From K189A clade bacterium (GTDB lineage Bacteria; Pseudomonadota; Gammaproteobacteria; Pseudomonadales; Azotimanducaceae), in assembly GCA_018607725.1 (NCBI GenBank), contig JABBAY010000223.1, forward strand, positions 3,367 to 67,366: 64,000 bases of DNA, in the 5' to 3' direction. How positions within the stretch are numbered: position 1 is the stretch's first letter; the number at the start of each line of letters is the position of its first letter. This document shows, one piece after another, positions 1 to 64,000 of this stretch. The position numbers and the translations under genes are program-made. The notes below the pieces were generated by a model. The model did not search any database. It saw nothing but the letters and a program-made list of their open reading frames with translations, and had not been told where the DNA came from.

Positions 1-46
1 CGTGGTGATGGTCGTCGTGATGATGTTCTTCGATAATTGCGCTCAT
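1..46 (-). CDS. cytochrome c oxidase subunit I, N-terminal fragment running off the window
   Basis: The reverse complement reads ATG AGC GCA ATT ATC GAA GAA CAT CAT CAC GAC GAC CAT CAC CAC (MSAIIEEHHHDDHHH). A GGAG lies 7 nt upstream and the start is 14 nt after the coxB stop. The position fits CoxA/CtaD, but only 15 codons are visible. Confidence 0.45.
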   Translation of the reverse strand, partial: MSAIIEEHHHDDHHH

Positions 47-60
47 CCTGAATCTCCTGA

Positions 61-1203
61 CTACTGGCCGGTGCTCATCATGTTGTTCACTTCTCGTGGC
101 TGGATGGAATCATCCATGTTATTGCCCCAAGCGTTTCGTTCATAAGTTACTACTGCAGCAATTTCAGCCGCATTCAACTGCCCTTTAAAGGATTGCATCG
201 CCGTACCGGCTTTACCATTCAAGACAATATCCAGATGGTCAGCCATCGGGCCAACAGCAAGTCCTTGACCGACGAGGGATGGGAATGCTGGTGGCAGACC
301 TTGGCCGTTCTTTTGATGGCACGCCGAACAGACTCGGCCATAAACCTCCTCTCCTTTGACCATCAACTCGTCTTGGGTCCACTCTTTGCCCACAGTTTCA
401 TAGACTAGGCGGGCTTCTTCTTGCTTGCTTGCCAGCCAGGTATCGTATTCAGCTCGCTCTACTGCGCGAACCACGACGGGCATAAAGCCATGCTCTTTGC
501 CGCATAATTCTGCACACTGGCCGCGATAGGTCCCCGGCGTATCCACTACAGTCCAGGCTTCATGAACAAAGCCCGGGATCGCGTCACGCTTAATCGCAAA
601 GTCAGGAACCCACCAGGCATGCAGCGTGTCACCAGAAGTCACGAGAAAACGAACGCGAGTGTTAATGGGGATGACTAGCTCGTTATCCACATCCAACAGA
701 TAGTGCTCACGCTTGAGAACCTCATTTTTAATCTCGTCTTGTGGCGTCAACAAGGAGCTGATGAATTTCACTTCCTTGGTAGGATCGTCATTCAGATACG
801 TGTACTGCCATTTCCACTGCAAGCCACGAACTTCAATGTCGATCTCGGAATTCCCCGCATCATACATTGCGGTCAACGTCGTCGTTGCTGGTATGGCCAT
901 GGCAACCAGAATAATCACGGGGACAATGGTCCAGAGAATCTCTATTTTGGTGTTGTCATGGAAATCGGCAGGCACTGCGCCCAAGGATTTTCTATGCACC
1001 AGCATAGAGTAGATCATCACCGAAAATACCAGTACGCCAATCACCACGCAAACCCAAAAGATCAGCATGTGCAGGTCGTATACCTGACGGCTAATATCGG
1101 TAACCCCTTGTCTCATGTTCACCGACCAATCAGCGTGTACCACGCTGCTGGGCAGTAGCAGCGACAAAGCAACTAAAACCTTACTCTGTTTCGCTTTATC
1201 CAT
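61..1203 (-). CDS. coxB: cytochrome c oxidase subunit II with C-terminal cytochrome c domain
   Basis: CuA site HAWWVPDF...CAELCGKEHGFMP and C-terminal heme c motif CSACH. Signal peptide plus two TM helices. I chose the start at MDKAKQ (ATG 1203, GGAG upstream) rather than the ORF-track start at 1260. Confidence 0.9.
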   Translation of the reverse strand: MDKAKQSKVLVALSLLLPSSVVHADWSVNMRQGVTDISRQVYDLHMLIFWVCVVIGVLVFSVMIYSMLVHRKSLGAVPADFHDNTKIEILWTIVPVIILVAMAIPATTTLTAMYDAGNSEIDIEVRGLQWKWQYTYLNDDPTKEVKFISSLLTPQDEIKNEVLKREHYLLDVDNELVIPINTRVRFLVTSGDTLHAWWVPDFAIKRDAIPGFVHEAWTVVDTPGTYRGQCAELCGKEHGFMPVVVRAVERAEYDTWLASKQEEARLVYETVGKEWTQDELMVKGEEVYGRVCSACHQKNGQGLPPAFPSLVGQGLAVGPMADHLDIVLNGKAGTAMQSFKGQLNAAEIAAVVTYERNAWGNNMDDSIQPREVNNMMSTGQ

Positions 1204-1608
1204 CCCAAGAACTCCAAATTTGAATAAACACCATCCGAGCCACCAATGCTGGCCGGACATTAAAACTTTTGCGAATACTTTGATGTTAACTACGCAGTCG
1301 CAGCGGTTATGGTTTACGCGCTTAACCTAACCTGTATTGACTGGCAAACCCCCGAGAAACAGGAAATCGGGCGCATCCTAACACTATCGCCCCAGCAGAC
1401 GTAACTTATCACGCAACTGGATATGCAATATCACGAAACTGTATAGACAAGAGACCGCCGCAATTATATCAACGCGCGCGGCTTTCTCAAGTGTCCGGCG
1501 CGCTAAATATCCAGCTATTCAACTAAATGTCGAAGATTCCTTGGCGTTTTCGGACCTCACCAGCCCAACGAAGACTTCCCACAGCAGCTCGATCCCTTGA
1601 ACTAGGCA

Positions 1609-1809
1609 CTAGTCCCTTAACTTAATGGGCTGCCAGTCACCTACAACCTCCGTGGTACTGGCCGGCGTTAGATCATCCAGGTTCTGGCTGAAATCGCACT
1701 GATTGCAATGTCGACTCTGACCCTCGGCGGTTTGCACCACATAGATCAGATCCTCAACGCCGCATTGGGGACACATAGCGCCAGCGATAAATCGTTTTCG
1801 ACTAGTCAA
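1609..1809 (-). CDS. yheV: YheV-family zinc-ribbon protein (66 aa)
   Basis: The tail of ORF 1609..2094 reads (M)TSRKRFIAGAMCPQCGVEDLIYVV...HCNQCDF. This matches the E. coli YheV pattern RKRFIAGAKCPAC...C..C and its 66-aa length. The TTG start at 1809 overlaps the prlC stop by 8 nt. The upstream part of the ORF is antisense-frame noise inside prlC. Confidence 0.7.
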   Translation of the reverse strand: MTSRKRFIAGAMCPQCGVEDLIYVVQTAEGQSRHCNQCDFSQNLDDLTPASTTEVVGDWQPIKLRD

Positions 1810-3844
1810 GGATGCCTTCCTGACGCAGCAGCGCCGTGATCTCAGGTTCTCTGCCCATAAACGCCACAAACATATCCATGGGCGCCTCGGACCCGCCCTG
1901 CTCAAGAATGGTCGCCAAGAATTTCTCACCGGTCTGGCGATTGAAGATCCCTTCTTGCTGGAACCGCGAGAACGCATCCGCCGACAAGACCTCAGCCCAC
2001 TTATAGCTGTAATACCCTGCGGCATAGCCGCCACCGAAGATATGACCAAAACCATGTTGAAACCGATTGAACGGCGCTGCTTGCATGACCGCAACTCGGG
2101 ACCTGACTTCGTCTAACAAAGTCTGTATTTGTTGCGGTTGAGCGGGATCAAACTCACACCGAAGGCGGAAATCAAACAGGGAAAACTCTACTTGGCGCAC
2201 CATCTGCATGGCAGATTGGAAGTTTTTAGCCGCCAATACTTTTTGCAACAATGCTGTCGGCAATGGTTCGCCTGTTTCATAGTGACCCGATATGAACGCC
2301 AGGGCCTCTTCTTGCCAACACCAGTTCTCCATGAACTGACTTGGCAGCTCCACCGCATCCCACGCGACGCCGTTGATGCCGGAAACATCCGCGCAAGCAA
2401 CCCGAGTCAGCATATGATGCAGGCCATGGCCGAATTCATGGAACAACGTGACGACTTCATCGTGGGTCAGTAGTGCCGGCTGACTGCCCACTGGCGCAGA
2501 AAAATTGCAGGTTAGATAGGCCACAGGTAATTGCAGGCTGCCGTCAGCGCGCAGACGTCGAACTCGGCAATCGTCCATCCAAGCACCGCCCTGTTTGTGC
2601 TGACGAGCATAAAGATCGAGATAGAAACGCGCAATCAAAGCGCCATTTTTGAAAATGTTATAGGTCGTCACATCCGGGTGCCAGGTTTTGATGTCCTCGA
2701 CTTGCACGACCTCCAGATCAAACAACCGTTTGACCACCTCGAACATGCCCAGTATCACAGTCGGCGCTGGCAGGTAGGGGCGCAGTGCCTCATCAGAGAC
2801 ACTGAACTTAGTTTCTTTGAGCTTCTCGGCATAAAATCCCAAATCCCAGGGGTTGATTTCCGCTGCGCCGAATGTGGTTCTTGCGAATTCACAGAGCTCA
2901 TCAAATTCAGTGACCGCGGCCGGTTTTGCGTGGCTCGCCAAGTCGTCCAAGAACGTCAACACCTGATCCGTCGACTGGGCCATCTTGGTCGCCAACGACA
3001 ACTCCGCATAGTTGTCAAAACCCAGTAGCCGGGCCTTTTCTTGCTCTAACGTCAAGATCTCAATCATCACCTGGGAGTTATCCCATTGCCCCGCATTTGG
3101 CCCGAGATCTGACGCCCGCGTGACATAGGCCTCATACATTTCTCGACGTAATCGTTGATTGTCACAGTAGGTCAAGACTGGCATATAGCTGGGGAATTCC
3201 AGAGTGAATAGATAACCCTGCACACCCCGTTGCTCGGCGGTCTGTCTGGCAAGCGCGAGGGCGCTGGCCGGCAAGCCTGCTAACTCGGATTCGTCACTGA
3301 TCAGCTTCGACCAAGCCATGGTCGCATCAAGTACATTATCGTTGAATTTGCCCGACAAAGCCGCGAGTCGTTTACCAATCTCCGCAAACCGTTGCTGTTG
3401 TTCGCGCGGCAAATCGATACCGGACAAGCGAAAATCTCGCCGGGCATTATCCAGCGCCTTGCGTTCGGCCTTACCCAGTTGTGCATATTCGGCGCTCGCG
3501 GCAATTGCCTCATAGGCCTTAAATAGTCTTGGGTTCTGGCCCAGAGCCGTCGCATATTCAGACAGCATCGGCCGACACTTATTCCAGACCTCGCGCAATT
3601 CGGGGGTATTCACCACCGCGTTCATATGTCCCACGGCCGAATAGACTTGCCGAAGCTCATCATCCATCTGCTCGATCACATTCACCAGGCCTGACCACGT
3701 CGTTTGACCGGCGTCCAGCAGCTCATCAATTGCCTGCAGGTTGGCCGCCAGACGCGCCTCAATGGCCGGCAATACGTGTTCCGGCTGAATCAAATCAAAC
3801 GGCGGCAGTTCATGGGTTTCGAGCAACGGATTATTCATCGTCAA
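1802..3844 (-). CDS. prlC: oligopeptidase A (M3 zinc metallopeptidase)
   Basis: 680 aa with the HEFGHGLHH zinc motif. Full-length M3-family architecture. Confidence 0.93.
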   Translation of the reverse strand: MTMNNPLLETHELPPFDLIQPEHVLPAIEARLAANLQAIDELLDAGQTTWSGLVNVIEQMDDELRQVYSAVGHMNAVVNTPELREVWNKCRPMLSEYATALGQNPRLFKAYEAIAASAEYAQLGKAERKALDNARRDFRLSGIDLPREQQQRFAEIGKRLAALSGKFNDNVLDATMAWSKLISDESELAGLPASALALARQTAEQRGVQGYLFTLEFPSYMPVLTYCDNQRLRREMYEAYVTRASDLGPNAGQWDNSQVMIEILTLEQEKARLLGFDNYAELSLATKMAQSTDQVLTFLDDLASHAKPAAVTEFDELCEFARTTFGAAEINPWDLGFYAEKLKETKFSVSDEALRPYLPAPTVILGMFEVVKRLFDLEVVQVEDIKTWHPDVTTYNIFKNGALIARFYLDLYARQHKQGGAWMDDCRVRRLRADGSLQLPVAYLTCNFSAPVGSQPALLTHDEVVTLFHEFGHGLHHMLTRVACADVSGINGVAWDAVELPSQFMENWCWQEEALAFISGHYETGEPLPTALLQKVLAAKNFQSAMQMVRQVEFSLFDFRLRCEFDPAQPQQIQTLLDEVRSRVAVMQAAPFNRFQHGFGHIFGGGYAAGYYSYKWAEVLSADAFSRFQQEGIFNRQTGEKFLATILEQGGSEAPMDMFVAFMGREPEITALLRQEGILD

Positions 3845-3862
3845 TTCTCAATGTTCTCAATG

Positions 3863-4672
3863 TTAAGTGGCGCGAAGCATGGCCATCACTGGCTGAGTCT
3901 TTACTTTTAAGCCAAACCAGATCTCGAAAGCCAAGGCCGCCTGCTCAACAAGCATACCCAAACCATCACGGGTCATAGCCGCCCCATGAGCCTGGCACCA
4001 TTGGTTAAAGTCGGTGGCCTGCTGGCTATAAACCATATCGTAAACATGACTGTCGCGACCAATGACGCGCGCCGGAATCGCAGGCAACCTACCCGTTAAG
4101 CCGGCTGAGGTACCATTGATCACCAGGTCATAGTCGGACTCTAACTCAGCACTGGTGGTGAAGCCCAAGGGGCCTTCAAACTGATCAACCAATGCCGCTG
4201 ACTTCGCCGGGGTTCGATTCCATAGATGCACGTATTCGGGCTCGGCTGCCAATAGGCTCCCGAGTACGCCCCGCACCGCGCCACCAGCACCCAAGACCAG
4301 TATTCGTTTGCCACGCAGGTGCCAGCCCAGATTATCGGCGATATCTGTGATCAACCCAGGGCCATCCGTATTGTCACCCAACAGCTCACCATCAGCCAAC
4401 ACCGTGATGGTATTCACGGCCTCGGCGAGGCGGGCATTGTCTGACACCGAATCAGCAAGCTGATAGGCGTCGAATTTAAACGGCACTGTGATGTTAAAGC
4501 CCTTCGCGCCATCCGCGATAAATCCTCGAGCGCCTGCCTCAAAGCCGTCCAGTGGCAGCTCAATCTTGTCGTAACGAATATCGATACCCACCTGACTTGC
4601 AAAGGCCTGGTGAATTCGCGGGGATTGACTATGACCGACTGGGTGGCCCAACACGGCTAAGCGGTGCGTCAA
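3863..4672 (-). CDS. aroE: shikimate dehydrogenase
   Basis: LAVLGHPVGHSQSPRIH N-terminus, NTDGPG motif and the VLGAGGAVRG NADP fold. TTG start in a TTGA overlap with the tsaC stop. Confidence 0.9.
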   Translation of the reverse strand: MTHRLAVLGHPVGHSQSPRIHQAFASQVGIDIRYDKIELPLDGFEAGARGFIADGAKGFNITVPFKFDAYQLADSVSDNARLAEAVNTITVLADGELLGDNTDGPGLITDIADNLGWHLRGKRILVLGAGGAVRGVLGSLLAAEPEYVHLWNRTPAKSAALVDQFEGPLGFTTSAELESDYDLVINGTSAGLTGRLPAIPARVIGRDSHVYDMVYSQQATDFNQWCQAHGAAMTRDGLGMLVEQAALAFEIWFGLKVKTQPVMAMLRAT

Positions 4673-5253
4673 GACGCCCCCTGTTGGCTCGCGGCTCGAA
4701 TCACCGTGCCGCTGACTAGGTCGCGAATCTCACTGGCGCCATTCTGACCACCGAGCTCACCGGGCACAACGTAGTCAATCGCTGCATGGAAATAACGCTG
4801 TAACATCAAGATCGACAATGCTGGTTTTTTGCCACCAGGGTTCGCTGAAGTCGAGACGATGGGTTGTCCCAGACAATCACAAATCCCCTGCACCACAGGA
4901 TGTGCGGAAACCCGTATCGCCACCTTATCGCTCTCGCCGGCAATCCAGTCAGGGACTCGCTGGCTGCGGGGTACAATATAGGTGACAGGGCCAGGCCAGG
5001 CTTGCCGAAGCAAAGTACGCTGAGCCGCAGTGATTTGGCCGATATAACCTTCCACTTGCTCAAAGCTGGCACCGACCAAGATCAAGCCCTGACGCCAGCT
5101 GCGTTGCTTCATCAATAAAATGCGATCGACGGCGAGACGATTTTCCGGCAAACAGCCCAAACCCCAGACGCCTTCCGTGGGGTAAGCGATCACTTCACCC
5201 TGCTCTAACCGGGTCGCGACCATCTTGAAACGCCAGGTCTGGGGGTGCACCAT
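4669..5253 (-). CDS. tsaC: L-threonylcarbamoyladenylate synthase (YrdC/Sua5 family)
   Basis: VIAYPTEGVWGLGC, KQRSWRQGLILV and STSANPGG motifs. I chose the start at MVHPQ (5253) so that it does not overlap purE. Confidence 0.88.
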   Translation of the reverse strand: MVHPQTWRFKMVATRLEQGEVIAYPTEGVWGLGCLPENRLAVDRILLMKQRSWRQGLILVGASFEQVEGYIGQITAAQRTLLRQAWPGPVTYIVPRSQRVPDWIAGESDKVAIRVSAHPVVQGICDCLGQPIVSTSANPGGKKPALSILMLQRYFHAAIDYVVPGELGGQNGASEIRDLVSGTVIRAASQQGAS

Positions 5254-5269
5254 TGCAGTCGATGAATTC

Positions 5270-5764
5270 CTAAATGTCGAGATTGTGGTTCTTCTGACGG
5301 ATCGATTCGGCATTCGCCGCCCGCTCTGCTAGCAGCCGACCATGCAATGCTTCGTCCGCCAGCGCCAGCATTTGAGCCGCCAAATAGCCTGCGTTCTTCG
5401 CACCAGCCTTACCAATAGCAACGGTAGCAACGGGCACACCGCCCGGCATCTGCACGGTCGAGAGCAGCGCGTCGAAACCCTGCAATGGGCCTGAGTCAAT
5501 GGGCACGCCGATCACGGGCTTGAGCGTATGGGCCGCCACTGCTCCTGCGAGATGAGCCGCCATACCCGCACCAGCGATAAATACTGCGCAACCACGCTGT
5601 TCAGCGTCAAGGATAAAGTCCCTGGTGTCTTCCGGGGTACGATGGGCTGAAGTAACGCGCACTTCATATCTGACACCCAAGTTCTTCAAGACCTCACAAC
5701 CGGCCTTCATAACGGGTAAATCGGAATCCGAGCCCATTAAAATTGCAACGAATGGCGACGACAT
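5270..5764 (-). CDS. purE: N5-carboxyaminoimidazole ribonucleotide mutase
   Basis: 164 aa with [16 protein letters not shown] and AGMAAHLAG motifs. Confidence 0.92.
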
Positions 5765-5851
5765 ACTAGATACTCTGCTGACTTAAAGGGAGCAGAAATT
5801 TAACCTAGTCTCTGTCGGCTTTCAAGAACTGCGGCAGGATTCCGCTACCGG

Positions 5852-6976
5852 CTATGACCAGGGTTTTATCAAACGATACCCCCCCAGGCCCAATTCAACC
5901 AGGCCGACAATTTCCAGTTCGACCAACGTCCTGATAACTTCGCTCGCAGCTACGCCTACCAGCTCAGCCACTCGGTCCTGGGTCTGAGGCTCCAAATCCA
6001 GAACATTAAGTAGTTGGGTCTGCAATGGCGTCAGCCCATCGCTGGGATTGGAGCGCGCCTGTGCAACACTGACCATCGACTCTAGATCCAGTTCTTCCAG
6101 AACATCCTGCTCGTGAGCTGTGAGTTTTGCACCGTCACGCAACAGTTGATGGCAGCCTTCGCTGAGCTTGCTAAGGACCGAACCCGGCACGGCAAAAACC
6201 TCCCTGCCTTGCTCCATCGCTAAACGCGCGGAGATCAGTGAGCCGCTCTTGAGTCGCGCCTCAACAACCAAGGTGCCTAAGCTCAGTCCGGTAACCACTC
6301 GATTACGTTGCGGAAAATGATTCGGTGCGGCGGTGGTGCCCGGCGGAAATTCAGAAACAATCAATCCACGATTCTGGATCTCAGAATAAAGGCTGGCATG
6401 CTGTGGCGGGTAAACTTGGTCCGGACCAGTGCCTAGTACGGCGATTGTGGTGCCGCCGCTAGCCAAACTGGCGGCATGGGCAATCCCATCAATACCCAAA
6501 GCCATGCCGCTGGTGATCGACAGACCCCGATCAACCAGCCGGCCAACCAGGTGCTTTACCACAGACCGACCATACTGAGTCGGATGACGGCTGCCGACAA
6601 CCGCAAGCTGAGAAGCGCGGAATATCCTTAGGTCGCCGACGCAGAATAAACCGATAGGTGGATCATCAATTTGCCGCAACAGCTGCGGGTAATCCTGCGA
6701 CTCCCAATCAACGAAGAACCGCCGCGCGCCCTTGAGCCAGGCGAGATCCATTTCTACCTGTTGATGTAACGCCGGAGCTCGCAAGCGTTCTTGCAGACGC
6801 AACGCTGCCGGGTATTTCAATCCGCATTTTGACCCGTGCTCTGAAGCCACGAAATGGTCACAGGCAGACTGGACGTCGCCCAACAGCGCCAGTAAACGAT
6901 GACACAACCGCGGCTGCACCGCAGTTGCACGGATAAGCAGCAGATGAGAGTAGATCAGCGCTTCAGTCGCTGACAC
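5852..6976 (-). CDS. dprA: DNA-processing protein DprA/Smf
   Basis: VVGSRHPTQYG and SGMALGIDGIAH Rossmann-like core with a C-terminal winged-helix tail. GTG start. Confidence 0.9.
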   Translation of the reverse strand: MSATEALIYSHLLLIRATAVQPRLCHRLLALLGDVQSACDHFVASEHGSKCGLKYPAALRLQERLRAPALHQQVEMDLAWLKGARRFFVDWESQDYPQLLRQIDDPPIGLFCVGDLRIFRASQLAVVGSRHPTQYGRSVVKHLVGRLVDRGLSITSGMALGIDGIAHAASLASGGTTIAVLGTGPDQVYPPQHASLYSEIQNRGLIVSEFPPGTTAAPNHFPQRNRVVTGLSLGTLVVEARLKSGSLISARLAMEQGREVFAVPGSVLSKLSEGCHQLLRDGAKLTAHEQDVLEELDLESMVSVAQARSNPSDGLTPLQTQLLNVLDLEPQTQDRVAELVGVAASEVIRTLVELEIVGLVELGLGGYRLIKPWS

Positions 6977-7060
6977 GCCACGTGTCCATATCGGTTCACC
7001 CCGTCCATGTTGAGGTCTTACCTTAACAACAGGAATCCGCGCCCGTCGACTGGCGACTAC

Positions 7061-8122
7061 CTAGGGGTTTTGTAGCAAATCACCGACCCTCACCGGCTCT
7101 TTTGACTCTAGCACGAGACCATAGGACATCTTATCGAAGACCCTAAAGACCATCAAAAGGCCGACTCGCTCCGCTGGCATGCGAACTTGGTCGCCCGCCA
7201 CCTTGTCACGGACGATGGCGCCCTGTTTAAAGATCGCTAAGACATTACCCACCGCCAAACCCGACCGCACGCCGCGATTGACCGTGACCACGTGGTTTTT
7301 GCCTACCTGGGTGGCATTCCCGACAATCGTCATGATCGCGCCACTAATCGCCGTTGCTGGCGCGGCAGGGTAAAACATCGACTCAACTCGGCGCTCTTCC
7401 GTGGGCAATAGTCGATCGCCCAATCTGACATCGGCCTTGACCGCACCTAAACTCATGGTCACGATATCATCGTCACGTTGTAGCACCGTCGCGACGCCCA
7501 GTTCTTGGGCCTCGTAGCCAAGAATCTCTTTAGTTTCCGGGTCTTGATAAATTTGGCCAGACCGAAACACACCATACACTGTCGTATCCTTGGCCCATTC
7601 TCCGCGCGCGTAAAATTGATCACCAGGCCCAAAAATCAGTCGCTCCGATTTATTCGCCAGGATGTACGGTGCCTGGTCCAGTGTCTGCGCTTCGACGATT
7701 CGCCCAGCATTCAGCAAGCCCGCAATAGCGTCTAAGGGGATTGCCGGTATCGAGCTCGTCAGAGGCTCGGATCTGATCCTGGGGCTGGCTTTAACATCCC
7801 GATTGGGCATCGGGGTCAACCGCACGGTACGGGCCTCATCGCCCCGAGACAGCAGCAACTGGGGCTCGCCGTCGATATATCGCAGCATGATCTCATCACC
7901 GGGATAAATCAGGTGTGGATTTTCAATCTCGGGGTTCACTCGCCAGATCTCCGGCCAACGCCAAGCCTGTGTCAGAAACATCGACGAGATATCCCACAAG
8001 GTATCGCCTTGTTGAACGAGGTAGCGATCAGGATGGCCGGGTTTTAGAATATCGTTGGCCGCAAGGCTGGCTTGACTTATTAGTAGCAGATTGACAACAA
8101 CAGCGATAAGAATTTTTCGCAT
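7061..8122 (-). CDS. LysM peptidoglycan-binding protein (TsaP-like), secreted
   Basis: Signal peptide MRKILIAVVVNLLLISQASLA and LysM motif YLVQQGDTLWDIS. It sits in the conserved position divergent from def, as in Pseudomonas. Confidence 0.78.
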   Translation of the reverse strand: MRKILIAVVVNLLLISQASLAANDILKPGHPDRYLVQQGDTLWDISSMFLTQAWRWPEIWRVNPEIENPHLIYPGDEIMLRYIDGEPQLLLSRGDEARTVRLTPMPNRDVKASPRIRSEPLTSSIPAIPLDAIAGLLNAGRIVEAQTLDQAPYILANKSERLIFGPGDQFYARGEWAKDTTVYGVFRSGQIYQDPETKEILGYEAQELGVATVLQRDDDIVTMSLGAVKADVRLGDRLLPTEERRVESMFYPAAPATAISGAIMTIVGNATQVGKNHVVTVNRGVRSGLAVGNVLAIFKQGAIVRDKVAGDQVRMPAERVGLLMVFRVFDKMSYGLVLESKEPVRVGDLLQNP

Positions 8123-8265
8123 AGGGCGAATCCCATCCTCAAAACGCGTACAATATCAGGTAATTCTAGACGACACATCTGTGATCAGATGAGCTGAATT
8201 GCCAACTTGAACATGATCTTCATCAAATTATTTACACTATTATTACAGGGTTAGAACTGAACGCC

Positions 8266-8769
8266 ATGGCGCTATTAAATATCTTGGAATTCCCGGATCC
8301 CCGGTTGAGAACCGTCGCTGAACCCGTCAAGGACGTCAACGGCAAAATCGCGATGCTCGCCGACAACATGCTCGAGACAATGTACGCGGCGCCTGGCATC
8401 GGTTTGGCTGCAAGCCAGGTAAACATGCACCTGCGGCTGCTGGTGGTGGATATTTCTGAGGATAATTCATCGCCGCTGGTGTTGATCAATCCAGAGATCA
8501 TTGCACGTGAAGGCGAGATTGAAACGAACGAGGGTTGCTTGTCTATCCCCGGTTATTTCGAGCCCGTATACCGGTCCGAAAAAATAGAAGTCACGGCCAT
8601 TGACCGCGAGGGCAACCCTTTTACCCTGACCGCAGACGACCTTCTGTCGGTTTGCATTCAGCATGAAATGGACCATCTCGAGGGAAAATTGTTCGTCGAC
8701 TATATCTCTGATACCAAACGCCAGATGATTCGCAAAAAATTACTCAAACAGCGCAAGCACCGTGAATAG
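8266..8769 (+). CDS. def: peptide deformylase
   Basis: [14 protein letters not shown] and HEMDHL motifs. Confidence 0.96.
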
Positions 8770-8778
8770 GCCTAAAAG

Positions 8779-9729
8779 TTGAACCTATTGTTTGCCGGTA
8801 CGCCCGATTTTGCTGCTGATCATCTCGGTGCGCTGATTGCCAGCGAGCACCATATTGTTGGCGTCATCACGCAGCCCGACAAACCGGGCAAGCGGGGCAA
8901 GCAGAATGTTCCCTGCGCTGTTAAGCGCCTGGCCGAACAACATCACTTGCCCGTTCTGCAGCCGCAACGCTTGCGCCGCGGTGACATTGAACACCTGAAT
9001 GTCGATCTGATGGTTGTTGTCGCATACGGGCAAATTCTCAAACCTGAAGTCTTGGATTATCCCCGATTAGGCTGCATCAATGTGCACGGCTCACTTCTGC
9101 CCCGTTGGCGCGGTGCGGCGCCCATCCAGCGGGCGATCCTGGCTGGCGATACCGAGTCTGGCGTCTGCATCATCCAAATGGATGCGGGGCTAGATACGGG
9201 CGACGTCTTGTTATGCGCAAAAACGGACATCGCCGCGACAGAAACCAGTCAAAGTCTAGCCGCGAAACTCAGCGAGCTCGGTACTCGCGCCTTGCTCACT
9301 GCGATTGAGCAAATCGCCGCTGGCACGACTCAACCTCAACCACAGCCTGATGGGGCAACCTACGCTCACAAAATTGAAAAGCACGAAGCTCAGATCGATT
9401 GGTCTGGAACAGCCAGTGAAATCGATCGAATGGTCCGTGGCTTTAACCCTGAGCCGATTGCGTTCACGGTTCTCAATGGTCTCAGAATGAAGGTCTGGGC
9501 TGTCGAATACATCAGTGCGGAGACTCAGGCATTGGTGAACAGCACCCAGCAAGCACAACCTGGCGAGATTCTTGCCATCTCAAAACGCGGCGTGCTCGTC
9601 GCTTGCGGTACCGATGCACTATGGTTGACCGCTGTTCAGTTACCCCTGGGCAAGGGCAGCATCCTCACCGGTGCCGATATACTCAATGCACGCAAGGCAC
9701 TCTTTATGCCTGGCACGAAACTTTCCTGA
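8779..9729 (+). CDS. fmt: methionyl-tRNA formyltransferase
   Basis: HGSLLPRWRGAAPIQRAI motif. TTG start, directly downstream of def. Confidence 0.94.
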   Translation: MNLLFAGTPDFAADHLGALIASEHHIVGVITQPDKPGKRGKQNVPCAVKRLAEQHHLPVLQPQRLRRGDIEHLNVDLMVVVAYGQILKPEVLDYPRLGCINVHGSLLPRWRGAAPIQRAILAGDTESGVCIIQMDAGLDTGDVLLCAKTDIAATETSQSLAAKLSELGTRALLTAIEQIAAGTTQPQPQPDGATYAHKIEKHEAQIDWSGTASEIDRMVRGFNPEPIAFTVLNGLRMKVWAVEYISAETQALVNSTQQAQPGEILAISKRGVLVACGTDALWLTAVQLPLGKGSILTGADILNARKALFMPGTKLS

Positions 9730-11000
9730 TGCAAGAATACCAATCCGCCGTTAGAGTCCTCAGCGCTGTCGTTATCGACGGCAAGTCCATGGATAGTCAG
9801 TTCAATAGTGGTGATTCGCCGCTGAGTAAACAAATCAGCTACGGCGTAATTCGCGACTATTATCATCTCAACGCCCTCCTCGAGCAGCTGTTGAAGAAGC
9901 CGTTAACCGGCAAGAACATTAACGTTCACCTACTGCTATTAGCTGGTCTTTATAGCGTTAATAACCTTAATCGACCCGCGCACGCCAGCGTCAATGCCAC
10001 CGTGAATGCCACTAAAGGCTTAAAACTCCCATGGGCTAAAGGCCTTGTTAACGGGGTGTTGCGCAATTATTTGCGTAATCAAGCTGACATTGAAACCAGC
10101 ATCGAGGGTGACATACAGGCCCAATCTAACCATCCAGAGTGGCTCCTCAATCGGATCAAGACAGCCTGGCCGGAGCAGCAAGAGACCATCATCACTGCCA
10201 ATAACGCGCGCCCGCCGATGACGCTGAGAGTCAATCAACAACGCCTCACCACCGCTGCCTATCTGGACCTTCTGACTGTCAGTAACATCGGCGCGCGTCT
10301 CGCGACTCACGCCCCCTCAGCTATCTATCTCGAAGCACCCATCAGCGTCAACCTGCTACCTGAATTCGAGCATGGCTATGCCAGCGTTCAGGATGAAGCA
10401 TCGCAACTGGCAGCCGAACTGTTAGCCCCTGCTGCCGGTATGCGGGTGCTCGATGCCTGTGCTGCGCCAGGCGGAAAAACCAGCCATATTTTAGAATCCT
10501 TTCCCGGCATCGCTCTCACAGCCCTAGATCTGGAAGAACACCGATTGGTCAGCGTTGCTGAGAACTTAAAACGCCTGGATCTCAAAGCAGACTGCGTCGC
10601 CAGTGATTTGCGGGATTTTGTTCCTGCGGCACTTTTTCAGCGGATCCTGTTAGATGCACCCTGCTCAGCAACCGGGATTATCCGACGCCACCCGGATATT
10701 AAGTTGCTGCGCAGAAATTCAGATATTGATAAGCTGGCGGCTACTCAGCTTGAGCTGCTCAACGCCGCCTGGGCAATGCTAGCGCCTGGCGGTATTTTGG
10801 TCTATTCAACCTGCTCGATATTACCTACTGAAAATGAAGACGTAATGAAACAATTTTTCAATGCGACTACTGACGCTGTGTCGATGCCTATTGAAGCCGA
10901 ATGGGGCCACGGCCAGGAATATGGCAGACAACTACTGCCCGATTTGCTCGGGCATGATGGGTTTTATTATTCGAGAATCGCCAAGGCCATACAGCCATGA
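9729..11000 (+). CDS. rsmB: 16S rRNA m5C967 methyltransferase
   Basis: [22 protein letters not shown] and YSTCS motifs. I chose the start at MQEYQ (ATG 9729, overlapping the fmt TGA) rather than the ORF-track start at 9603. Confidence 0.9.
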
Positions 11001-12367
11001 AAATTATCATTCTTGGTGCCGGCGAAGTGGGAGGCAACCTTGCCCAAAACCTCACAAAAGAAGCCAGCGATATTACCGTCGTCGACCATGATGCTGATCG
11101 CTTGAGAGAGTTGCAGGATCGCTTTGATATTCGGACTATTCGCGGCATGGGGTCTCATCCCGACGTACTGCGCCAAGCCGGCGCCGAAGATGCGGACATG
11201 CTCATTGCCGTGACCAATAGCGATGAAGTGAATATGGTGGCCTGTCAGGTCGCCTACTCTGTATTTCATACACCAACAAAAATCGCGCGCATTCGGTCAA
11301 CCACCTATCTTGAATATGGCATCTTTCGTAATGAAGCCATGCCTGTCGACTTTCTGGTAAATCCCGAGCAAATAGTGACCCATGATATTTGTCGTCTAAT
11401 TGACAACCCAGGGGCACTCCAGGTCATGGATTTCGCTGATGGCCAGGTGCAGCTTGTGGGTATCAAAGCCCATTATGGTGGCCCGCTCATAGATCAAGAG
11501 CTACGTTACCTGCGTCAGCACATGCCCACAGTTGATACCCGCGTTGCTGCGATATTTCGGAAAAATCGGCCGATCATCCCTCAGGGTGACACGGTGATCG
11601 AGGCTGAAGACGAAGTGTTTTTTATTGCCGCAGCCGGTGATATCCAAGCTGTCATGAGCGAAATGCGTCGAACCGAGAGACCTAATCGGCGGCTGATCAT
11701 TGCCGGTGGTGGGCATATCGGTCTTGGCCTGGCCCGAGCACTGGAACATCGTTACGGAGTCCGGGTCATAGAGCGCAGTCGCCAGCGTTGTTACGAGTTG
11801 TCAGAGTCTCTTGACCGGGCCATCGTCCTGGCCGGGGATGCCTCCGATAGAGAACTGCTGCTAGAAGAAAACATTGAAGAAACTGATGTGTTTTGCGCAG
11901 TGACTAATGATGACGAAGCCAACATTATGTCAGCGATGCTGGCAAAGAGCCTGGGCGCCCGCAAGGTGATCGCTTTGATCAACAACCCCGCTTACGTTGA
12001 TTTGATTGAGGGAAGCAATATCGATATCGCGATTTCACCGCAACAAGCGACTCTCGGTAGTATTCTCACTCACATCCGTCGCGGTGATGTGGTCAAGGTT
12101 CACTCCCTTCGCCGGGGAGCCGCCGAGGCTATCGAGGCTATCGCCCACGGCGACCGCAGAAGCTCAAAGGTCGTGGGAAGAAAAATCGAGGAAATTGATT
12201 TGCCCCCGGGCGCTAATATTGGCGCCATCGTCCGAGGTCGCGACGTTATCATCGCTCATGATGATGTCGTTGTTGAGCCCGATGACCATGTCATCCTGTT
12301 TCTGGTCGACAAAAGCCGAATCAGCGAAGTCGAGAAGCTGTTTCAGGCACCCTTCACTTTTTTCTGA
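10997..12367 (+). CDS. trkA: Trk potassium uptake protein, NAD-binding subunit
   Basis: Two Rossmann folds: [13 protein letters not shown] and [13 protein letters not shown]. 456 aa. Confidence 0.94.
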
Positions 12368-12376
12368 CGGTAACCC

Positions 12377-13825
12377 ATGCATATTCAAATTGCCTTCAGA
12401 ATACTTGGCAGTCTCCTGATGATCTTCAGTTTGACCATGTTGCCGCCGGTCCTGGTTTCCTGGTTATTTGCCGACGGCGTCAGCATTATCTTTATCGATA
12501 CTTTCGTCTTAACGTTTTCCGCGGGCGCGGTCTTATTCGGCTTGTTTCGAAAACACCATCAGGAAATGCGAACCAAAGACGGCTTTCTTATCACCTTTTT
12601 ATTTTATATGGCCCTGGGTTGCTTTGGCGCGATTCCAATGGTCCAGGAAAGTGGTATCAACCTAAGCTGGGCAGACGCGCTGTTTGAGTCCTTTTCCGGG
12701 CTCACCACCACCGGTGCAACCGTCATCACCGGTATCGATGATTTACCCGCTTCGATCCTCTTTTATCGCCAACAACTACAGTGGCTCGGCGGTATGGGTA
12801 TCATCGTTCTCGCTGTTGCCATATTACCCATGCTGGGCATTGGTGGGATGCAGCTCTATCGAGCAGAAACGCCCGGGCCTTTAAAAGATAGCAAGCTCAC
12901 CCCGAGAATCAAGCAAACGGCTGTCGCTCTTTGGTCTATTTATATTGGCCTCACCGTAGCCTGTGCCGCCGCTTACTGGATTGCGGGCATGTCTTTGTTC
13001 GATGCAATCTGCCACAGTTTTTCGACTATCGCCATCGGTGGTTTCTCAACCCACGATGCGAGCATCGGTTACTTCGACTCAGTGGCAATTGAGATGGTTG
13101 CGATCTTTTTTATGGCGCTTGCGGGTATTAATTTCGGACTCCATTTTTTTGGCTGGAAGGAGCGTACGGTTTTGCATTATCTGCGCGACGATGAGGTCGT
13201 CATCTACCTGTTGTTACTCATCATTGGCACAGTGATCGTCACGGCTGGGCTCGTATCATTCGGTACCTACGAGGTGCCCACTGCATTTCGGTTTGCCGCT
13301 TTTGAAGTGGTATCCATTTTCACGACCACCGGCTTCGCGACTGCAGATTTCAGCACCTGGCCAAATATGCTGCCGTATCTGATATTTCTCGGCGCGTTTA
13401 CTGGCGCTTGCGCCGGATCTACCGGTGGTGGCATGAAAGTTATGCGTGTCATGCTGATCTGCAAACAAGGGATTCGAGAAATTCACCGGTTGATTCATCC
13501 CAATGCTATCTTCCCTATCAAACTCAATCGTCGCCCTGTGTTAGCGGGAGTTATCGAATCTGTCTGGGGGTTCTTCTCGATCTACGTGGTGATTTTCTTA
13601 TTTATGTTACTGGCCATGATGGCCTGCGGTTTAGATTTCAGCAGCGCATTTTCAGCGGTCGGCGCAACAATCAATAATCTTGGACCGGGCCTTGGCAGCG
13701 TCGCTCATCACTATGGCGACATCAGCGATACCGCGAAACTCATCCTGTGCTTTTCCATGATGCTCGGTCGCCTCGAGATCTTTACTTTACTCGTCTTGTT
13801 TACGCCGATGTTCTGGCGCAAATAG
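12377..13825 (+). CDS. trkH: Trk potassium uptake membrane subunit
   Basis: 482-aa polytopic protein with repeated pore-loop-like TTTG/GGFS segments. Immediately downstream of trkA. Confidence 0.9.
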   Translation: MHIQIAFRILGSLLMIFSLTMLPPVLVSWLFADGVSIIFIDTFVLTFSAGAVLFGLFRKHHQEMRTKDGFLITFLFYMALGCFGAIPMVQESGINLSWADALFESFSGLTTTGATVITGIDDLPASILFYRQQLQWLGGMGIIVLAVAILPMLGIGGMQLYRAETPGPLKDSKLTPRIKQTAVALWSIYIGLTVACAAAYWIAGMSLFDAICHSFSTIAIGGFSTHDASIGYFDSVAIEMVAIFFMALAGINFGLHFFGWKERTVLHYLRDDEVVIYLLLLIIGTVIVTAGLVSFGTYEVPTAFRFAAFEVVSIFTTTGFATADFSTWPNMLPYLIFLGAFTGACAGSTGGGMKVMRVMLICKQGIREIHRLIHPNAIFPIKLNRRPVLAGVIESVWGFFSIYVVIFLFMLLAMMACGLDFSSAFSAVGATINNLGPGLGSVAHHYGDISDTAKLILCFSMMLGRLEIFTLLVLFTPMFWRK

Positions 13826-13863
13826 CCTCTAGACCGGCAAATCACGCCTCCCATGGTGCCCAA

Positions 13864-14775
13864 TCAATATAGCGGAACGCTGCCCTCAGGGTAGCGGCGA
13901 AAGCGCTTGTACTCCCACTGGTATTGATTCGGATCGATCCGAACACATTGCTCGATACTCTTGTTGACCCCCAGCATTGATTGCATAGAGTCACTGGCAT
14001 ACACGTCCACATCAGGAATACCGAACCGCACAGTAAAGCCTTGCCCACCAGGCTCACGAATAACAACACAAGTGACCACTCTGGCACCGGTTTTTTGGAT
14101 CAATCGGGTCAGCAGGCGGTCGGTGAACGCCGGCTGGCCAAAAAAGGGCACGAACTCGCCGCTGCTGGGCACCTGGTCCGGCAATACGGTGACGACGCGA
14201 CCCTCCCGCAAGCGCCGATATAGTTGCGCGACGCCGGCGCGGTTAGTCGGCACCATTTCATTCCCAAAATTCTTTCGTACCGCCGCCATAATCGGTCGTA
14301 AATAGGCCTTATCTGGGGGCTGATACAAGGCAGTCATGGGCTGGCGGCGCGCAAAATATACATTCAGCAACTCCCAATTACCGAAATGGGGTAACAGGAT
14401 AACGACGCCGTTCCCCTGTGCAACCGCCTCGTCCAATAGAGATTCGCCTTCCACCTTGTTGATCCAGCCGTCAATTCGGCGCCGAGATCCGAGCCAAATA
14501 GCCGGTGTTTCCATGATCGTCTGCCCCATGTGCTGCAGGCTCGATTTAACAAGATGATCCGGCTTCGTGTCAGCGGAAAACCTACCGCAAGCTCGAAGGT
14601 TAATCTCGGTGACTCTCGCGGCCCGAGCCTTGAACCAGAACAAGCAGGTACCCAGGCGTCGACCGAGCCACTGACTTAGGCCCAGCGGTAAACTCGCCAG
14701 GCAGCGCAACATGAGCCAGACCATGATGATAGCGATTGGGTTGGGCGGTGGACCTGTATCAATCTCGACACTCAT
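13864..14775 (-). CDS. lipid A biosynthesis lauroyl/myristoyl acyltransferase (LpxL/HtrB family)
   Basis: LLPHFGNWE acyltransferase motif with an N-terminal TM segment. I chose the start at MSVEID, which gives an ATGA overlap with the tag stop. Confidence 0.8.
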   Translation of the reverse strand: MSVEIDTGPPPNPIAIIMVWLMLRCLASLPLGLSQWLGRRLGTCLFWFKARAARVTEINLRACGRFSADTKPDHLVKSSLQHMGQTIMETPAIWLGSRRRIDGWINKVEGESLLDEAVAQGNGVVILLPHFGNWELLNVYFARRQPMTALYQPPDKAYLRPIMAAVRKNFGNEMVPTNRAGVAQLYRRLREGRVVTVLPDQVPSSGEFVPFFGQPAFTDRLLTRLIQKTGARVVTCVVIREPGGQGFTVRFGIPDVDVYASDSMQSMLGVNKSIEQCVRIDPNQYQWEYKRFRRYPEGSVPLY

Positions 14776-15359
14776 GGACACGCCGCGGCGCACTCGCGAT
14801 GCCGGTGGCAGGAAACCAGATGGTCATTTACCATGCCCGTCGCCTGCATCAACGCATAACAGATCGTGGTGCCAACAAATTTGAAGCCATCGGCTTTTAG
14901 ACGTTTACTCAACGCATCTGACACGGCAGTTTTCGCCGGTACATCTGCGATTGAGACGAATTGATTTTGAATGGGTCGACCCTCTACGAAGTCCCAAAGG
15001 TAATCCTTAAACTGGCGGCCTGAATCTAAAATGGCAAGATAACTGCGCGCATTCGTAATACAGCTGTCTATTTTCAAACGATTGCGCACGATGCCCGCAT
15101 TACCGAGCAGCTCGGCTTTCTTTTGATCGTCGTAACGGGCGATCAATTCTGGATCAAAACCGTCTAAGGCCAACCGATAGTTCTCTTGCTTGCGCAGAAT
15201 CGTGATCCAGCTGAGTCCGGCCTGGGCGCCTTCAAGCAGTAAAAACTCGAACAGCACGCGATCATCAAATTCTGGATAACCCCAGACTTCGTCATGATAG
15301 CTCCGATAAAGCGCGTCACCCTGACACCAGTCGCACCGAATCAAGTCTTCAGTTGCCAT
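14772..15359 (-). CDS. tag: DNA-3-methyladenine glycosylase I
   Basis: CDWCQGDALYRSYHDEVWG N-terminus and C-terminal zinc ligands HLVSCHRH. Confidence 0.92.
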   Translation of the reverse strand: MATEDLIRCDWCQGDALYRSYHDEVWGYPEFDDRVLFEFLLLEGAQAGLSWITILRKQENYRLALDGFDPELIARYDDQKKAELLGNAGIVRNRLKIDSCITNARSYLAILDSGRQFKDYLWDFVEGRPIQNQFVSIADVPAKTAVSDALSKRLKADGFKFVGTTICYALMQATGMVNDHLVSCHRHRECAAACP

Positions 15360-15534
15360 TCATAAACCCTCCGATTATACAGATCCAATGCTGATATCGA
15401 GCTTTCAGTGCCACCATCGGACCATCCACGGTTATTCTACAGGACTTTATCATCACGAACATTCGGCTACACCGATGGCCATGACTCCCACTCCTTCGGT
15501 ATACTGAGCGCCATTTCATTGTTAGGCCAGATAC

Positions 15535-16467
15535 ATGAGCGTAGCCACTTTCCAGGACATGATTTTGACTCTGCAGCGCTACTGGGCAGATCAAGGCTGT
15601 GTATTAATGCAACCCTACGATATGGAGGTCGGTGCCGGGACCTTTCATCCAGCGACGTTCTTGCGCGCTATTGGTCCAGAAAGCTGGCAAGCGGCCTATG
15701 TTCAGCCATGCCGACGACCAACAGATGGTCGGTACGGCGAAAACCCCAACCGCTATCAATATTATTACCAGTTTCAGGTCATGCTTAAACCATCGCCAGA
15801 AAATATCCAGGCGTTGTATCTCGACTCGCTGCGTCACTTGGGCATAGATCCACTAGTACATGACATTCGTTTTGTCGAAGACAACTGGGAATCTCCGACG
15901 CTGGGCGCCTGGGGTCTTGGCTGGGAAGTCTGGATGGATGGCATGGAGATAACTCAATTCACCTATTTCCAACAGGTCGGTGGACTCGAGTGTTATCCGG
16001 TCACGGGTGAGATTACCTATGGACTCGAGCGCCTGGCCCTCTATCTGCAGGGCGTCGAAGACTTTCAGCAACTCATCTGGAGCAAGTCTGATACGGCGAC
16101 GGTGACCTATGCCGATGTCTTCCACCAGTATGAAGTCGAGATGTCTGCTTATAATTTTGATTACGCCGACGTCAACGCATTGTTTGCCCAATTCGATTTT
16201 TGCGAAGCAGAAACCACTCGGCTATTGGCTGCATCTTTGCCTTTGCCCGCTTATGAGTTTGTAATGAAAGCATCCCATGCATTCAATTTGCTTGATGCTC
16301 GCCAGGCGGTTTCGGTGACAGAGCGACAAAGATTTATCTTACGCGTCAGAGCGCTGTCTCGAGCTGTCGCTCAAGCCTATTTTGAGTCAAGGAAAGCACT
16401 CGATTTTCCACTGGCCGACGACGCTATCAAGCAAACGTTTCTCCAGGAGGTGATCAGTGGTCGTTAA
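15535..16467 (+). CDS. glyQ: glycine-tRNA ligase alpha subunit
   Basis: [17 protein letters not shown] and [13 protein letters not shown]. 310 aa. Confidence 0.97.
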
Positions 16468-18523
16468 AGATCTCTTATTTGAACTTCAAACTGAAGAGCT
16501 TCCGCCAAAATCTCTCAGTCTATTGATCAAGTCTCTCGTAAATAATATCAACGCTGAACTTAAAAAATCTCAGTTCGCATTTAAGACCGTCACGAGTTAC
16601 GCAACACCCCGACGGCTTGCTTTTCTCGTGTCTGATTTGGCAGAACAGCAACCTGACCAATCAATAGAGCGGCGCGGCCCAGCATTGAAGGCCGCCTATG
16701 ATAGTGAAGGCAAACCCTCGAAAGCGCTGACTGGATTTATGCGTTCCTGTGGACTGGACGACCCCAACCGGCTGGAAAAGCAAGAAACATCCAAAGGCAC
16801 TTGGCTGGTCTACCAACAACACAAACCCGGCGGCAATATACGCGAACTGATTAGCGACATCCTTTTGAAGAGTCTTAGCACACTGCCAATCGATCGTAAA
16901 ATGCACTGGGGCGCTAGCCGAGTTGAGTTTGTCAGGCCAGTACACTCCTTGGTGCTTCTCTATGGCGAAGAAATTTTACCCGCAAGAATTCTCAATTGTG
17001 ACTCTGGAAGAACCACTCTCGGCCATCGCTTCATGAGTAATGGCGTAATCAAGATTAAGTCTGCAAACGAGTATGCTGAGGTGCTCAGAGACAACTATGT
17101 GATTGTTGATTTCGAGGTAAGGAAGTCAGTCATCCTTGAGCAACTGGCAAAGGTTGAAGCGCTGGAAAATGCGCGTGTCATTATTGATCCTGAGTTGCTT
17201 GATGAGGTCACGTCCTTGGTCGAGTGGCCCATCGCTCTGAGCGGTAAATTTGACTCGGCATTTTTAAGTGTGCCTGAGGAGGCATTGATCTCAGCGATGA
17301 AATCACACCAGCGCTATTTTCATCTCGTCGATTTGCAGGGCAAGCTACTGCCGCGTTTTGTGACAATCGCGAATATCGAGAGTCGCGATCAACAAGCTGT
17401 TATCAAAGGCAACGAGCGGGTTATTTCTCCTCGTCTGGCTGACGCGGCTTTCTTCTATCGACGTGATCAACAAACAACGCTCGAGAGCAACCTCGAGCGT
17501 CTCGGCAATGTGGTATTTCAGGCTAAGCTCGGCACCTACTTGGATAAGGCCAAGCGCATTTCCCGCATAGCTGGGTTCATCGCCGAGCAAATCGGCGAAG
17601 ACGTCAGCCAGGCGCAGCGGGCCGGATTATTGTGCAAGGCTGACCTGGTAGCTTCAATGGTCGGTGAATTTCCAGAACTGCAGGGTCTTATGGGTGGGTA
17701 TTACGCCCACCACGACGGTGAACCGGAAGCAGTTGTGCAGGCCATTAAGGAGCATTACCTGCCGAGCTTTTCCGGTGGCGAACTGCCAACCAGTGCCACC
17801 GGTCAGGCTGTCGCGATCGCAGATAAACTCGATACGCTGACAGGCTTGTTTGGTATCAACCAGCCACCCACGGGTTCCAAGGATCCCTTTGCGTTGCGGC
17901 GCCAGACCCTTGGAGTCATTCGTATCTGCATCCAGGCTGGACTCAAGCTGGATATACGAGAAACGCTGGCGATCGCAGCTGGCCAACACAGTCCAGATTT
18001 CTCAACGACAGCCGTGTACGACTATTTATTGGATCGTCTGGGGACTTGGTATCAGGATCAAGGCATACCCGGAGACACGTTCAATGCCGTGCGATTTAGT
18101 CACCAGGACATCACAGATCTTGGGGATTGCGACAGGCGGGTTCGATCCATTCAGGAATTTCGCACTCAACCCCAAGCTGAGAATCTCATCGCCGCGAACA
18201 AGCGGGTCGCGAATATTTTAAAGAAAGCAGGTGCGATAGATGCCAGCATCGATCCGGCGCTGTTCCAATCACCCGCAGAAAGCGCGCTATTTACCGCACT
18301 TGGCGCGGCAGAGGCGGATCTGCAGACACCCCATGCCGATCTTGAGCAGGACTATAACGCCAAATGCCTGACCCTCGCGGCACTGCAAGGCACTATCGAT
18401 GCTTACTTTGATGAGGTGATGGTGATGGCTGACGAACCGGCAATAAGAGCGAATCGGTTGGCAACACTACAGAAGATGCGAACTTTATTTTTGGATATCG
18501 CCGACTTCTCTTTGCTTCAATGA
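16457..18523 (+). CDS. glyS: glycine-tRNA ligase beta subunit
   Basis: [11 protein letters not shown]-terminus. 688 aa. GTG start overlapping the end of glyQ. Confidence 0.95.
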
Positions 18524-18559
18524 GTACTGGAGCAAAGGCAGTCGGCGAGGACCCCAGCC

Positions 18560-19114
18560 GTGGCTGATTCGATTATCGTTTTAGACAGAGATGGCGTGAT
18601 CAACGTCGACTCGCCAGACTATATTAAATCAGCGGACGAGTGGGTGCCGCTGCCGGGTAGCATCCAGGCAATTGCCAGCCTATCCCAGGCAGGTCACAAG
18701 ATCTATGTGGCCACCAACCAAGCGGGTCTGGCCCGGCAAAAGTTTTACCTGCCAGACCTCGAGGCCATGCACGCTAAGTTGCTTCGGTTAGTCGGTGCAG
18801 CCGGGGGGCAAATTGAGAAGATTTTCTTTTGCCCGCATCATCCTAACGCAGAATGTGAATGCCGTAAGCCTCGCCCCGGATTACTGAATCAGATTCGACG
18901 ATTTCATCCAGGTGCTATAGACACCCTGACCTTTGTTGGTGACTCAGTGAAGGACATTGACGCTGCCATCGCCGGCGACGCAGACCCCGTTCTGGTGCTC
19001 ACTGGTAATGGCAAAGCGACGTTGCAGGTTATTCAACAACGCGGATTGATGATCGAAGTCCATTCGGACCTCGCCGCTTTCGCCAAAGCCCGAATCAGCG
19101 CATTCCCTTGCTAA
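18560..19114 (+). CDS. gmhB: D-glycero-D-manno-heptose 1,7-bisphosphate phosphatase (HAD family)
   Basis: VLDRDGVIN HAD motif I and the CECRKPRPG zinc/motif region. 184 aa. Confidence 0.85.
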   Translation: MADSIIVLDRDGVINVDSPDYIKSADEWVPLPGSIQAIASLSQAGHKIYVATNQAGLARQKFYLPDLEAMHAKLLRLVGAAGGQIEKIFFCPHHPNAECECRKPRPGLLNQIRRFHPGAIDTLTFVGDSVKDIDAAIAGDADPVLVLTGNGKATLQVIQQRGLMIEVHSDLAAFAKARISAFPC

Positions 19115-19125
19115 CTGCGCTGATT
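19093..19125. terminator. 10-bp perfect hairpin between convergent gmhB and gyrB (possible bidirectional terminator)
   Basis: AATCAGCGCA (19093..19102) pairs exactly with TGCGCTGATT (19116..19125) across a 13-nt loop. It spans the gmhB stop codon. There is no clear U-tract on either strand. Confidence 0.35.
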
Positions 19126-19144
19126 GGGCTAGGAAACCAGTAAC

Positions 19145-22645
<3,501 letters not shown>

Positions 22646-22649
<4 letters not shown>

Positions 22650-23746
22650 AGCTTCATTGGCATAACAACATAAATTGAATCTTCCGCACTTGGGTCCTCC
22701 AACAACGCACTGCTATTGGCATCATGCAGGGTAATCTTTACCGTATCGCTATCAATAACGCCTAAAACATCTAGCACATAGCCGACGTTGAAACCGACCT
22801 CAAGCTCAGCCCCCTGGTAGTCCACGGACACCGTTTCCTCTGCCTCCTCTTGTTCCGGGTTATTTGCCGATAGCTGCAAAACACCTGAAGACAGGTTAAC
22901 GCGAATTCCACGGAATTTTTCATTTGACAATATCGCGGTGCGATTCAGTGCCTGCCGCAGCTCTAATTTATCCGCCACGATAAGCTTATCGCCATTTTTG
23001 GGAATTACGCGATCATAATCTGGAAACCGCCCGTCTACCAACTTGGTTGTCAGCACAAAGTCTGCGGACTCTGCCATCAAATAATTAGCTCCTATGGCAA
23101 TCCCTATATCACCTTCGACTTCGTTTAATAAGCGCTGCAATTCAAGAACGCCCTTTCTGGGCAAGATCACTTGCCGACTATCTGCGCTTGCACCTTCGAG
23201 CTTAAGCGTGCTCATTGCCAACCGGTGACCATCCGTCGCGACAGTCTTGACGTAATCTCCACCCATCTCAATCAACATACCATTGAGGAAATACCGAACA
23301 TCTTGCTGCGCCATGGCGAAAGCTGTTCTGTCCAACAACCGCTTCAAGGACTTGCTGTCGATTCTAGTGGACATTTCCGCGAGTGATTTCTCTACTGTCG
23401 GAAAGTCTTCCGCGGGCAGCGTCGACAGTGTCGAGCGAAAACGACCGGCTTTAACCGTCAACCGTTGCCCCACTAATATCAATTCGATCTCAGCCTTGTC
23501 TGGCAACTCGCGACAAATATCCATTAACTTTCGCGCCGGCACAGTAATCTCGCCGCTTTCACCTTCGATTAACGGTACTCGACCCACCATCTCCACTTCG
23601 AGATCGGTGCCCGTTAAGGACAATACGTTGCCCTCAACCTGCAACAATACATTCGACAACACTGGCAAAGTCTGACGTCGTTCGACGACGCCGGCAACTT
23701 GCTGCAGCGGTTTCAACAGCGCTTCTCTACTAACCCGTAACTTCAT
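22646..23746 (-). CDS. dnaN: DNA polymerase III beta sliding clamp (canonical copy, recF-proximal)
   Basis: 366 aa. It keeps the E. coli/Pseudomonas-type signatures TVATDGHRLA, KLVDGRFPDY, ILSNEKFRGIR, NNPEQEEAEE, GFNVGYVLD and the C-terminal YVVMPMKL. ATGA overlap with recF. Confidence 0.95.
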
Positions 23747-23798
23747 GGAATTTCCTATAGTGAGTGCTCACATTACACACAGGGCCTATATTACAGGC

Positions 23799-24902
23799 TT
23801 ATAAAATCATGGGGCTTACCACGAAACGTGATAAGCTCTCGTCAGGACCTGCCAGCAACATGGCACTATTGCCATCTATAAACGTCATTTGAACCCTATC
23901 GCCATCGATCGCCGATAGCGCATCAATGATGTAGTCCACATTAAAGCCAATCTTTAAACCCGCTCCATCGTAATCAACCGGAACATTTTCTTCAGCCTCT
24001 TCCTGCAATGGGTTGTTCGCGTAAATACCCAAGTTACCCGGCGTAAGCTCCAGACGGATATTTCGATAGGTCTCGTTCGCCAGGATTGCAGTTCTCGTTA
24101 ATGCGTCCTTAATTTCACGCCTGTTACCCACCACGATGACATCGCCCCCCGCCGGGATGGCTCTTTCATAATCCGGGTATGTGGCATCAATTAATTTTGT
24201 CACCAAACAGAATTGACGGGACACGACCCGCAGGTGATTTCTTGAAAATTGAACCAGTAGTTCCTGTGTGTCATCTTTAACCATTCGTAGCATTTCGACA
24301 ACGCCTTTTCTGGGGACGATGAACTGCTGCGTGTTACTCACCGCATAAGCACCTGGCAGATGGTTAACAGCAAGCCTTTGGCCGTTAGTTGCCACCGTCG
24401 TCAACTGGTTTGCGCCTGTCACAAACAACATTCCATTAAAAAAATACCGAACATCCTGATGTCCCATGGCGAAACTGGTCTTATCCAGAAGGCGCTTAAA
24501 ATCCGCTGGCGCGAGCCTCAGTTCGACCAGGACTGGATCCATCTCGACGGTGGGAAAATCTATAATCTCCAAGGTTGCCAGGTGCGACCGAAAGCGACCG
24601 CTGACAATGCTCATTCGCTCGCCCTCAAGGGAACAGACCAACGGTGCTGTACCGGGCAAGCTGCGACAAATTTCACTAAATTTACGCGCTGGTATTGTCA
24701 CAGCACCATCGACAGTACTTCTAATACTGTCCAGGCTTGCGCTTAACTCAACTTCTAGATCCGTGCCGACAAGCGTCAGCCGACCCTTCTCTACAGAGAT
24801 CATCAGGTTCGCAAGCACCGGCAACGTCTGCCGGCGCTCCACCACACCAGACACAAATTGCAAAGGCTCGAGCAGCGCATCACGGTCTATCTCAAACTTC
24901 AT
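23799..24902 (-). CDS. divergent second beta sliding-clamp paralogue (dnaA-proximal)
   Basis: 367 aa, full three-domain length. It shares SGVVERRQTLPVL, GTDLEVE, HQDVRYF.NGML, VPRKGV, NNPLQEEAEE and GFNVDYIID with DnaN. It differs at TVATNGQRLA, KLIDATYPDYERAIP, ILANETYRNIR and the C-terminal FVVSPMIL. AAGGA RBS, 18 nt after the dnaA stop. Confidence 0.88.
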   Translation of the reverse strand: MKFEIDRDALLEPLQFVSGVVERRQTLPVLANLMISVEKGRLTLVGTDLEVELSASLDSIRSTVDGAVTIPARKFSEICRSLPGTAPLVCSLEGERMSIVSGRFRSHLATLEIIDFPTVEMDPVLVELRLAPADFKRLLDKTSFAMGHQDVRYFFNGMLFVTGANQLTTVATNGQRLAVNHLPGAYAVSNTQQFIVPRKGVVEMLRMVKDDTQELLVQFSRNHLRVVSRQFCLVTKLIDATYPDYERAIPAGGDVIVVGNRREIKDALTRTAILANETYRNIRLELTPGNLGIYANNPLQEEAEENVPVDYDGAGLKIGFNVDYIIDALSAIDGDRVQMTFIDGNSAMLLAGPDESLSRFVVSPMIL

Positions 24903-24920
24903 GGCAGTCCTTATCGACCC

Positions 24921-26294
24921 CTAAGCCGTCAATATTCGCAGCAAATTCGTATAGTCATCTCGAATATCTTGATGACTCTCGCGCAATTCTTCGACTTTTC
25001 GCACAGCGTGCAAGACCGTCGTATGATCTCGCCCGCCGAAAGCATCGCCAATCTCTGGCAAACTGTGGTTTGTCAGCTCCTTGGCCAGCGCCATAGCCAC
25101 CTGTCGTGGCCGCGCGATGGACCGAGTACGGCGTTTCGAATGCAACTCAGCAATTCTAATCTTATAATAATCCGCAACCGTCTTTTGAATATTTTCAATC
25201 CCCACCTGACGGTCCTGCAGCGAGATCAAGTCCTTTAGTGACTCCTTGACCTGCTCAACACTAATCTCTCGACCTGTAAAGTTCGCATTCGCAATCACCC
25301 GACGTAGCGCACCTTCCAACTCACGAACATTTGACCGAATTCTCTCAGCAATAAAAAATGCTGCGTCATGGGGCACATATACTCTCTCGACCTCTGCCTT
25401 CTTCAACAAAATAGCCACCCTTGTTTCTAAATCAGGCGGCTCGACAGTCGCAGTCATCCCCCACATAAAACGACTCTTAAGACGCTCTTCGAGGCCTTGA
25501 ATTTCCTTCGGATAACGATCACAGGTCAGCACTATCTGGCTACCATTTTCCTGTAACCGATTGAATACATGGAAAAATTCTTCCTGGGATTTCATGCCTT
25601 TGGCCAGAAACTGAATATCATCCATCAGCAACACATCCACAGTACGGTAATACTGGGTAAACTCGGGCATAGTGCCATGTTCAATCGCCCTGACCATATC
25701 CTCCATAAATCGCTGCGAATACATATACGCGACTTTTAAATTGGGATGCTTTTCAAGGATCGCGTTACCCACCGCATGCATCAGGTGGGTCTTACCCAGC
25801 CCTACGCCACCATATAGCAGTAAACACTTATAGGTGACACCGACGTTTTCTGAAACCTGCACAGCCGCAGCCCTGGCCAACTCATTCGAGCGCCCAGCGA
25901 CGAAGGTGTCAAAGGTGAATTCTCGGTTCAGTTTCAACAGGGGATAGAAGCTTTCTCGGACTGCAAAGCTGTTATCAGCTACCCGCGCATTACCATTCGA
26001 TAAGCCAGTCGATGAGCCGTTCAATAAGCCATTCGTCCTATCTGCGCTCGGAAGTCCCGTTGACGAACCAATGCGCAGCGTCACACCACCGGAACCATTT
26101 TGTTCAACCAGTTCTTGAATACGAACCATGAACATGTCGCTGACTTGATCTCTGATATATTTATTGGGTGCGAGAAGACGTAAGTCTTTTGTATCTAATT
26201 CGGCCTGCAAAGGCTTTATCCAGGTATTGAATTGCTGCGCGGTCAGCTCACTTTCGAGACTGTGCAAGCATTTTTGCCAAATTGTCGCCCCCAC
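24921..26294 (-). CDS. dnaA: chromosomal replication initiator DnaA
   Basis: [13 protein letters not shown] Walker A, LLMDDIQF Walker B, and C-terminal DNA-binding helix [14 protein letters not shown] start with GGAGGG RBS. Confidence 0.97.
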
Positions 26295-26498
26295 ACACCC
26301 TCCGAGTTATCGTATGTCTCTGAAAATATTCAGATATCTCGCTAAATTTGCTTGTTCATCGCAACATTTTTAGCGCTAGCCTGCAGCCGACTCGAATAGT
26401 AACGCCATTTGCCTTCTCACGCCAACAGTTCCGAACAATTAGATACAAATAAAATGCCTTAAAAATCAATAATTTATCCTTAAAACCAGTAGACAACC

Positions 26499-26529
26499 TG
26501 TGCGTAACCTGTGCATAACCTGTGGACAA
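26499..26529 (-). promoter_or_regulatory. three DnaA-box-like 9-mers phased at 11 bp
   Basis: TGTGCGTAA (26499), TGTGCATAA (26510) and TGTGGACAA (26521). Their reverse complements are TTACGCACA, TTATGCACA and TTGTCCACA, each 0-1 mismatch from TTATNCACA. Each is preceded by AACC. Confidence 0.6.
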
Positions 26530-26559
26530 AAACGTAAATATTACAGACTGCCTCTGCCC

Positions 26560-26568
26560 TGTGGATAA
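26560..26568 (-). promoter_or_regulatory. perfect DnaA box
   Basis: TGTGGATAA, the reverse complement of TTATCCACA. Confidence 0.75.
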
Positions 26569-26588
26569 CTCGGCTATTTCCACACAGC

Positions 26589-26597
26589 TTATCCACA
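26589..26597 (+). promoter_or_regulatory. perfect DnaA box
   Basis: TTATCCACA on the plus strand, convergent with the box at 26560 and 20 bp from it. Confidence 0.75.
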
Positions 26598-26676
26598 GCT
26601 TACCCGCAGGTCTAAGGCCAACTGTTAACACCCTTTGATCCCCTACAACTGATTGATATAAAACACTAAATACGAC

Positions 26677-26685
26677 TAATCCACA
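26677..26685 (+). promoter_or_regulatory. DnaA box, one mismatch
   Basis: TAATCCACA, followed by the GC-rich GGCAGC and then the AT-rich block. Confidence 0.55.
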
Positions 26686-26696
26686 GGCAGCTAGTC

Positions 26697-26766
26697 TCTA
26701 ATAACAGTAGTAATAATAATTTATATATATAAGTATTTAACTACTATAGTACTAACAGATTAAATG
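26697..26766. other. AT-rich putative DNA unwinding element
   Basis: Positions 26701..26760 contain only 10 G/C in 60 nt (counted by hand). The block includes TAGTAATAATAATTTATATATATAAG. Confidence 0.5.
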
Positions 26767-26792
26767 GCGTTGATAATCCCTGAATTGGTAAA

Positions 26793-26821
26793 TTGACTGT
26801 TGACGGAATCTTCTTTAGAAT
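26793..26821 (+). promoter_or_regulatory. candidate sigma70 promoter for rpmH-rnpA
   Basis: TTGACT (26793..26798), a 17-nt spacer, then TAGAAT (26816..26821). It lies 40 nt upstream of the rpmH ATG. Confidence 0.5.
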
Positions 26822-26860
26822 CGCCGCTCGATTTTAAACCCCGTTACCGGTGTAATCCCA

Positions 26861-26995
26861 ATGAAAAGAACATTTCAACCCAGCTTATTGAAGCGCGCTA
26901 GAGCCCACGGTTTCCGTTCAAGAATGGCAACCAAAAATGGTCGACTAGTACTAAAACGTCGCAGATCTAAGGGACGCAAAGAAATTTCAGTCTGA
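26861..26995 (+). CDS. rpmH: 50S ribosomal protein L34 (44 aa; below the ORF-track length cutoff)
   Basis: Hand translation gives [44 protein letters not shown], stop TGA 26993..26995. This is the classic L34 sequence, in the conserved position before rnpA. Confidence 0.95.
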
Positions 26996-27004
26996 TAGGA
27001 GCTC

Positions 27005-27436
27005 TTGGCCGATCTACCTGAACAATCTCATCATACTCAAGCGGCGCATGGTTTCCCGCCTGGTTTCCGGCTGCAAAATTCTTATGAGTTTGATCACGTT
27101 TTCAAGACCAATAAATATCGCGTCAGTGGTCCTGAATTTCTGGTTCTCGCCATTGAAAATCAGATGAATCATTGTCGGCTTGGGATGGTTATCGGCAAAA
27201 AAACCACGGGTCCAGCAGTCCAGCGCAATCGTGTCAAACGTATAATTCGAGAGTCTTTCAGAGTCCACTGCCGACCGACAGAAAATGCACCGCATTTAGA
27301 TATTGTCATCGTTGCGCGCACTGGCGTCTCGAAAAAAGACAATGGTCATTTGGTCAATGTATTGTCGAAAGGCTGGGGAACGTTGTTCAATAAAGCAACA
27401 ACGAGTACTTATACGAGTACCCGGGCGAGTACTTAG
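27005..27436 (+). CDS. rnpA: ribonuclease P protein component
   Basis: FRLQNSYEFDHVF and RNRVKRIIRESFR motifs. TTG start. Start codon choice is uncertain. Confidence 0.85.
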   Translation: MADLPEQSHHTQAAHGFPPGFRLQNSYEFDHVFKTNKYRVSGPEFLVLAIENQMNHCRLGMVIGKKTTGPAVQRNRVKRIIRESFRVHCRPTENAPHLDIVIVARTGVSKKDNGHLVNVLSKGWGTLFNKATTSTYTSTRAST

Positions 27437-27706
27437 ATGATCAAGCGACTCATGTTAATCACTATTCGTGTTTATCAAGTTTGCCTCAGCAGTATCCTGG
27501 GGCCTAGTTGTCGTTTTTATCCTACCTGTTCGGAATATACCCGCGTGGCCATCGAGCAACATGGTGTGCTCATGGGTAGCAAACTTGGCGTCCAACGTAT
27601 CTGTAAATGCCACCCATTTAATCCGGGGGGCGTTGATCTAGTTCCCCCAGTACTGGTTGCCAACAAGACACAAAAAACCCCGTCTTGTTCCGCGAACCGT
27701 TCTTAA
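27437..27706 (+). CDS. yidD: membrane protein insertion efficiency factor YidD
   Basis: CRFYPTCSEY and CHPFNPGGVD motifs. Confidence 0.9.
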   Translation: MIKRLMLITIRVYQVCLSSILGPSCRFYPTCSEYTRVAIEQHGVLMGSKLGVQRICKCHPFNPGGVDLVPPVLVANKTQKTPSCSANRS

Positions 27707-27718
27707 CGAGAGTTACCA

Positions 27719-29434
27719 ATGGATTTTCAACGCATTTTGATTTTATTAGGGCTCGCCGTTACGACTTACATGCTGATACTCGCATGGAATGAAGACTATG
27801 GTAGCGGCCGCGTCGAGAATGATACCGTCAGTGTCACGAACGTGCCCCAGGATAACCGCTTACCTGATATTAATTTGAACACCGTCAGCACAACGAGTAC
27901 GACTGCCGATAATGGCCAGATAGACTTTTTACCTCTCGACAACGGGTTATCAGCCCCAGCGACAGAAGCAGCTGCAGCTAACGCAGGATTAGATACTCAG
28001 AACAGCCGCTATGTCATCCTAACGTCAGACGTACTTAACATTACTATAGACACTGTCGGTGGCGATATCGTAGAGGCGTCTTTGATCAAATTTCCAGTTG
28101 CCATCAACCAGCCCGATTCACCGTTTGTTTTGATGGATCCTCGTAATGCTTATGCGGCTCAGAGTGGTCTTATAGGACAGAATGGCACAGATACCGCAGC
28201 GGGTAGACCCACTTTTGCTGTCGATAAAAACCGTTATGATTTATCCAGTGGTCAAGACCAAATTCAGGTTGAGCTCAAAACCACCCAAGGTAGCGTGTTA
28301 GTTACCAAGCGTTTTACGCTACGTCGAGATGACTACCTGGTCGATGTTGACTACGACGTTGTGAACAACAGCGATCAATCTTGGTCGGTAGCACTGTTTG
28401 GCCAGATCAAGCGAGATGGCCAAGCGCCGGCGTTAGTTGATCAAAATTCGATGGGTTTAGCGCCTTACACTGGCGGTGCAACCTATACAAACGATGCGCC
28501 TTATACCAAGGTGACTTTTGAAGACGTGGAAGAAAAAGCCTACAAGGCCGTGGTTGAAGGTGGTTATATCGCCATGGTTCAACACTATTTTGTGACTGCT
28601 TGGGTACCGAAAGCAAAACAGGATAAAAATACCTTTCATGCTCGAAAGCTAGGCGACAAGGATGCTTATCTATTTGGTTTTACATCGCCAAACTGGTCAA
28701 TCGCTGCTGGTGAACGGGATACTAAAGGCGCGCAGTTTTACATCGGACCAAAGGACCAATATAAGCTCGAAGAAATTTCCCCGGGCTTGAACCTCACGGT
28801 CGACTACGGTTTTCTTTGGTGGCTTGCCCAGCCGATGTTCGGTTTGCTCACATTTATTCATGGCATCGTCAGTAATTGGGGTCTGTCGATTATTGTTTTA
28901 ACCCTGATTGTCAAAACATTGCTGTTTCCATTATCGGCCGCTGGTTTTAAGTCAATGGCTAAGATGCGTAAGTTGCAGCCGGAAATGGCCCGGCTTAAAG
29001 AGCGGTATGGCGATGACAAGCAACAATTTACGCAGGCAATGATGGCGCTGTATAAAAAGGAAGGCGCTAACCCGTTAGGGGGTTGTTTACCGATTTTGAT
29101 GCAAATGCCGGTATTCCTGGCACTTTACTGGACGCTAATGGAAAGCTACGAGTTGCGTCAAGCACCCTTTATGTTGTGGATTAACGACCTGTCGGTCATG
29201 GATCCCTATTTTGTGTTACCAATATTGATGGGTGCGTCTATGTTCGTGACCCAGATGATGCAGCCAGAACCGCCAGATCCCATGCAAGCGAAAGTGATGA
29301 AGTTTATGCCGGTGATGTTTACATTCTTCTTCTTGTGGTTCCCGAGTGGGCTCGTGCTGTATTGGTTAGTGAACAATCTATTGTCTATTGCGCAGCAATG
29401 GTACGTGACCAAGCAAGTCGAAAAAGCCGGCTGA
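27719..29434 (+). CDS. yidC: membrane protein insertase YidC
   Basis: 571 aa with a large periplasmic domain and the conserved C-terminal core GCLPILMQMPVFLALY. Confidence 0.95.
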   Translation: MDFQRILILLGLAVTTYMLILAWNEDYGSGRVENDTVSVTNVPQDNRLPDINLNTVSTTSTTADNGQIDFLPLDNGLSAPATEAAAANAGLDTQNSRYVILTSDVLNITIDTVGGDIVEASLIKFPVAINQPDSPFVLMDPRNAYAAQSGLIGQNGTDTAAGRPTFAVDKNRYDLSSGQDQIQVELKTTQGSVLVTKRFTLRRDDYLVDVDYDVVNNSDQSWSVALFGQIKRDGQAPALVDQNSMGLAPYTGGATYTNDAPYTKVTFEDVEEKAYKAVVEGGYIAMVQHYFVTAWVPKAKQDKNTFHARKLGDKDAYLFGFTSPNWSIAAGERDTKGAQFYIGPKDQYKLEEISPGLNLTVDYGFLWWLAQPMFGLLTFIHGIVSNWGLSIIVLTLIVKTLLFPLSAAGFKSMAKMRKLQPEMARLKERYGDDKQQFTQAMMALYKKEGANPLGGCLPILMQMPVFLALYWTLMESYELRQAPFMLWINDLSVMDPYFVLPILMGASMFVTQMMQPEPPDPMQAKVMKFMPVMFTFFFLWFPSGLVLYWLVNNLLSIAQQWYVTKQVEKAG

Positions 29435-29444
29435 TGACGCAACA

Positions 29445-30809
29445 ATGACCGGCACCATGGCGCATACAGACACCATTGTAGCGATCGCGACACCAGCTGG
29501 CCGAGGCGGTGTCGGTATTATTCGAGTCTCTGGGGGTCGGGCGGCAAGTATAGCGCGGTTGCTGGTGGGTAAACTGCCGGCGCCCAGACTGGCGACCTTT
29601 TCGAACTTCCTTGATGCCGATGGCAGCGCCATTGATCAAGGCATTGCACTATTTTTTCCAGGTCCCAATTCGTTCACGGGTGAAGACGTGCTTGAGCTGC
29701 AGGGCCACGGTGGGCCCGTTGTGATGGATATGTTGTTGAACCGTGTGGTTCAAGTTGGCGCGCGTATCGCCGGTCCCGGTGAATTTTCACAACGGGCCTT
29801 CCTTAACGACAAGATCGATCTGTCACAGGCCGAAGCCATTGCTGACCTGATTGATAGCGGTAGCCAGCGAGCCGCCAAAAGCGCGGTTAATTCTTTGCAG
29901 GGTCGCTTTTCAGAAAAAATCCATGAGTTAGATGAGCGTATCATCAGGCTTCGGATCCATGTTGAAGCCGCCATCGACTTTCCGGAGGAAGAGGTGGACT
30001 TTCTCGCGGATGAACTGATTCATCAAGCTCTTGCCGAGATTGAAGTTGCCATGGCGCAGACACTGGCCCAGACAGAGCAAGGGGCTATATTGCGGGAAGG
30101 CGTCACTCTGGTTTTCGCTGGCCGGCCGAATGCGGGTAAATCGAGTTTAATGAACTATTTCAGTGGTCGTGAAACCTCCATCGTCACGAGTGTTGCTGGT
30201 ACCACAAGAGATGTGGTGAAAGAAGACATCCATCTGGACGGTGTGCCGCTGCGATTGGTTGATACCGCCGGGCTGCGGGATAGCGTTGATCTGGTGGAAA
30301 AGGAGGGTATTCGTCGGGCTCGGCAGGAACTGGGTACCGCTGATATTATTCTCCTGCTGATTGATTACAGCCAGCATTTTGAAGATTGGCAAGCTCAGGC
30401 TGAAGCCCTATTGGCGGAGGTTGGCCACCGTGATGGCGCCATCGTCGTGTTGAACAAGGTTGATAAACGCGAGCTTGAGTTCATACCGACATTTACGGTA
30501 CCGGTGTTCGGCATCTCAGTGACGATGCTGCAGGGGCTGGCGGAGCTGAAAGCCCATATTCAACAGGCAATTGGGTTTGATGCTCAAGTAGAAGGTAATT
30601 TTATCGCCCGAAGCCGACATCTTGATGCGTTGCGTCGAGCTAACCTGGCTGTGATCGCTGGTCGGCAGCAGTTGCAAACCCGACAAGCCGGGGAGTTGCT
30701 GGCTGAAGAGCTGCGTATCGCCCACGAAGCACTGAATGAAATCACGGGCGAGTTTTCCAGTGATGACTTACTGGGTCAGATATTTTCGAGTTTCTGTATC
30801 GGTAAGTAA
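29445..30809 (+). CDS. mnmE: tRNA modification GTPase MnmE
   Basis: GRPNAGKSSLMN G1 motif, DTAGLR G3 motif, and the C-terminal CIGK. Confidence 0.95.
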   Translation: MTGTMAHTDTIVAIATPAGRGGVGIIRVSGGRAASIARLLVGKLPAPRLATFSNFLDADGSAIDQGIALFFPGPNSFTGEDVLELQGHGGPVVMDMLLNRVVQVGARIAGPGEFSQRAFLNDKIDLSQAEAIADLIDSGSQRAAKSAVNSLQGRFSEKIHELDERIIRLRIHVEAAIDFPEEEVDFLADELIHQALAEIEVAMAQTLAQTEQGAILREGVTLVFAGRPNAGKSSLMNYFSGRETSIVTSVAGTTRDVVKEDIHLDGVPLRLVDTAGLRDSVDLVEKEGIRRARQELGTADIILLLIDYSQHFEDWQAQAEALLAEVGHRDGAIVVLNKVDKRELEFIPTFTVPVFGISVTMLQGLAELKAHIQQAIGFDAQVEGNFIARSRHLDALRRANLAVIAGRQQLQTRQAGELLAEELRIAHEALNEITGEFSSDDLLGQIFSSFCIGK

Positions 30810-30903
30810 GGGCGGGCTTGGCATTTCTCTGGTGAATCATTGACTTGGACATTATGGCCGCCTTCCGTATACTTGCGAACCCGTGTTCAACGCTGTAGCC
30901 ACT

Positions 30904-32787
30904 ATGGACTACCCTAATCGTTTTGATGTCATTGTTGTCGGTGGCGGCCATGCAGGTACCGAGGCTGCCTTGGCGGCCGCGCGGATGGGTGTAAAAACCC
31001 TGCTACTAACCCAAAATATTGAAACCTTGGGTCAGATGTCTTGTAATCCGGCGATCGGTGGCATTGGCAAGAGCCACTTGGTGAAAGAAATTGACGCCCT
31101 AGGCGGGGCAATGGCTTTAGCCGCGGATCGGGCGGGTATCCACTTTCGAACCCTAAACGCTCGAAAAGGCCCCGCGGTGCGAGCGACTCGTGCGCAAGCG
31201 GACAGACAGTTATACAAACACGCCATTCGAGGTTTCCTCGAAAATCAGCCTAATCTCCAGTTGTTCCAGCAATCCGTCGACGATTTAATGGTCACCGGCG
31301 AGCGGGTCACTGGGGTGGTGACAAGTACTGGGCTGCGTTTCTTGGCCGATGCCGTGGTGTTAACGGTGGGGACGTTTCTCGGCGGGATTATCCATGTGGG
31401 TATGCAAAAACAGGCAGGGGGTCGTGCCGGTGACGCGCCGTCTAATCGACTTGCGGAACGATTGCGAGAGCTGCCTTTCAGTGTCGGCCGTCTAAAAACG
31501 GGAACACCGCCTCGCATTGATGGTAAATCTGTCAACTATGCTGGACTGGAGATTCAAGCCGGCGACACACCAAGGCCGGTCATGTCTTACATGGGCTCCA
31601 CCGCAGACCACCCCGCCCAGATGAATTGTTATATTACGCATACGAATGCGCAAACCCACGACATTATTCGCGGTGGTCTGGATCGCTCGCCTTTATTCAC
31701 CGGTGAAATTGACGGTATCGGCCCGCGCTACTGTCCCTCTATCGAGGACAAGGTGGTGCGTTTTGCAGATAAAGACACCCATCAGATTTTTATTGAGCCA
31801 GAAGGGCTCAATACCCATGAATTGTATCCGAACGGTATATCGACGAGCCTTCCCTTTGATGTTCAGATGGAACTGGTGCGAAGTATTAAAGGTTTTGAGA
31901 ACGCCCATATCACACGTCCTGGCTACGCCATTGAATATGACTTTTTTGAGCCTCGAGAGCTTAAATCGTCGTTGGAGACCCGACATTTGGGAGGGCTGTT
32001 TTTTGCTGGCCAGATTAACGGCACCACGGGGTATGAGGAAGCAGCGGCGCAGGGTCTTATCGCCGGCATTAACGCCGCTAACCTTAGCCTCGAGCAGGCG
32101 CCTTACTGTCCGGCTCGAAATGAAGCTTATATCGGTGTTCTGATTGATGATCTGATTACCATGGGGACTAAAGAACCCTATCGCATGTTTACCTCTCGGG
32201 CAGAGTACCGGCTGATCTTGCGCCAGGATAATGCCGATCGTCGACTCACGGCCACTGGCCGGGCGCTGGGCTTGGTATCTGAGCCGCGCTGGCAGCGCTA
32301 TCTTGAGAAAGTGGAAGCCATTGAAAGCAGAAAGCTGCATCTGGACAAACACTGGAGCCATCCTGGTGACGAAGCCATGGAGACCCTGCTGGGTCAAGCC
32401 TTGACGCGAGAGTATAAACTTTCAGATCTGGTAAAGCGGCCGAACGTCCAGATCGACGGCTTACTTGAAGCGGTAGGCCTCGATTGGGCCGATACCGAAA
32501 TTAATGATCAGATCGAAATTGATTTGAAATACGCCGGTTATATCGATCGTCAACAGGAAGAGATAAATCGAGTCCTGACCCAGCATTCCGTCAGCATTCC
32601 TGAACGATTCAGCTACGAAGGTATTAGTGGGCTGTCGAATGAAGTTCGGCAGAAGCTGGAGCAAGTGCGGCCCGCGACCATCGGCCAGGCAACTCGCATC
32701 GCGGGCGTGACACCGGCGGCTATTTCACTATTGCTGGTATTTTTGAAGAAAGCCCGGCATTCCCTTGATGATCAAAAATCCGCATGA
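30904..32787 (+). CDS. mnmG: tRNA uridine 5-carboxymethylaminomethyl modification enzyme MnmG
   Basis: [19 protein letters not shown] fold. I chose the start at MDYPNRF (30904), 627 aa. Confidence 0.95.
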
Positions 32788-33449
32788 CCAACAGTCTGGC
32801 CTTGCTGGGATCAATTGAATGGGGTATCAGCCAGCTGGGCCTCGATAGCCACAATGGTTTGGGCTCGCAGCTGGAGCGATTTCTTCAGGGGCTGATCAAA
32901 TGGAATAAAGCCTACAATCTCACCGCCATACGAGATCCGCAACAGATGGTAGCGCTGCATTTGATGGACTCGCTGGCGGTGGCGCCGTATGTCTTTGGTG
33001 CTGCCGACCAATTGGCTGTGACCCCAGTGCTCGATGTCGGCAGTGGTGCGGGTTTGCCAGGTATTCCGTTGGCGTTGTGTTATCCGCAGACCCAGTTTGT
33101 ACTGCTAGACAGTAATGGTAAGAAGACCCGTTTCTTGCAGCAGATGAAGATCGAGTTAGGTCTTTCAAATGTGTCGATCGTCCAAGCCCGTGTGGAGGAT
33201 TATGAGGGTGCGTTTGAGCAGGTAATCTGCAGGGCATTTGCGAGTTTGGCAAATATCGCAACGACGACTCAGCACTTAGTTGCCGAGGGTGGTAGTCTGT
33301 TAGCAATGAAAGGGAAGCTGGAAGATGAAAAGTTGACCGCAACTGAGTTTCAGGTCGCCGCCGTCCATTCCCTGGAAGTTCCTGGTATTGAAGCTGAGCG
33401 CCACCTCTATGAGCTGCATCGGCATATTCACCATCAAAAGGACGACTGA
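32784..33449 (+). CDS. rsmG: 16S rRNA m7G527 methyltransferase
   Basis: [19 protein letters not shown] motif. Overlaps the mnmG stop. Confidence 0.92.
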
Positions 33450-33452
33450 GTC

Positions 33453-34274
33453 GTGGCGATAGTCTTAGCAGTAACTAATCAAAAAGGTGGCGTTGGCAAG
33501 ACGACCACCAGCGTGAATCTCGCGGCATCCCTTGCTGCTATTAAGCGTCGGATTCTGTTGATTGACTTAGACCCTCAAGGCAACGCGACCATGGGGAGCG
33601 GGATCAACAAGAGTGATCTGGAGGCCTCGATCTATGAGGTGTTAGTGGACGGCACTAGCATCAGCGAGGCCCGGATCAGCTCTGAATCTTCTGGTTACGA
33701 TGTGGTGGGTTCGAACGTTGAGCTCTCTGGCGCTGAAGTTGAGCTGTTGACCCTTGATCGACGCGAGTATCGCCTGGCTGAAGCCCTTGCATTGGTGAGT
33801 GACGATTATGACTTTGTGGTGATCGATTGCCCGCCCAGCCTGAGCCTGTTGACGATTAATGGTCTAGTGGCGGCCGATGCAGTGATCATCCCCATGCAAT
33901 GCGAGTATTATGCCCTAGAGGGCTTGTCAGCGCTGGTAGATACAATCAGTCGGATCACGGCACATCTCAACCCTGACCTGGTGATAGAAGGCATCCTCCG
34001 CACTATGTATGATCCTCGTAACAGTTTGACCCAAGATGTGTCGCAGCAGCTGTTAGACCACTTTGGCGATAAGGTCTATCGGACCGTGATTCCCCGTAAC
34101 GTTCGTCTCGCAGAGGCGCCCAGTTATGGGTTGCCGGTTTTGTACTACGACAAGCAATCCCGCGGAGCCAAAGCCTACTTGGCGTTAGCGAGCGAGCTTG
34201 CGCGTCGTTACGAGCCGCAGCCCCGAATTAAGCTGACCACCAGTCAGCAGTCAGGAGATGAGCATGGTAGCTAG
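33453..34274 (+). CDS. parA: chromosome partitioning ATPase ParA/Soj
   Basis: Deviant Walker A NQKGGVGKTTT. GTG start. Confidence 0.94.
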   Translation: MAIVLAVTNQKGGVGKTTTSVNLAASLAAIKRRILLIDLDPQGNATMGSGINKSDLEASIYEVLVDGTSISEARISSESSGYDVVGSNVELSGAEVELLTLDRREYRLAEALALVSDDYDFVVIDCPPSLSLLTINGLVAADAVIIPMQCEYYALEGLSALVDTISRITAHLNPDLVIEGILRTMYDPRNSLTQDVSQQLLDHFGDKVYRTVIPRNVRLAEAPSYGLPVLYYDKQSRGAKAYLALASELARRYEPQPRIKLTTSQQSGDEHGS

Positions 34275-35139
34275 GAAACGGGGGCTTGGGCGCGGCCTGG
34301 ATGCCCTGCTGGGTGCACAGAACAAATCGCCTGCTGGTGAGCCAATCGATATTGGTCAGCGTCTGGATGAGGTCCCGGTGGAATGGATTCGGCCGGGTAA
34401 ATATCAGCCTCGAAAGATTATGGATGAGGAGGCGCTGCAGGAGTTGGCGGCCTCGATCAAGGCTCAGGGCCTGATGCAACCCATCGTGCTGCGCTCTGTG
34501 GGTGTGGAACGCTATGAAATCATCGCCGGAGAACGCCGTTGGCGGGCAGCCCAGTTAGCTGGGATGGACAAAATTCCGGCAGTCATTCGCGAAGTCAATG
34601 ACGAGGCGGCGGTAGCGATGTCGCTGATTGAGAATATTCAACGCGAAGATTTGAATCCCATGGAGGAAGCCATCGCCTTGCTGCGGCTAGTTGAAGAGTT
34701 TGAGCTGACGCATCAGCAGGTTGCTGATGCCGTGGGTAAGAGCCGAACTGCAGTGACCAATTTTCTGCGCCTGACGCACCTGGGTCCGGAGGTATCGCAG
34801 ATGCTGGCTAACGGCGATATTGAAATGGGCCATGCTCGAGCCCTGTTGACGTTAAGTAGTGGTAGTCAGGGTCGGGCCGCACGGGAGATTGTCTCCCAGC
34901 ACCTGAATGTACGCCAGACGGAAGCCCTCGTCAGACGCTTATTAGCTGGGCCTAAGCCGGATACCACTAAAACAGCTGCAGATTCGGATACTCGACACCT
35001 TGAAGGTCGGCTGACCGATAAGCTCGGTCAGCCAGTGTCGATTCAGCACACCAGCAAGGGTAAAGGCAAACTGGTGATCAGTTACAACAGCCTGGATGAA
35101 CTTGATGGTATTCTCGGCCGCTTCGGGGATCTGGAGTGA
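34258..35139 (+). CDS. parB: chromosome partitioning protein ParB/Spo0J
   Basis: RGLGRGLDALL N-terminus, GERRWRAAQLAG arginine patch, and an HTH segment. The start could be 34258 or 34264. Confidence 0.94.
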   Translation: MSMVARKRGLGRGLDALLGAQNKSPAGEPIDIGQRLDEVPVEWIRPGKYQPRKIMDEEALQELAASIKAQGLMQPIVLRSVGVERYEIIAGERRWRAAQLAGMDKIPAVIREVNDEAAVAMSLIENIQREDLNPMEEAIALLRLVEEFELTHQQVADAVGKSRTAVTNFLRLTHLGPEVSQMLANGDIEMGHARALLTLSSGSQGRAAREIVSQHLNVRQTEALVRRLLAGPKPDTTKTAADSDTRHLEGRLTDKLGQPVSIQHTSKGKGKLVISYNSLDELDGILGRFGDLE

Positions 35140-35176
35140 AGGCGCCGAAAAAATCTTGTTTCTGCATCGAAGCACA

Positions 35177-35205
35177 TTGATTGGTTGAGCTCGAAGCACT
35201 ATACT
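35177..35205 (+). promoter_or_regulatory. candidate sigma70 promoter of the atp operon
   Basis: TTGATT (35177..35182), a 17-nt spacer, then TATACT (35200..35205). It lies about 190 nt upstream of atpI. Confidence 0.45.
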
Positions 35206-35396
35206 CTGCACCCGCGATCCGGGGTGAATTTTGAGCGATACGCCCCAGCAGGCAGGAATAAAAAGCATCTGATCGTCGGAAAAGCACTAAACCACTCGAC
35301 TAAGTTTGACGTAGAAAAGGCGTCGGAAAGGCAGGGATTGGGTTCCGTAGCAACGTTTCTAGCAGCAGAAACATTGGCCTTAAGGGATAATAAGCG

Positions 35397-35765
35397 GTGC
35401 TGAGAACAGTGTTCGCCCAGATGGTTATAATTCTGCTGATGGCATTGGTTATAGCTGGGTTCGATTGGATAGCGGCCTACTCGTTTGCCCTGGGAGGGCT
35501 GGTAGTGATAGTGCCAGGCGCGTTTTTTGCTTGGCGGCTAGGATACGAAGTTTCAAGCTCGGGTCAGGCACTGCGGTCTCTGGTCATGGGGCAGATAGGA
35601 AAGTTAGGCATCACGGTGGTTATGTTCGCCCTGGTGTTTGTTTGGGTAAGGCCACTGAATGCAGTCATGTTCTTTATGGCCCTGGTTCTGATGATGTTGG
35701 TGAACGTTGTTGTACGGCCGGTGCAAAAGGCGCCCGCCACACGGTCACGCTGTCAGAAAGCGTAG
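35397..35765 (+). CDS. atpI: ATP synthase protein I
   Basis: Small hydrophobic protein with 4 TM-like segments, first gene before atpB. GTG start. Confidence 0.75.
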   Translation: MLRTVFAQMVIILLMALVIAGFDWIAAYSFALGGLVVIVPGAFFAWRLGYEVSSSGQALRSLVMGQIGKLGITVVMFALVFVWVRPLNAVMFFMALVLMMLVNVVVRPVQKAPATRSRCQKA

Positions 35766-35780
35766 CAAGAATTAATCTGA

Positions 35781-36626
<846 letters not shown>

Positions 36627-36667
36627 TCGGTCGATAATTGAAACGTATTACTAACGCACTTTTATAA

Positions 36668-36943
<276 letters not shown>

Positions 36944-36979
36944 CGCGAACTTATCATTGCTCCACGTTGGAGGTGAAGT

Positions 36980-37450
36980 GTGACGATTAATTTAACCATG
37001 TTAGGACAGATGATCTCGTTCGTACTGTTCGTGCTGTTTTGCATGAAGTATGTATGGCCGCCCCTTACTGCGGTTATGAGAGAGCGTCAAAAAGCCCTCG
37101 CTGACGGGCTTGATAAAGCCGCTCAGGCTGAAAAGCAACTGGAAGCAGCGAATGATTCGGCGGCTCAGGAGCTCGAGGCTGCAAAGCGGCAGTCGGCGGA
37201 CCTGATTGCCCAAGCTCATCAGCGAGCGACGCAGATTGTCGAAGATGCCAAGGCACTCGCAGTCGATGAGGTGAGTCGAATTAAACAGGGTGCCCAGGCA
37301 GAGATTGACCATGAGGTTAATCGAGCTCGTGAAGGCTTGCGTGCGCGGGTCGGTGAGCTGGCTGTCGAAGGCGCACAGAGGATTCTGGAGAGTGAGGTCA
37401 GTCCGGCCGCGCACCAGGAGATGCTGAATAAACTCGCAGCGCAGCTGTAG
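36980..37450 (+). CDS. atpF: F0F1 ATP synthase subunit b
   Basis: One N-terminal TM helix followed by a long charged coiled coil. 156 aa. GTG start. Confidence 0.92.
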   Translation: MTINLTMLGQMISFVLFVLFCMKYVWPPLTAVMRERQKALADGLDKAAQAEKQLEAANDSAAQELEAAKRQSADLIAQAHQRATQIVEDAKALAVDEVSRIKQGAQAEIDHEVNRAREGLRARVGELAVEGAQRILESEVSPAAHQEMLNKLAAQL

Positions 37451-37459
37451 GGAAAGATC

Positions 37460-38002
37460 ATGGCTGAGGCAGAAAATACCACGATTGCACGTCCTTATGC
37501 TCGAGCGGCTTTTTCGCAGGCGCTTGACGATACTTCTGGGCTGACCAGCTGGTCGGGCATGCTGGGTTTGCTCAGTGCGGCGGTAAGCCAGCAGGCGGTG
37601 CGTCAGGCACTGGAGAATCCCCGCCTGACGACAGCGCAAAAGGCTAGCCTGTTGCTTGATCTCGTTGGTGACGAACTGTCTGACAAAGGTAAGAACTTTG
37701 TCACGGTCCTGGCGGAATACGGACGTATTGCGCTGCTACCGACGATTCGGGAGCTGTTTGAGATGATGAAGGCGCACCATGAGAAAACCATGGAAGTAAA
37801 CTTGACCAGTGCCTTTGAAGTCAGTGAGCAAGACACGGAAAAACTTTCGGCAGCCCTGAAGAAGCGGTTGCAACGTGATATCCATTTCTCGTCAACGGTC
37901 GATTCATCGTTGTTGGGTGGCGTTATCATCAGAACAGAAGACACAGTGATAGATAATTCTGTGCGCGGCAAGTTACAGAAACTCGCCCAGGCACTTAGTT
38001 AA
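37460..38002 (+). CDS. atpH: F0F1 ATP synthase subunit delta
   Basis: IARPYARAAF N-terminus and GGVIIRTEDTVIDNSVRGKL C-terminus. Confidence 0.93.
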   Translation: MAEAENTTIARPYARAAFSQALDDTSGLTSWSGMLGLLSAAVSQQAVRQALENPRLTTAQKASLLLDLVGDELSDKGKNFVTVLAEYGRIALLPTIRELFEMMKAHHEKTMEVNLTSAFEVSEQDTEKLSAALKKRLQRDIHFSSTVDSSLLGGVIIRTEDTVIDNSVRGKLQKLAQALS

Positions 38003-38149
38003 AGTTACTCGGCCGGTTTTGGGCTGTAGAGTACTTCACTAAAGGTATGTCGGGCAGGGAACGTTACAGGCAGTAGTCTTGACGTCATGCCGGCACACAG
38101 AGATAGATATTAAACTTAAACGATTTAACCTTTCCTTGGGGAACGGAGC

Positions 38150-39694
38150 ATGCAACAACTGAACCCGTCTGAAATTAGCGAGATCATCAAGCAACGTATT
38201 GAAAAGCTTGATATTTCCTCAGAAGCCCGGAATGAGGGCACCATCGTCAGCGTGTCTGACGGTATTGTGCGAATTCACGGCCTTGCCGACGTCCAAAACG
38301 GCGAAATGATTGAATTTCCCGGTAACCTTTTTGGTTTCGCCTTGAACCTTGAGCGCGACTCTGTTGGCGCGGTTGTCCTCGGTGATTACAAATCTTTGCG
38401 TGAGGGGCAGACAGCGAAATGCACCGGGAGAATTCTGGAGGTGCCTACAGGCCCAGAATTGCTAGGCCGTGTAGTTGACGCTTTGGGAAACCCGATTGAC
38501 GGCAAAGGCGCCTTGAATGCCAAAACCAGCTCGCCAGTTGAGAAGGTGGCACCGGGTGTTATCGCCCGGCAGCACGTTGACCAGCCTGTCCAAACCGGTC
38601 TCAAGTGTATCGATTCTATGATTCCTGTAGGACGTGGTCAGCGAGAGCTAATTATTGGTGACCGACAGACTGGTAAGACTGCCATCGCCATCGATGCGAT
38701 TATCAATCAAAAAGACTCCGGTATTAAGTGTGTTTATGTCGCAATCGGCCAGAAATTCTCATCAGTTGCCAATGTGGTTCGAACCCTTGAAGAACATGGC
38801 GCAATGGAAAATACCATTGTTGTGGTTGCTGGTGCAGCGGATCCCGCCCCGATGCAGTATATCGCGCCCTATTCGGGTTGTGCCATGGGTGAATATTTCC
38901 GTGACATCGGTGAAGATGCACTGATTATCTATGACGACTTAACCAAGCAGGCCTGGGCTTATCGTCAAATCTCCTTGTTGCTGCGTCGGCCACCAGGCCG
39001 TGAAGCCTACCCAGGAGACGTGTTTTATCTCCACTCCCGGTTGTTGGAGCGCGCGGCTCGAGTAAACCCTGCATATGTTGAGGCGCAAACTAATGGTGCA
39101 GTAAAGGGTAAGACCGGTTCTTTGACCGCCCTGCCGATCATTGAAACTCAGGCCGGAGACGTATCCGCTTTCGTTCCGACTAACGTGATTTCGATTACCG
39201 ACGGCCAAATTTTCCTCGAGAGTGACAAGTTCAATGCCGGCGAGCGGCCAGCAATGAACCCAGGCATCTCGGTATCCCGAGTTGGTGGTGATGCGCAGGT
39301 TAAGTTCATGTCAAAGATCTCTGGTGGTATCAAGTTAGCTTTGGCCCAGTATCGAGAGTTGGCAGCGTTCTCCCAGTTCGCATCGGATCTTGATGATGCG
39401 ACGCGACGTCAGCTTGAGCACGGTGAGCGAATCAATGAATTGATGAAGCAAAAGCAGTATGCACCGATGAACGTAGCGGAAATGGGCACGGTTCTGTTTG
39501 CAGCTAATGAGGGCATGTTGCGAGATATCGCCGTCTCCAAGGTGTTAGATTTTGAAGCCGCTTTGATCTCCTATATGAACGCAGAACATGCCGCCTTCAT
39601 GCAGGAAGTCAACGAGAAAGGGGCCTACACGCCTGAAGTGATCGATGCCATGCGTAAAGCCATCGAAACTTTTAAATCCACCCAGACCTGGTAA
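38150..39694 (+). CDS. atpA: F0F1 ATP synthase subunit alpha
   Basis: GDRQTGKT Walker A. 514 aa. Confidence 0.98.
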
Positions 39695-39718
39695 AGGCTA
39701 TAGCCGGACGAAAATGAT

Positions 39719-40582
39719 ATGGCGAATGCCAAAGAACTTCGAAAGCAAATAGGCAGCATCAAGAATACGCAGAAAATTACCAGCGCGATGGAAATGGTCG
39801 CTGCGAGTAAAATGCGTAAAGCCCAAGAGCGGATGTCTCGCGGCCGACCTTATTCCGACCATATTCGGGCGGTAATCGGCCACGTGGCAAACTCGTCGCC
39901 AGAATATCGTCACCAGTTTATGGCTGAGCGAGAGGTCAAGCGGGTCGGTTATATTATTGTCACCACAGATAAGGGCCTGTGTGGCGGCTTGAATGTCAAC
40001 CTGCTCAAAGCAGCATTGAAAGATATCAAGGTTTGGGTGGATCAAGGCGTTGAGGTCGATCTCTGTTTGATCGGCAATAAAGGTGCCCAATTTTTCCGCA
40101 GTTATGGCGGTAATGTTATCGCGGCCAGCAGCCATGTCAGCGAAAATCCGGCAATGTCTGATTTGATTGGTAGTATTAAAGTCATGTTGGATGCCTTTGA
40201 AAGTGGCAAGGTCGATAAGATTATTCTGGCCAATAATGTCTTCAAGAACACCATGACCCAGGTGCCGACGCTGCGCCAGCTGGTGCCGTTAGATGCGATT
40301 AAAGAGGAAGGTGTGTCGGCTCATCGTTGGGATTATATCTATGAGCCCGACGCTCGGGAGTTGATCGAAGGTTTGATTACTCGGTTTATTGAATCCCAGG
40401 TCTATCAGGCGGTGGTTGAAAATGTCGCCTGCGAGCAGGCCGCAAAGATGATCGCAATGAAAAGTGCAACAGACAACGCCGGAGATCTGGTGGATGAATT
40501 GCAGTTGATCATGAATAATGCCCGACAGGCAGCGATCACCCAGGAATTGTCAGAGATTGTTAGCGGTGCAGCAGCAGTTTAA
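39719..40582 (+). CDS. atpG: F0F1 ATP synthase subunit gamma
   Basis: [24 protein letters not shown]-terminus and [16 protein letters not shown]-terminus. Confidence 0.97.
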
Positions 40583-40616
40583 CCTGCAGACACCATCAAA
40601 AAACGTTTGAGAGTAA

Positions 40617-42005
<1,389 letters not shown>

Positions 42006-42029
42006 TTTCTCGTTAGAGGACTAGTTACC

Positions 42030-42449
42030 ATGGCATCAACTGTACATTGCAGTATCGTCAGCGCCGAGCTTGAGATTTTTTCGGGCATGGTCGAGATGGT
42101 TGTGGCTTCTGGAACCATGGGTGAGTTGGGTTTATTTCCCGGCCACACGCCATTACTCAGTGGCGTCAAGCCAGGTCCGGTTCGATTGCGCTTGGCAGGC
42201 GGCGAAGAAGAGATTTTCTTCGCCTCTGGCGGCTATATTGAGGTTCAGCCGATGTCGATTACAATTCTCGCCGACACGGCTATTCGGGCGGATGATATTG
42301 ATGAGGCGGCTGCCGTTGAAGCGCAGCAAAAAGCCGAACGGGAGCTTGCCGATAATCGTGCGGATATCGATTTTGGTCGTGTCAGTGCTGATCTTGCGGA
42401 GCAGGCAGCGATGTTGCGGACCATTCGCAAGTTTCGAGAGCAGCGATAA
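42030..42449 (+). CDS. atpC: F0F1 ATP synthase subunit epsilon
   Basis: 139 aa with the typical beta-sandwich plus helical hairpin sequence. Last gene of the operon. Confidence 0.94.
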   Translation: MASTVHCSIVSAELEIFSGMVEMVVASGTMGELGLFPGHTPLLSGVKPGPVRLRLAGGEEEIFFASGGYIEVQPMSITILADTAIRADDIDEAAAVEAQQKAERELADNRADIDFGRVSADLAEQAAMLRTIRKFREQR

Positions 42450-42495
42450 CCTCGCTTGTCCGTTGGTTGCTTGAGTGTCGAAGAAGTTAAAATGA

Positions 42496-42521
42496 GGGTA
42501 GCGTGAGCTGCCCTTTTTTTT
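42496..42521 (+). terminator. intrinsic terminator of the atp operon
   Basis: GGGTAGC / GTGA loop / GCTGCCC, a 7-bp stem with one G-U pair, followed by eight T (42514..42521). It lies 47 nt after the atpC stop. Confidence 0.75.
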
Positions 42522-42571
42522 GAGTTAAATGCCTATCCCTAGACTATCGCTGATCAGGTTAGAATAACGCC

Positions 42572-43930
42572 ATGAAGACACTCGAAGTTTGTATCTTGGC
42601 TGCCGGCATGGGCAGCAGAATGAAATCACCCCTGCCGAAAGTCCTCCATCCCTTGGCGGGCAAACCCATGCTCGGTCACTTGCTAGCCACCGTGGCGGAA
42701 CTCAATCCCCACAAAGTTCACGTGGTGGTTGGCCAAGGCGCGGAACAGGTCCAGGCGGCGTTTGCCGATCAAGACATTCAATGGGCTCTGCAGGCGGAGC
42801 AGCGTGGCACCGGGCACGCGGTTATGCAGGCGCTACCGAACGTAAGTGATGACTCACTGCTGCTGATCCTCGCGGGCGACGGGCCCTTGATCAGTGTCGA
42901 TACGCTGCGGACACTATTGCAAAGCGCTGCGGCGCTGACGGTTCTGACCGTTGACCAGGCGGACCCGACCCATTACGGGCGGATCATTCGGGATGCTGCG
43001 GGTGCGATCACCGAGATCGTTGAGGAGCGAGATGCCACCCCTACGCAGCGCTTGATCCGAGAAGTGAATACCGGGGTGATGCTAGCTCAAGCTGATCACC
43101 TCAGAGCTTGGACCGTGGGCCTCACCACCGACAACGAACAAGGTGAATATCTGCTGACGGATATTGTCGCCATTGCCACTAACGCCGGTCGGCCGGTCAG
43201 CCCAGTGAAAGCTGAGGATCCGGGCGAGCTGCAGGGCATCAATAATTTTGCCCAATTGGCCGCAGCCGAACGCTTTTGGCAGCGCCGTCGTGCCTATCAA
43301 TTAATGTTGGCGGGGGTGCATCTGCCGGACCCTGAACGGATCGATATTCGGGGTGAGCTCATCACCGGACGTAATGTTCATATTGATGTCAATTGTATCT
43401 TTGAGGGTCGTGTGGTGCTGGGTGATAACGTTCGCATTGGCCCGAACTGTGTCATCAAGGACGCCGAATTGGCGAATGATGTGCAGATTAAGGCGTTTAC
43501 CATGCTGGAGGGTGCCAGTATCGGTAGCCAAGCCCAGGTTGGTCCATACGCCCGCTTGCGTCCAGGCACTCAATTGTTGAGAGACGCGCGCGTCGGTAAT
43601 TTTGTGGAAATAAAAAATACCATCCTCGGCCAAGGCAGCAAGGCCTCACATCTAAGTTACTTAGGCGACGCCATCATCGGCCAAGGGGTGAATATCGGTG
43701 CAGGCACAATCACCTGTAACTATGATGGGGTGAACAAGCACCAGACGGTCATCGAAGACTTGGTGTTTGTCGGCTCCAATACGGCGCTGGTTGCGCCGAT
43801 AACAATTGGTGCCGGAGCGACGCTCGGGGCAGGCTCAACCATTACGCGAGATGTGAAACAACAACAGTTGGCTGTGGCCCGTGGTCGCCAGTCTGCTATC
43901 GATAACTGGCAAGGCCCTAGGGACAAGTAA
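42572..43930 (+). CDS. glmU: bifunctional UDP-N-acetylglucosamine pyrophosphorylase / GlcN-1-P acetyltransferase
   Basis: LAAGMGSRMKS N-terminal motif and C-terminal left-handed beta-helix hexapeptide repeats. Confidence 0.95.
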   Translation: MKTLEVCILAAGMGSRMKSPLPKVLHPLAGKPMLGHLLATVAELNPHKVHVVVGQGAEQVQAAFADQDIQWALQAEQRGTGHAVMQALPNVSDDSLLLILAGDGPLISVDTLRTLLQSAAALTVLTVDQADPTHYGRIIRDAAGAITEIVEERDATPTQRLIREVNTGVMLAQADHLRAWTVGLTTDNEQGEYLLTDIVAIATNAGRPVSPVKAEDPGELQGINNFAQLAAAERFWQRRRAYQLMLAGVHLPDPERIDIRGELITGRNVHIDVNCIFEGRVVLGDNVRIGPNCVIKDAELANDVQIKAFTMLEGASIGSQAQVGPYARLRPGTQLLRDARVGNFVEIKNTILGQGSKASHLSYLGDAIIGQGVNIGAGTITCNYDGVNKHQTVIEDLVFVGSNTALVAPITIGAGATLGAGSTITRDVKQQQLAVARGRQSAIDNWQGPRDK

Positions 43931-45760
43931 ATGTGTGGAATTGTTGGCGCAGCAACGCGTAGAAATGTTGCGGGTATTTTGCTAGAAGGCCTGCAGCGTC
44001 TGGAATACAGAGGTTACGACTCGGCGGGCTTATCGATTATTGATGCCGGTAGGCAGATCCAGCGTTTACGTCGGGTCGGTAAGGTCAAGGCGCTCGCGAG
44101 TGCGTGGCAAGCCAATCCTGTGGACGGCCAACTCGGCATTTCTCACACCCGTTGGGCGACCCATGGCAAACCCACGGAAGACAACGCTCATCCGCACCAC
44201 TCCAGCAATGATGTGGCAGTCGTCCATAACGGGATTATCGAAAACCATGAGCCCCTGCGTATCGCCCTCGAGGCTGCAGGTTATGTATTTTCTAGTGATA
44301 CCGATACCGAGGTGATCGCCCATCTGGTGCATCAACAGGTCGCCAGTTGCGATGATTTTCGTCTGGGCGTTGAGAAAGCATTGGCTAGGCTTAAGGGCGC
44401 CTATGCGGTGGCGGTCATTCATAGCGATTACCCATCGACGATTATGGCTGCCCGGGCTGGCAGTCCGTTAGTTGTCGGTCTTGGCATTGGTGAGAATTTC
44501 GTCGCCTCAGATCCCCAAGCTTTGCGCCCAGTCACCGATCGCTTTATCTTTTTGGATGAAGGCGAGATGGTCGAAGTGCAGGCCGACGGCATTATCTTTC
44601 ATGGCACGAATACCGCCACGGTTGCGCAAAGAACGGTGCAAATTGATACACGCATTGATGCTGCGGACAAAGGTAATCATCGCCACTATATGACCAAAGA
44701 GATTTTTGAGCAGCCCGAAACTGTCGCGGCGACATTAGAAGGTCGAGTCACAGCCAAGCATGTGTTGGAAAGCGCCTTTGGCGTGAATGCCGGCGCGGTT
44801 TTTGCGCAAACCCAGGCGATTCAGATCGTTGCCTGTGGTAGTAGCTACTATACGGGTTTGGTGGCGCGCTACTGGTTCGAAGAGATTGCGGGTATTCCCT
44901 GCAGTGTTGAGGTTGCCAGCGAGTTTCGTTATCGCCAGGTTGCCGTCACCCCCGGTACCCTGCTGGTGACCATCTCACAATCAGGTGAAACCGCAGATAC
45001 CCTCGCCGCCCTGCGAAATGCGACACACTCGAACTATGTGGCGAGCCTGTGTTTGTGCAATGTGGCGGATAGTAGTTTGGTCAGAGAGTCGGATTTAAGC
45101 TTGTTGATTCACGCTGGACCAGAAATTTGTGTGGCCTCCACGAAGGCATTTACTGCCCAGCTGGCCGATCTGTTGATGCTGGTGATCGTGGTCGCCAAGT
45201 ACCATGGTTTGGATGACGCCGCAGAGCAAAAGCTGGTGACCGCGTTACTCAGCATTCCTGCTCAGATTCATCAGGCGTTGGCGTTAGACGATATCATTAA
45301 GGTCGTTGCTCGACAGTTTGTGGATAAACAACACGCACTGTTTCTCGGTCGTGGTCCTCACTATCCTGTGGCGATGGAGGGTGCGCTCAAGCTCAAGGAG
45401 ATTTCCTATATCCATGCGGAGGGCTATCCCAGTGGTGAGTTAAAGCATGGCCCACTGGCATTGGTTGATGCGAGTATGCCCGTGGTGGCGGTTGCCCCCA
45501 CCGATGATTTGTTAGACAAACTGAAGTCTAACTTGCAGGAAGTCAAAGCCCGAGGTGGACAACTCATTGTGTTTGGTGAGTCGGATCGATTTACTGATGA
45601 GGAAGGTACGACCGTTATCCCGATGCCTTATTGTGACCCGTTGATCGCGCCGATTATCTATACCATACCCATGCAATTGCTGGCATATCATGTGGCGGTA
45701 GCTAAGGGCACAGATGTGGACCAGCCACGAAATCTCGCGAAATCGGTCACGGTGGAATAG
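43931..45760 (+). CDS. glmS: glutamine-fructose-6-phosphate aminotransferase
   Basis: MCGIVGA Ntn-amidotransferase start, two SIS domains, and the C-terminal AKSVTVE. Confidence 0.97.
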   Translation: MCGIVGAATRRNVAGILLEGLQRLEYRGYDSAGLSIIDAGRQIQRLRRVGKVKALASAWQANPVDGQLGISHTRWATHGKPTEDNAHPHHSSNDVAVVHNGIIENHEPLRIALEAAGYVFSSDTDTEVIAHLVHQQVASCDDFRLGVEKALARLKGAYAVAVIHSDYPSTIMAARAGSPLVVGLGIGENFVASDPQALRPVTDRFIFLDEGEMVEVQADGIIFHGTNTATVAQRTVQIDTRIDAADKGNHRHYMTKEIFEQPETVAATLEGRVTAKHVLESAFGVNAGAVFAQTQAIQIVACGSSYYTGLVARYWFEEIAGIPCSVEVASEFRYRQVAVTPGTLLVTISQSGETADTLAALRNATHSNYVASLCLCNVADSSLVRESDLSLLIHAGPEICVASTKAFTAQLADLLMLVIVVAKYHGLDDAAEQKLVTALLSIPAQIHQALALDDIIKVVARQFVDKQHALFLGRGPHYPVAMEGALKLKEISYIHAEGYPSGELKHGPLALVDASMPVVAVAPTDDLLDKLKSNLQEVKARGGQLIVFGESDRFTDEEGTTVIPMPYCDPLIAPIIYTIPMQLLAYHVAVAKGTDVDQPRNLAKSVTVE

Positions 45761-45860
45761 GTTTAACATGGGCTTTTTGTAGACGGGAAGAATATACAAA
45801 GTCTGCGTTAACGCGCTGACTAGACCTAATCCATGATGGCCGTATAGGGAATTCTTTACA

Positions 45861-48098
45861 TTGTTATTAGCTGATATCCTCGATTCATTGAATGAGTACC
45901 AACGTCAGGCCGTGTCTGCACCTACCGGTAGTTACCTGATTTTGGCGGGTGCCGGCAGTGGTAAAACCCGAGTGCTGACTCACCGAATCGCCTGGCTGAT
46001 TCAGACTCACGGGGTTTCCCCCCACGGTATTCTTGCGGTGACCTTCACGAATAAGGCCGCAGCGGAAATGCGCGCCCGAATAGAATCGTTGATGGAGACT
46101 CCCTTGCGGGGCATGTGGGTCGGTACCTTTCATGGCATTGCGCACCGACTGTTACGAGCACATTGGCAGGAAGCGAAACTTAACCAGAACTTTCAGATCC
46201 TTGATGGCGACGATCAGTTGCGACTGGTAAAGCGCGTGTTAGCAAGTCTTGATCTGGATGAAAAAAAATGGCCTGCTCGCCAGGCTGTTTGGTACATCAA
46301 TGCCCAAAAAGATGAGGGACTGCGACCTCGCCATATCGAAGATTTCGGCGATCTGTATATCAAAACGCATGTTCAAATTTATACTGCCTATGAAGCTGCT
46401 TGCGAGCGTGGCGGGATGGTAGATTTTGCCGAGTTGCTATTGCGGGCTCACGAGCTGTGGTTAAACAATCCCCGGCTGCTGGAGCACTATCAGCAGCGTT
46501 TTTCGCAACTCTTAGTGGATGAGTTTCAGGACACCAATACGATCCAGTATGCCTGGTTGCGCATGCTCGCCGGCGATCGAAACAACATTCTCGTGGTTGG
46601 TGATGATGATCAGTCTATTTATGGCTGGCGCGGCGCGAAAATAGAAAATATTCAAAAATTCACTACCGACTTTCCCGCCAGCGAAATGATTCGCCTGGAG
46701 CAAAACTATCGGTCGACAGGTTCTATTCTTAAAGCCGCTAATGGTTTGATCAGCTCAAATGCGGGTCGCTTGGGTAAGGAGCTTTGGACCGAGGCGGCCG
46801 ACGGTGAACGCATTAATTTATATGCAGCTTTTAACGAGATTGATGAGGCGCGGTATATTGTTGAGCGCATTAAGGACTGGGTCGCGCAAGGTAACAACTA
46901 CGCGGAGTGCGCTATCCTTTATCGTTCCAACGCACAATCACGAGTGCTGGAAGAAGCCCTGCTTCGCAGTCAATTGCCCTACCGTATTTATGGCGGCCAG
47001 CGGTTTTTTGAGCGTATGGAAATCCGTAACGTTCTGGCTTACATGCGCCTGCTGGGTAACAAGGATGCCGATGCTTCTTTCGAGCGGGTGGTCAATACGC
47101 CGAGTCGCGGTATTGGCGATCGTACGATAGAAGAGATTCGGCAGCTGGCTCGAAGTCAGAATATCTCCATGTGGCAAGCCGCCATATTGCTGAAGGACCA
47201 GGGCAAAGTGACAGGCCGGACCAAAAATGCCATTCAAGGTTTTATTACGCTGATCGAAGAAATGGATGCGGCAACGGCAGATTTAGAGCTTGCCGAACTT
47301 TGTGAAATCGTTATACAGATGTCTGAGCTGCGGGAATATTACGAGAAAGAACGGGGTGAGCGCGGTCAGGCTCGGCTTGAGAATCTGCAAGAGCTGGTCA
47401 CTGCAGCACGAACCTTTGATCCGGATTCGGGCGTCGACTTTGATGATCCTGACGAGATAGCGCCCTTGTCACTATTTGACGATTTCCTGAACCACGCCGC
47501 CTTAGAGTCAGGTGAAGGACAAGGGGATATTCACCAGGATTGTGTTCAATTGATGACGCTTCACAGTGCCAAGGGTCTTGAGTTTCCCTTGGTGTTTCTT
47601 GGCGGCATGGAAGAAGGCTTGTTCCCCCACAAAATGTCGTTGGAAGAACCGGGGCGGCTCGAAGAAGAGCGCAGGCTTTGCTATGTTGGTGTCACGCGCG
47701 CCATGCAACAGCTCTATCTCACCTATGCTGAATCTCGCCGAATCAATGGCTCGGAAACCTACAACCGAGTGTCTCGATTTGTCGGTGAGATTCCCAGTGA
47801 AATGGTCCAGGAAGTCAGAGCGCAGCAGGCCGTCAGTCGGCCTGCCTACACCAGCAGTTACAGTGACAGCCGAAGGATGCCCAGCAGAGTCAATACGCAT
47901 AACCTGCGATCGTTTGCCGATGCTGAACTGGGTGGCACTAACCTTAAATTAGGCCAGCGAGTTGTCCATGCCAAATTTGGCGAAGGTGTTGTGATCAACT
48001 ATGAAGGTGAGGGTAAGCAGGCCCGAATCCAGGTCAACTTCAACCAAGAAGGCAGCAAGTGGTTGATGATGGCTTACGCGAATCTGCAGCCCGTTTAA
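45861..48098 (+). CDS. uvrD: DNA helicase II (UvrD)
   Basis: GAGSGKTRVL, VDEFQDTN, LEQNYRS and MTLHSAKGLEF helicase motifs. The C-terminal HAKFGEGVV tail is typical of UvrD rather than Rep. TTG start is uncertain. Confidence 0.92.
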   Translation: MLLADILDSLNEYQRQAVSAPTGSYLILAGAGSGKTRVLTHRIAWLIQTHGVSPHGILAVTFTNKAAAEMRARIESLMETPLRGMWVGTFHGIAHRLLRAHWQEAKLNQNFQILDGDDQLRLVKRVLASLDLDEKKWPARQAVWYINAQKDEGLRPRHIEDFGDLYIKTHVQIYTAYEAACERGGMVDFAELLLRAHELWLNNPRLLEHYQQRFSQLLVDEFQDTNTIQYAWLRMLAGDRNNILVVGDDDQSIYGWRGAKIENIQKFTTDFPASEMIRLEQNYRSTGSILKAANGLISSNAGRLGKELWTEAADGERINLYAAFNEIDEARYIVERIKDWVAQGNNYAECAILYRSNAQSRVLEEALLRSQLPYRIYGGQRFFERMEIRNVLAYMRLLGNKDADASFERVVNTPSRGIGDRTIEEIRQLARSQNISMWQAAILLKDQGKVTGRTKNAIQGFITLIEEMDAATADLELAELCEIVIQMSELREYYEKERGERGQARLENLQELVTAARTFDPDSGVDFDDPDEIAPLSLFDDFLNHAALESGEGQGDIHQDCVQLMTLHSAKGLEFPLVFLGGMEEGLFPHKMSLEEPGRLEEERRLCYVGVTRAMQQLYLTYAESRRINGSETYNRVSRFVGEIPSEMVQEVRAQQAVSRPAYTSSYSDSRRMPSRVNTHNLRSFADAELGGTNLKLGQRVVHAKFGEGVVINYEGEGKQARIQVNFNQEGSKWLMMAYANLQPV

Positions 48099-48124
48099 TC
48101 TAGGCTTTTCATCAGGACATTATT

Positions 48125-49243
48125 ATGCGCAAAACAATATTGCTCGTCTGCTTGCTCGTTAGCTTCGGCGCCCTATCTGGTTGTGCTGAAAACGACACTA
48201 TAAAGGGGTCAGAAAACAGCACGAATCGGTCAGATAAAACCTACCATTGGCGGATGGTGACTACCTGGCCAAAAAACCTGCCGGGCCTTGGCGTCGCACC
48301 CGTGCGCATGGCAGAAATGATTTCGACGATGAGCAATGGTCGATTGAACATCACAGTTTATGGCGCGGGTGAGCTGGTGCCAGCCATGGGTGTCTTCGAT
48401 GCGGTATCTCTGGGTAATGTCGAGCTGGGCCATGGTGCGGCGTACTACTGGAAGGGCAAGCTACCAGCGGCGTCGTTTTTTACTGCGGTGCCGTTTGGGT
48501 TGACGGCCCAGGAAATGAATGGCTGGTTGTTACACGGAGGCGGTATGGCGCTGTGGGAAGAACTGTATGCGCCGTTTAACCTGATTCCCCTGGCAGGGGG
48601 CAATACCGGTGTGCAGATGGCTGGTTGGTTTAATAAGGAAATCAATTCTCTCGAGGACCTACAAGGACTGAAGATGCGTATTCCCGGCCTCGGAGGTGAA
48701 GTTTTTCAAAAAGCGGGTGGCACTGCCGTCAACATTCCCGGTGGTGAAATCTATACCAGTTTGCAGACCGGGACGATTGATGCGACAGAATGGGTCGGCC
48801 CTTACAACGACCTAGCTTTTGGCTTACATCAGGTGGCCAAGTACTATTACTATCCTGGTTGGCAGGAGCCGGGTCCGACGTTGGAAATTATCGTCAATGC
48901 AGAAGCGATGAATAGTCTGCCAAATGACTTGCAGGAAATCGTCAGAGTCGCCAGTCGTGCCATGAATGACGATATGCTCGCCGAATTTACCACTCGAAAT
49001 AATGCGGCTCTGGAGGAGCTGGTGAATAAACACCATGTCCAGTTGCGCCGCCTACCGGACGATGTATTGGCTAAATTGAAAGTCATATCAGCGGAGGTGG
49101 TCGAGGGGATCGCCGAAGACGACGAGCTGGCGCAGCGAATTTACCAGTCCTATGATCGTTACCGAACTCAGGTGATGAGCTATCATGAGATCTCCGAACG
49201 CGCCTACATCAATGCCCGGGCGGCGCAACCGTTGGCGCAATAA
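48125..49243 (+). CDS. TRAP transporter solute-binding subunit (DctP-type), lipoprotein
   Basis: Lipobox LSGC after the signal peptide. 372-aa periplasmic binding-protein sequence next to TRAP permease genes. Confidence 0.8.
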   Translation: MRKTILLVCLLVSFGALSGCAENDTIKGSENSTNRSDKTYHWRMVTTWPKNLPGLGVAPVRMAEMISTMSNGRLNITVYGAGELVPAMGVFDAVSLGNVELGHGAAYYWKGKLPAASFFTAVPFGLTAQEMNGWLLHGGGMALWEELYAPFNLIPLAGGNTGVQMAGWFNKEINSLEDLQGLKMRIPGLGGEVFQKAGGTAVNIPGGEIYTSLQTGTIDATEWVGPYNDLAFGLHQVAKYYYYPGWQEPGPTLEIIVNAEAMNSLPNDLQEIVRVASRAMNDDMLAEFTTRNNAALEELVNKHHVQLRRLPDDVLAKLKVISAEVVEGIAEDDELAQRIYQSYDRYRTQVMSYHEISERAYINARAAQPLAQ

Positions 49244-49249
49244 GCAATA

Positions 49250-50617
49250 TTACTTAGGAAATAGCACGCTGGGCAGCCAAGTCGCCAGACCTGGCTGCCA
49301 GGTCAGCAGCACCAGCAGTAATATCTGCATCATGATAAAAGGCACCACGCCCCGGTAGATCTGCAATGTGCTGATGGACAATGGCGCAACCCCACGTAAA
49401 TAAAACAGCGCAAATCCAAAAGGGGGTGTCAGAAAGGACGTTTGCAGGTTCACTGCGATCATGATACCGAGCCAGATCGGATCAACGCCCATCGCCATGA
49501 GGATAGGACCGACAATCGGTATCACAACAAAGGTAATCTCGATAAAGTCGAGAATAAACCCGAGCAAAAAAATCACTAGCATAACAATGGCGGTAGCGCC
49601 GATTACGCCGCCGGGCATCTCGGCAAATAATGCCTGCACCAGTTCATCACCGCCAAAACCTCTGAAGACTAACGAGAACAATGAGGCACCGACGAGGATG
49701 AAAAACACCATGGCTGTGGTTCGCGTGGTTGACCGGCCGATGTCCATAAACTGCGGTCCATCCACGTGTCGGCTCCATAGTGCCAGGATGAAAGCGCCTA
49801 GAGCCCCCACCCCTGCTGCCTCTGTCGGTGTAGCGATGCCAGTTAAAATCGAGCCCAGCACAGATAGGATGAGTAATAACGGTGGCAGGATACTGTAGAC
49901 AATTTCTTGCAACGTAACCGCCGCGGTGGCAACAGGCGGGGCGCGATGGGGTGACAGTATGGCGGTTCCCATAATATAGAGTAGATAAAAGGTCACTAAG
50001 CACAAGCCAGGCAATATCGCCCCGGCAAATAGATCACCCACCGAGACAGTTTGTGGGTTGAAGATGCCCATGTTGAGCTGTGCCTGTTGATAGGCATTGC
50101 CCAGCACGTCGCCAAGCAGCACCAGGGCAATGGACGGTGGAATGATTTGACCCAGGGTGCCCGTTGCGCAGATAGTGCCCGTGGCAAGCACTGGGTCATA
50201 GTTTGCCTTGAGCATGCTGGGCAGCGCCATCAAGCCCATCGTCACGACTGTGGCACCGACGATACCTGTGCTCGCGGCCATCAACATACCGACAACGGTG
50301 ACGGCGATGCCCAGGCCACCGGGTAAGTGACCGAACAACTTGCTCATGGTCTCCAGTAGTCGTTCGGCGATCTTCGAGCGTTCCAGAATGACGCCCATCA
50401 GAATAAAGAGCGGCACCGCCATCAATGTCTGATTCGTCATAATACCGAACAGGCGATTCGGTGTGGCTGATAGCAGGGCCGGATTAAAGTCACCGGTGAT
50501 AATGCCGATGCCCGCGGCTAACAGGGCGGTTCCGGCCAGCGTGATTGCTACGGGATAGCCGAGTAGCAGAAAGACGAAAGCTGCGACAAACATGAGTAAA
50601 CCAGCATATTCAGCCAT
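49250..50617 (-). CDS. TRAP transporter large permease subunit (DctM-type)
   Basis: 455-aa polytopic membrane protein that overlaps the small-subunit gene by 8 nt. Confidence 0.85.
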   Translation of the reverse strand: MAEYAGLLMFVAAFVFLLLGYPVAITLAGTALLAAGIGIITGDFNPALLSATPNRLFGIMTNQTLMAVPLFILMGVILERSKIAERLLETMSKLFGHLPGGLGIAVTVVGMLMAASTGIVGATVVTMGLMALPSMLKANYDPVLATGTICATGTLGQIIPPSIALVLLGDVLGNAYQQAQLNMGIFNPQTVSVGDLFAGAILPGLCLVTFYLLYIMGTAILSPHRAPPVATAAVTLQEIVYSILPPLLLILSVLGSILTGIATPTEAAGVGALGAFILALWSRHVDGPQFMDIGRSTTRTTAMVFFILVGASLFSLVFRGFGGDELVQALFAEMPGGVIGATAIVMLVIFLLGFILDFIEITFVVIPIVGPILMAMGVDPIWLGIMIAVNLQTSFLTPPFGFALFYLRGVAPLSISTLQIYRGVVPFIMMQILLLVLLTWQPGLATWLPSVLFPK

Positions 50618-51188
50618 CGATGTTAGAGACTCTCGGCAGTGGTGGGCGTTGGGTTGGCGCGACTAACGTTTGTATCAGGCGGGCAATTTCGGCGATGCCC
50701 TGGATGCCCAAGAGCCCCGCCATCAGTGGTATCAGCCCCTTCATCAGGTACATACCAGGCAAGCCCCCAGGCTCTGCGGATCCCTCCTGTAATCGCCAGG
50801 ATAAAGAGACATAGTCCAGGCTGGTGACAAAGATAAAAAGGCTTAAGGGCAGCAGAAAGACGATGGCGCCTAAAAGGTCAACGATCGCCTGGCCGCGCTG
50901 GGACAAGCGTTGATAGATAATGTCGACTCGCACATGGGCATCTGCGCGCAAGGTATAGGCGATGCCCAGCATAAAAATACTGGCATGAATGTAGAGTATG
51001 AGTTCCGTGATCGGAATCAGGCCGACATTCAGGGCGTAGCGTGCCACCACGACCACGCAGGTGAGCAACATCATCACGAAGGTTAGCGGCGCGATGAGAT
51101 GGCCGGTCCAGTCGGCAACGCGGTTGAAGGTCATCAGGAAACGAAGCAATGGATGCACTCGGTTTTTGCGAATAAATGAGTTTAGCAC
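50610..51188 (-). CDS. TRAP transporter small permease subunit (DctQ-type)
   Basis: 192 aa with four TM segments, immediately upstream of the large subunit and overlapping it. Confidence 0.8.
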   Translation of the reverse strand: MLNSFIRKNRVHPLLRFLMTFNRVADWTGHLIAPLTFVMMLLTCVVVVARYALNVGLIPITELILYIHASIFMLGIAYTLRADAHVRVDIIYQRLSQRGQAIVDLLGAIVFLLPLSLFIFVTSLDYVSLSWRLQEGSAEPGGLPGMYLMKGLIPLMAGLLGIQGIAEIARLIQTLVAPTQRPPLPRVSNIDG

Positions 51189-51507
51189 AGGGCCTGCGGC
51201 GTGGCAGCGGTTCGCGAGGGCTCACCGGGATGAGTCACTGTCTGGATGAGGGTCGTAAAATCACTGAGCGTGCACCTTTGACTCTTGTCGGAAGGGCAGT
51301 CGGTGGGCTAACAGCAACCTGAAGGCCTGCTGTTACATCACGCTTAAATTCAATGTCGCCGCCCTCAGCACGATTGATCATTAATTCAAACAGATAGCGG
51401 AATTTTGTAGATCAACAGACCTAAAATTTAGGTAGACTATTAATGGTACTTTGATAGCCATTAGTTATCTCAATCATTCGACCCCAGAAAGCGAACCGAG
51501 GCCCACC

Positions 51508-52785
51508 ATGAGCGAAGCCAAATCCAACGCTGAAATACCCCAGGCAGATATCCCGTCGGCTTACGACATACCGCTGGAAGATATTATGCCGATCAATGCC
51601 AGGCTCTGGAGCGAACATAAATGGCTGGAATATTTTGAGCGTCTGCGGGCCGAGGATCCTGTGCACTTCAATTACACTGATATCGCGGGTCGTTTCTGGT
51701 CATTGACTAAATATGAAGATATCAAAAAAGTCGATTCGGACTGGCAAAATTTCAGCTCAGCTAATGGTATTACCCTGGGCTTGCCTATTGACGCAGACCT
51801 GCCAGAAGGCGCCTTGGGTATCACCACCTTTATTGCCCAAGACCCACCAGTGCATGATGTACAGCGTAAAACGGTGTCGCGCTCGGTCGCGCCGAATAAC
51901 CTGGTCGCCATGGAAGCCCTCATCCGTGAGCGCACTTGCCGAGTGTTAGATGCATTACCCGAGGGCGAAACCTTTGACTGGGTCGATACCGTCTCTATCG
52001 AACTGACCACCATGATGCTGGCAACCCTGTTCGACTTTCCCTTTGAAGACCGCCGCAAACTGACCCGCTGGTCTGATGTCACCTTTGCGATCCCTCAGCC
52101 TGGCGGCATTATCGAGTCTGAAGAAGAGCGGCGCGCAGAGTTGTTAGAGTGCCTGGCGTATTTCACTCAGCTGCGTGAAGAGCGACTCAAAAATCCGGGA
52201 AGCGATCTGGTTTCCATGTTGGCTCATGGTGAGGATACCAAGGACATGTCGCCGATGAATTATCTGGGTAACCTGTTGCTCTTGATCGTCGGTGGTAACG
52301 ACACCACCAGAAACAGTATGACGGGCAGCGTCTACGCCTTGAACAAGTTCCCTGAGCAGTACGACAAGCTGATCGCAAAGCCTGAGCTCATTCCGAAAAT
52401 GGTGGCAGAGCTGATTCGGTGGCAGACACCGCTGGCCTACATGCGTAGAACCGCCAACAACGATTGCGAAATTGGTGGCAAGCAGATCAAACAAGGCGAT
52501 CAAATTTTAATGTGGTACGCCTCTGGTAACCGCGATGCGGATGTCTTTGATAACGCTAATGAGTTGGATATTGAGCGACCCAATGCGCGCCAGCACCTGT
52601 CCTTTGGTTTCGGTATCCACCGCTGTATGGGTAACCGCCTAGCTGAAATGCAGTTACGTATTCTGTGGGAAGAAATACTGACTCGGTTTGAAAAAATCGA
52701 AATACAGGCTGAGCCGCAAAGAACCTTCTCTTCTTTCGTCAATGGTTACACCTACTTGCCGGTGAAGGTGACGCGCAAGCAATAA
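51508..52785 (+). CDS. cytochrome P450, CYP153-like (alkane/terminal hydroxylase family)
   Basis: I-helix LLLIVGGNDTTRNSMTG (GGNDTTRN is the CYP153 signature), ELIRWQTPLAYMRR (ExxR) and heme-thiolate loop FGFGIHRCMGNRLAE. I chose the start at MSEAKS (ATG 51508, GAGG RBS) rather than the TTG at 51451. Confidence 0.88.
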   Translation: MSEAKSNAEIPQADIPSAYDIPLEDIMPINARLWSEHKWLEYFERLRAEDPVHFNYTDIAGRFWSLTKYEDIKKVDSDWQNFSSANGITLGLPIDADLPEGALGITTFIAQDPPVHDVQRKTVSRSVAPNNLVAMEALIRERTCRVLDALPEGETFDWVDTVSIELTTMMLATLFDFPFEDRRKLTRWSDVTFAIPQPGGIIESEEERRAELLECLAYFTQLREERLKNPGSDLVSMLAHGEDTKDMSPMNYLGNLLLLIVGGNDTTRNSMTGSVYALNKFPEQYDKLIAKPELIPKMVAELIRWQTPLAYMRRTANNDCEIGGKQIKQGDQILMWYASGNRDADVFDNANELDIERPNARQHLSFGFGIHRCMGNRLAEMQLRILWEEILTRFEKIEIQAEPQRTFSSFVNGYTYLPVKVTRKQ

Positions 52786-52809
52786 GTTAGTTGCGGGTTG
52801 CAGGTGGCT

Positions 52810-53754
52810 TTACCAATAGTGAAGAAAGATACCCACAAAAATCCCCAGCCCGCACCATTGGTTGTTGAGAAATGCTGCGAAGCAGCCGTCCCTGTCGCGG
52901 TTGCGGATCAGGTACTGTTGGTAAATAAACAGGCCGGCGGCACAGCCGAGTCCGAGCATATACCAGGTGCTCAAGCCCACAGGTTCAGCCGCAGCGTACA
53001 TGATGATCAGAAACAGTACCTGGAGTGTTGCGATAGCGGCCTTATCCAGTTCCGCAAACAAAATGGCTGAGGATTTCAAGCCCAATAGGAGGTCATCATT
53101 TCTGTCTACCATGGCATATTCCGTATCAAAGGCCACCGTCCAGATAATGTTGGCGATCATCAATAGCCCCGCAACCTGGGGTACTTCGCCGGTGACGGCT
53201 GAGAATGCCATGAGGATGCCAAAAGAAAAGGCCAGGCCAAGGATAGCCTGGGGAATATAGGTGTAGCGTTTCATAAACGGGTAGATCAAGGCAGTTATCG
53301 CGCCGCCACAAGCCAGCAGAACGGTGAGCCAGTTGGTTGTCAGAACCAAGATCAGGGCTGCAAAGAGTAATATCGCCGTGAAACACAGAGCCGCCATCAC
53401 AGTGACCTGGCCGAGCACCAGGGGCCGGTTGCGAGTTCGTTCGACACTGCCATCGATATCCCGGTCAACCACATCATTGACGATACAGCCCGCTGATCGT
53501 GTGAACAGGGTGCCGAGCGTAAATACGATGAGCAAATGCCAGCCCGGAAAGCCTTCTGCCGCGATCCACAGAGCCCACAAGGTGGGCCACAGTAAAAGAA
53601 AGGTGCCGATTGGCCGATCGAGTCGGGCCAAGCGCAACAATGGCGATAGCATTGGCCAGCGCTGGTTAAGATAAATTCTAAGTCGCGAGACCGAATCTGT
53701 CAGGCGGGCGCGTAATCTCTGTAAAGCTATAATCGATGGCATGTTATGGGGCAC
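52810..53754 (-). CDS. ubiA: 4-hydroxybenzoate polyprenyltransferase
   Basis: RLDRPIGTFLLLWPTLWALWIA, NDVVDRDIDGSVERTRNRPL and YDTEYAMVDRNDD motifs. The exact start is uncertain; candidates are 53754 and 53742. Confidence 0.9.
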   Translation of the reverse strand: MPHNMPSIIALQRLRARLTDSVSRLRIYLNQRWPMLSPLLRLARLDRPIGTFLLLWPTLWALWIAAEGFPGWHLLIVFTLGTLFTRSAGCIVNDVVDRDIDGSVERTRNRPLVLGQVTVMAALCFTAILLFAALILVLTTNWLTVLLACGGAITALIYPFMKRYTYIPQAILGLAFSFGILMAFSAVTGEVPQVAGLLMIANIIWTVAFDTEYAMVDRNDDLLLGLKSSAILFAELDKAAIATLQVLFLIIMYAAAEPVGLSTWYMLGLGCAAGLFIYQQYLIRNRDRDGCFAAFLNNQWCGLGIFVGIFLHYW

Positions 53755-53928
53755 TGGATTCGCCGATTTGTGTCACGTGAACAGGAATTACGCTAGTATA
53801 CGTGGCTTGGCCCAGGCATTAAATCATCGATTTTCCCTGCTGGGCCGAGATAACTGGTATCTAGGCCCGCGAGGGTGACTACCGATGGAATCATGAGAAC
53901 AGGTTAATAGAACGAGGCGTAAAGACAG

Positions 53929-54096
53929 ATGAGAAAGTGGCAGTGTATTGTTTGTGGTTTCATTTATGACGAAGCTGAGGGCCTTGAGTCTGAAGGCATT
54001 GCGCCCGGCACACGCTGGGAGGATATACCCGATGACTGGTGTTGCCCTGAATGTGGCGTGAGTAAGGAAGATTTTGAGATGTTGGAAATCGACTAA
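53929..54096 (+). CDS. rubredoxin (55 aa; below the ORF-track length cutoff)
   Basis: Hand translation gives [55 protein letters not shown], with two CxxCG iron-binding knuckles. Stop TAA 54094..54096. Confidence 0.92.
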
Positions 54097-54116
54097 AGCA
54101 AACAGCGAGTATTGCT

Positions 54117-55388
54117 ATGGATCATCAAAAGTTAACCAGAAATATCGTTATCGGTATGACCCTTGGCATACTCTTAGGGTCCATTATATTCAGCTTCGGG
54201 CTCAGCGATGACCATCCGCTGATGGTCTATGTGGTTGACGGCTTACTGGATATTGGCGGCAAGGTGTTTGTCATCAGCTTGAAATTGCTGGTCGTTCCAT
54301 TGGTCTTCGTATCTCTGGCCTGCGGTGCCAGCAATCTCGGCGATAGTGCCAGTATGGGGCGAATTGGGATCAAGACCATTGGTCTGTATCTGCTGACTAC
54401 TGCGGTGGCGATTACGCTGGCGCTTTTGGCGGCGACTTTGATCAACCCCGGGCAGGGAATCAACTTAACTTCCGACGCTCAATTTTTGGTCAACGAGAGT
54501 CCATCGTTGAAACAGGTCATCATCAATATTTTTCCCTCCAATCCAATCAAGGCCATGAGTGATGGCAATATGCTGCAGGTTATTGTCTTTGCAATACTGG
54601 TTGGTGTCGCTATCAGCCGGTGTGGTGATGCGGGCCAGCGGGTGCGAGCGACCCTGAATGATTGGAACGACATCATCATGCGCATGGTGATGATGTTGAT
54701 GCAGGTCGCACCGATTGGGGTGTTTTGTCTGCTGATTGTGCTGTTCTCCCATATGGGTTTTTCTGCGATCTCGGATCTTATCGCCTATTTTCTTACGGTG
54801 GCTGGCGTGCTGGTGCTGCATTTTTGCCTGACCTATGGCGTGATGATTCGCACCATGGCCAATCTCAATCCGATCACCTTCTTTCGCCATATGGCGCCTG
54901 TGATGGCCTACGCGTTCAGTACGTCCTCGAGTAACGCGACGCTGCCGATTACCTTAGAAACTGTCGAGCATCGAATCGGGGTTAAAAATGAGATTGCGGC
55001 CTTCACCGTACCCCTAGGAGCGACCATTAATATGGATGGCACCGCTATCATGCAAGGGGTGGCCACCGTGTTTATAGCGGGTGCCTTTGGGGTTGAGCTG
55101 GGCCTGAGTGACTATCTACTGGTGATTTTGACCGCAACCTTGGCGTCAATTGGGACCGCAGGCGTACCCGGCGTTGGTTTGATCATGCTGGCACTGGTGT
55201 TACAGCAGGTGGGACTACCCGTTGAGGGAATTGCCCTGATCATTGGCGTTGATCGTCTGCTGGATATGATGCGCACCGCGGTGAATGTCACGGGCGATGC
55301 GACGGTCTCGGCGATTGTCGCCAGAAGTGAAGGCAAGTTTGATCGGGACATTTTCGAGGGTCGAGAGGCGAAAGGTTACCAAATTTAA
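54117..55388 (+). CDS. dicarboxylate/amino acid:cation symporter (DAACS/GltP family)
   Basis: 423-aa polytopic protein with the family-typical VPLGATINMDGTAIMQG and GVPGVGLIM hairpin-loop segments. Confidence 0.85.
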   Translation: MDHQKLTRNIVIGMTLGILLGSIIFSFGLSDDHPLMVYVVDGLLDIGGKVFVISLKLLVVPLVFVSLACGASNLGDSASMGRIGIKTIGLYLLTTAVAITLALLAATLINPGQGINLTSDAQFLVNESPSLKQVIINIFPSNPIKAMSDGNMLQVIVFAILVGVAISRCGDAGQRVRATLNDWNDIIMRMVMMLMQVAPIGVFCLLIVLFSHMGFSAISDLIAYFLTVAGVLVLHFCLTYGVMIRTMANLNPITFFRHMAPVMAYAFSTSSSNATLPITLETVEHRIGVKNEIAAFTVPLGATINMDGTAIMQGVATVFIAGAFGVELGLSDYLLVILTATLASIGTAGVPGVGLIMLALVLQQVGLPVEGIALIIGVDRLLDMMRTAVNVTGDATVSAIVARSEGKFDRDIFEGREAKGYQI

Positions 55389-55414
55389 AGCCCCGACGCC
55401 TGTTGAGCTAATCG

Positions 55415-57496
55415 TTAAACCTGACTAAAGGCTTCCGGCATGGCGAGCCAGCGTTGCATGATAGCTAATGCGGCGGGCCGGTCGGTTGCCAGCATGGCCC
55501 TGGAGGTGTTACTGACAGCATCCAGCATATGCTGGTCACGCACCAGATCAGCGATTCTGAACTGCAATGCCCCCGATTGCCGACGGCCAAACATTTCGCC
55601 AGGCCCACGAATCATCAAATCCTGTTCGGCAATATAGAAACCGTCACTGCTCTCTCGCAGGACATTGAGTCGCTGCTTGCTGACCCGTCCCAGCGGCGGA
55701 TGATAGAGCAACACACAGTGACTCTTGCGGGTTCCTCGACCGATCCGGCCGCGTAACTGGTGCAGCTGAGCAAGTCCCAGGCGCTCGGGATTTTCGATGA
55801 TCATCAAACTGGCGTTGGGCACATCGACACCCACCTCGATGACCGTGGTTGCCACCAGTAAATCAGTCTTACCGGCCTTGAATTCCGCCATGATATTGGC
55901 TTTGTCTTCTCCAGACATACGGCCGTGAATCAGACGTACGCGCAGGGTGGGCAATTGCTGGGTGAGCGTCTCTGCCGTGACTTCGGCTGCCTGGCACTCC
56001 AGCGCTTCCGACTCTTCGATCAAGGTACAGACCCAATAGGCTTGCGCCCCTTGCTCGCAGGCAGACTGGACTCGCGCTATCACCTCCTCACGGCGTGAAT
56101 CCGGCAGGACGCTGGTGGTCACTGGGGTTCTTCCTGGCGGTAGCTCATCAATCACGGAGCAATCCATGTCGGCGTACAAGCTCATGGTCAAGGTTCGAGG
56201 GATGGGCGTCGCGGTCATGACCAGCTGATGTGGCATGCGTCCCTGGCGCTCACCCTTTTCTCGTAGTGCCAGGCGTTGCAGAACCCCAAAACGGTGCTGT
56301 TCATCAATAATCACCAGCCCCAAGTCAGCAAAGATAACCTCCTTTTGAAACAGCGCGTGGGTACCTACAACAACCCCTGCCCGGCCGCTGGCAATGGCGG
56401 CAAGCTCTGCCTGTCGCTGTTTGCCCTTAACTTTGCCTGACAGCCAGGCCACTTGAATACCCAGTGGCGCAAGCCATTGACTGAAGTTCAGAAAATGTTG
56501 TTCGGCCAGTAGCTCGGTGGGTGCCATGATCGCAGTCTGCAATTGATTCTCGATGGACTGGGCCGCAGCGAGGGCGGCCACCACCGTTTTGCCCGAACCA
56601 ACATCACCCTGGACCAAGCGCAGCATCGGTTGGCTCCTGCCAAGATCAAAAGCGACTTCTGCCAGAACGCGCTGCTGGGCGGCGGTTAGTGTAAATGCCA
56701 AAGAGGCCTGCAAGGCCTCGCAGGTTGCTGCGGGTGGGTCAAACTCAAAGGCCTGCAGGCTGGCCATTTCCTCGCGCATGAGCCGCATACTGGTTTGATG
56801 TGCGAGTAGCTCTTCGAAAGCCAGACGTTGTTGGGCTGGGTGGGTACCTTCAAGAAGCTCTTCAAGGGCGATGTCGGCGGTAGGTCGGTGGATCAGGTGC
56901 AAGGCGGCATTGATGTCGGTTTGCAGGAAGTCTTGATCGCCTAAAGGGATGTTCTGCAATAGTTTGCCAGCGTCCATAAGGGCCAGAACCTGAGTCACAA
57001 TGGCACGTATTCTTGACTGGCCAAGGCCCTCGGTAACGGGATAGACAGGGGTTAAATGTAGTTCCAGGGGTGTCCGAGTATCGACAGTATATTCTGGATG
57101 ATAAATTTCCAGGCCGGCTGAGCCGCGCCGGACTTCTCCATAACAACGCAGATTGGCGGTGTTCTTCAGGCCGGCTTGTTGTTGCTTGGAGAAGTGGAAG
57201 AAACGCAGGGCGATGGTGCCGGAGGCATCTTGCAAGTGAACGAGCAAGCTTCTGCGCTTACCAAAGCTGATTTCGCAAGCTATCACCTGACCCTCCAGAA
57301 CGACCTGCTGGCCCGGTTGGGCTGCGGCTATGGCGGTCAAGCGCGTCCGATCTTCGTAGCGCAAGGGTAGATGAAACAGGACATCTCTCAGGCTGAAAAT
57401 CCCGACTCGAGCCAGCTTCTCGGTCAATGCCGGGCCGACCCCCTTCAGCGAGCTGACGCTGGCGGTCTCTAGGCTCTCAGTGTCGTTCATCGGCAA
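55415..57496 (-). CDS. recG: ATP-dependent DNA helicase RecG
   Basis: GDVGSGKT Walker A, DEQHRFG box, N-terminal wedge domain and TRG-type C-terminus. 693 aa. Confidence 0.95.
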   Translation of the reverse strand: MPMNDTESLETASVSSLKGVGPALTEKLARVGIFSLRDVLFHLPLRYEDRTRLTAIAAAQPGQQVVLEGQVIACEISFGKRRSLLVHLQDASGTIALRFFHFSKQQQAGLKNTANLRCYGEVRRGSAGLEIYHPEYTVDTRTPLELHLTPVYPVTEGLGQSRIRAIVTQVLALMDAGKLLQNIPLGDQDFLQTDINAALHLIHRPTADIALEELLEGTHPAQQRLAFEELLAHQTSMRLMREEMASLQAFEFDPPAATCEALQASLAFTLTAAQQRVLAEVAFDLGRSQPMLRLVQGDVGSGKTVVAALAAAQSIENQLQTAIMAPTELLAEQHFLNFSQWLAPLGIQVAWLSGKVKGKQRQAELAAIASGRAGVVVGTHALFQKEVIFADLGLVIIDEQHRFGVLQRLALREKGERQGRMPHQLVMTATPIPRTLTMSLYADMDCSVIDELPPGRTPVTTSVLPDSRREEVIARVQSACEQGAQAYWVCTLIEESEALECQAAEVTAETLTQQLPTLRVRLIHGRMSGEDKANIMAEFKAGKTDLLVATTVIEVGVDVPNASLMIIENPERLGLAQLHQLRGRIGRGTRKSHCVLLYHPPLGRVSKQRLNVLRESSDGFYIAEQDLMIRGPGEMFGRRQSGALQFRIADLVRDQHMLDAVSNTSRAMLATDRPAALAIMQRWLAMPEAFSQV

Positions 57497-57538
57497 TGCC
57501 TATAATGATGGCATTCAAGGGCGTGCGGTAACCTGTCA

Positions 57539-57922
57539 CTAGGTGAGATCGACGATGGCATCTATCTCGATCTGCACGTTCTTGGGCAAGGCACTGACCT
57601 CCACCACGGCTCGAGCTGGATAAGGTGCGGTTAACAAAGCTTCCATATAGGTGTTGACCTTGGCGAAATGTGCCAAGTCTGTCAGGAAGATATTGAACTT
57701 GATCGCCTGGTTCAGCGTGGTGCCCGCTGCCTGACAAATCCCGTCGAGATTCTGAAATACCTGGTGAATCTGTTCGCTGATGTCTTCCGAGACCAGCGCC
57801 ATGGTCTCCGGCACCAAGGGTATCTGGCCGCTGATATACAGCACGCCATTGGCGGCGACTGCTTGGGAATAGATGCCGATAGCCGCGGGGGCTGCAGAAG
57901 TGCTGATAAATGCCTTGGCCAT
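57539..57922 (-). CDS. ridA: RidA/YjgF family reactive-intermediate deaminase
   Basis: 127 aa with PAAIGIYSQAV, ISGQIPL and ARAVVEVSALPKNVQIEIDAIV. Confidence 0.9.
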   Translation of the reverse strand: MAKAFISTSAAPAAIGIYSQAVAANGVLYISGQIPLVPETMALVSEDISEQIHQVFQNLDGICQAAGTTLNQAIKFNIFLTDLAHFAKVNTYMEALLTAPYPARAVVEVSALPKNVQIEIDAIVDLT

Positions 57923-57925
57923 AGT

Positions 57926-60037
57926 CTAACTTCTCATTCGAGTAATTTTGGTGACGCCTTTGATGATCCGCAGGCGTTTGATGACTCTTGCCAGATGCAC
58001 GCGGTCGCGAACTGCCAGCACCAGGTTGACAGTGGACAGGTGCGCGTCGCGCTCCATCATGCTGATTCGATCGACATTGGCATCGGCATTGGTGATCGTG
58101 GAGGCGAGCACTGCAATGATGCCCTTCTCATGCTCGAGCTCGACTCGCAGTTCCACAGAAAATTCCTGGCCGACATGCGAGTCCCAGCGGACGCTCATGG
58201 TTTCCTCAGGCTTGTTGCGTAACTCTGACATGTTCCGGCAAACATCCATGTGGATCACAATGCCCTTGCCAGCGCTGATATGGCCGATAATGGGGTCGCC
58301 AGGAATGGGCTTGCAGCACTTTGCATAGGTGACTACCAGCCCTTCTGTCCCCATGATGGGTAAGGGCGTATGGCGAACAGGACCGTCAGCGTTGGTCTCT
58401 GCGGTTGCGGTGATCAAGCGGCTGGCGATAACGGACGCCATCTGGTTACCGAGACCGATAGCTTCCAGTAACTGGTCTAAATAGAGCATATTGCGTTCTT
58501 TGAGGACCGCAAGCAGACGCTCTGGATCAATCGCTTCGATGCTTGTGTTGTACGCCTTTAAGGTTCGCTCGAGCAACCGTCGGCCAAGAGCCATGGATTC
58601 ATTGCTCTGTTGATTCTTGAGGGAATGGCGAATACCGCCACGGGCTTTGCCGGTGATGACAAAGCTTAGCCAGGCCGGATTGGGGTGAGCCCCCGAGGCG
58701 GTAATGATCTCCACAGTCTGGCCACTCTCCAGAGTTGAACTCAGAGGCGCCAGGCGCCGGTCGATGCGGCAGGCCACGCATGTGTTGCCAATGTCGGTGT
58801 GCACCGCGTAGGCGAAATCTATGGGGGTTGAGCCTTGCGCAAGCTCATAGATCTGACCTCGAGGGGTGAAGACATAGACCTCGTCGGGGAATAGGTCGGT
58901 TTTGACATTCTCAATAAATTCCAAAGAGTTACCGGCGCTTTGCTGGATCTCGAGTAGTCCCTTCATCCATTCCCTGGCGCGTTTGTGGCTACCAGAGTTA
59001 TTGTCGTCATTGGCCTTATAGAGCCAGTGTCCGGCGATCCCGTTGTTGGCCACCATCTCCATATCAACGGTTCTGATTTGGATTTCGATAGGCAGGCCAT
59101 GCATACCGAACAATGTTGTGTGCAGTGACTGATAACCATTGGCTTTGGGGATCGCGATATAGTCTTTGAATCGTCCCGCCACCGGTTTATATAGGTTGTG
59201 GACTGAGCCGAGGACGCGATAACAAGTATCCACAGAGTCGACGACAATACGAAAGGCGTAGACATCCATAATCTCGGTAAATGAACGGCGCTTGCTACGC
59301 ATCTTGTCGTAGATGCTATACAGGTGCTTCTCGCGGCCGATGACTTCGGCGGCAATGCCATCTCGCGCCAGACTGGCTTTGATGGACTCAAGGATATTGC
59401 TGACGTATTCCTTGCGATTACCGCGAGCCGTGCGCACCGCCTTCTCGATCATCGATGAACGCAGTGGGTAAAGGGCTTTGAAACCCAGCTCTTCAAACTC
59501 AATGCGCGTGTTATTCATGCCCAGCCGGTTAGCGATTGGCGCATAAATTTCCAGTGTTTCGCGGGCAATACGGCGCTGTTTCTCGCTATTGAGACTTCCG
59601 ATCGTACGCATATTATGTAGGCGATCAGCGAGCTTCACCATGATGACACGAATATCCTTGGCCATGGCCAGGGTCATTTTCTGGAAGTTTTCGGCTTGAG
59701 CTTCGGCCCGTGAATGAAACATACTTTTGAGTTTGCTGACACCGTCTACGAGGTTGGCAACTTCTTCATCAAATTCCTTGCTAATAATATCTTTTGGAAT
59801 GCCAGTGTCTTCGATCACATCATGCAGCAGTGCGGCAATCAGGCACTGATGATCCATATGCATATCGGCGAGAATGGCGGCAACGGCCAGTGGGTGGGTA
59901 ATATATGCCTCACCTGAACGCCTGGCCTGGCCTTCATGGGCGGCTTCGGCGAAGTGATAGGCTTTGCGAACCTGCTGGATCTGCTGGTCGCCGAGATAAG
60001 TCTCAAGGTCTAGGGCAAAGGAGTCGATGGTCAGCAA
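57926..60037 (-). CDS. spoT: bifunctional (p)ppGpp synthetase/hydrolase
   Basis: HD hydrolase domain (HPLAVA...LHDVIEDT), RelA/SpoT synthetase domain (YQSLHTT), then TGS and ACT domains. 703 aa. TTG start. Confidence 0.94.
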   Translation of the reverse strand: MLTIDSFALDLETYLGDQQIQQVRKAYHFAEAAHEGQARRSGEAYITHPLAVAAILADMHMDHQCLIAALLHDVIEDTGIPKDIISKEFDEEVANLVDGVSKLKSMFHSRAEAQAENFQKMTLAMAKDIRVIMVKLADRLHNMRTIGSLNSEKQRRIARETLEIYAPIANRLGMNNTRIEFEELGFKALYPLRSSMIEKAVRTARGNRKEYVSNILESIKASLARDGIAAEVIGREKHLYSIYDKMRSKRRSFTEIMDVYAFRIVVDSVDTCYRVLGSVHNLYKPVAGRFKDYIAIPKANGYQSLHTTLFGMHGLPIEIQIRTVDMEMVANNGIAGHWLYKANDDNNSGSHKRAREWMKGLLEIQQSAGNSLEFIENVKTDLFPDEVYVFTPRGQIYELAQGSTPIDFAYAVHTDIGNTCVACRIDRRLAPLSSTLESGQTVEIITASGAHPNPAWLSFVITGKARGGIRHSLKNQQSNESMALGRRLLERTLKAYNTSIEAIDPERLLAVLKERNMLYLDQLLEAIGLGNQMASVIASRLITATAETNADGPVRHTPLPIMGTEGLVVTYAKCCKPIPGDPIIGHISAGKGIVIHMDVCRNMSELRNKPEETMSVRWDSHVGQEFSVELRVELEHEKGIIAVLASTITNADANVDRISMMERDAHLSTVNLVLAVRDRVHLARVIKRLRIIKGVTKITRMRS

Positions 60038-60205
60038 GGGTGCGGCTCCCTGTTCGTTGGGATCGCCTGGACGCGTGATATCAACGGTGCGCTAGCAGCC
60101 CCGAGGGATGCCATAGATAACGGGAAAAAAGAGACAACGAGCTGGGCAGAGGCTTCTGTCACGAGGCTAGTCAGGTGCCGGAGTCTTGGCTCCGGCAGTG
60201 TTAGT

Positions 60206-60484
60206 CTAGATATCTGTATCGACGGGGGTTTCGAATTCATGGTGTGCAGCGGCTATATCCAATGTCTTGGGTTCGTCCTGCGTGCCCTCTTTGAGTATGC
60301 TTGCATCGATAAAGCCACCCGCAATTTCGCGGAGTGCCAGTACCGTGGGTTTATCATTTTCAATGGGTACCAGGGGATCTTTGCCGCCGGTAGCGATTTG
60401 TCGAGCACGCTTGCTGGATACCATTACCAGTTCAAAGCGGTTATCGACATGTTCCAGACAATCTTCAACGGTCACTCGTGCCAT
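60206..60484 (-). CDS. rpoZ: DNA-directed RNA polymerase omega subunit
   Basis: [29 protein letters not shown]. Confidence 0.96.
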
Positions 60485-60596
60485 CAGTTTACTCCGAATT
60501 CAACAAAGGCCTTGGGGCCGGTTTACAACGACCGCGCAGTCTACCGAATCCATCATAGCTGCACAATGAGTAATTGTCGCCATTTCCTGACGCACA

Positions 60597-61232
60597 TCAG
60601 ACAAGAAGTGCGGCAATCAAGTCTTGGAAACGCTTTTGTTGCTCGCAAGTCAGTAGGTCAGCAGCCTTGCCGTCCACAATGCGACCTAGGTCTTGCAAAG
60701 CAATACTGAAATCATCGTTGATGATCAAATACTCAAATTCTTGATAGTGAGAGATTTCATTGATTGCTTCATTCATACGGGTCTGGATGATGTGAGGATC
60801 ATCTTGGCCTCGGCCCTGCAGCCTGGCGCGCAGGGCCTCAAGAGACGGTGGCAGTATGAATATATGCGTAGAATCTGGCAATCGCTGCCTTATTTGTTGG
60901 GCACCCTGCCAGTCGATCTCGAGGATGATATTGTGACCCCGGGTGGCGATGCTTTCGACCGCTTGGCGACTAGTGCCATAAAGATTGCCGAACACCTGGG
61001 CAGACTCAATAAAGGCGTCTTGGTTTTGCATCTCGCGAAACGCTTCCGGACTCACGAAATGATAGTCGACGTGATCGACTTCATCGGGTCGCTTGGGCCG
61101 TGTTGTGTGAGAAACCGCGACTTCGATACTCGGCGTCGATTCAATCAGCGCCTTAACCAGGCTGGTTTTGCCTGCGCCGGATGGCGCGGCGACTATAAAT
61201 AACTGGCCTCTGGCGGATGTCTTACTCGTCAC
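60597..61232 (-). CDS. gmk: guanylate kinase
   Basis: APSGAGKTSL P-loop and SHTTRPKRPDEVDHVDYHF. GTG start. Confidence 0.95.
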   Translation of the reverse strand: MTSKTSARGQLFIVAAPSGAGKTSLVKALIESTPSIEVAVSHTTRPKRPDEVDHVDYHFVSPEAFREMQNQDAFIESAQVFGNLYGTSRQAVESIATRGHNIILEIDWQGAQQIRQRLPDSTHIFILPPSLEALRARLQGRGQDDPHIIQTRMNEAINEISHYQEFEYLIINDDFSIALQDLGRIVDGKAADLLTCEQQKRFQDLIAALLV

Positions 61233-61354
61233 GGGTGAACTGCCTCTGATCTGAAGGGCTCAGTGTAATGCAAATTTTTGGCGAATCACTGTAATTTGTT
61301 TGCCAGCAGTCTCACAAGGCCGCCAATACCTGTTGCGGGTGGTCGTTGACGCTA

Positions 61355-62866
61355 TTATTGGCCGACTGGGATTCGTTTACTTTTGACCAGTGCCAAGGTG
61401 ATGGCTTCATGTCGAGCCTGGTCGATGCGATAACCCATATAAAAGAACATACCAAAAAAGGTAAACACCGAAGTCGCGGGTCCGGCGAGAAAGCCAAGCT
61501 GCCAGATGATATCGGCATCCACCTCGCCCATCATCGCGCCCCTTGGGAAGGCGATAAAATCTAACAGGATGCCACCGAGTATCAATCCCATTGAGGCTGT
61601 CGCTTTCACGGCGAAAGCGCGGGCAGCAAAAATAACCCCTTCTCGCCTCTCCCCGACCTCGAGTTCGTGTTCGTCGGTGATATCGGCAAACATGGAGTTC
61701 AAGGTCGCATATAAGGTGACGCCCAGGGCTGAAGTGACCACTGCGCTGAGGATAAGCAGATACAACAACGTACTCGAACCTGGCAGGGGGAACCAGCTGA
61801 CACCCGAGAGGGACAAAATAATCGGTAGGTTGATATTGAGAATGACGAGCAACGCTGAGCCGATCAAGGTGTATTTTTTGTCAAATTTGCGAGTCGCTGC
61901 AGGGATAATGACCATGGAGACTATCAGCCCGACCAAGCTGCCTAAGGGGATGAATTTCAGCTGCTCGGTCGTCATTCCCCAGAAGTGAAATCCCATAAAC
62001 GGATTTAACACACCTTCGACGGCGAGAATAAAGGTGCTGAGCATCATGCCAAAGAATATCGCGCGGAAAGACGCATTGCCGAGGGCCTGACGGACTTCGG
62101 TAAGGAGCTGCTGCAAGCTGAATCGGTGGACGGAAGGGGCCGCAGCTAAGGCGCGCAGGCGTGGAATTTGCCGGGCCGTACCCAGGCAGCAGACGACGAT
62201 GGCAAAGATCATGATGCCGCCAGAAAACAAGGCCCAGGGCGTGTAAGCTGCCTTGTTGAGGAGAGCTGGGTTAAATTCTGCTGTGGTTGGGAAAAACAAC
62301 AGATAGGAGAGTGGCAGGAATATAGCGCCCCCGGTGGCGCCAAATAAGGTGTTAAAGGAATACAGCGTTGATCGCTGGTGATAGTCAGTGGCGAGCTCGG
62401 CGCCTAAGGCCAGGTGCGGGATGTGATAAAAAGTCATCGCGGCGCGCACCAGTACCGCGAAAGTCACCAACCATAGGACATTACCGAGCTCACTGAGTCC
62501 TTGGGGTGGGTTGAAGAGCAGAAAGAAGGTGATGGCCAGGGGGATGGCGGCAAACAAGATAAAGGGATGCCGGCGACCCCAGCGGGAGCGAAATTTATCA
62601 GACAAGCTGCCGGCGATGGGGTCCGTAAAGGCATCGAAGACCAGGGCAATCGCGAGCGCGATACCGGTGCCTGTCGCAGAGACATGCAGTACCTGATTAT
62701 AGTAAAACAGTAAGAAGGTGTTGAAGCCCTGGTTCTTGACGGCTTCAGAGATCTGTCCAAAGCCATAGGCGATCATGGCCGGCAACGACAATTTTTGGTC
62801 TGACAATATCCGCTCCTGGGAATCATCGGAGCCCAATGAAGGGCGCCAAGAGTTAAATAAGACCAC
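61355..62866 (-). CDS. MFS transporter, glycoside-pentoside-hexuronide (MelB-like) type
   Basis: 503 aa with about 12 TM segments and the GPH-like motif DAFTDPIAGSLSDKFRSRWGRRHPF. Confidence 0.75.
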   Translation of the reverse strand: MVLFNSWRPSLGSDDSQERILSDQKLSLPAMIAYGFGQISEAVKNQGFNTFLLFYYNQVLHVSATGTGIALAIALVFDAFTDPIAGSLSDKFRSRWGRRHPFILFAAIPLAITFFLLFNPPQGLSELGNVLWLVTFAVLVRAAMTFYHIPHLALGAELATDYHQRSTLYSFNTLFGATGGAIFLPLSYLLFFPTTAEFNPALLNKAAYTPWALFSGGIMIFAIVVCCLGTARQIPRLRALAAAPSVHRFSLQQLLTEVRQALGNASFRAIFFGMMLSTFILAVEGVLNPFMGFHFWGMTTEQLKFIPLGSLVGLIVSMVIIPAATRKFDKKYTLIGSALLVILNINLPIILSLSGVSWFPLPGSSTLLYLLILSAVVTSALGVTLYATLNSMFADITDEHELEVGERREGVIFAARAFAVKATASMGLILGGILLDFIAFPRGAMMGEVDADIIWQLGFLAGPATSVFTFFGMFFYMGYRIDQARHEAITLALVKSKRIPVGQ

Positions 62867-62932
62867 ACTCTGACCCTGAGCCGCAAATCATTTGGTCGGG
62901 TGGCTTATTGATGGCAGCGGGGCTGCCAGGGC

Positions 62933-63787
62933 TTATTCGATATTCTGAATTTGTTCGCGCATCTGCTCGATGATCACCTTGAGGTCAACAGCCTGAATGG
63001 AGGTATTAGCGGCAACTGCCTTGGATGACAGGGTGTTCGCCTCTCGATTGAGTTCCTGCATCAAAAAGTCTAGCCGGCGGCCGATGGCGCCGGATTCACG
63101 CAACGTGGATCTCACTTCCTCGATATGGGTGTCTAGACGATCCAGCTCCTCGGCGATATCGGATTTCTGGGCAAGATAGACCAATTCTTGTTCCAGACGA
63201 TTGCCGTCGACTTCGAGCTGTAACTCCGTGAGTCTTTCCTCGATGCGTGCCCGTTGCCGCGCGTTAATCACCGGCGCGTCAGCGCGGACGATATCGGTTA
63301 ATTGTTGGAGTTCGGTGAGCTTGTCTTCAATGATGTGCTGTAATTCGCTCCCTTCCCGTGCCCGCATGGCGGTCAGGTCGGCGAGCGCCAGGCCAAACAG
63401 GCGCTTGACTTGTGCAACCAGATTTTCGTCGTCGACTGTGGCGGTTGCCACGATGCCCGGAAACTTGAGAATATCGAGTGAATTCAGCGCTGAGTTGGCT
63501 CCCATGATACGGCTGATTTCGTCAAGCGCACTGCGGAGCTTGTGGACTTGCGCTTCATTAATAGCAAGGTCGCCCGATTCGGTGCCTTCCGTATTGATCT
63601 TGAGCAGGCAGTCGACCTTGCCGCGAAACAGACTTTGTTTGAGCAGATTGCGCAGGTCGCCCTCGAGGGCGCGCAAATTATCAGGAACCTTGAAGCTGTG
63701 GTCCAAATATCGGTGATTCACCGATCGAATTTCCCAGACAATACTGTTGGCCTCACGTCGAGCAAAGGCGGTCATGCTTTGAGTCAT
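62933..63787 (-). CDS. yicC: YicC-family stress-induced protein
   Basis: MTQSMTAFARRE...WEIRSVNHRYLD N-terminus and EMLREQIQNIE-type C-terminus. I chose the start at 63787 (284 aa) rather than the ORF-track start at 63952. Confidence 0.88.
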   Translation of the reverse strand: MTQSMTAFARREANSIVWEIRSVNHRYLDHSFKVPDNLRALEGDLRNLLKQSLFRGKVDCLLKINTEGTESGDLAINEAQVHKLRSALDEISRIMGANSALNSLDILKFPGIVATATVDDENLVAQVKRLFGLALADLTAMRAREGSELQHIIEDKLTELQQLTDIVRADAPVINARQRARIEERLTELQLEVDGNRLEQELVYLAQKSDIAEELDRLDTHIEEVRSTLRESGAIGRRLDFLMQELNREANTLSSKAVAANTSIQAVDLKVIIEQMREQIQNIE

Positions 63788-63872
63788 AATGAATAATGCC
63801 TGCAAGTGCTTATTAGTGGCTGACCAGTATAATGGAGTTTCATGCATAGATGATTGTTTATAGGAAATACCC

Positions 63873-64000
63873 ATGACGACTGACTCTGTACAACGGCCTG
63901 CTGGCCGTGCGCTGGATGCCTTGCGCCCCGTGACCATTGAGCGCGGCATCAATAAACATGCGGAGGGCTCGGTCTTGATTGCCTTTGGTGATACTCGAGT
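63873..64000 (+). CDS. rph: ribonuclease PH, N-terminal fragment running off the window
   Basis: Hand translation gives [43 protein letters not shown], which matches the RNase PH N-terminus (RPAGR...RPV...HAEGSVL..FGDT.V). Divergent from yicC, as in other gammaproteobacteria. Confidence 0.88.

Follow-up and report, generated by a model that had tools for sequence, protein, structure and literature searches.

The dnaA cluster of this genome encodes two beta sliding clamps side by side. The extra clamp gene, dnaN', is intact and under purifying selection, and its protein-binding cleft carries a set of substitutions that recurs across a clade of marine Pseudomonadales. With moderate confidence, and from comparison of sequences, we propose that the product of dnaN' is a working second clamp, probably a homodimer, whose client specificity has changed. 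The beta clamp, on which bacterial replication and repair are centred, is also an antibiotic target. To our knowledge, few protein-protein interaction sites are as conserved as its cleft. No prior description of a tandem dnaN in these bacteria was found in the open-access and preprint literature.

The gene order is dnaA-dnaN'-dnaN-recF-gyrB, and all five genes lie on the minus strand of the window (the whole stretch of 64,000 nucleotides that was analysed). The first gene, dnaA (24921..26294), was recognised from tblastn matches and Pfam-annotated contexts. It is separated by an 18-nt spacer (24903..24920, minus strand), containing a Shine-Dalgarno-like AAGGA 7 nt 5' of the ATG, from dnaN' (23799..24902), an intact CDS of 367 aa with an ATG start, stop codon included. 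A second spacer of 52 nt (23747..23798, minus strand; roughly 25-520 nt in related loci) carries AGGAAA ahead of the ATG of the canonical dnaN (22646..23746; 366 aa), which has an E. coli-type pocket. recF (21555..22649) overlaps the dnaN stop codon, and gyrB (19145..21592), assigned from its ORF and from locus contexts, is the last gene. Five DnaA-box-like 9-mers (26510..26685, no strand assigned) are located upstream of dnaA, in the origin or dnaA promoter region. The cumulative GC skew reaches its minimum at about 26-28 kb of the window. A promoter and terminator scan of the locus showed no terminator-like site in either spacer, dnaA-dnaN' or dnaN'-dnaN, but it gave fewer sites than shuffled controls and is thus uninformative.

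The two clamps are 49% identical. dnaN' matches the P. aeruginosa clamp 6ams over residues 1-366 with 348 bits (E = 5e-103) and dnaN matches it with 486 bits. Close relatives of dnaN' have about 366 aa and the three Pfam clamp domains PF00712, PF02767 and PF02768. The AlphaFold2 model of dnaN' (pLDDT 89.7, pTM 0.86) aligns with 6ams in Foldseek with a TM score of 0.97 and an rmsd of 1.3 Å over 367 columns. For the P. aeruginosa and E. coli clamps together, the full-length values are 0.94-0.97 and 1.3-1.9 Å. Since the model superposes on known clamps over its full length, sequence positions can be taken as structural positions. dnaN' therefore shares with canonical DnaN (E. coli 1mmi, P. aeruginosa 6ams) the three-domain fold, and the hydrophobic core of the dimer interface is conserved as well. 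So are the residues that contact DNA or line the channel: R24, R73, R80, Q149, R152, K198, R205 and R269 are kept in 66 to 83 of 83 dnaN' sequences, the exceptions being mostly K-for-R.

The cleft is different. Residues are numbered here as in E. coli beta, using a reference sequence that matches PDB 1mmi at 100% and a MAFFT alignment. The dnaN' motifs TVATNGQRLA, YPDYERAIP, GFNVDYIID and FVVSPMIL correspond to TVATDGHRLA, FPDYDRVIP, GFNVGYVLD and YVVMPMKL in dnaN. An earlier note on this DNA had listed D173N, H175Q, F241Y, V247A, Y359F, M362S and R365I as substitutions lining the pocket, with N320 and Y323 retained. The MAFFT alignment bears out each of these assignments and adds L155F, F278Y, G280N and S346A. 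In the published description, subsite I is formed by R152, L155, T172, G174, H175, R176, L177, P242, R246, V247, V360 and M362, and subsite II by H175, N320, Y323, V344, M362, P363, M364 and R365 (PMC11139829). From this residue list, the alignment and the AlphaFold2 model, the substitutions are placed in or against the pocket. Five of them (L155F, H175Q, V247A, M362S and R365I) fall on published pocket positions, so that the canonical 18-residue pocket is not intact in dnaN', with 13 of 18 residues kept, including T172, G174, R176, L177, P242, N320, Y323, P363 and M364. Positions 173 and 241 are immediate sequence neighbours of pocket residues, and 278, 280 and 346 also flank the cleft. The same note described H175 and M362 as a gate between the subsites. 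Both residues do bridge the two subsites, but the gate role of M362 is disputed (PMC11139829).

On the minus strand of the window, the F155 codon (L155 of subsite I in E. coli) is at 24438..24440. N173-G174-Q175, equivalent to D173-G174-H175, is encoded by AAC GGC CAA at 24378..24386. The stretch YPDYERA, from Y242 to A248 of dnaN' (F241 to V247 in E. coli), is at 24159..24179, and its changes are fixed clade-wide. Y279-R280-N281 (E. coli F278-R279-G280) is encoded at 24060..24068, in the loop after the dimer-interface helix. A347 (E. coli S346) is at 23862..23864, and S363-P364-M365-I366 (E. coli M362-P363-M364-R365) was read at 23805..23816.

We take the 277-280 loop to be the second contact site of the delta subunit (after Jeruzalmi 2001). 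A review words this delta contact just as a '5-residue loop', and it places the delta-subunit plug in subsite I as well (PMC11139829). H175 touches the delta subunit, MutL and a Pol III peptide (PMC11621423).

The substitutions are not peculiar to one genome, since the same residues are fixed clade-wide. Every one of the 72 related species-level loci that reach far enough has the tandem dnaN'-dnaN, and the order dnaA-dnaN'-dnaN-recF-gyrB holds in every related context looked up. The carriers are marine Pseudomonadales MAGs of the OM182 / Ca. Azotimanducaceae type; because their loci were recruited with a pattern derived from dnaN', lineages that have lost the gene would escape detection. Among 74 distinct dnaN' sequences, N173, Q175 and S362 are 100% fixed, and fixation is 97% or higher for F155, Y241, A247 and Y278 (F155 97%, Y241 and A247 99% each). 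The co-resident dnaN retains L155, D173, H175, V247, M362 and K365, with D173, H175, V247 and M362 each at 100%, L155 at 97% and F241 at 96%. Positions 278 and 280 are fixed within each copy and differ between the copies. At position 346, every dnaN' has A or P and 99% of dnaN have S. At position 365, all 83 dnaN sequences have K, as do two of the 83 dnaN', the other 81 carrying M, V or I.

These copy-specific changes are concentrated in the pocket beyond chance: of nine fixed positions that discriminate the copies, four are among the 18 pocket residues and five among the other 348 (Fisher p = 4.5e-4). Within dnaN', conservation reaches at least 95% at 14 of 18 pocket positions versus 52 of 348 elsewhere (p = 2e-6), which makes the pocket its best-conserved region; in dnaN, all 18 pocket positions reach this level. 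In a set of 150 representatives from the nearest 50%-identity clusters, the nine dnaN'-type sequences are the only ones without H175, and M362 is present in 138. S362 is also carried by the clamps P0209 and P0230 and by P0142, the single-copy and presumably all-purpose clamp of another lineage. Thus, the distinctive feature of dnaN' is the combination of changes, not S362 alone.

These observations suggest the following scenario. dnaN would have been duplicated in tandem in the ancestor of the clade (OM182 / Candidatus Azotimanducaceae), and dnaN' has since been retained between dnaA and dnaN in all members examined. Its cleft was rebuilt once and then frozen (L155F, D173N, H175Q, F241Y, V247A, F278Y, G280N, S346A/P, M362S and K/R365 to M/V/I), dnaN meanwhile keeping the universal cleft. 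dnaN' probably forms its own homodimeric ring on DNA and may serve a client set narrower than, or different from, that of the canonical clamp. In a clamp hub divided in this way, dnaN would act as the generalist and dnaN' as the specialist. Altered binding specificity is what we infer from the residue changes. The docking motif recognised by dnaN' probably differs where it spans the H175/M362 bridge and occupies subsite I; it probably still starts with a Gln-type anchor, since N320, Y323, P363 and M364 are kept. Because clamp pockets accept diverse motifs (PMC11139829) and S362 occurs in a single-copy clamp, dnaN' might still bind ordinary motifs, with affinities that are only shifted.

The loading route of dnaN' is called into question, because the delta plug enters subsite I and the cleft is strongly altered. 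A more far-reaching version of the specialised-clamp proposal, which we regard as possible but hold only tentatively, is a true two-clamp system. The dnaN' ring would have a private docking motif and, since its changes affect subsite I and the 277-280 loop, the two regions in contact with delta, possibly its own loading or unloading. It would serve one pathway, for instance the inactivation of DnaA, gap repair through RecF or the work of a specialised polymerase.

An unlikely alternative is that dnaN' is an inhibitor-insensitive back-up. It would serve the clients of dnaN and evade antagonists that target the cleft, such as cyclic peptides of the griselimycin or mycoplanecin type or pocket-plugging toxin or phage proteins, and replication would continue when dnaN is blocked, as with GriR in Streptomyces. 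The precedent is griR, a dnaN paralogue inside the griselimycin gene cluster (PMC11621423). A change of the bridging Met to Leu (M375L, in the Rickettsia clamp) lowers griselimycin affinity (PMC11621423), and dnaN' replaces that Met as well as H175 and R365. Like dnaN', GriR-type clamps are present beside a housekeeping clamp and carry changes expected to weaken cleft-directed cyclic peptides (PMC11621423). However, GriR belongs to its producer's biosynthetic gene cluster, whereas dnaN' belongs clade-wide to the core dnaA cluster. A Pfam scan of the ORFs of the 64-kb window identified housekeeping genes only, with no NRPS or PKS that could indicate a biosynthetic cluster for a clamp-targeting compound, and a self-resistance gene within such a cluster was rejected on that ground. 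The core position is constant in the 72 species-level loci, not patchy. An arms race would predict diversification, yet the pocket residues are frozen. The faster overall rate of dnaN' fits a clamp with fewer clients rather than all of them. Unchanged service to the same clients is also doubtful because the changes fall on residues used by delta and by the Pol III motif.

Another possibility, to which we likewise give little weight, is that dnaN' and dnaN combine into an asymmetric ring, in which one cleft is canonical and the other altered. The ring might load through the canonical cleft yet unload poorly, or might hold two different clients simultaneously. E. coli heterodimers with a single working cleft sustain viability and show normal loading and replication with a severe unloading defect (PMC2685083, PMC3022782). 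The two genes are adjacent, and the scan mentioned above, with its counts below those of shuffled controls, found no terminator-like site between them. The interface residues compared were the core I78, I272 and L273, and K74, R96, R103 and R105, which pair with E298-E304. Both copies share the lineage-specific interface strand R-F-[RK]-S, I272/L273 and E300-E304. K74 is invariant in dnaN', and the dnaN' consensus keeps I272, L273, E300 and E304 together with the hydrophobic dimer core; F106 is replaced in both copies, which have F104/S106. Positions 103 and 105 are variable in dnaN', and E298, found in 100% of dnaN, is present in no dnaN', which speaks against a mixed ring. In the E. coli dimer, R105 forms ion pairs with E301 and E303 across the interface (PMC11139829). 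In a deep subclade where dnaN' has R105E, all 14 distinct sequences also have E301Q, some with E303T/I in addition. The compensating loss of charge therefore lies in dnaN' itself. The dnaN copies beside them keep R/K105 and are still acidic at 301 and 303, so that E105 would face repulsion in a mixed ring. The covariation of R105E and E301Q within dnaN' is a hint of a homodimer, though it may come from one evolutionary event.

It is also rather improbable that dnaN' is a regulatory clamp or a decoy. Translated just after DnaA, it would then be dedicated to initiation control, as a platform on which RecF or an Hda-like factor that inactivates DnaA could dock, or would buffer some clamp-binding protein off DNA instead of conferring processivity. 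dnaN' lies directly downstream of dnaA in every genome, here after the 18-nt spacer. In E. coli, DnaA is inactivated by clamp-Hda complexes (PMC5397184), and RecF, whose gene also belongs to the cluster, binds DnaN despite having no recognisable motif (PMC10287930). Nevertheless, tandem duplication of dnaN alone accounts for the gene position, and the retention of channel and DNA-contact residues points to a DNA-loaded ring rather than to a soluble decoy.

Lastly, dnaN' could be a redundant duplicate drifting to loss with neutral pocket changes, as its rate and the lack of phenotype of a Bacillus anthracis dnaN-2 deletion (PMC3290774) would allow, but this can hardly be maintained given a gene intact in every locus, dN/dS values of 0.03-0.13, class-specific residues 97-100% fixed among sequences that have diverged to about 42% identity, and a pocket more conserved than the rest of the protein. 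The dnaN' protein evolves about 2.6 times faster than the canonical copy with which it coexists, and this agrees with fewer partner constraints. In dnaN, dN/dS is 0.007-0.06, and the dnaN' values, taken from pairs with unsaturated dS, correspond to strong purifying, not relaxed, selection. The low dN/dS and the intact ORF in every locus rule out a pseudogene or relaxed selection; together with the fixed pocket residues, they agree with the earlier note, which had judged the gene not to be a decaying pseudogene. Two computational outcomes that the note had named as refuting its reading, substitutions placed outside the pocket and dN/dS of relaxed selection, were checked and did not occur, which supports its view of a functional ring with altered specificity.

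The F104/S106 swap is common to dnaN', dnaN and P0139, a single-copy syntenic relative. The motif is R-F-[RK]-S in dnaN' and dnaN and P-F-W-S in P0139; the motif classes listed for other clamps are [RK]-S-[RK]-F/Y. The shared motif points to a tandem duplication of dnaN within the lineage. Sequences bearing this signature form one clade in 73% of neighbour-joining bootstraps, in a tree that does not settle whether dnaN' and dnaN are sisters. Recent horizontal transfer was rejected, since the GC and GC3 of dnaN' match those of neighbouring genes and dnaN' has the F104/S106 swap in common with the resident dnaN. A phage origin was also set aside: the best IMG/VR match is 35% identical to dnaN', and the dnaN' signature pattern was found on none of the viral contigs among the IMG/VR matches. 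A fusion was considered as a clue to clients, and the sole fused match, P0130 (615 aa), is a laboratory GFP-DnaN construct.

DnaN-2 of B. anthracis and other Bacillus species is likewise a second chromosomal dnaN paralogue whose role is unexplained. It belongs to Firmicutes, in contrast to the gammaproteobacterial dnaN', which forms a tandem with dnaN directly after dnaA at the origin. DnaN-2 is about 40% similar to the main clamp, can support replication and appears repair-deficient (PMC3290774). The proximity of dnaN' to gammaproteobacterial clamps and the lineage-specific motif it shares with neighbouring dnaN argue, indirectly, for an independent duplication within its lineage. In other domains of life, the 9-1-1 checkpoint clamp and the three distinct PCNA subunits of Sulfolobus are clamp paralogues that recruit different clients. 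These are PCNA-type trimers with dedicated loaders or heterotrimers, and their likeness to dnaN' is one of concept only.

Two adjacent clamps in at least 72 species, one with the universal cleft and the other with a cleft rebuilt at the subsite-bridging residues and then frozen, constitute a natural experiment. If dnaN' has private clients, it would show how bacteria partition clamp traffic, and the two proteins would be a ready pair for learning which of the residues in the cleft determine motif specificity and sensitivity to inhibitors. If the two-clamp reading is true, the pair would be a bacterial counterpart of the division of labour between PCNA and 9-1-1. The case is also relevant to annotation, as two distinct clamps stand under one product name. 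Both genes are currently annotated merely as 'DNA polymerase III subunit beta'.

The dnaA cluster region of the window is the chromosomal origin region, given its gene content, a minimum of the cumulative GC skew at ~26-28 kb and a cluster of DnaA boxes. On the minus strand, dnaA (24921-26294) is followed by an intact dnaN-like ORF, hereafter dnaN' (23799-24902, 367 aa), then by the canonical dnaN (22646-23746, 366 aa), recF (21555-22649) and gyrB (19145-21592). The rnpA, yidD, yidC and mnmE genes are on the opposite strand. The dnaN' start is 18 nt from the dnaA stop and is preceded by AAGGA; that of dnaN is 52 nt from dnaN' and is preceded by AGGAAA. No terminator-like sites were found in these two spacers. 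At the GC-skew minimum, five DnaA-box-like 9-mers with at most one mismatch to TTATCCACA occupy 26510-26685 in the dnaA to rpmH-rnpA interval. Only their clustering is notable, since the 19 matches in the whole window (12.3 expected) are not above chance. This cluster probably marks either oriC or the promoter region of dnaA. A 91-aa ORF (26356-26631, minus strand) overlaps it, and in related loci the region upstream of dnaA likewise gave calls of small unannotated ORFs (L001, 79 aa; L004, 112 aa); all of these are probably spurious. The remainder of the 64 kb carries ordinary housekeeping genes, such as the atp operon, glmUS, uvrD, recG, spoT, trkAH and def-fmt. A cytochrome P450 gene (51451-52785, plus strand) adjoins a UbiA-family prenyltransferase gene (52810-53754, minus strand), with a TRAP transporter (48125-51188) alongside.

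By its fold, domains and DNA-contact residues, dnaN' belongs to the DnaN family, and it lacks the canonical cleft of that family. It is 49% identical to dnaN. The P. aeruginosa clamp is matched by dnaN with 486 bits and by dnaN' with 348 bits. An AlphaFold2 model of dnaN' (pLDDT 89.7) superimposes on the P. aeruginosa clamp over its full length (TM 0.97, rmsd 1.3 Å). Therefore, the alignment is structurally valid. The E. coli β reference, whose numbering is used here, was checked against 1mmi before alignment, and the 18 residues of the clamp-binding-motif pocket were taken from a 2024 review (PMC11139829). The peptide strings quoted in the earlier note are all found in the two ORFs. The substitutions that it had read in dnaN' (D173N, H175Q, F241Y, V247A, Y359F, M362S and R365I) are confirmed by the alignment to E. 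coli β, as is the retention of N320 and Y323. The same alignment reveals four changes that it had overlooked, L155F, F278Y, G280N and S346A. T172, G174, R176, L177, P242, P363 and M364 are also kept. The note had further described H175 and M362 as a gate; these residues do bridge the two subsites, but the gate role of M362 is contested (PMC11139829). H175 contacts the δ subunit, MutL and the Pol III peptide (PMC11621423).

The best 120 database matches to dnaN', down to 50% identity, all have F155, N173, Q175, Y241, A247, Y278, A/P346 and S362, and position 365 is hydrophobic; deviations are occasional and confined to single positions. The same dnaN tandem was present in every genomic context looked up. 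Scanning a single genome per species gave 77 relevant loci, all from MAGs (Pseudomonadales, OM182 clade, HTCC2089 or Candidatus Azotimanducaceae). The order dnaA-dnaN'-dnaN-recF-gyrB is observed in 72/72 loci extending far enough, a count that lineages having lost dnaN' could escape because loci were gathered with a dnaN'-derived pattern. Comparison of 74 distinct dnaN' with 73 distinct dnaN sequences reveals 100% fixation of N173, Q175 and S362 in the former and of D173, H175 and M362 in the latter. At positions 155, 241, 247, 278, 280 and 283, each class is at least 90% fixed, with a different residue. Four of these nine sites fall inside the 18-residue pocket (Fisher p = 4.5e-4), and positions 173 and 241 directly adjoin pocket residues. 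The classes can be told apart at 346 and 365 as well. Across 150 cluster representatives (the nearest clusters at 50% identity among 1.84 billion proteins), H175 is missing only in the 9 dnaN'-type sequences, and 138 have M362. None of the substitutions is diagnostic of dnaN' by itself, because S362 also occurs in other clamps. Library proteins P0209 and P0230 have it at the sequence level, genomic context aside. So does P0142 (L170/L171, 5001-6104), which in another lineage is the single dnaN separating dnaA from recF; it keeps H175 and R365 and ends in VVSPSRL. S362 by itself can thus occur in a clamp that works alone and presumably serves all purposes.

For pairs with unsaturated dS, NG86 dN/dS is 0.03-0.13 for dnaN' and 0.007-0.06 for dnaN. 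One very close pair, with few substitutions, gives 0.39 versus 0.20. Amino-acid change is ~2.6 times faster in dnaN' than in dnaN, roughly at the pace of recF, which fits fewer interaction constraints. No part of dnaN' is more constrained than the pocket, with at least 95% conservation at 14/18 pocket positions versus 52/348 elsewhere (p = 2e-6). Residues that contact DNA or line the channel are kept, as are I272/L273 and E300-E304. No truncation was seen among dnaN' copies lying inside their contigs. Thus, selection is not relaxed, decay of dnaN' is excluded, and the earlier view that it is not a decaying pseudogene holds.

We propose that dnaN' is probably a specialist clamp beside a generalist dnaN. 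The likely Gln-pocket residues are kept, subsite I is reshaped by L155F and V247A, the bridge becomes small and polar with Q175 and S362, and residue 365 turns from basic to hydrophobic. Such a ring would still bind a linear motif, with different residue preferences. In dnaN', residues 278 and 280 are fixed in a changed state and 277 is no longer conserved; they belong to the loop after the interface helix. We take loop 277-280 to be the second δ-contact site. If this placement is right, loading or unloading of dnaN' may also differ. The review speaks only of a "5-residue loop" (PMC11139829).

The griR dnaN paralogue (PMC11621423) sets a precedent for an inhibitor-insensitive back-up clamp, which is an unlikely role for dnaN' in view of its core genomic location, a pocket that is frozen and not diversifying, and the lack of a biosynthetic cluster within the 64-kb window. 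GriR and Bacillus DnaN-2 (PMC3290774; compared by description) resemble dnaN' only as second clamps. In contrast to both, dnaN' is in tandem at the origin and fixed clade-wide. Indirect evidence suggests that it arose independently of them.

R105E is found in 14 distinct dnaN' sequences of one deep subclade (motifs AFES, EFES, RFES; loci L051, L052, L058, L064, L077, L074, L079, L080, L069, L070, L073), together with E301Q in 14/14 and E303T/I in some. In E. coli, R105 partners with E301 and E303 across the interface (PMC11139829). The neighbouring dnaN still has R/K105 and is acidic at 301 and 303, with D301 in exactly those genomes whose dnaN' has E105. This charge covariation gives a weak structural hint for dnaN' homodimers, weak because it may be a single evolutionary event. 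A dnaN'/dnaN heterodimer could be envisaged from E. coli single-cleft heterodimers, which load and replicate but resist unloading (PMC2685083, PMC3022782); we regard it as improbable, as the E105/Q301 covariation points the other way. A regulatory role dedicated to DnaA, Hda or RecF, suggested only by the gene position and a reported RecF-DnaN interaction (PMC10287930), seems quite doubtful.

GC and GC3 of the specialist-clamp candidate dnaN' equal those of neighbouring genes. In IMG/VR, no viral relative closer than 35% identity was found. An F104/S106 swap is common to dnaN' and dnaN, where residues 103-106 read R-F-[RK]-S (codons at about 24585-24596 and 23432-23443, respectively); the motif classes listed for other clamps read [RK]-S-[RK]-F/Y. 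The interface-core F106 of other clamps thus sits two residues upstream in both, clade-wide. This swap rearranges the dimer-interface strand and is specific to the lineage. It is shared by P0139 (P-F-W-S; L172, 5001-6110), from a syntenic relative with one clamp (order dnaA-dnaN-recF-gyrB). P0139 has N173, Y241, Y278 and K365 but retains H175, V247 and M362. It resembles a pre-duplication or sister state and would serve well as an outgroup for the two-clamp clade. Signature-bearing sequences are monophyletic in 73% of neighbour-joining bootstraps, and the tree leaves their branching relative to the resident dnaN clade unsettled. The simplest account is a single tandem duplication in the clade ancestor, after which the upstream copy underwent a burst of cleft changes and then stasis.

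We found no prior description of dnaN' in a library of open-access and preprint papers. Databases label both dnaN' and dnaN "DNA polymerase III subunit beta". The 615-aa "clamp" P0130 in a public collection of proteins is GFP fused to DnaN, a laboratory construct in sequencing data. In metagenome contig L007, recF is called as a 252-aa truncated product (7645-8403), versus 365 aa at full length in the near-identical contig L008 (7306-8403); an assembly or frameshift artefact probably explains the short form.
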